Shown: positions 1 to 32,000 of the stretch, piece after piece
Layout: each line of letters opens with the position of its first letter
Position numbering within the stretch: the stretch's first letter is position 1
Assembly: GCF_000014265.1 (NCBI RefSeq)
Contig: NC_008312.1
Span: forward strand, 7,260,001 to 7,292,000
DNA from: Trichodesmium erythraeum IMS101
GTDB lineage: Bacteria; Cyanobacteriota; Cyanobacteriia; Cyanobacteriales; Microcoleaceae
Length of the DNA: 32,000 bases
Reading direction: 5' to 3'
Made by a program: the position numbers and the translations under genes
Notes under the pieces: model-generated
Seen by the model: only the letters and a program-made list of their open reading frames with translations
The model's database searches: none
What the model was told of the DNA's origin: nothing

Positions 1-103
1 AGATTCTTTTCTGTAACTTGAAGACCCGACGCTCAACTTTTGTCCAATTAATCTCACGCCACTCTTTCCATTCCCCCGTAGTCTTTAAACTCGTATTAGA
101 CAT
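1..103 (-). CDS. Group II intron-encoded reverse transcriptase/maturase of intron I3, N-terminal 34 codons only (ORF runs off the left edge)
   Basis: Reverse complement reads ATG (103-101) MSNTSLKTTGEWKEWREINWTKVERRVFKLQKRI and stays open to position 1. The INW-KVE--VFKLQK-I motif matches the N-terminus of the intron ORF at 5339 and resembles that of 1363-2832. Confidence 0.7.
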   Translation of the reverse strand, partial: MSNTSLKTTGEWKEWREINWTKVERRVFKLQKRI

Positions 104-919
104 TTATATTACTTACTCAAACTCTACATTCCAAATCACCGTGTGTCCGTCTGCATATCCCATTAAATTAACAAAGGGCTTTTGCTTGTGACACAATCCC
201 TCCCAATCAAACATACGGTTAGCACCTACTTGAATTTACTATCTCAGTTATCAGTTATCAGTACCTCAGTTGATTTTTGTTATTCCCTTAAAATGCTTTA
301 TTATATAAACATCTTTCTTAAAAAAACTTGGGCAAAATAGACAAGTTATCTTTAAGTCTTTGAGAGACTTTTTCAGGAGAACAAAGTGCATTGAAAAATA
401 CATTTTTTTGATAAATTAAGTAGTTTTGCAGCAACCTGCCAACCTACTATACTCTTTCTCCCTTTTGCGCTGCTCCCTTTTGCATTGCTCCCCACAATAT
501 TTTCAGAAGTTTCTGATAACAGATAACTTCAAATAGGAAGCTTAAAAGCTTATTTTTTACTCAAGTATTGCACTAAAAAAAAGAATTATAGCACTTCCCA
601 GAGTAATTGAGATTCTCGCGCCTCTCAAATATTGTCATAACAAGAATGTACGGGGTAATGGCCAGAAAGCCCCTACTTTTTAATTGTGACTTCTGTGGCT
701 GAGTGTTAATAAATAGCTATTCAAGAGTTTTTCATGGGTTACTTCGTTCCAAATGACCTTATCTATATACCTTTAGGATGATGCTTTGCGCCGGGTTTAG
801 GGGAAGTGCTTGTTAGTCGAACCAAATCTCGCTAACTCCCTATCCTTTGCCTTTTGGCTCCAGTGTCACAGCTTATTTCACTGGTTGAACGTAACGACGC
901 TTCACTCACATCTTCGCAC
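1..919 (-). mobile_element. Group II intron I3, 5' part (5' splice site to start of its RT ORF); remainder lies outside the window
   Basis: Minus-strand GTGCGAAGATGTGAGTG starts at 919 (plus-strand CGCAC 915-919) and resembles the I1 5' end GTGCGATGTGAAAA. The RT ORF begins 816 nt downstream at 103. The pre-ORF segment GATATGCAGACGGACAC resembles I2 GCAGATGCAGACGTACTC. Confidence 0.6.
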
Positions 920-1009
920 TATAGCTATCCAATGGGTATTTTGCTCGATGGGAACCAACCTAAGCTGTCAGTTGTACCACCTTTTCACCCCGCTTTACGG
1001 ATTGGTTGG
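920..1009 (-). mobile_element. Outer group II intron A, 90-nt domain-I segment lying between inserted introns I1 and I3
   Basis: Minus-strand CCAACCAATCCGTAAAGCGGGGTGAAAAGG...CATCGAGCAAAATACCCATTGG aligns with I2 positions about 4910-5000 (CATCAATCCCTGAAGC..TTAAAAGCGGGAAAATACC...CGCGAGCAAAGGTTGACAAGTGG). It continues the homology that is interrupted at 3469. Confidence 0.55.
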
Positions 1010-1046
1010 GTAGGAGAAAGTACGTCGCCGTATCTCTCCCCCCTAA

Positions 1047-1081
1047 GAACCGGACTTGACAGTTGTCCCATCATCCGGCTC
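1047..1081 (-). ncRNA. Group II intron domain V of I1
   Basis: Minus strand reads GAGCCGGATGATGGGACAACTGTCAAGTCCGGTTC. The lower stem GAGCCGGAT/GTCCGGTTC is almost identical to the I2 domain V. The apical loop is a pentaloop GACAA rather than a GNRA tetraloop, and the bulge is AA. Confidence 0.8.
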
Positions 1082-1362
1082 AAGCCTCTTGCCTTACAGA
1101 ACATTTGCCTGTGTATATATATTTGTGACAACATTTATACAAGTGGACTAGGCCATAAATTTTGTCCATGCCACCGTCTTTCACCCTTATTTTTTTGATG
1201 GGTGTGCAGTTTCTCTCAGTTAAATAAGTGTTCACCACTCATAGGAACATTTCCAGCTCTGAGCTTAGGTAATTTTGTAGTATTTTGAACCTTGACCCGA
1301 TGAGCTTTGTCATATTTTGTATAACGTTATTTCAAATATTTGGTTAAAGAGGGGTTCTCCGG

Positions 1363-2832
1363 CTATGCCGTGCCTTTAATTTTTACATGACGTTGAATGG
1401 GAACTTTTCCTAGTCGGCAGATGGCTATTGTTTCCTTCTTGCCATACCTATTGCTTATGTTTGTTGCGAAAGTCCACTTGTTTCCGTTGACGGTTTTGAA
1501 GTATTTCTTTCGCACCCATTCCTTACCTTTTCCTTTTTGTTTCCCCACTCGCTTCGAGTGTCTTCTTAATGACCATTGCCAGAGTGATTTCCAAATTTCG
1601 TGGTCAACATAGGAAAATATTCGTTGACTTACACCATGTCTGTAGTAGTTCCCCCATCCTCTAATAATTGAATTAAGGTTTGCAATTACTGCTTCTTGTG
1701 TACTGGTCGGGTGTGCTTTGAGCCACCCCCGAATTAGTGTGAGAAATTCCTTAACTTTCTCTTTTTGTGGAACTATGAAGCAGCTACCGTTGAACTGGCG
1801 GACATTGAACCCTAAAAAGTTGAATCCTTGTTCAATATGAACTAAGTTGGTTTTGTCCTTATTAAGTTCTAATCCTCTTTCTGATAGCCATTTTTCAATA
1901 GTGGGGATTATCGCTTTGATGTCTTCCTCACTTCGAGCGGTGATTATGAAGTCATCAGCGTATCGGATAAATCCGTATTTATCTAACTTCTTTTTCTTGG
2001 TGTATTCCTCATCCGTTGTCGGCCTTGTACATTGATAGGTTTTCACTGTTTTGTACCTAGCTAACAATCTTTCCATCCCATCAAAGGCTATGTTGGCAAG
2101 TAAGGGGCTAATTATGCCTCTTGAAGAAGTCCCCCCCTCTGTCTTGTGGAAAACTTCGGCTTCTAAATACCCTGCTTTTAGCCATTGCTTGATTAACTCT
2201 CTACCAGGGATTTCTCCGATAGCTTTGAGGATGTATTCATGGGTAATATTGTCAAAATCTTGTTTAATATCGACATCTAGTATCCATGTATCCTTTCCTT
2301 TTTGGAGTCTAATCCAGAATTGTTCAAGAGGATCATGGCAACTTCTACCTGGGTGGAATCCGTAGGAATTTGTCTCGAATTCTGCGTCCCAAATTGGTTC
2401 TAACCCATTCTTAACAACTGCCTGAGCAACTCGGTTTTTGACTGTGGGGATGCCTAGTGGACCTTGTTGACGGTTTGCCTTGGGGATGTATACCCTTTTA
2501 GCTGGTTTGGCTTGCCACAGCCTATATGTCAGCATTTCTTTGACAAGTTTGACTTTTTCTACAGAAGTCTTTGCCGTCTGAGCGTCTCTCCCCATCCTTC
2601 GTATCCCTTGGTTTTCTTGAGTCACCCTTCGCACTGACAGTAGTAGGTTGGAGTAACTGCGTAGCATCAGTTTCATTAGGCTGCGAACCTTATTCCACTG
2701 ACTGTTCTGTTTAGCACGATAAATTCTCCGTCTTAGGTTCCTAACACACTTTTTAATGGTCTTCCAATTAATGTCCAACCACTCTTTTAATGGTTCCTTA
2801 GCTCCGATTTCATTACTGAATCTATCTTTCAC
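1363..2832 (-). CDS. Group II intron reverse transcriptase/maturase (RT + X/thumb domains, no HNH endonuclease domain), GTG start
   Basis: 489-aa ORF with RRVTQEN, PLGIPTVKNRVAQ, SYGFHPGRSCHD, ISPLLANIA, IRYADDFII and IRGWGNYY motifs. It ends at HVKIKGTA, where the I2 protein continues into a DNA-binding/HNH region. Some RT motifs are diverged (GKKTAGIDG becomes GIRRMGRDA; GTPQGG becomes GTSSRG). Confidence 0.9.
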   Translation of the reverse strand: MKDRFSNEIGAKEPLKEWLDINWKTIKKCVRNLRRRIYRAKQNSQWNKVRSLMKLMLRSYSNLLLSVRRVTQENQGIRRMGRDAQTAKTSVEKVKLVKEMLTYRLWQAKPAKRVYIPKANRQQGPLGIPTVKNRVAQAVVKNGLEPIWDAEFETNSYGFHPGRSCHDPLEQFWIRLQKGKDTWILDVDIKQDFDNITHEYILKAIGEIPGRELIKQWLKAGYLEAEVFHKTEGGTSSRGIISPLLANIAFDGMERLLARYKTVKTYQCTRPTTDEEYTKKKKLDKYGFIRYADDFIITARSEEDIKAIIPTIEKWLSERGLELNKDKTNLVHIEQGFNFLGFNVRQFNGSCFIVPQKEKVKEFLTLIRGWLKAHPTSTQEAVIANLNSIIRGWGNYYRHGVSQRIFSYVDHEIWKSLWQWSLRRHSKRVGKQKGKGKEWVRKKYFKTVNGNKWTFATNISNRYGKKETIAICRLGKVPIQRHVKIKGTA

Positions 2833-3468
2833 TTCGGCTCAGTTCCTTCTTTGAAGTTTTATCGTTTGAGACCTGGTGGAAGTCTGCCATCTTTCAATGT
2901 AGGGCAAATATTTTAGCCCTCAGGCTTCTTGAAGGGTACCCCTATCTCCTGTATTACACAGAAGCATTTGCTTTCTCCACCTTCCTTTACCCTCTAGATA
3001 ATTCCGTCTTCTTTACAGTTGACCTACTCAAGTTTTGGACCTTCACCTGAGAACCTATAGGGCTTACTGTGTCCCGTACATCTGAACTTCAATTGAGTTA
3101 GGATTCCATCTCTATCCCGGCAGGAGTTTAGTTCTCTCATTATGACCAGCCATACTGTCATAACCAACCTGCTTACCTTTTGGTCAGAGTGTATCAACCT
3201 GGTTTCACTCTTAGAGCGAATTACGGGACTATCAATAATGGTTTACTTTCGTTAATCCTTCTCAATCTTCCCCTTGTCTTCCTTACAATTCAGGTTTTGT
3301 AGCTTGGACTTTTGTGCCTTGCATTCCGTCAGTTTCATTACTTACTGTTGACGTAGGCAGAGTCAGTGACTCCTTTACATGGGGACAAGGGGAGAGAATC
3401 CCTTGGAGGAGACAGCTCCTCATTCTTAGCGTGTTGTACACGTTGGATATACGATTTTCACATCGCAC

Positions 3469-3621
3469 ATGGCTAGTCGCTACCGTAGGGGTGATGCTGT
3501 CAACCCTGCACCTGGGCAGGAGGAATCACACCTCCAAGGTCATTTAGTTATAAGGCTAATGGCCTTACTCTGCTCACATCTTGGTACTATGACCCTAACT
3601 TTTAGCAGAAACGAATCGCAC
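3469..3621 (-). mobile_element. Outer group II intron A, 5' terminal 153 nt
   Basis: Minus-strand GTGCGATTCGTTTCTGC starts at 3621 (compare I2 GTGCGACTCGTTGGTC). Further matches to I2 are ATAACTAAATGACC vs ATAAATGACC and GGTTGACAGCATCACCCCTACGGTAGCGACT vs GGTTGACAGCATAAACCACAGGGTAGCGACT. Confidence 0.6.
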
Positions 3622-3862
3622 TTTGGTTCCCTTCACGACGGACTCTAGATACAACCCAGTTCCGCCATACCCAATGATCTCCACGACTAGTAACTGCACT
3701 GGCATTGATATCCATTAAATCTGCCAGTTCAGAGCTAGTGATTAGATAGCCTTTATTGGCCACTTCATCGGCTATATGTAGGGTTTCAATTAAGTTACGC
3801 AGTTGCCCAACCCTCTGCTCCCTAGGCATATTTTCGACTAATTCGTTAGTTGTTTCATTCAT
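3622..3862 (-). CDS. 5' exon (80 codons + 1 nt) of a hypothetical small protein with an HTH-like segment, interrupted by intron A
   Basis: ORF-track ORF 3602-3862. The last 6 codons plus stop fall inside the GTGCG-initiated intron sequence, so the apparent stop is probably intronic. A YLITSSELADLMDINASAVTSRG stretch looks helix-turn-helix-like. The protein family was not recognised. Confidence 0.45.
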
Positions 3863-4229
3863 AGTAAGTTTCAGATTATATTGCCAGATACTACGGCTTA
3901 TAATTCTATCGTTTTATCACAAATTTTGCTTAGTTGCTTAATTACTTTTGTATATTCTGGACTAACTCTGGTTGAGAATTGCCGTTAGAAGTGAAAGATT
4001 GTTTTATCCTCAGACATTTTTTTAAGCTTAAGAGTTCTGTAGATAAACTATAAAATTATGTCTATAAGTGCAAAATGATTGTTCCTTCAAATTTGTAAAT
4101 ATTGAGGTGAGTGCTATAGATTTTTCTTTCTATATATCCTATAGAAATTTCGGTACTGCATCAAGAAAGTTTAGGAATAATAGTATGAGTATTATCCCTA
4201 AATACTTTCAAGAAATACTCTCAATTATT

Positions 4230-4747
4230 ATGAAATGTCCTTTTTGTGGCCATCAGGAAAATCATAAACATGGAAAGACTAGTAATGTTCTCAACGATAT
4301 TATTGTCCTGAATGCCTACAAACTTTCACCGATACTTTTGACGCTCTTTACTACTGGCGAAAAGTTGGACATGAAAAAATCCCTATGGTTCTACAGGCTC
4401 ATGTTGAGGTTAGTAGTTTAAGAGGAACTAGTTGAACAGTAAACCTGGCCTATAAGACGGTAGTCAGTTTGGTGAGGACGACCTTTTAAAAGGGAGAAAT
4501 GATTCATAATGGCCATGTAGAAAATCTGAAAACCTCACAGGTTAGCAGTGATAAATTTTGGTCATTTGTTCAAAAAAACAAAAACATGGTCACATGAATA
4601 AATTGACAGAAGGTGACTGTGGGATAGGCATCACTCAAGCTTCATCCAGCCTATTAAATTTAAGTGAAGCGAGTAAATAAACATACTGACCAGTTTATTG
4701 AACAATTAATTGTCAACACAGAAGGGAAAACTAACTGTAAACAATGG
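4230..4747 (+). pseudogene. IS1-family-like transposase remnant, 5' part (zinc-finger N-terminus, frameshifted), interrupted by intron I2
   Basis: MKCPFCGHQENHKHGKT is followed in another frame by QRYYCPECLQTFTDTF (CxxC...CxxC). Later DKFWSFVQKKQKH resembles the DELWSFVGKKKNK motif of IS1-type transposases. There are several stops and frame changes. Confidence 0.5.
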
Positions 4748-5800
4748 GTGCGACTCGTTGGTCACTAAACCAGGAAACTGGGTATAAATGACCGTCCTAA
4801 ATCAATACATGGGATACCCCGATTTAGAACAACTCTTATTACCTTGATGGTGAAATTCCATCCACCTTGTTGTTAGGTTGACAGCATAAACCACAGGGTA
4901 GCGACTGAACATCAATCCCTGAAGCTGGTTTAAAAGCGGGAAAATACCAGTTACCGAGAAACGATACCGCGAGCAAAGGTTGACAAGTGGACGAACAGGA
5001 AGGTAATCAAACTCCCGTCATACAGGACCATTCCAAAGGTAGCTGTGGAATGTAGGACGAAAGTCAGAGGAATAATGGGCATAAATATCCATTGGTTTAT
5101 GTCAACAACCATTCAAGGCCTCCGGGAGAGTTTACCCCACTAAATCAATCGTAATAAAGGAATAAGGGAACGAGGAAACCTCTTTAAGACACCTAAGTAA
5201 ATAGGTCGAAAACTTAGGAAGCCATTCAAGGTCAATCTACACAAAAGTTGTAGGTCTTAAAGGGAATAGGATTGAGTAAGAAGCATTGCAGATGCAGACG
5301 TACTCACTGTTGAACGTAATATAGAGTAATGATTAGTCATGAACAAAGCTGAAATACTAAAAAGAAAATTGGACAACCCAAGGCCCTTTTCAAGTGTGGC
5401 ATGGGACGCTTACGATATACCTAGCCAAGCGTGTGTTAATCCAAACCTAAAATGGAAAGACATTAACTGGAAAAAGGTAGAAAAGTATGTGTTTAAGTTA
5501 CAAAAGTTAATCTATAGAGCATCCAGCCGTGGCGAAATCCGCAAAATGCGTAAATATCAAAAACTTCTGACCAAAAGTTATTATGCAAGGTTGCTAGCTG
5601 TCAGGCGCGTTACCCAGGACAACCAGGGAAAGAAAACTGCTGGTATAGATGGCATAAAAAGCCTTCCCCCAATGCAAAGATTTAATACCAATTTCCTAAA
5701 GTCCGACTACACATAATGCTTCAAGAATAAAATCATATCCTGTACAAGAAGCAATATCTTTTTGACTAAATCCAGTTAATATATTTCTCAGGATTCTGCG

Positions 5801-6768
5801 TCAGAAATCTAAGGAATCGAAAACTCGATTTTTCAAGAATTTTTTCACCTCTTTCCACAGTCTTTCAATGGGATTAACTTCGGGACAATAAGGAGGTTGA
5901 AATAATAAAATGATGTGATCAGGGATAGATAAATCATTCCCTAGATGCCCTCGCCCGTTATCTAGTTGAATAATATGAATCTCTTCAGGATATGTTTGAG
6001 AAAAAAGCTCTAAAAATCTTTCAAAGCAAGGAGTATCTAGATGACTAAATTCATAAAAAAAGGAATCTCCTGTTTTTGGTTCTACTAAACCATAAAGCCA
6101 TAGATATTTAAATAGCCATTGATATAAACCAATGGGCTTAACACCGCAAGCAGTAATGACTTTACCTGTTATAGTTTTTAATCCAATTCTAGTCTCGTCT
6201 TGACACCAATAGCGAATTGGCAGTTGATTTTCCGAATATTTATTAATTAACTTAATTTTCTCTTCTAGTTGAGATGAGAGTTTTTTTTAAAGTTTTCTTG
6301 AGCTTCTTTATTTTGTTTTATGTGATTTGGACGTGGAACTTTTAATTTACTTTTTAATTTAAATCTGACTAATTGATGAACTGTTCGATAAGACAGCTCG
6401 ATGTCAAAACAAGTCGTTAACCACTGTTGAATTTCACCATAGCTTTGGAAACCTTCCGGGTTTTGCAATTCTGCTTCTAATTTCTCGATTACATTTGGTG
6501 GAATTGAACTTGGCCTCCCTCCTAGATTTTTCTTTGGTTCTAGTAAAAGATTCAGTCCACCTGTACGATATTTCCCTAACCATTTTTGTACTGTGACTCG
6601 ATTGCGTCCTAACATTATCGCAATTTCTTTTACTGTTTCTACTGTTTGAGTTTTCAACCAGTAAATAGTTTGAAGTCTTTCCTTTTCTTGAGCTGTACTC
6701 GCACTTTTTAAAAGTTTTTTGAGAGTTTCTACCGATTCATTTATCTCAATTTTTACTACTCCTGACAT
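5801..6768 (-). CDS. IS630-family transposase (orfA HTH part 6768-6265; DDE part in the -1 frame down to 5801)
   Basis: Mirror image of 8678-9645 (coordinate map y = 15446 - x). See that entry. Confidence 0.7.
6280..6288 (-). promoter_or_regulatory. A-run slippery site, candidate programmed -1 frameshift (copy 1)
   Basis: Counterpart of 9158-9166 in copy 2. Confidence 0.45.
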
Positions 6769-8336
6769 GGGGACATTTTCTATAATAGGTTACTTCTAAA
6801 AGTGTAGCTTAAGTTTATGAAATTAGTATAACTTGGTAGAAATGTTAAGGTCACGACATCTTAAAGCAAGCCCAACCCGTAGAGTCTGGATACCAAAACC
6901 AGGGAGAGAAGAAAAACGCCCATTAGGCATACCAACTATGTACGACAGGGCACTTCAAGCACTGGTAAAGCTAGGTAGGTCACCAGAATGGGAGGCGCTT
7001 TTCGAACCTAATAGTTATGGTCTTTTCCGGAGGTCAACACATGATGCTATCGCAGCAATCTATGTCAGTATTAACCACAAACCAAAATATGTTTTAGATG
7101 CTGACATATCCAAGTGTTTTGACCGAATTAATCATGATGCACTGTTGAGAAAAATAGGTCGAACACCTTACAGACGATTAATCAAGCAATGGTTAAAATC
7201 TGGAGTATTCGACAACAAACAATTCTCAAACACTGTGGAAGGTACACCACAGGGAGGGGTAATATCACCCTTAAAGAGCAAACATCGCCCTACACGGGGA
7301 AAGAAAAATGCCTAAAAAATTACGCAGAAACTCTTCGAGGGAACAAACGTAATAATAAACATGCATTATCCTTAATACGATATGCTGATGACTTTGTAAT
7401 CCTACACAAAGACATCAAAGTATTGTTACAAGCAAAAACCGTAATACAGGAATGGTTAAATCATGTAGGATTAGAACTAAAACCAGAAAAAACTAAAATT
7501 GCCCACACCTTGGAAGAATATGACGGCAACAAACCCGGATTTGACTTCCTAGGATTCACAATAAGGCAATGGAAAGTTAAGACAACCAAACAAGGATTCA
7601 AAACACTGATTAAACCGTCTTCCAAGAGCATAAAAACTCATTATCGGAAGCTGGCGGATATATGTGATAAACACAAAAACGCCCCTACAAAAGCTTTAAT
7701 AGCTAAACTTAATCCGGTGATTAGAGGATGGGCCAACTACTTCTCCACTATAATCAGTAAAGAAACCTTTTCAAAGCTAGATTACCTACTCTGGAGAAGG
7801 TTAGGTCGATGGACAAGTAGGAGGCATCCAAAATAAGTCAGCCAAATGGGTCAAGAAGAAGTACTTCCCTCGCTGCAAAGTCACCAGAAACTGGATACTT
7901 AACGACGGCGAGTATATACTTAACCAACACTCAGACGTTGCTATAGTAAGACACGTCAAGGTTAAAGGTAATAAATCCCCATTAGACGGTGATTGGACTT
8001 ATTGGAGCAGTAGAATAGGAAAACATCCAGGCATAAGGAAAGAAGTTACAACGCTGTTAAAACGGCAAAAGAATAAATGCGCATTTTGTGGACTAACCTT
8101 TAGATTAACCGACCTTATGGAAATCGACCATATAAAACCAAGGTCTGAAGGCGGTGATAACACAACTAAAAACAAACAACTGTTACACCGACATTGTCAC
8201 GATACTAAAACTGCTTGATTATAATAAAACATACACAAAACCTAAGTTACAGGACTTACCTGATGAATACCTATGGGTAGATGATATGTTAATTCTAACA
8301 CAGGGATGTACCTATGAAAAAGGACGTTTAGGAGAG

Positions 8337-8369
8337 GAGCCGGATGAGGTGAAAGTCTCACGTCCGGTT
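8337..8369 (+). ncRNA. Group II intron domain V of I2
   Basis: GAGCCGGATGAGGTGAAAGTCTCACGTCCGGTT has canonical architecture: AGC triad position, GAAA tetraloop and a 2-nt AC bulge. Confidence 0.85.
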
Positions 8370-8407
8370 TTGAAGACGAGTCGGGTAAGGTAACTTACCT
8401 GGCGAAT

Positions 8408-8525
8408 GTTTAACTATACAGATGATTGGGGAGGGCCTAAACGAGCCCTACCCCCAACAGTAGAGGATATTATTGGTGAAAACCAAACCCACCATAAGGA
8501 TGGAACTAACGGAATTGTTGGGTAA
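8408..8525 (+). pseudogene. IS1-family-like transposase remnant, 3' part (downstream exon of I2)
   Basis: Translation is ..YTDDWGGPKRALPPTVEDIIGENQTHHKDGTNGIVG* with stop at 8523-8525. The TDDWGxYxxxLP...H..GK..T..IE pattern of IS1-type InsB C-termini is recognisable but decayed. Confidence 0.45.
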
Positions 8526-8677
8526 CTTCTAGGTCTCAAGAAAAGGAAATACTTCAAGTTATTTACTGGTTAAAAACTAAAGTAGTAGAAACAGTCAAAG
8601 AAATTTTGATTATGTTATACTAATTTCATAAACTTAAGCTACACTTTTAGAAGTAACCTATTATAGAAAATGTCCCC

Positions 8678-9645
8678 ATGTCAGGAGTAGTAAAAATTGA
8701 GATAAATGAATCGGTAGAAACTCTCAAAAAACTTTTAAAAAGTGCGAGTACAGCTCAAGAAAAGGAAAGACTTCAAACTATTTACTGGTTGAAAACTCAA
8801 ACAGTAGAAACAGTAAAAGAAATTGCGATAATGTTAGGACGCAATCGAGTCACAGTACAAAAATGGTTAGGGAAATATCGTACAGGTGGACTGAATCTTT
8901 TACTAGAACCAAAGAAAAATCTAGGAGGGAGGCCAAGTTCAATTCCACCAAATGTAATCGAGAAATTAGAAGCAGAATTGCAAAACCCGGAAGGTTTCCA
9001 AAGCTATGGTGAAATTCAACAGTGGTTAACGACTTGTTTTGACATCGAGCTGTCTTATCGAACAGTTCATCAATTAGTCAGATTTAAATTAAAAAGTAAA
9101 TTAAAAGTTCCACGTCCAAATCACATAAAACAAAATAAAGAAGCTCAAGAAAACTTTAAAAAAAACTCTCATCTCAACTAGAAGAGAAAATTAAGTTAAT
9201 TAATAAATATTCGGAAAATCAACTGCCAATTCGCTATTGGTGTCAAGACGAGACTAGAATTGGATTAAAAACTATAACAGGTAAAGTCATTACTGCTTGC
9301 GGTGTTAAGCCCATTGGTTTATATCAATGGCTATTTAAATATCTATGGCTTTATGGTTTAGTAGAACCAAAAACAGGAGATTCCTTTTTTTATGAATTTA
9401 GTCATCTAGATACTCCTTGCTTTGAAAGATTTTTAGAGCTTTTTTCTCAAACATATCCTGAAGAGATTCATATTATTCAACTAGATAACGGGCGAGGGCA
9501 TCTAGGGAATGATTTATCTATCCCTGATCACATCATTTTATTATTTCAACCTCCTTATTGTCCCGAAGTTAATCCCATTGAAAGACTGTGGAAAGAGGTG
9601 AAAAAATTCTTGAAAAATCGAGTTTTCGATTCCTTAGATTTCTGA
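8678..9645 (+). CDS. IS630-family transposase, orfA (8678-9181) plus DDE domain in the -1 frame (open from 9160 to TGA 9643-9645)
   Basis: orfA is a 167-aa HTH region. The -1 frame reads ..LEEKIKLINKYSENQLPIRYWCQDETRIGLK...IIQLDNGRGH...FQPPYCPEVNPIERLWKEVKK, which supplies the D, D, E residues. The frames overlap at the A8 run. After the TGA the same frame stays open for 34 more codons (RRILRNILTGFSQKDIASCTGYDFILEAL..). Confidence 0.75.
9158..9166 (+). promoter_or_regulatory. A-run slippery site (A AAA AAC within TTTAAAAAAAAC), candidate programmed -1 ribosomal frameshift of the IS630 transposase
   Basis: orfA (codon starts at positions 2 mod 3) stops at 9179-9181. The DDE frame (1 mod 3) is closed by a TAA at 9157-9159 and opens exactly at 9160, so only a shift within this run can fuse the two halves. 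Confidence 0.5.
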
Positions 9646-10270
9646 CGCAGAATCCTGAGAAATATATTAACTGGATTTAGTCAAAAAGATATTGCTTCTT
9701 GTACAGGATATGATTTTATTCTTGAAGCATTATGTGTAGTCGGACTTTAGGAAATTGGTATTAGGACACAATGGGGTCACAGTACAAAAATGGTTAAGTA
9801 TATAATATAGTGATTTACTAAAGTAAATTAAAATCCTGCGTCCAAAGCCTCACGGGATGAAAAGGGAGTTAAAAGCCATATTTAGAAGGGAATTTGCCTT
9901 CGGGGACTGAAGAATATTTCAATAAAAAAAACGCTTATTGAGAAATATTGGGGTGTAGTGCGTTCAAAGAGCGAACCAACTACATCCCCTAATTGTATTT
10001 AATTATTATTCAAGCTGTATCAGAGAATAATATTATGAAAAAATTCACATTAATTAATTGATTTTTAATTAAAAATTACTGTCTAATTAACCACTGTATT
10101 TATCCCTTTGACTCCCCTTCAATAATATAGTAATTAATGAGGATTAAGGCTCGTAAAATTTTCTACTAATTTTCAGATAAAATAATCATTTCTTGCCCAA
10201 TAAATCCTAGATAATCCTACAAAAAAAAACTACTGTATCTTCTTTCTTTTCTACTTTTTTCATTAGTTTA

Positions 10271-10397
10271 GGAATTTTTGTACCTAAAAGCCAGAGAGGA
10301 TTTAAAATAGATATACTTACTCAAGATAAGCAAGAAACAAAATAAATATAGCCAATCAGTAAATATATAAATTATTTTGTCCATACAGATATAATAA
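10271..10397. repeat. 127-bp dispersed repeat, copy 1 (inside the IS4-like element, just downstream of its transposase stop)
   Basis: GGAATTTTTGTACCTAAAAGCCAGAGAGGATTT.AAATAGATATACTTACTCAAGATAAGCAAGAAACAAAA.AAATATAGCCAATCAGTAAATATATAAATTATTTTGTCCATACAGATATAATAA is shared with 12411-12537, with 2 differences seen. Confidence 0.85.
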
Positions 10398-10408
10398 ATT
10401 GATATATA

Positions 10409-11391
10409 TTATTGAACCCCTTTATTTTTATTTTTTTGGACTTGAAATGATCTAAGTGTGTATGAAATAGCTATTAATAAAATTAAATTATTCAATCTCG
10501 TTTCATTGGCCTTGAGTGATTCTAAATTGTAACCACCAGTTTTATAGTCTTTAAACATTGTTTTAATTTCCATTCTCTGACTATATATTTTTTTTAATCT
10601 TTCCGGTAGATGATAAATTGGTAAGAATATACCATTTTTATGATAAATTGGTAAGAATATACCATTTTTATACAACAGATTTTTGACGATATTTCTGTTT
10701 TTTATACACGAGTAAATTATATGTTCCTACCTTCAAAATTTTGGGGAATATATAGTTCAATAACAGTTTAGTTTCACCGACATTTACTTTTAATTCTGAG
10801 AGTTGACAATATTTTGTACCTGGTTTAATCATCGTCGATTTTTTTTTTCTCAAAACAAAATATATATCTTGCTTCTGATATTGTTTAAACCAGTGAGATA
10901 GAAAATACTATGGAACTCTCTATCTGCTATCAGAATAATTGTCTGGCCTTTTAATAATCTTATAACTGGACAAATTACTGCTTTTTGTTAGGTTAAATTA
11001 CTAGCTCATTTATGAGTTAAAATTTTCTAATGTATAGGTAAAGCCCTCTTTTTCCAAGCTAAAGTAATCATTAATATATTAGTATTTTGCCACTGAGTTA
11101 TATCTAAAATTAATACTAATTCTGAGGGAAAAATAAATAAATTTTCTCTTGTTTTTTTTACTAAAGGAAAACAAAATAAAGCCAGGATAAACTATTTTAA
11201 ATTTAAAAATATTTGTCTATTTTTTTTCGTTTATTTTCTAATTTTATTAGTAGTAGAAAATAATTACTTAATTTTGATATTTGTACATTTTTATGTACTG
11301 GCATTAAATATAATAATATTTGTAATGTTACTACTTGAGATGGACTCATTCTTGGCTTAATATAGTATCTATAAAAGCCTAATATATTCAC
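10409..11391 (-). pseudogene. Decayed IS4-family DDE transposase of the 9849-11630 element
   Basis: Three ORF fragments (11391-11203, 10853-10668, 10675-10409). The C-terminal YSQRMEIKTMFKDYK fits the IS4 Y-(2)-R-(3)-E-(6)-K signature with E replaced by K. The N-terminal KLSNYFLLLIKLENKRKKIDKYF resembles the ..FP.PI.FESRR..IQRF motif. It also contains a perfect 30-bp tandem duplication. Confidence 0.6.
10611..10670. repeat. Perfect 30-bp tandem duplication (2 units) inside the decayed IS4-like transposase
   Basis: TGATAAATTGGTAAGAATATACCATTTTTA occurs twice (10611-10640 and 10641-10670), giving the in-frame repeat KNGIFLPIYH x2. Confidence 0.9.
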
Positions 11392-12410
11392 TTTTATTGA
11401 TTTTTATTTGTAATTACTAAACCTTTTTTATCATATTTTTAACTATTTCCAAAACTTTTTAAATGAATAAATTATAAACTCAAAGTGGGAGGTGTAGTGC
11501 GAGGGCAGAACCCTGGCGCTAAACCCCAACATTTCTCAATAATAGTTTTCTTTTAATTAAATTATTCCTCAGTCCCCGAAGGCAAATCTATTTCTATATA
11601 TAGCTTTCAACTAGCTTGTCGCCCCGTGAGGTCCAAAGCATATAAAACAAGATAAAGGAGCTAAAGAAAACTTAAAAAAAACTGTCATCTCAAATAGAAG
11701 AGAAAATTAATTTAATTAATTAATTAATATTATTTTCCAATAATGTTCCAGAAAAATTAAAACAGAAGCGACCCATTCCCTATTGGTGTGAAGATTAAAC
11801 TAGAATTGGATTAAAACTATAACAGTTAATAAAATCATAAAGCCCTTATGGAGTAAAACCAATAGGACTCTATCAATGGTTATTTTACCCATCCCTAATG
11901 CTCCTTTCCTACCGAGGCGATAGGGGTAGATGTAGTGTAGTTGAACCCAAAATAGGATACTCCTTTTTTGATGAATTTAGTCATATAGATAACCCTTGAT
12001 TTGAAATATTTTTGAGAGCTTTTTGCAGAGAAATATCCTCTATAAAATCATATAATTTAGTTAGATAATTGATCAGTAGCACATCAAGGTTAAATTTCCT
12101 CTATTTGTGAGCAAATAATTTTATTATTTCAACTTCCTTATTGTTCTCAATTTAATCAAGCATAAAAGTTGTGAAAAGAAGTGAAAAATGGGAGGGAAAA
12201 TCACATTTTTGATTCATTTTATTTCTTAAGAATAATCGTAACAAATATATTAGGTAGATTTAGTTAAAAAGATATCGCTTCTGTAACCAGGTATAATTTT
12301 CGACACATAGCATTATGTGTAGTTAGATTTTAGGAAATTGGTATAAAATATCTGCTAAGGTAGCAGCACAAATGTGAAAATTTATTCCACCAAGGAACTA
12401 AGGTTCGGTA

Positions 12411-12537
12411 GGAATTTTTGTACCTAAAAGCCAGAGAGGATTTCAAATAGATATACTTACTCAAGATAAGCAAGAAACAAAACAAATATAGCCAATCAGT
12501 AAATATATAAATTATTTTGTCCATACAGATATAATAA
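12411..12537. repeat. 127-bp dispersed repeat, copy 2 (66 bp beyond the end of decayed IS630 copy 3)
   Basis: Near-identical to 10271-10397. A weaker third partial match lies at about 12718-12760 (GCGAATCAGTAAATATACAAGTTATTTTGTCTATC). Confidence 0.85.
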
Positions 12538-13366
12538 TAAGAATAATATATCCAATCAAAATACCAAAAAATGAATATTCTAGACGGACTAGACGATTTT
12601 ATAAATCAAACATGCATAGTCAAAATAAATAAAAAGATCCAAGACATGTCAAAATGATTTTGTCGGGAAAATCCTACTATCGAGTTAAAGAATTATTAAA
12701 TGTTTCTCACATATATAGCGAATATAGCGAATCAGTAAATATACAAGTTATTTTGTCTATCTCAGTAGATGAGTCGAGTTATTCGTAAAATAGTAAGGTC
12801 GATTTGCGCACTGTGAGAACCAGTTGATAGCTTGCTTCTGGGTTTTTTTTAAGATTTTTTATCAAAAATTTATTTATACTTACTTAATACTTATTTAAAC
12901 AGTTAACTAGCTATCAGTTTTTAGTATTCAATTATTATCTTAGTGGCTCTGGGTTAAAATCTCCAGTTTTTATTTATAAACTGGATGCTTTAGGAGGAGT
13001 TTAAATCCTCTTAGTTTATTTTAAATCATAAAACATCCTTTACCTGATTGCTTATAGTTTCTTTTAAAACTTTAATATTTTATAATGATTTAGGATTGCT
13101 ATATAAGCTAAAATAACAAAAATATAGCTTACTAAGCAGGAATTTAATAGCAATTATTAGCAATAATAATTGCTGATACATATTTTACTAATAAATTATG
13201 GAAACAATGGTTAAATTCTAAGGCTGTGTGGCAACTGTAAACCAATCAAAATAGCAAAATAAAAAATGAATAACTACTTATTAATTAAAATAAATTGATG
13301 AGCCAGAATACCTAATTATTAGTTGTAAACCCTAATTTCCTGCCTGACAAGGGAAAAGTATAATTA

Positions 13367-14410
13367 ATGCAATATTCAAATCAAAACCCCAAAATAAAAA
13401 CACAAAAAATACTAACTTCAACAATAGAAAAAAGTCATTTATATACAGAAGAAAAATTAGAATCATTACCTTTACAAAGACCTTTGTTATTGATAGGTCA
13501 TGGCACAAGAGATTCTCAAGGAAAAGAAACTTTCTTAGACTTTGTTGCAGCTTATCAAAATTTAGATAAATCTCGACCTGTAATACCTTGTTTTTTGGAA
13601 TTAACAAAACCTACTATTCAAGAGGGAGTAGATAAATGTGTAGAACAAGGTTACACAGAATTATCTGCTCTACCAATTTTGTTATTTGCAGCTCGCCACA
13701 ATAAATTTGATATTACTAATGAACTAGACCGAGCAAGGCAAAGACATCCTCAAGTAAAATTCTATTATGGGCGACATTTTGGCATTACTCCAAAGATTAT
13801 AGAATTGTGGCGATCGCGTCTCAAAGAATTAGATAAAACTAACTTTAACTCTTCTGAAACTGTTTTATTATTTGTTGGGCGAGGTTCCAGTGACCCTGAT
13901 GCTAATGGAGATGTTTATAAATTAGCTCGAATGTTATGGGAAGGCAGTGGTTATCTAACAGTTGAAACCTGTTTTATTGGCATTACTCATCCCCGTTTAG
14001 AAGAAGGTTTTCGGCGAGCAAGATTATATCAACCGAAGCGAATTATGGTTTTACCATACTTTTTATTTACTGGAGTTTTGGTTAAGAAAATATTTGATAT
14101 TACCGCTCAACAGCAAGAACAATATCCAGATATTTCTATGACTTGTTTACCAGAAATAGGAGCCCATCCAACATTATTAGAATTATTGCGAGAACGGGAA
14201 ATAGAGACACAATTAGGAGAAGTAAAAATGAATTGTGAAATGTGTAAGTTTAGGTTAGTTACTGTTACTAATAGGGAACATTCTCACGGTCATTCTCACC
14301 ATTATCATGACCATTCTCACTCACTCAATATTCCCGAACATAGTCATTCTGTGGTTGACCCATACGCTGAACCAGAAAAATATCACCAACGTATTTGGCA
14401 AGTTCCTTAA
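13367..14410 (+). CDS. cbiX: Sirohydrochlorin chelatase, long CbiX/SirB type with Fe-S motif and His-rich tail
   Basis: Two chelatase halves ([13 protein letters not shown].. and [16 protein letters not shown]..). The C-terminal MNCEMCKF matches the MxCxxC motif known from long CbiX. The tail is [24 protein letters not shown]. Confidence 0.85.
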
Positions 14411-14991
14411 AAAACATAGGGCATTTAATATTAGTAAGCTACATTTATAGCAGACAATATGTTTGTAATATAAAGACTTTGTTACTAATATTTGGACTCT
14501 AAATACCTTGCAAACTCTTATATTTAGGGTTTGCTTTCTAAGTATTTTTCAGGAGTAGAAAAGAAGGGCAATGGGGGAATAGTGCTCTTTCAATCTTTAA
14601 TTGAGGATAAAATAAATTCTCAAAGCACTAATTAACTAGGTTTTCAAATTTTATTAACCTGTCATTTTTTTTTATTTACAGACCAGTAAGTAGAAAGGTT
14701 ATATGCAATTTCCCTAAAGACTAAAGTCGAATTATAGAGGAGATAGTCGAATGTATTTGTTCCTTAGTATCTTCCGAAATTATTCTGCTCAAAATGCTAA
14801 CCTATGTGAGGGTTTTGGAGTTAATACCAGGGACTTTTTAAACGCTTAAAAAGCCTAAGCATTAATATTAGTCAATGCTTTGATATTTAATCAGCAAGCC
14901 CCCCAGTAGTATTTGCAAAAAAAATTGGAGAGGGTTAGGGTTAAGAGTAATTTTTCTATAGGTAATAATTACAAATATCAGGATAAAGTAG

Positions 14992-15236
14992 AGGGTAAGC
15001 TCATCTAAAATTTTATTGACAAATCAATATTTTTATGACCTGCTTGCAATACAAGCTTTTAAATGCAATACAAGCTTTTAAAGGAATTATAAATATAACA
15101 TAATTTTCATATCATTGGTTTTCGTGGCTTAACAATTAGAATATATTTTTGTTACTAAGTTCATCTAAAAATCTTTCAGGAAAAAATTATCAGAAAAGAT
15201 ACTATTTTTCAATGGTTGTTAAGATGATCTGACTCT
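14992..15236 (+). mobile_element. MITE-like repeat, copy A (about 245 bp)
   Basis: Shares its full length with 23777-24009, roughly three-quarters identical by eye. The left end is AGGGTAAGCTCATCTAAAATTTTATTGACAAAT. The reverse complement of the right end is AGAGTCAGATCATCTTAACAACCATTGAAAAAT. It carries an extra 19-bp tandem duplication at 15045-15082. Confidence 0.6.
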
Positions 15237-15613
15237 ATGTAAAATAGATCGTTATCAACTAAAAACAAAAGTTAAAGTACTACTTCCAGTTAACATTACA
15301 AAACTTCTGCTTTTTACCTCCAATATAAGTGCTTAAGAGCTAAAAATATTTGTATTTTTGATCATGAAAACTGCTATATCATTTCATTTGAGCTCTACTT
15401 AAGTAGTATCACTGAGGTTAATAAAGTTGCTGTAATAAAGAAAGTACATTTAGGTCAGTTTTTAGTGTTGGACTATCCGCATGCTACAATTTAATTATAA
15501 TATATATTTTAGAAAAAATAACTAAAAATTTACTCGCTTATGGGCGATGTTTTAGACTAACTTTTTTGGTAAAATGTATTGTTGTTAATACTAAATAGTA
15601 GATTAGTAAAAAA

Positions 15614-16594
15614 ATGGATATTAAACCAGGCTTTATTGGTACAGTTGGTAATACACCATTAATTAGATTAAATAGTTTCAGTGAAGAAACTGGATGTGAA
15701 ATTTTAGGCAAAGCAGAATTTCTTAATCCAGGGGGTTCGGTAAAAGATAGAGCAGCACTTTATATTATTAAAGATGCAGAAGAAAAAGGTTTATTAAAAC
15801 CTGGTGGAACAGTTGTCGAAGGAACTGCTGGTAATACAGGAATAGGTTTGGCGCATATTTGTAATGCGAAAGGTTATAAGTGTTTAATTGTTATTCCCGA
15901 AACTCAATCTGTTGAAAAAATGGATGCTTTGAGAACTTTAGGTGCAGAAGTTAAACCTGTTCCAGCAGTTCCCTATAAAAACCCAAATAACTATGTAAAA
16001 ATGTCAGGTAAATTAGCATCAACAATAGAAAATGCTATTTGGGCAAATCAGTTTGATAATTTGGCAAATAGAATCGCTCATTATGAAACAACCGGACCGG
16101 AAATTTGGGAACAAACTGATGGAAAAGTAGATGCTTGGGTGGCTGCTACTGGTACGGGTGGAACTTTTGCTGGTGTGTCATTATTTTTAAAAGAAAAAAA
16201 TCCGCAAATTAAAACTGTTTTAGCAGACCCCATGGGAAGTGGTCTTTATAGTTATGTGAAAACTGGAGAAATTTCTAGTGAGGGTAATTCTATTACTGAG
16301 GGTATTGGTAATAGTCGAATAACTAAAAATATGGAAAATGTTATGATTGATGATGCGATTCGAGTTGATGATAAAGAGGCGGTAAGAGTAGTTTATCAAC
16401 TATTAAGAAAAGACGGTTTATTTATGGGTGGTTCTGTAGGAATTAATGTTGGTGCAGCAGTAGCTTTAGCAAAACAAATGGGTCCTGGTCATACTATTGT
16501 TACTGTGTTATGTGATAGTGGAACTCGTTATCAATCAAAATTATTTAATCGTGAGTGGTTAGCTACTAAAAATTTATTGCCAGATGAAAGATAA
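15614..16594 (+). CDS. PLP-dependent cysteine synthase / cystathionine beta-synthase family protein
   Basis: 326 aa with GNTPLIRLN, the PLP-lysine motif NPGGSVKDRAA, the glycine loop EGTAGNTGIGLA, GTGGTFAG, and LCDSGTRY near the C-terminus. Confidence 0.9.
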   Translation: MDIKPGFIGTVGNTPLIRLNSFSEETGCEILGKAEFLNPGGSVKDRAALYIIKDAEEKGLLKPGGTVVEGTAGNTGIGLAHICNAKGYKCLIVIPETQSVEKMDALRTLGAEVKPVPAVPYKNPNNYVKMSGKLASTIENAIWANQFDNLANRIAHYETTGPEIWEQTDGKVDAWVAATGTGGTFAGVSLFLKEKNPQIKTVLADPMGSGLYSYVKTGEISSEGNSITEGIGNSRITKNMENVMIDDAIRVDDKEAVRVVYQLLRKDGLFMGGSVGINVGAAVALAKQMGPGHTIVTVLCDSGTRYQSKLFNREWLATKNLLPDER

Positions 16595-16606
16595 TTTTGA
16601 GAATTT

Positions 16607-16858
16607 ATGATGGAAAATAGTCAGGTCAAGAGACTTTTATTAGTCTGTCAAAGTCGTACTTGTCGTAAGCAAGGTTCAGCAAAAGTATTAGCTAATTTTC
16701 AGAAATTTGATATGCCTAATATTACTATTAAGAAAAGTGGATGTTTGGGAAAATGTGGCAATGGTCCAATGATTTTAGTTTTGCCAGAAGAAGTTTGGTA
16801 TAGTCATGTTGAACTTCAAAATATTTCAGTAATTATGGAAAAACATTTGCTTGATTGA
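16607..16858 (+). CDS. Thioredoxin-like [2Fe-2S] ferredoxin (NuoE-fold small ferredoxin)
   Basis: 83 aa with four Cys as C14-x4-C19 ... C46-x3-C50 (CQSRTC ... GCLGKCGNGP). It starts 12 nt after the upstream stop and is probably co-transcribed. Confidence 0.75.
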   Translation: MMENSQVKRLLLVCQSRTCRKQGSAKVLANFQKFDMPNITIKKSGCLGKCGNGPMILVLPEEVWYSHVELQNISVIMEKHLLD

Positions 16859-17153
16859 TTCCAGGTTAAAGAAATACTTGATTATGAGTTAAACTGGGTT
16901 AAGTAGTAATTAAATTATAGATAAATAGTACTTTAAAAAGGAGGGTTAGACAAGTACTTTAAATTCTGTATTAACACCTGGATGAAATTCTTTTCTCTAT
17001 TTTTAATAGTATTAGTTTGGGGATGGCGATCGCTTCTACAAAAAAATTATAGTTAAATAAATTAGGGTAATAAATTAACAATCTCAATAATTTAATAAAC
17101 AGTGTATTCTCTCTCATTAAAATCTGAATGAAACTTTTGAAAAAACCATAGAA

Positions 17154-18023
17154 ATGGTTAAACAAAGAATAATTGAAACTTGAGATAAACCCTATGTTAC
17201 TGTTGCCAGATAATTAGAAGTTATTAATGAATTAGCAGATTTTCTTTTCGGGAAATTTTTATTACAAAATCGTGGTTTAAATGGCTATTGGACAGATTAT
17301 GTAATGGAACATTAGTATCAAGGAATAGTTACTGGTATAGATACAGAGGGTATTAGTTTAACGAAACTTGAAAAGTTTGTTTTGGATAAAAATTCTATGG
17401 CTCTTGTGACACAAAAAAAATATTTCAATTTCGGTAAAGTTATTCATAATTATTTGTAAGAAGATATAATTTTTGCTTCCTTACCTTGTGATGTAATGAG
17501 AGATTTGTTGAAGTTGAATTTTACGGGAATAGAAAATTTTCGCTTAGTAGGAATTGATATTGACTCTGAAAGTTTAGAATTGGTAAAAAAATTAGCTGAG
17601 GAATATGGGTTATCTGAAAAAATATAATTTCATCAGAAAGATGCTTTTAAGTTGACTTTTAAAGATGAATTTACACTATTAACTAGCAATGGTTTAAATG
17701 TTTATGAACCAGATGATGAAAAAATAAGGGAGTTATATCAGCAGTTTTTTAAAGTATTAATTCCAGGAGGTATATTGGTTACTAGCTTTTTCACCCCATA
17801 CCCAAATATTGACCCCAATTCCGAATGGGATATGAGTCAGATTAATTCAAAAGGTTTATTACTTTCAAAGATTATAATGTTTGATATATTAGATATTAAA
17901 TTTGTGGCATTTAGAAGTTCATTAATTACAAAATTACAACTAAAAACTGCTGGTTTTAATGAGATAATTTTTTTTTATAATGCCAAAGTTTACCCAACAG
18001 TAGTGGCGGGTAAACCTAAATAG
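17154..18023 (+). pseudogene. Class I SAM-dependent methyltransferase pseudogene (five in-frame stops, no frameshift)
   Basis: A single frame runs from ATG 17154 to the stop at 18021. It is interrupted by TGA 17181, TAA 17211, TAG 17313, TAA 17457 and TAA 17625. Motifs seen: SLPCDVMRDLL, LVGIDIDSESLELVKKLA, FHQKDAF, LLTSNGLNVYEPDD, LIPGGILVTSF. Confidence 0.75.
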
Positions 18024-18196
18024 GCTATGGTGAAGCTATTAATTAATTTGATATATATTCATTAGTTAATAAATAACATTCAGCCTTCAGCTATCAGCTA
18101 TTGCTTTATTTGATTTTCAGAACTTAGCCCTCAGCTATTAACTAACCTCTGGCTGAGAAAGTACCCAATTCAGCATTCTAAATTATCAGTTATCAA

Positions 18197-18365
18197 TTCT
18201 AAATTATTATTTATCAATTCTAAATTCTCATTATTGTTATCTGCAACTATGGATAAAAAAACTTCTAAATTATTATTTATCAATTCTAAATTCTCATTAT
18301 TATTGTCTGCAACTATGGATTAAAAAAACTTCTAAATTATTAATTCTAAATTATTAATTCTAACT
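18197..18365. repeat. Tandem repeat, about 66-bp unit x about 2.5, AT-rich
   Basis: TTCTAAATTATTATTTATCAATTCTAAATTCTCATTATTGTTATCTGCAACTATGGATAAAAAAAC (18197-18262) repeats at 18263-18329. A partial third unit is built of TTCTAAATTATTAA sub-repeats. Confidence 0.85.
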
Positions 18366-18374
18366 TTGCTACCT

Positions 18375-18612
18375 CATTCCTAGATATTCACCCCAATTAT
18401 GAATGAGATATGAGTCAGATTAATTCAGAATATTTATTACTTTCAAAAATTATATTTCTTGATATATTAAGAGTTAAATTTACAGAGTTTAGGAGTTCAT
18501 TAATAACAAAATTACAACTACAAACTGTTGGTTTTAATGAAATATAATTTATTTGGGACAATGCTAGAATATACCCAAAAATAGTAGGGGTAAACCTAGA
18601 TAAGCCGTGGAT
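18375..18612 (+). pseudogene. Duplicated, decayed copy of the methyltransferase 3' end
   Basis: ..CACCCCAATTATGAATGAGATATGAGTCAGATTAATTCAGAA..ACAAAATTACAACTACAAACTGTTGGTTTTAATGAAAT..GTAAACCTAGATAAGCCGTGG aligns with 17800-18035, about 85 percent identical by eye. Confidence 0.7.
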
Positions 18613-18919
18613 AAGTTTCTTATTTGAAAAAAAAATTTAGCTGGTATTTCAATTGGAGAAATCAATTTGGTTTAACAAAACTTCCTACCTAAAAAAAATT
18701 TTTGCCCAAGTAGAACCTCAATAGTTAAAACTGTTTACAAAATGTGATAATTTAAGCAAAATAAGTAAATAAACACAAAGATTTATTGTCATTATTATTG
18801 ATATTGGAGGAAGGAGGAAACAAAGTGTTTGGGCAACATGACCTAGAAAAGCAATCACAAACTCTCGCTCTTAACTGAAAAAGTGGGTTTCACGCCTTGC
18901 CCTTATAGGGCGACTTTAA

Positions 18920-19063
18920 TTATTTGATAAACATTTTTTCTTGTTCAGTTGCTTCAACAACAACTTCTGGCAAACTATCAATAACTTCTTCAATTACTTG
19001 AGTCATTGTTTTACCTTGTAGTCGTAGATATAATCTTAACTTATTCATACTTTTATCATTCAT
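18920..19063 (-). CDS. Small hypothetical protein (47 aa from ATG 19063; 60 aa if TTG 19102), possibly ribbon-helix-helix-like
   Basis: MNDKSMNKLRLYLRLQGKTMTQVIEEVIDSLP.. has a short beta-like segment followed by a helix, as in CopG-type proteins. No partner toxin ORF lies downstream. The call is weak. Confidence 0.3.
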   Translation of the reverse strand: MNDKSMNKLRLYLRLQGKTMTQVIEEVIDSLPEVVVEATEQEKMFIK

Positions 19064-19224
19064 CCGCAATCTTAATTGATTATTTTTCACATTTATCCCC
19101 AATGTGTAACTAATTATACTACCTACATTCGGCTATTTTGCTCCACAACATTTGCTATTGCAATGATATGATTTAATTAATTCTGTCCAACGAGTTATAT
19201 ATAGCAATCAAAGGGTATTAAATT

Positions 19225-20568
19225 ATGGCATACGATTATGATTTATTTGTAATAGGCGCAGGGTCAGGAGGGTTAGCGTCTTCAAAAAGAGCAGCATCTT
19301 ATGGAGCAAAAGTAGCGATCGCTGAAAATGATCTAGTCGGAGGCACCTGCGTCATTAGAGGATGTGTACCAAAAAAACTTATGGTTTATGGTTCGAGATT
19401 TTCTCATTTCTATAAAGATGCGGTAGGCTACGGTTGGAGTGAAGTAGAACCCAGTTTTGATTGGCATAAATTAATAGATGCTGTGAATACAGAAGTCTTA
19501 CGTCTGAATAAACTACATATCAGTTTCCTTGAAAAAGCAGGAGTAGAAATAATAGAAGAATATGCTAAATTTATTGATCCCCATACAATAGAAGTAGGCG
19601 ATCGCAAAGTTACAGCAGACAAAATTTTAATAGCTGTTGGAGGTAAACCAGAGAAAATAGACATTCCCGGAATAGAATATAGTATTACTTCCCGTGAAAT
19701 TTTCCACCTCAAGGAACAACCAAAAAGAATGGCAGTCTGGGGAGGAGGTTATATTGGTGTTGAATTTGCCGGAATTTTAAATGGAGTAGGCACCGAAGTG
19801 ACTCAAATTATTCGTAGAGATTCAATTTTGCGAGGTTTTGATACGGATATCTCCAGCAATATTCAAGAAGGAATGGTAAAGCATGGGATTAATTTCCGGG
19901 AAAATACAAATGTGGAAAAAATTGAGAAAGTACCAGAAGGGTTAAAAGTTCACTTGAGTGGAGAAAACGCTGAACCTTTAATAGTTGATACATTCCTCTG
20001 TGCAACTGGTCGTAAACCAAACTTAGCAGGCTTAAATTTAGAAAACGCTGGAGTCGAAACACTTAGAGGTGCAGTTGCTGTGAGTAACAACTGTCGCACA
20101 ACTCAAGCAAATATTTATGCTATTGGAGATTGTATAGATAAAGTAAATTTAACCCCTATTGCTATTGCTCAAGGTCGCGCTTTTGCTGATACGGAATTTG
20201 GCAATATTCCTAGATCAATTTCTCTAGAAAATATTCCTACTGCAGTATTCTCAGAACCTGAAGGAGGAACAGTAGGTCTGACAGAAGCAGCAGCAAGAGA
20301 AAAATTTGGTGACTCTATCAAATGTTATCGCTCTAAGTTTCGTCCCATGTTCCACAGTTTCACAGGTGCAGACGAGAAAGTCATGGTAAAATTGGTAGTT
20401 GAGACTAATACTGACAGAATTTTAGGAGTACACATGGTGGGTAAGGATGCTGGTGAAATTATTCAGGGTATGGCGATCGCTGTTAATATGGGCGCAACCA
20501 AAGCAGACTTTGACCGTACTATTGGTATTCATCCTTCTACTGCAGAAGAGTTGGTGACTTTAAATTAA
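19225..20568 (+). CDS. gor: Glutathione-disulfide reductase
   Basis: FAD fold VIGAGSGG, redox-active disulfide GGTCVIRGCVPKK (the plant/cyanobacterial GR style), second dinucleotide fold WGGGYIGVEFAG, and the C-terminal interface motif IGIHPSTAEE. Confidence 0.88.
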   Translation: MAYDYDLFVIGAGSGGLASSKRAASYGAKVAIAENDLVGGTCVIRGCVPKKLMVYGSRFSHFYKDAVGYGWSEVEPSFDWHKLIDAVNTEVLRLNKLHISFLEKAGVEIIEEYAKFIDPHTIEVGDRKVTADKILIAVGGKPEKIDIPGIEYSITSREIFHLKEQPKRMAVWGGGYIGVEFAGILNGVGTEVTQIIRRDSILRGFDTDISSNIQEGMVKHGINFRENTNVEKIEKVPEGLKVHLSGENAEPLIVDTFLCATGRKPNLAGLNLENAGVETLRGAVAVSNNCRTTQANIYAIGDCIDKVNLTPIAIAQGRAFADTEFGNIPRSISLENIPTAVFSEPEGGTVGLTEAAAREKFGDSIKCYRSKFRPMFHSFTGADEKVMVKLVVETNTDRILGVHMVGKDAGEIIQGMAIAVNMGATKADFDRTIGIHPSTAEELVTLN

Positions 20569-20690
20569 TTAGCTTAGAAGGCCTGAAATCAAATTATGAC
20601 TTTATGATCGTGATTAGACCAAAAAAGAGATTTAACTAATAACTGATTTCAGTACAACTATTTTTGTTGGTAAATTTATAGAATACTTTT

Positions 20691-20725
20691 GCTAAAGCGT
20701 TCTAATTTAAAAGAGGCGCTTTAGC
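20691..20725. terminator. Hairpin between the convergent gor and DUF4336 genes (possible bidirectional terminator)
   Basis: GCTAAAGCG (20691-20699) pairs with CGCTTTAGC (20717-20725), a 9-bp perfect stem with a 17-nt loop. The large loop and lack of a clear U-tract make this weak. Confidence 0.3.
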
Positions 20726-20858
20726 ATTGTTTATGAGTGACTAGTTGATTAATTATCCATTCCTTCAGTTGCTCACGCACCCGCAGAATCATTCTCTACC
20801 CCCAATTATTGAGGGGATACACAAATATCCACCCTTGAATTCTACAGAGAAAAGGCAG

Positions 20859-22040
20859 TTAACGTAAAATACCTCTTTTCTTCAATCCTTCATCTAGATT
20901 TCTCAAAAACTTTAAATCTGTCTCTGGTAAATACCCTCCACTATCCTTTTCTAAAAAACTAAACCCTTGCCTAAACTCAGACCCACTTGCCTGAATAGGT
21001 GCATCAAAGTGACAGGGAATAACTTGCCGAAAATTCCAAGTTGCCACCTTTTCAACCCACTCCATCACCTGCTGTGGATCGCGATTTAAAATCAGAGTTT
21101 GTAATATAGGCGCTACTAACAACCGCCCATCTTGTCGTAATTGTGTAAAAGAATTCTGCCAGTCAGACTTCCAGCGCCACGGTAAAAGACCAAAATATGC
21201 ACGCTTCGAGCGATCGCTTGCTTTCCAAACATTCTTTAACATTTCCTCAGCTGGAACTACATCTAAAGCATCCACCTGAAAATATAATCCAAATAAACAT
21301 ATTTTTTGCCACCCTATACATCTATTTGTGGGAGTATCTTCTACCACATCAAATACATCATCCTTAGCATGAAACAATAAAGGATATGGGTCTAAATTCA
21401 AAATTTCTGGCGGTTCAGCCGGTACAGATAAAATGGTGTCAACCGCCAGTAAAGTTTGGGATGGACTATGGCAGAATACTACTTCTGCAAAAGGTTTGAT
21501 ACCAATATCAAGGGGTCCGAGAGTCGCATATTCAAACTCTGCTGCAAAAGGTGTATCTTTACTATTAACAGGGAGCAGATATGTACGGTTTCTTGGCAAA
21601 CCCAACCAACTTAGAGGTAAATTTAAAGGAAAGCTCCATTGGTTGGGCGTGACAAAAACTTCCGCCGTGGGAAATTTTCTGGCAAATGGCCCCACATATA
21701 CCTTATGTTCTAAGCCAGAAATAGTTGGTAAAATAATGTAGCGAACTTCTCCATATTTTTCTACTAATTCATTGACAAAGCGCATACATTCCCGCGTTGG
21801 CGCTATTGGGGCATAGATAAATAAACCGCCTCCGTTCATTCTGACCACTGTCATCCTAATTGGCACAGTAACATAGAAGATACCCTGAAGTTGGTCAAAA
21901 GTCCATATTGTATCTTTAACTATTTCTTTTCTTAATGTCCGCCGTTGTCCATAGGGATATAGGGGTAAAATTGGCCATAGTGGCCATGACCAATCCCTAA
22001 AATTAGAATTTTGCTGTTGTATTTGTTTGCCTAAACGCAC
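20859..22040 (-). CDS. DUF4336 domain-containing protein (GTG start)
   Basis: 393 aa. I recognise the N-terminal signature WSWPLWPILPLYPYGQRRTL..IWTFDQLQGIFYVTVPIRMTVV..GGLFIYAPIAPT from cyanobacterial/plastid-lineage DUF4336 proteins. An in-frame TAA lies 6 codons upstream of the GTG. Confidence 0.8.
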   Translation of the reverse strand: MRLGKQIQQQNSNFRDWSWPLWPILPLYPYGQRRTLRKEIVKDTIWTFDQLQGIFYVTVPIRMTVVRMNGGGLFIYAPIAPTRECMRFVNELVEKYGEVRYIILPTISGLEHKVYVGPFARKFPTAEVFVTPNQWSFPLNLPLSWLGLPRNRTYLLPVNSKDTPFAAEFEYATLGPLDIGIKPFAEVVFCHSPSQTLLAVDTILSVPAEPPEILNLDPYPLLFHAKDDVFDVVEDTPTNRCIGWQKICLFGLYFQVDALDVVPAEEMLKNVWKASDRSKRAYFGLLPWRWKSDWQNSFTQLRQDGRLLVAPILQTLILNRDPQQVMEWVEKVATWNFRQVIPCHFDAPIQASGSEFRQGFSFLEKDSGGYLPETDLKFLRNLDEGLKKRGILR

Positions 22041-22079
22041 CTTTAATGCAGCTATTTACTACAATAGAGTTGTTGGGAT

Positions 22080-22360
22080 GGGGATAATTTTCATCCTCCC
22101 CGGCTGTTAGGAACGAGAATTCCTATCGAGCCATATTTCAATGACGGTTTGACTTTTCCCAGACTGTTGCTACCTTTGGGGTAGTCTTAGACTGGCCGAC
22201 CCGTCCATTTAAAGTCTCGGAATGCCTGAGGGCGACTTACCAAAAAATATTGTTGGTCTTTATTAGTGCTTTCAAGTGTGAAGTTCTCATTGACCTGAAA
22301 GCTTACCTTGCTTTACTCTCAACTGAAGGAGTTTCGACCTAATCTTATTTTCTACAGTAT
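22080..22360 (-). other. GC-enriched, hairpin-dense block immediately upstream of the DUF4336 gene; identity unresolved (leader RNA or group II intron remnant)
   Basis: Minus-strand hairpins: GGGGAGGAT-GAAA-ATTATCCCC (22101-22080) and GGCT..TAGGAA-TTCTCG-TTCCTA..AGCC (22132-22102). GACGG...CCGTC (22205-22143) encloses AGTC-TAA-GACT and CCCA-AAGGTAGCAACAGTC-TGGG. The motifs CCAAAGGTAGC and GAAAAGTCA also occur in I2 domain I (CCAAAGGTAGC, GAAAGTCA). Confidence 0.3.
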
Positions 22361-23037
22361 TTGTGACACAAGGCGGATATTCAAATCATTATTAATTATA
22401 GCATGGAAAGTTGTCCGATGGGCGGGCAAGGCTTTAAACCCAATTTTTCGGTAAAAATATTCAAAATCTTACTATATAAAATTTTCAGCATGGGAAGTGA
22501 AAAACACTATAAACTAATTGCGTGAATTAGAGTTTTAGCGTTTTTTTTGTTTAATTCTTAACAACCTTAATTACTAATTTATAGTATTGAGAAAAAATAA
22601 GAGAATGGCTGACTCAAATAAAATGATGCAAAAATGTAATTGTAGATTTAGAGACTCTTACAGGTGCCTGTTTTGTGACATTAGGTAATGGGTAATAATA
22701 TTGCTGGTTTCTGGAGTCCTAATAAAAACTAAAAGATAGTTACCCCAACTACAGGGTCTCAAGTTACTTTGATCAATGGCCTACCCATATTCCTGACGAA
22801 GACCTTAGCCCATTCACTAGGGGTTACAGTAGTAGGGTGGACTTTTGGCCACTGACTTAATCACAAAAGGAAAAACAACACCCTAATCGTTTCTTCAGTT
22901 ACTGGCTATTCTTTAGAGGCCTATATCGAAAATTGCAGATCGTGATTACTATTTTTAACCAAGTATTAGTCGACTCAGCTCAACATTTTTGTAACAGAAA
23001 AAATAACCACATCCTTCTTTCTAAATTTTCTATATTA

Positions 23038-23465
23038 TTAACGCAAAGCATTATTAATAGCCTTGAGAATCTCATTATCTGAATCAAGGTTAAAGATGTC
23101 ACCTTTTTGAATATATGTTACAAAAATATTAGCATCAAAGTATTCTGTAACATAACCTAAATTGCCTTGAAAAAGTATGTTATTGTTATAATCATCAAAT
23201 CCTATTAATTTAAAAATAATACTACTCCATTCTTTCTTTTGTTTAATTCTAACTTTGATATTATGACCACTTAGACCCTAATTTTTTTACCTATATTCTT
23301 TGGTTCTGTCTCTCCACAACTGGATAACCGGGGATGTTCTCCTAAACTTTCAAAATATAAAGGTTCTCCATTAATTTTTTGAGCAGCAGTTATTAAATCT
23401 TTTAATAAGGGATGATTTTTATATTGCTTTAATTTTCCTATCTGTTTGCCATTAAAGTTTATCAA
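23038..23465 (-). pseudogene. Hypothetical gene split by a frameshift near an A-run (about 23270-23290); no ATG start
   Basis: The upper frame is ..FNGKQIGKLKQYKNHPLLKDLITAAQKINGEPLYFESLGEHP... The lower frame is SGHNIKVRIKQKKEWSSIIFKLIGFDDYNNNILFQGNLGYVTEYFDANIFVTYIQKGDIFNLDSDNEILKAINNALR*. The family was not recognised. Confidence 0.3.
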
Positions 23466-23776
23466 ACTTTTACCAGATATTTTATAATATTTTTAGAGCA
23501 ATAATTTTCTAAACATCTAATAATACTGAGGCAGCAAAACGAGGAACAATAAAATCTAAGTGCTTAACTAAACTAAGAATTACTCATAACTAAAATAAGG
23601 TTTTTTTCCTGATTTTTTTGAGATTAATAGATATATTTTTAATTATTTTTTTGATTGTATATAAAATATTTACTTTCTTATAATTAGCTTATATTCTGAA
23701 TAAAAAATATAACAGAAAAACAAATCAAAATAATATTGTTAATCCTATAACAAAAATGCATATTACTACCATTATT

Positions 23777-24009
23777 AGGGCAAGATCATCTAAAATTTTA
23801 TTGACAAATCAATATTTTTATTACCTGCTTGCAATAGAAAATTTTGCAGGAATTATAAATATCAAATAATTTTTATATTATCAGTTTTCTTCCTTAATAA
23901 TTGGAATGTACTTTTATAACTAAATTAATCTCAAAACCTTTCATAAGAATTGAAAATTAGGATAATACAAAATACTATTTGTCAATAATTTTTAAGATAA
24001 ACTGACCCT
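23777..24009 (+). mobile_element. MITE-like repeat, copy B (233 bp) with 33-bp imperfect TIRs
   Basis: The left end AGGGCAAGATCATCTAAAATTTTATTGACAAAT (23777-23809) matches the reverse complement of 23977-24009, AGGGTCAGTTTATCTTAAAAATTATTGACAAAT, at 26 of 33 positions. There is no coding capacity. Confidence 0.6.
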
Positions 24010-24209
24010 GCTACGATGATTAATTGATAATATAATATGTATAAAAAATCAAAAAATTACTAACTAAAAGAAAATTATGGCTAAGCATAAACTAGGTTAA
24101 TTCACGAAATTTTATGATTTTAAAAGACAATAATTAGATCATCAAAAGCCTGTTTATTATTGTGGTGTATAAATCCTGTAAATATGAGAAATCATAATTT
24201 GATGAATTC

Positions 24210-26630
24210 CTAACTCGGTAATTCCACTGTAAAAGTTGTCCAACCATTACTACTTTTAACAATTATATTACCATTTAACTGTTCTACTAATTTTTTTACT
24301 AGAGCTAAACCTAAACCTGTTCCGCCTTGTTTCCAAGGATCTGCATTAGGTACTCGATAAAATTTATTGAATATTTTAGGTAATTCTGATTCAGGAATTT
24401 CTGATGGATTACTAACTATAAATTTGATGCTATAAAGTGTTTCTGAGAGACTCTTGTTGCTACTTTTTTGCTGGTTGATTTCTATTGAAAATTTAATTAC
24501 ACCACCATTTTGGGTATACTTACAAGCATTATTTAGAATTTCTGCTAAAATCCTCCCTAAACTATTATTATTAGAACGGATATTAGGTAATTGTTGAGGA
24601 TATTTACTATTGATAATTTGTTGCCGTTCTTTTGCTCGGGATTTAAAAGGATCTACAATAGTAGGAAGCCAAGTTGTTAAATCTATTATATCTAAAGCAA
24701 TAGATTTTTTACTCACTTCTAAATGTTGTAAATCTAATAAATCAGTAATTAATTCAATTTCTCTTTTGCACTCTGTATCTAAAATATTCAAATATTTTTG
24801 ACCCTTTTCTGAAATAGGAAATACTTTCAGCATATGAATAGCCATTTTCATATTTGATAGAGGTGTTCTTAATTCATGGGAAACAGTACTTAAAAAATCA
24901 TCTTTGAGAATATTAAGTTGTTCTAATTCTTTGACTTTTTCTTCCAATTCTATAGTGCGCTCTTGTACTTGTCTTTCTAGGTCTGTGTTGAGAATTCGTA
25001 CTTGTTGATAAAGTTGAGCTTGTTGAATAGCGATCGCTAACTGAGTTCCTAATTGCTTTAATAGATCAATTTCAGATGCTTGCCACTGTCGCGTGCCTGA
25101 GCATTCTTGGGTACACATAATTCCCCATAGTGGCCCATCTAGACAAATGGGTACTATCAAGAAAGCTTTTACCTGTTTTTCCTTCAAACTCCTAATTTCT
25201 TCTATAGGTAAATCTGTTTGATCGATATCAGCAACTGCATAAGTCTTATTTTTCTTTACTTTTAAATTTGATATTAAGTAATCATCTATAGCTTGATTAT
25301 CCATCCAAGAACTGCAATTATGAACTACTGATTCAGCAACTATCTTTGTTACTTTTGAAGATTTTACTTGAAATAAAACTACTCGATCGGCTGTCAATAA
25401 TTGTTGCACTTCTGACACTGCTGCATTTATTATTTCGTTGAGATTAAGAGATTGATGAATCCTGAGAGCAATTTTTGCCAGAAGTCGATCACGCTCTAAC
25501 TGCTCCTGTATTTCTGCCGTTCGTGCCTGCACTTCTTTTTCTAATTCTGCATTCCGACTGCGTAACAACTCCAATTTTTCTGCTTGTAGTTGATTCACAT
25601 CAGCTCGTAATTTTTTGACCAACCCAAACATTACCGTAGGGTCTACAACTTGTAGTAAGTTTGCCTGATTCACTGTTCCTAGTAATTCTCCTTGTTGACT
25701 ACATACTAACAATACTTGTACTTGTTCCTGCAACATTTTTTTCTGAGCATCCCATAGAGAATTTGTTGATTTCACAAAATTCAGTTCAGTATCCATAATT
25801 GTTTTGACAGGTATTTTTGCTAAATCCATATTCAGAAAATAAGCTTGTAGAATGTCATCTTGAGTAACTATACCAATAGGTTCTTCAATTTTTTTATTTT
25901 GTGTTTTCAGTTTTTTCTTCTGTGTAATAATCACATTATTCACTTTGTATTCTGACATCAGTTTACTAACTTGCAATAGTGATTCTGTTGCAGAAATTGT
26001 AACTGTTACACAATCATTTTTGATTTCATTTACCCGTCTTAATCTAAGAATATTAGAAGGTTGGAGCACTTGACGAATTTTTTCTGGTGTCACAACACCA
26101 ACGATTTGGTTTTTCCTATCTAGTACTGGTATATGACTAATTTTATATTTTCGGAACAAAGACAAGGCTGTAAATAAATCTTGGTCTTCTGATTCTTTGA
26201 GAGTAATAATATTGGATTTCATGACCTCTCCAAGATATATTTTTTTTGATAAACTTTCTAAGTTATTAACTTTACCAGCGGAAATTAATTTGACAATATC
26301 AGTAGTAGTCAATATTCCTAATAAAGATACTTGTATATTCTGCTTTGGAGTCTCTTGAACAGGTTTATTCTCAACTACTAAAACACATTTTGTATTTATT
26401 GGGTTTAATAATATTGATGGATAGACTTGATTTTTAGATATACTCAAATTAGGCAAAAGACAACTATTCTGTAACTGACTTATTACTTGTAAGACATCAA
26501 ACAGAAGAGTATCTGGAGTCATAGTTAATGGATGACGGTCAATTGCTTTTTGTAGAGGTGATGAATAGATAGTAGCTTCAGCAAACATAATTATATTTCC
26601 TGATTTTATAAAATAAGAACAATTATACAT
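24210..26630 (-). CDS. Sensor histidine kinase with N-terminal CBS repeats, coiled coil, GAF domain, HisKA and HATPase_c
   Basis: 806 aa with H-box FLSTVSHELRTPL, N-box ILNNACKYT and G-box GGTGLGLALVKKLV. A GAF-like region (LAKIALRIHQSLNLNEIINAAVSEVQQLL..) follows a heptad-rich segment. Repeated CBS-like units occur (e.g. VMKSNIITL..ISHIPVLDRKNQIVGVVT). An alternative start is at Met15 (26588). Confidence 0.9.
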   Translation of the reverse strand: MYNCSYFIKSGNIIMFAEATIYSSPLQKAIDRHPLTMTPDTLLFDVLQVISQLQNSCLLPNLSISKNQVYPSILLNPINTKCVLVVENKPVQETPKQNIQVSLLGILTTTDIVKLISAGKVNNLESLSKKIYLGEVMKSNIITLKESEDQDLFTALSLFRKYKISHIPVLDRKNQIVGVVTPEKIRQVLQPSNILRLRRVNEIKNDCVTVTISATESLLQVSKLMSEYKVNNVIITQKKKLKTQNKKIEEPIGIVTQDDILQAYFLNMDLAKIPVKTIMDTELNFVKSTNSLWDAQKKMLQEQVQVLLVCSQQGELLGTVNQANLLQVVDPTVMFGLVKKLRADVNQLQAEKLELLRSRNAELEKEVQARTAEIQEQLERDRLLAKIALRIHQSLNLNEIINAAVSEVQQLLTADRVVLFQVKSSKVTKIVAESVVHNCSSWMDNQAIDDYLISNLKVKKNKTYAVADIDQTDLPIEEIRSLKEKQVKAFLIVPICLDGPLWGIMCTQECSGTRQWQASEIDLLKQLGTQLAIAIQQAQLYQQVRILNTDLERQVQERTIELEEKVKELEQLNILKDDFLSTVSHELRTPLSNMKMAIHMLKVFPISEKGQKYLNILDTECKREIELITDLLDLQHLEVSKKSIALDIIDLTTWLPTIVDPFKSRAKERQQIINSKYPQQLPNIRSNNNSLGRILAEILNNACKYTQNGGVIKFSIEINQQKSSNKSLSETLYSIKFIVSNPSEIPESELPKIFNKFYRVPNADPWKQGGTGLGLALVKKLVEQLNGNIIVKSSNGWTTFTVELPS

Positions 26631-27039
26631 ATCATATCAAACAAGAGTAAAAAACATGGCAGTCTGATGATCCTGAGAAAGTTACCAATTGAAAACAAAT
26701 TCGTAAAAAAATTCCCAAAGAAGCCCTAAGTCTTTATCCAGCACTACGTCTTTTTTATTAGGACCGGGGAATTTGGGTTATAAGGGAATAGGTTTGGAGT
26801 AGTTGCAACAATAAGGAAATGTCAACGTAAAGGTATGCCTAAGACACTGACTCTGGTACTTATAATTACTTCAGTGATGTTATTGCAACAGAAGGCAAAA
26901 GCTGATGTAGGACTTGAAAAAGTGCAAAGGTGATAATGAATTAATGAAGTACAGGACCAAAAGCTTGACTTTCAGAATAGGAAAAGGTTTCATAGAACTT
27001 ATAGCAGTTTTCACAAAGATAGACTACAGTAACTACAGT

Positions 27040-27500
27040 GAGTAAACCAATTGCGTAACATTTTAGGAGTAACTAAATCGATCAAAGTAGCGATAGCCTA
27101 TTCTAATTGTTCACGAGCTGTGGCCATTTTTTAATGGGCTTTAAGACTTTAGCACCATTGTTCAATGGGGTTAAATTGAGGAGAGTAAGGAGATAGATAA
27201 ATTAATCTCGTACCCACAGCCTCAATAGCTTCAGAGATGCCCTTAACCTTATGAGCTGGCAAATTATTTCAACCACAACTGCTCAAGGCCATAGTTCAGA
27301 GACCAGTAGTTCTTCCAAAAAAGTTTGAAATACCTTGCCACTGGTTCGGTGTATTGATGGTCATAGTGTTGAGGAGTTGTTTGAAACTGATTGCTTCGAT
27401 GAGGGTAATCATTTGATCATGAGGATAGAATGCTACACTATACTACCATTATTGATAACTTGCTTACCCAGCCGGAGTAGACCAATTAAATTTGTTAATT
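27040..27500 (-). pseudogene. IS630-family transposase remnant (C-terminal DDE region, different subfamily from the 1144-bp IS)
   Basis: Minus-strand translation is ..NNLPAHKVKGISEAIEAVGTRLIYLSPYSPQFNPIEQW(stop)..LKAH.. followed by ..AIATLIDLVTPKMLRNWF.. with stops and frame changes. Confidence 0.7.
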
Positions 27501-27880
27501 ATACCTACTTTTTCTAAAGCCTTAATGACAAACTGCTACCCTGTTAATGAAGCTACAAAATCTGGTTAATATTTAGGATAATTTCCTTAAATATTTTCTC
27601 AAAAAGTCTGATAAATCTCCAAATATTATCTACTTATTTTTTTGTTTTATTGCTAATTATAACCTCTATGTTTGGTTACATTTTCGACAATATATTTGTC
27701 AATATATGAGAATAATATTATCAGTAATTGTTAATTTTAATGGTTGATAAAATCTAGCATTATTTACTTAAATTATATGTAAATTATTAGGATAATTGTG
27801 GGGAAATACTTGCGAAAATATTCCCCAAAAAAAATTATCTAAATTACTAAAATTATATAAAAAACTTTCTCCTACATTTG

Positions 27881-27999
27881 GTTCTATCTAACCCATATAA
27901 ACACAAATATTTATACTCCCATTGTTTAGTTCCCTTACCCTTGATTCCTTTAATATTTATTACTTTTCCCGTAATAGTTTTTAATCCCATTCTAGTTTT
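27881..27999 (-). pseudogene. Short IS630-family fragment related to the 1144-bp IS
   Basis: The minus strand reads KTRMGLKTITGKVINIKGIKGKGTKQWEYKYLCLYGL. Compare ETRIGLKTITGKVITACGVKPIGLYQWLFKYLWLYGL in the intact copies. Confidence 0.55.
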
Positions 28000-28039
28000 A
28001 TAGTCATTTAACTTAAGAATAAAACATTAAGCGATACAA

Positions 28040-28745
28040 TAATCATGGATGACTTTAAGGCTGTATTTGAAGGAATATAAATTCTGGCTCTCTTTAAGGC
28101 ACTAAAATTATGTTCAATATCCTTCAAATCAGGAGAAGAATTAGGGAGGAATATGACCTGATGACATTCACTTAAACTATTTGTTTAATCAATGTTTTTT
28201 GATGAATTAGTGCATTATTTATAATCCAAACTAATGTGATGGTTAATGATAGTAATAAATATCTTTATATAACCAGCCTTCAAAACCTTCTGCATTCAAA
28301 CTTCCCGTGAATATCATTGGTGGGATTAAATCTTTATTTTATTTTTCTTCTACCAGGGACTAAATTTTCTCTTTTTCCCCTCTTTCCTTGCCTATCTCCA
28401 GAAATTTTTTTCCCTCTTTTTGACCACACATCAACTTTTGATCACACATAAATACAATTTAGAAATCATTCAAATCCTGACTCCAAAACAAATACTAAAC
28501 TTTTACTTCCATATATTTTGATTAATTTCAGTAAATTCTGATAATATTTTATCCATTATTATCTACTACTTTGCGCGATAACGTACTTCTTTTTTTCTGG
28601 TTATTTTCATTTTTTTTGATAGCCTTAAAAATTGAAGTTGTACTGACGCCGAATTTTTCAGCTGCGTGTTTTCATCTAGCTTCTGGATTTTCTTATTAAT
28701 CTGTTAGAATTGTTGGGAAATAATAGACATCTCCAAAAATTATCA
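28040..28745 (-). pseudogene. Decayed IS630-family transposase (HTH to DDE, many frameshifts/stops)
   Basis: Minus-strand pieces are colinear: AAEKFGVSTTSIFKAIKK (about 28640), IFTGSLNAEGFEGWLYK (about 28300), IINNALIHQK (about 28210) and LPNSSPDLKDIEHNFSALKRA (about 28110). Confidence 0.6.
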
Positions 28746-28881
28746 CTTCCCTTACTGTAACTATCTTCTCCAGAGCGATCGCCAGCTCCTCCAGATAGTC
28801 ATTTTTTATGATATTTATAGTATTACAGATAGTTATTGTTAATTATTTAGCATTTTTATGTAATTATTTCTTGCTTTTTAC

Positions 28882-29863
28882 TAGACCTAAAGTTAGAATT
28901 TATGTTAACATTAGTGCTTAATCTCTTAATCTCACTAAACCACATATTGTTAAAATTACTTTTTCATAATTACTCTCTTTTAATCTGAATCTTTCTCGTG
29001 CCACTTTCAATATTTTTATCAGTCTTATTACATGTTCTACAAATATTCTTTTTTGAGCTTTTTTTTGATTCTCTTTCTTTACTTTGTATGACATTTTATG
29101 GTTTCTTTTTTTTCTTTGGCGTGTCAATTTTTTTCCCACCTTGATCACCTGTATCTCCTTGAAATCTTTGTTATTCATCAAACTTTTTTTGTGGTTTTTT
29201 GAATAAAATTATATCACTCTTTGGACCTCTTTCTCCTACTATTACATCAACTATTTCTTTTCCATTATCTGTGATTATTATTTGATTTTTTAACCTATGA
29301 CTTTTTTGCTTTCCTGAGTAATATTTTTTCTGCTTTTCATCATTTTTTGGCCTGAATATATCCTGTTCTGTACTATCAACTATCAATTCTATTTCTGTTA
29401 AAGCTTCTTTTATCCATAAATATTCGTTTTCTTTTCCCGAGAATTCCTCTAGTAAACTAGATGGTAATAATTCCCTCAAAATATTGATCCAAAGCCTGAA
29501 AAATATTATTTGCTGTTGATTCACTAACTCCAAATATTGCTCCTAACAGTTGAAATGTTGGTACATGATGCAAATAATATAATGTCAAAATTATCTCTTC
29601 CGCCTTGCCTAAATACTTTTTTCTGACTCCTCCTGCCTTAATTAATCTTTTTTCTTCTTTCTTCGATCGCCTGTCTTTTTTTGTCTTCAACTTTTTGAGC
29701 ATTTTCTATTAATTTTATTAGTTGTTTATCTGTAATACCAATAATCCTTTTTGTATATGGATGGATGATTATAAATATATTCTAATACATTATTCATTTG
29801 GGGACAGCATATATATAATTGGGCACTACAATTTTACCTTAATTTCTATTTTGGAGAGGTCTA
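28882..29863 (-). mobile_element. IS5-family-like element (DDE_Tnp_4 / Harbinger-type transposase), about 0.98 kb
   Basis: Imperfect TIRs: TAGACCTAAAGTTAGAATTTATGTTAACATTAGTGC (from 28882) against the reverse complement of the right end, TAGACCTCTCCAAAATAGAAATTAAGGTAAAATTGTAGTGC (to 29863). Exact ends and TSD are uncertain (CTAG / CTAA is possible). Confidence 0.65.
28918..29702 (-). pseudogene. IS5-family (DDE_Tnp_4) transposase split over three frames
   Basis: ORFs 29702-29457 (HTH part: LTLYYLHHVPTFQLLGAIFGVSESTANNIF), 29533-29171 (YYSGKQKSHRLKNQIIITDNGKEIVDVIVGERGPKSD) and 29181-28918 (QKRIFVEHVIRLIKILKVARERFR). Each successive frame is +1 relative to the previous one. The second junction sits on an A8 run (29172-29185 region). 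Confidence 0.65.
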
Positions 29864-29889
29864 ATATAAAGAAAACAAGCTCAACCTTC

Positions 29890-30160
29890 AATCATCTGCC
29901 ATAATATTGTCAAGGTCACAGCCCAGCGATCGCCTATAACAAACTTAATAATTCCTGACATTTGACTATTTACGACTGTCCAGACCCAAATTTTTTTTGA
30001 GGCTTTGAGCTATTTCAGGAGTTTCTAAGTTCTCTTCAGGCATTTGTGCTGCAGTAATTCCTACCCAGTTAAGCACTGTCCAACAGAGAAATACGAGTCA
30101 CTCTCTCAATAGCTCGGAATCCCATGCTGTCAAGGGATATTTTGAAGCACAACTCTTTAA
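29890..30160 (-). pseudogene. IS1-family transposase fragment (frameshifted)
   Basis: Minus-strand pieces in different frames: SMGFRAIERVTRIS / TVLNWVGITAAQMPEENLETPEIAQ / SKKKIWVWTVVNSQMSGIIKFVIGDRWAVTLTILW. This is the typical order of IS1-type transposases. Confidence 0.5.
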
Positions 30161-30401
30161 TGTCATAATTATTAATAATACTTCATGATTTTAGTAACAT
30201 TTTACTTTTTCTACTATTTCATACTGTTTGTACTAATAAAAACAATTTTGATGAAACTCTTGACTATTGCTATTTCATTTTGATTTAATAAATCAGGAAA
30301 AGTTTAATTCCTAAGCACTTATTTCAATTGTGAAGTTAAGTGGGAAATTTTAAGGTTATATTTTTTTCAAAAAACAACAAATTTTGTTTTCAAGTAAAGT
30401 T

Positions 30402-32000
30402 ATGAATAAGCAACCGTCTCTAACTGTATGGGATAAAAGCATTACTTCCTTCTGCTCATACTCCTCAAAAGAAGTTAGTTATGCTGAGGCATTGATATCT
30501 AATGCTCGTGAACTTGTAGTAATAGATAAGGGTGTTGATGACTATCAACAGTTACTTCATAGTATTAAACCTGGTATTTATGGGGTAGTTTTAAACCCAG
30601 ATAGGGATGGTGTTCAACAAATTACTCAGGTTTTACGGAACTATCGAGGGGTTGAAACTCTACACATTTTGTCCCATGGTTCCCCTGGATGTTTATACTT
30701 AGGAAATACTCAACTAAGCTTAGAAACTCTAGATAAATATGGTGAAGACCTACAAAAGTGGTTTATCGAAGTTCCCTCAGCAAATTTACTGATCTATGGT
30801 TGTCAAGTAGCTGCAGAAAATACAGGAACAGAATTTCTGTCAAAAGTACAAAGTTTAACCAAAGCTAATATTGCTGCCTCTGCCAACTTGACAGGAAATG
30901 CTATCTTGGGTGGTGACTGGGAACTAGAAATTACTTTGGGTCAAGGAGAATTTGTTCGCGCTTTTACATCAGAAAGTTTAGCAGATTATGCTTCAGTATT
31001 AGATACTGGTAACTTTTTAGTATCTGGACTTCCCCCATTCGCTCAAATATGGATCGATAAGAATAACCCTTTCCCTAATGTGTCACTTACGGAAACGGAA
31101 GATAAAATCACCGCATCCTACAATGGGACACTAGATATTACTACTCAGATAAACGAAATTCTCACGAGACTTAACTTAACCCCCATTACTCAACAGATTA
31201 GTGCTACAAATCCTACTTTAATCATTGAAGGAACGGCTCAGAATCCTACGGGTTATAAATTTTCAGGGGAATTTTCTCCCACAGAAGCTATAGAATTTCT
31301 GGGTGATACCTTGGGAGTTGAATTACCCAATAACATCCAAGAGCAGCTCAACAAAGTGGGTAAGGTTAATATACAGGCATCCAACCAAGGATTTGGGATT
31401 ACCTATCTAGATAATGTCGTCTTAGATGTCAACAACATAGTTGGTATGATTAGCGACAATGATTTCCTTAAAGATGCCGCTAATACAGTAACTGAAACAT
31501 TCTTAGGAGATGGTGACCCAGCTACTGAAGGGACTCAGCTAGTGCTGGCTCAACCGGGAATAGAATTTGAGAAGAAAAATAATACCAAAAAATTAAGCTT
31601 TGCTGGTGATTTTAACGGGGAAGTTTTTGACCTCAGTTTTGATGTGAGTGAGATTGGCTCCAAAGTGAGTGGCGCTCAGAAGAAAATTCCCAAACTGAGT
31701 GGATTTAAGTTCGGTTTGCCAGAGCTTGATGCCACGAAGATGACAAATGCCTTCAAGACTATTGCGGGAACAGAACTACCAGGATTTGCACAAGATTTGC
31801 TAACGACTTTGGGTGGTTTGGCAAACTTAAATATTGAATTGAATGATAATGGATTTGGTGTCACTTATGTAGGTGGACTCAATATTTCCAGTACTATTAA
31901 TAGCCTTCTTTCTACCTTAGGCTTGGGTGAGAATGTCTTGTCTGATTCCCTAAGTGTAACAAATCCTGGTTTACGAGTTACTAAAGACGATACAGGGAAG
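30402..32000 (+). CDS. Large secreted/surface-type protein with N-terminal DUF4347 domain, 5' 533 codons only (open to the window end)
   Basis: I translated it by hand from ATG 30402 and found no stop through 32000. LVVIDKGVDDYQQLL..VLNPDRDGVQQITQVL..LHILSHGSPGCLYLGNTQLSLETL..LLIYGCQVAAENTGTEFL..IAASANLTGNAILGGDWELE matches DUF4347 essentially motif for motif. It is absent from the ORF track only because it lacks a stop. Confidence 0.8.
   Translation, partial: MNKQPSLTVWDKSITSFCSYSSKEVSYAEALISNARELVVIDKGVDDYQQLLHSIKPGIYGVVLNPDRDGVQQITQVLRNYRGVETLHILSHGSPGCLYLGNTQLSLETLDKYGEDLQKWFIEVPSANLLIYGCQVAAENTGTEFLSKVQSLTKANIAASANLTGNAILGGDWELEITLGQGEFVRAFTSESLADYASVLDTGNFLVSGLPPFAQIWIDKNNPFPNVSLTETEDKITASYNGTLDITTQINEILTRLNLTPITQQISATNPTLIIEGTAQNPTGYKFSGEFSPTEAIEFLGDTLGVELPNNIQEQLNKVGKVNIQASNQGFGITYLDNVVLDVNNIVGMISDNDFLKDAANTVTETFLGDGDPATEGTQLVLAQPGIEFEKKNNTKKLSFAGDFNGEVFDLSFDVSEIGSKVSGAQKKIPKLSGFKFGLPELDATKMTNAFKTIAGTELPGFAQDLLTTLGGLANLNIELNDNGFGVTYVGGLNISSTINSLLSTLGLGENVLSDSLSVTNPGLRVTKDDTGK

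Follow-up and report, generated by a model that had tools for sequence, protein, structure and literature searches.

Organisation of the Tery_4732 locus

We analysed 32,000 nucleotides of Trichodesmium erythraeum IMS101 (contig NC_008312.1, positions 7,260,001 to 7,292,000), referred to here as the window. On the minus strand, at the left end, the first exon of Tery_4732 is followed by group II intron sequence that runs out of the window. Features are listed in Table 1; negative coordinates lie left of the window. The leftward extension was read from L005/L006, which are identical to the window across 3,862 nt.

The locus contains the Tr.e.I7/Tr.e.I8 twintron of the marine cyanobacterium T. 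erythraeum IMS101 described by Pfreundt & Hess (2015, Sci Rep 5:16829; PMC4649490). Published splice sites map exactly onto the window with an offset of 7,260,000. Briefly, the host intron is spliced after 7263622r and 7258498r, equivalent to window positions 3622 and -1502, and the inner intron ends after 7261005r, or window position 1005 (PMC4649490). The inner 5' splice site was published as "after 7263468r", one base off our sequence-based boundary of 3469|3468 (PMC4649490).

Table 1. Coordinates of features at the twintron locus and of the comparator intron
Feature	Position	Strand	Remarks
Tery_4732 exon 1	3622..3862	-	80 codons + 1 nt; published (PMC4649490)
Tr.e.I7 domain I, first 153 nt	3469..3621	-	carries 5' GTGCGATTCG
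Tr.e.I8, complete group II intron, 2,464 nt	1005..3468	-	within domain I of Tr.e.I7
Tr.e.I8 EBS1 hairpin	3140..3163	-	loop ATGGCT 3153-3148
Tr.e.I8 ORF, 489 aa	1363..2832	-	RVT_N + RVT_1 + GIIM; YADD present
Tr.e.I8 domains V and VI	1005..1083	-	Rfam RF00029 48.9 bits (gathering 40)
Tr.e.I7 domain I, second part	740..1004	-	holds GTGCGAAG 919-912, EBS1 hairpin and 3' strands of closing helices
Tr.e.I7 domain II, greatly enlarged	229..727	-	basal stem CTCTTGAAT 727-719 / ATTCAAG 235-229
Short dispersed repeat module in domain II	290..520	-	core 420-304
Tr.e.I7 domain III and 5' part of domain IV	104..228	-	conserved in all relatives
Tr.e.I7 ORF, first 34 codons	1..103	-	continues left of window to about -1247
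I2, comparator outside the twintron	4748..8414	+	degenerate paralogue of outer intron

The Tery_4732 reading frame is interrupted after 80 codons, at the boundary 3622/3621. On the minus strand, GTGCGATTCGTT begins at 3621 and leaves 80 codons and 1 nt of the ORF ahead of it, so the exon ends with base 3622. What is annotated as a SAIRFC* tail (3621-3602) belongs to the intron, in agreement with the published locus (PMC4649490). Joining of the exons generates ...REGNQ-ILWQLERVD*, a conserved cyanobacterial protein of 89 aa with the intron in codon 81. This spliced reading frame is kept in 9/9 lineages. The 3' end of the outer intron reads ...GTTTAAC|TTCTCTGG, with domain VI adjoining the 3' exon left of the window. 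Tr.e.I7 spans 3621 to -1502 and comprises 2,660 nt without its guest. It belongs to subgroup IIB2. At the exon boundary, GTGCGATTCG conforms to the GUGYG 5' consensus. For the longer motif GTGCGAYKC, 0.08 copies would be expected in the window; two are present, one at 3621 and the other where I2 begins (4748).

The inner intron Tr.e.I8

Tr.e.I8 belongs to subgroup IIB1 and has the expected group II features. These are a GUGYG start (GTGCGATG at 3468), a domain V/VI end, an RT/maturase ORF and an EBS1 that matches the flank; the EBS1 loop is complementary to AGCCAT (3474-3469) in the outer intron. An earlier, sequence-only reading of the window had recognised a complete intron at 3468 but placed its end near 1010. 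The end is 1005, based on the V/VI match (1083-1005), empty sites in Dapis and Okeania and published RT-PCR (PMC4649490). Likewise, sequence resembling I2 does resume after the inner intron, but at 1004 rather than 1009. The Tr.e.I8 protein scores 322 bits against TIGR04416, over the cut-off of 300. The ORF is without an endonuclease domain because a premature stop shortens it. The metagenome version encodes 596 aa and the IMS101 copy is truncated by comparison (PMC4649490).

Comparison with related loci identified sites with and without the guest. Tr.e.I8 occupies the same site in Trichodesmium MAG_R03/R04. In L009-L012, L014 and L015, 3469 directly joins 1004 (94-97% identity). Hence, removing Tr.e.I8 restores a contiguous outer intron. 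Trichodesmium, Okeania and Dapis share the outer intron, inserted in this gene at an identical codon, and the orthologous gene in Dapis/Okeania (L010-L012) carries it without the inner intron. In I2, the site homologous to the Tr.e.I8 target is unoccupied; GAACAT|CAATCC corresponds to the outer join AGCCAT|CAATCC.

Position 919 and the extent of the outer intron

The sequence-only reading proposed three nested introns. In that scheme, an outer intron (A) was invaded by an inner intron (I1, 3468..1005) and again, at 919, by an RT-encoding intron (I3), with the rest of A leftward. At least three ordered splicing steps were predicted. The proposal draws on GTGCGAAG at 919, which fits the group II 5' consensus, on strong I2 similarity that fades just upstream of 919, and on an RT-like ORF that begins at 103, 816 nt downstream. 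The letters at 919 and the ORF are as described, but 919 is not the start of an intron. Besides GTGCG, we found no mark of an intron start at this position. GTGCG is common, with 15 copies in the window against 9.15 expected, two of them inside the inner intron ORF. The homologous position in I2 and ESFC-1 is not GTGCG.

The resemblance to I2 does not stop at 920, as had been supposed. The ORF is indeed cut at 3621 after 80 codons and the next 153 nt are I2-like (host positions 79-177 against I2 91-189; 72% identity, E=5e-13). Beyond 920, similarity continues colinearly through the EBS1 hairpin, closing helices, domains III/IV, ORF and domains V/VI. Colinear matches to I2 thus comprise the 5' piece of A together with the ORF and domains V/VI assigned to I3. 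Within the III/IV stretch, the 3' part (~163-93) aligns with I2 positions 538-610. The second part of domain I is 96-97% identical and unbroken in 8/8 related loci, all contiguous across 920/919, and no empty I3 site was found among them. While I1 is missing from several lineages, I3 is missing from none.

Base pairing connects the sequences on either side of Tr.e.I8. TTCGTT (3615-3610) pairs with AACGAA (748-743) in a long-range helix, for which the I2 counterpart is CTCGTT/AACGAG, a compensatory change. In addition, AAATGACCTT (3545-3536) and AAGGTCATTT (760-751) form a perfect 10-bp helix; only 38/2,000 shuffles reached 10 bp. A consensus fold of Trichodesmium, Dapis, Okeania, I2 and ESFC-1 has the same domain I architecture throughout, with covariation coming from few divergent sequences (I2, ESFC-1) whose 3' ends were misaligned by MAFFT. 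Host-type introns without extra insertions all have a joined domain I of 425 nt, compared with 433 nt in I2. Domain I helices of A are located within I3.

The same applies to the exon-matching EBS1. An outer EBS1 containing TTTGGT had been predicted and it exists, inside I3 rather than left of it. TTTGGTT (826-820, hairpin 836-812) is complementary to IBS1 AACCAAA at the exon end (3628-3622). This pairing is conserved in 9 lineages. The EBS1 is 332 nt into joined Tr.e.I7, compared with 343 nt in I2, where CCATTG is complementary to that intron's own exon end, CAATGG. The sole EBS1-type hairpin in 914-104 is the one matching the gene's exon. Conversely, the 919 flank, GCTATA, has no EBS1 candidate, as TATAGC does not occur within 914-104. 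Inspection by eye gave no convincing EBS2 candidate for Tr.e.I7. The 2015 paper reports a stem-less EBS2 plus EBS3 for the outer intron (PMC4649490).

Between the exons, a search at E<=1 detected only two domain V/VI elements, at L001 12780-12858 and about 15292-15369. The latter, left of the window, is that of Tr.e.I7 (Rfam RF00029 59.9 bits, RF04357 64.9 bits). The predicted V/VI and 3' exon of the outer intron were therefore found, but directly after the I3 ORF and as the sole remaining V/VI. I3 has none of its own among the two matches. The outer intron does not resume after I3, with only ~255 nt between the ORF stop and the proven 3' exon. In Dapis/Okeania (L010-L012), the whole intron is 2,266-2,284 nt; within this length, GTGCGAAG is conserved, and there is a single ORF and a single domain V. 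An element of ~2.27 kb with this content leaves no room for two ribozymes. Furthermore, the published 3,030-nt intermediate fits one outer intron (PMC4649490).

Given domain I closure past 919, the position of EBS1, the two V/VI elements and the length in Dapis/Okeania, the I3 ORF is the outer intron's own. Hence, splicing involves two ordered steps rather than three, there being only one internal intron. We regard a third intron at 919 as extremely improbable. The region is almost certainly a two-component group II twintron of Tery_4732, with Tr.e.I7 outer, Tr.e.I8 inner, two-step splicing and the rest of the outer intron leftward of 919. The nesting of introns within a small gene, as first read from the sequence, agrees to the base with the verified Tr.e.I7/Tr.e.I8 (PMC4649490).

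The protein encoded by the outer intron

The Tr.e.I7 ORF, located in domain IV, encodes 449 aa in total. Next come domains V/VI and then the 3' splice site, after -1502. The protein matches RVT_N (2.9e-25), RVT_1 (8.2e-17) and GIIM (2.5e-19), and the endonuclease domain is absent. It has YGGN instead of YADD, and deletions have removed the RPLGIP and GTPQGG blocks. Across outer intron proteins, these active-site residues have changed from YADD to YGGN/YAGN. The TIGR04416 score is 168.8, under the cut-off of 300. The ORF is intact in all lineages, with a dN/dS of 0.3-0.47. We conclude that the protein has lost the RT catalytic motifs, yet is under purifying selection.

Splicing of the twintron

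In earlier RT-PCR and northern blots, mature mRNA and linear introns were detected, as was the 3,030-nt intermediate from which the inner intron alone is missing; for the outer intron, neither a lariat nor a circle could be detected (PMC4649490). Sequential splicing of the twintron has thus been demonstrated in vivo (PMC4649490). The anatomy, boundaries, pairings and comparative empty sites are direct observations of the present analysis.

Such transcripts contradict the alternative of a dead relic, in which decaying mobile elements have broken the gene and splicing is lost. Both ORFs are shorter than their metagenome versions (PMC4649490), the outer ORF is without RT catalytic motifs, and the neighbouring I2 is clearly degenerate, its ORF containing a frameshift and, at 5683-6832, a 1,150-bp insertion sequence that splits it. 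However, correctly spliced mRNA and intermediates were observed (PMC4649490), the spliced frame is conserved in 9/9 lineages, ribozyme domain I is 96-97% conserved, and the intact outer ORF has the low dN/dS noted above. Hence, there is very little chance that the locus is such a relic.

The two-intron arrangement is explained as follows. Guided by pairing of its EBS1, ATGGCT, with AGCCAT, Tr.e.I8 would have entered domain I of the outer intron by retrohoming. It sits where the long-range domain I helices have their 5' strands on one side and their 3' strands on the other. In the first step of splicing, Tr.e.I8 is removed, joining 3469 to 1004 and restoring the 425-nt domain I. In the second, the outer EBS1 pairs with IBS1 and Tr.e.I7 splices. 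This joins 3622 to -1503 and forms the Ile codon in ...NQ-ILWQLERVD. Leftward of 919 lie the remaining domain I, domain II in its enlarged form, domains III/IV, the ORF that belongs to the outer intron, and V/VI.

Expansion of domain II

Domain II of the outer intron has been given as 536 nt (PMC4649490). Its hypervariable part (~715-262) measures ~450 nt in IMS101 and MAG_R03; shorter versions occur in the Dapis/Okeania-type loci, with 77-187 nt, and in Trichodesmium MAG_R04, with 13 nt. A 115-nt core (420-304) recurs with 77-86% identity in four otherwise unrelated metagenome contigs, these being four matches only, found by one exact 29-mer. Similarity around the core reaches ~230 nt. In the two contigs with readable flanks, the repeat is outside genes with recognisable products. 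A second hit on the outer intron could have been a small non-coding dispersed repeat that landed in domain II (~520-290), which would account for part of the 0.5-kb length of this domain in T. erythraeum and MAG_R03. We hold this only tentatively, at somewhat less than an even chance. The repeat showed neither terminal inverted repeats nor a target-site duplication, and ~300 kb of related sequence contained no further copy. The length variation is explained equally well if a tolerant peripheral stem grew and shrank through successive expansions and deletions. Such an insertion would complement the two-intron explanation, not replace it.

History of the outer intron

On balance, we slightly favour an outer intron that is fixed, immobile and organelle-like. 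It would have entered before the Trichodesmium/Okeania/Dapis split and been kept via a maturase-only protein. The RT-competent inner intron would be a later arrival, confined to the Trichodesmium lineage. Short dispersed repeats and MITE-like elements would have used peripheral stems as landing pads, namely domain II and, in some lineages, a domain I stem. If true, the published statement that the gene is intron-free outside Trichodesmium (PMC4649490) is corrected. A natural series with and without a guest intron would also be available for studying twintron tolerance.

Comparison with known systems

Chloroplast MatK is a maturase-only intron protein. Like MatK, the Tr.e.I7 ORF retains RVT_N, a degenerate RT palm and a maturase (GIIM/X) domain, and purifying selection persists in the absence of YADD and other RT motifs. 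Unlike MatK, it is bacterial and still inside its own intron, and its maturase role is putative.

The Euglena gracilis chloroplast has complex twintrons with several internal introns; these are organellar and mostly without ORFs. Since Euglena outer introns were invaded multiple times, double invasion is not unprecedented in principle. Euglena twintrons resemble Tery_4732 in having an intron within an intron and needing ordered splicing. However, the Tery_4732 locus has one internal intron only, unlike the complex examples. The first twintrons came from the E. gracilis chloroplast (cited in PMC4649490). Plant mitochondrial twintrons and "zombie" twintrons (PMC7049729) likewise combine nested group II introns with decay of components, although in an organellar setting.

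Thermosynechococcus elongatus, an intron-rich cyanobacterium, similarly has group II introns nested in group II introns (PMC4649490). No T. elongatus twintron has ORF-encoding exon flanks (PMC4649490), whereas in Tery_4732 the host is a conserved protein-coding gene, from whose transcript the twintron is removed in vivo. The twintron described here is the already published Tr.e.I7/Tr.e.I8, base for base, with identical host gene and splice sites and the same two ORF-bearing introns, the inner in domain I of the outer (PMC4649490). There is no difference in object. What goes beyond the 2015 paper is, apparently, the presence of the outer intron outside Trichodesmium, the outer ORF without RT catalytic motifs and the dispersed repeat in domain II.

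The Tery_4732 locus is a published twintron

Pfreundt & Hess described the group II twintron of Tery_4732 (Trichodesmium erythraeum IMS101) in 2015 (PMC4649490). In that study, the host-intron splice sites lie after 7263622r and 7258498r, and the inner intron 3′ splice site lies after 7261005r. Subtracting an offset of 7,260,000 gives window positions 3622, -1502 (left of the window) and 1005, which coincide exactly with sequence features. Hence, the locus studied here is the one already published, and by this offset the window equates to CP000393 7,260,001-7,292,000. The published inner 5′ site ("after 7263468r") differs by one base from the boundary in the sequence (3469|3468). The twintron is real, already known and experimentally characterised since 2015. 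In vivo, the excised inner intron (Tr.e.I8) is found in circular and linear form. An intermediate minus the inner intron alone accumulates, with a northern size of 3,030 nt. The outer intron (Tr.e.I7) is removed next, giving an mRNA of roughly 370 nt; linear host intron was also reported. The same paper documents uninterrupted orthologues of Tery_4732. EBS/IBS annotations, describing the intron/exon pairing motifs, were sought in its supplement text and none were found.

GTGCGATTCGTT starts at 3621 and interrupts the host ORF after 80 codons and one base. This, together with alignment to I2, bears out the sequence-only reading of a host gene cut after codon 80 by I2-like sequence. I2 is a separate plus-strand group II intron that we used as comparator. 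The 9-mer GTGCGAYKC occurs twice in the window, at 3621 and at the I2 start (4748, plus strand), versus 0.08 expected. The last six annotated residues of Tery_4732, SAIRFC, are mis-annotated intron sequence (PMC4649490). Many public contigs encode the annotated protein. Two of these, L005 and L006, match the window without a difference along all 3,862 nt and reach further left; the extension of the locus was taken from them. The 3′ exon was found ~255 nt past the stop of the RT-like ORF beginning at 103 (the outer ORF), at ...GTTTAAC|TTCTCTGGCAATTAGAAAGGGTAGATTAA. Joining exon 1 to the 3′ exon yields ...REGNQ-ILWQLERVD*, an 89-aa protein matching the published product (PMC4649490). Pfam and NCBIfam scans returned no family for this protein, so no domain model is usable to show frame continuity over the splice junction. 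Continuity rests on the alignments in PMC4649490 and on a spliced frame kept in nine lineages.

The inner intron is a complete RT-encoding element, as had been claimed, and its ORF, at 322 bits, scores above the NCBIfam cut-off of 300 for group II RT/maturases. Its 3′ boundary had been put near 1010 and is 5 nt away, at 1005. Likewise, the outer sequence does resume, at 1004 and not 1009, where AGCCAT|CAATCC is equivalent to GAACAT|CAATCC of I2.

Coordinates of twintron features in the window and in other contigs
Feature	Location	Strand	Remarks
Annotated Tery_4732 ORF	3862-3602	minus	ends ...REGNQ-SAIRFC*; annotated protein 86 aa
Outer intron 5′ piece	3621-3469	minus	153 nt aligning with 5′ end of I2
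Inner intron start	3468	minus	second GTGCG, opens complete intron
Inner intron EBS1 loop ATGGCT	3153-3148, hairpin 3163-3140	minus	complementary to 5′ flank AGCCAT 3474-3469
Inner intron ORF	2832-1363	minus	489 aa; RVT_N, RVT_1, GIIM
Inner intron domains V/VI	1083-1005	minus	48.9 bits (Rfam)
Outer intron EBS1 with TTTGGT	826-820, loop of hairpin 836-812	minus	332 nt into joined intron
Outer intron domain II basal stem	CTCTTGAAT 727-719 / ATTCAAG 235-229	minus	
Outer ORF	window 1-103; L005 5381-6730	minus in window	449 aa
Outer intron without inner intron	L010 5028-7594; L011 3504-6068; L012 5020-7602; also L009, L014, L015		2.27-2.9 kb
Domain II module copies	L019 107-222; L020 5635-5744; L021 3-111; L022 4643-4728		metagenome scan

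No third intron begins at 919

The sequence-only reading had placed a third nested intron at a GTGCG at 919, making the locus a double twintron. Six independent tests speak against it, and the double twintron is not supported. An Rfam scan at a permissive threshold (E ≤ 1), covering the locus from the 5′ exon past the 3′ exon, identified only two domain V/VI elements. The first is that of the inner intron. The second lies directly 3′ of the outer ORF and abuts the 3′ exon. Three introns would need three such elements. Hence, the count argues against a third intron.

Domain I of the outer intron closes downstream of 919. TTCGTT (3615-3610) pairs with AACGAA (748-743), and the I2 equivalent, CTCGTT/AACGAG, carries a compensatory change. 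Similarly, AAATGACCTT (3545-3536) and AAGGTCATTT (760-751) form a perfect 10-bp pairing, a length reached in only 38 of 2,000 shuffles. Helices are present at the equivalent place in I2 and in a more distant intron, from cyanobacterium ESFC-1. A MAFFT alignment of domain I misplaced the 3′ ends of I2 and ESFC-1. Helices are therefore given individually, together with an RNAalifold consensus fold that recovered the same domain I architecture. An EBS1 containing TTTGGT had been predicted for the outer intron; it exists, not left of the window but inside the supposed third intron. In I2, EBS1 (CCATTG) lies 343 nt from the intron start and matches the I2 exon end, CAATGG. TATAGC, which could pair with the flank of an intron starting at 919, is absent from 914-104.

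Without the inner intron, domain I is 425 nt in every lineage lacking extra insertions, versus 433 nt in I2. The best matches of the 5′ piece, the outer ORF and the final domains V/VI are all in I2 and are colinear. GTGCG alone is uninformative because the window contains 15 copies, versus 9.15 expected, two of them within the inner ORF. Furthermore, the positions homologous to 919 in I2 and ESFC-1 are not GTGCG. The published 3,030-nt intermediate and linear host intron fit one outer intron. We conclude that the weakening of I2 similarity near 920 is divergence of peripheral domain I stems and no element boundary. We also considered whether the outer 5′ piece is a dead remnant joined to a separate intron that begins at 919. 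This was rejected, since I2 and the ESFC-1 intron share the domain I architecture across 919.

The outer intron has a degenerate paralogue in I2 (4748-8414, plus), whose end is set by homology with the outer intron, 16 nt past the Rfam match. Frameshifting leaves the I2 ORF in pieces (5339-5716, 6833-7315 and 7189-7836), with an HNH-like C-terminus still visible, and the ORF is split by a 1,150-bp insertion sequence (5683-6832) encoding a transposase N-terminus with HTH_32/HTH_23/HTH_33 domains. A 100% identical, inverted copy of this element lies 200 bp past the I2 end (8614-9763), and 11631-12355 holds a relative with 70% identity. Two overlapping short ORFs at 29171-29702 (minus), with HTH_Tnp_4 and DDE_Tnp_4 pieces, are a frameshifted IS5-type transposase remnant and add to the density of mobile-element debris.

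Related genomes carry the outer intron alone

Scanning with the outer ORF, at one genome per species, returned eight orthologous loci; IMS101 itself was not among them. The orthologous gene of Dapis (L010, L012) and Okeania (L011) has an intron at the identical codon. The intron measures only 2,266-2,284 nt, a size that fits one intron with one ORF. Within it are the 5′ piece, GTGCGAAG with its flanking sequence (96-97% identity), a single ORF and a single domain V/VI. The inner intron is missing from six loci (L009-L012, L014, L015), where 3469 is followed directly by 1004. The sequence assigned to the third intron is missing from none of the eight.

According to PMC4649490, there is no intron in the Tery_4732 gene outside Trichodesmium; genomes released since then change this statement. 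An outer intron with an RT-dead ORF occupies the identical site in three genera of Microcoleaceae. This suggests that the outer intron was inherited vertically and that the inner intron arrived later, within Trichodesmium. The argument draws on the shared insertion site and on the RT-dead ORF. Synteny gives it no support: none of the proteins encoded beside the T. erythraeum locus (Tab2-like, PmbA/TldD and the 78-aa ORF upstream) is matched in the flanking regions of L009-L018. Since flanking gene order is not conserved, vertical inheritance is what we infer.

Three loci contain a 100-260-nt element in a domain I stem of the outer intron (L009 ~5095-5355, L014 ~1468-1570, L015 ~5166-5274). Its site is equivalent to window ~3589, and it is absent from T. 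erythraeum. The element looks MITE-like: its ends are inverted (TAGCACTA...TAGTGCTA), and short tandem repeats lie between them.

Domain II of the outer intron is enlarged

With the inner intron removed, 1,054 nt separate the outer 5′ end from its own ORF, versus 591 nt in I2. The excess is in domain II, called "atypically large" at 536 nt in PMC4649490. It misled the sequence-only reading because it lengthens this distance. Distal domain II (~715-262) is hypervariable: its length is ~450 nt in T. erythraeum and MAG_R03 but falls to 13 nt in Trichodesmium MAG_R04, and Dapis/Okeania-type loci have 77-187 nt. In the latter, heptamer repeats flank the variable part, with (AGTCAGG)n on the 5′ side and (CTGATAA)n on the 3′ side (locations: window 245-262, minus, and the domain II flanks of L009-L015). 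These can pair (GUCAG/CUGAU) and may form an extended domain II stem.

A 115-nt core of domain II (420-304, with weaker flanks ~520-290, minus) is 77-86% identical to sequences in four unrelated metagenome contigs. Copies outside the orthologous loci surfaced in the metagenome scan only; BLAST of the expansion against the gathered related sequences found none beyond those loci. The module matched no Rfam family. In the two metagenome contigs with readable flanks it lies outside genes with recognisable products. One module-bearing contig, L022, encodes the Yfr1 sRNA (3048-3117, minus; RF01116, 52.5 bits), confirming it as cyanobacterial. Insertion of a dispersed repeat into a tolerant stem may account for part of the expansion. 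We found no terminal repeats or target duplications of the module, so this origin is offered as a hypothesis.

The outer intron encodes a putative maturase

In all nine lineages, the outer ORF has YGGN or YAGN in place of YADD. Relative to its ESFC-1 homologue and the inner intron protein, the RPLGIP and GTPQGG blocks are deleted. The protein has no endonuclease domain and falls under the NCBIfam cut-off (168.8 vs 300). Despite these losses of RT catalytic features, the ORF is intact in every lineage (437-455 aa) with pairwise dN/dS of 0.30-0.47. This suggests a putative maturase-only protein.

Splicing order and significance

The inner intron separates the 5′ strands of the outer long-range domain I helices from their 3′ strands, placing the partners 2.46 kb apart. 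Its removal restores canonical domain I. In both introns, EBS1 is complementary to the sequence flanking that intron. In vivo the inner intron is excised first and the outer intron second (PMC4649490). The outer ORF presumably acts as maturase. The inner intron must "most probably" leave before the outer intron splices (PMC4649490). At least three ordered splicing steps had been proposed; two suffice, since no third intron starts at 919.

As a discovery the twintron matters little: it has been known since 2015, and the further level of nesting that had been claimed does not exist. Okeania and Dapis supply natural "before invasion" forms of the outer intron. With these, and with an RT-dead protein under selection, it becomes directly testable in which order the events took place and whether outer-intron splicing depends on inner intron removal. 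The Tery_4732 twintron is the only bacterial one known within a protein-coding gene, and its sequential splicing has been demonstrated (PMC4649490). Our comparative by-products are minor, modestly useful extensions of that known system.
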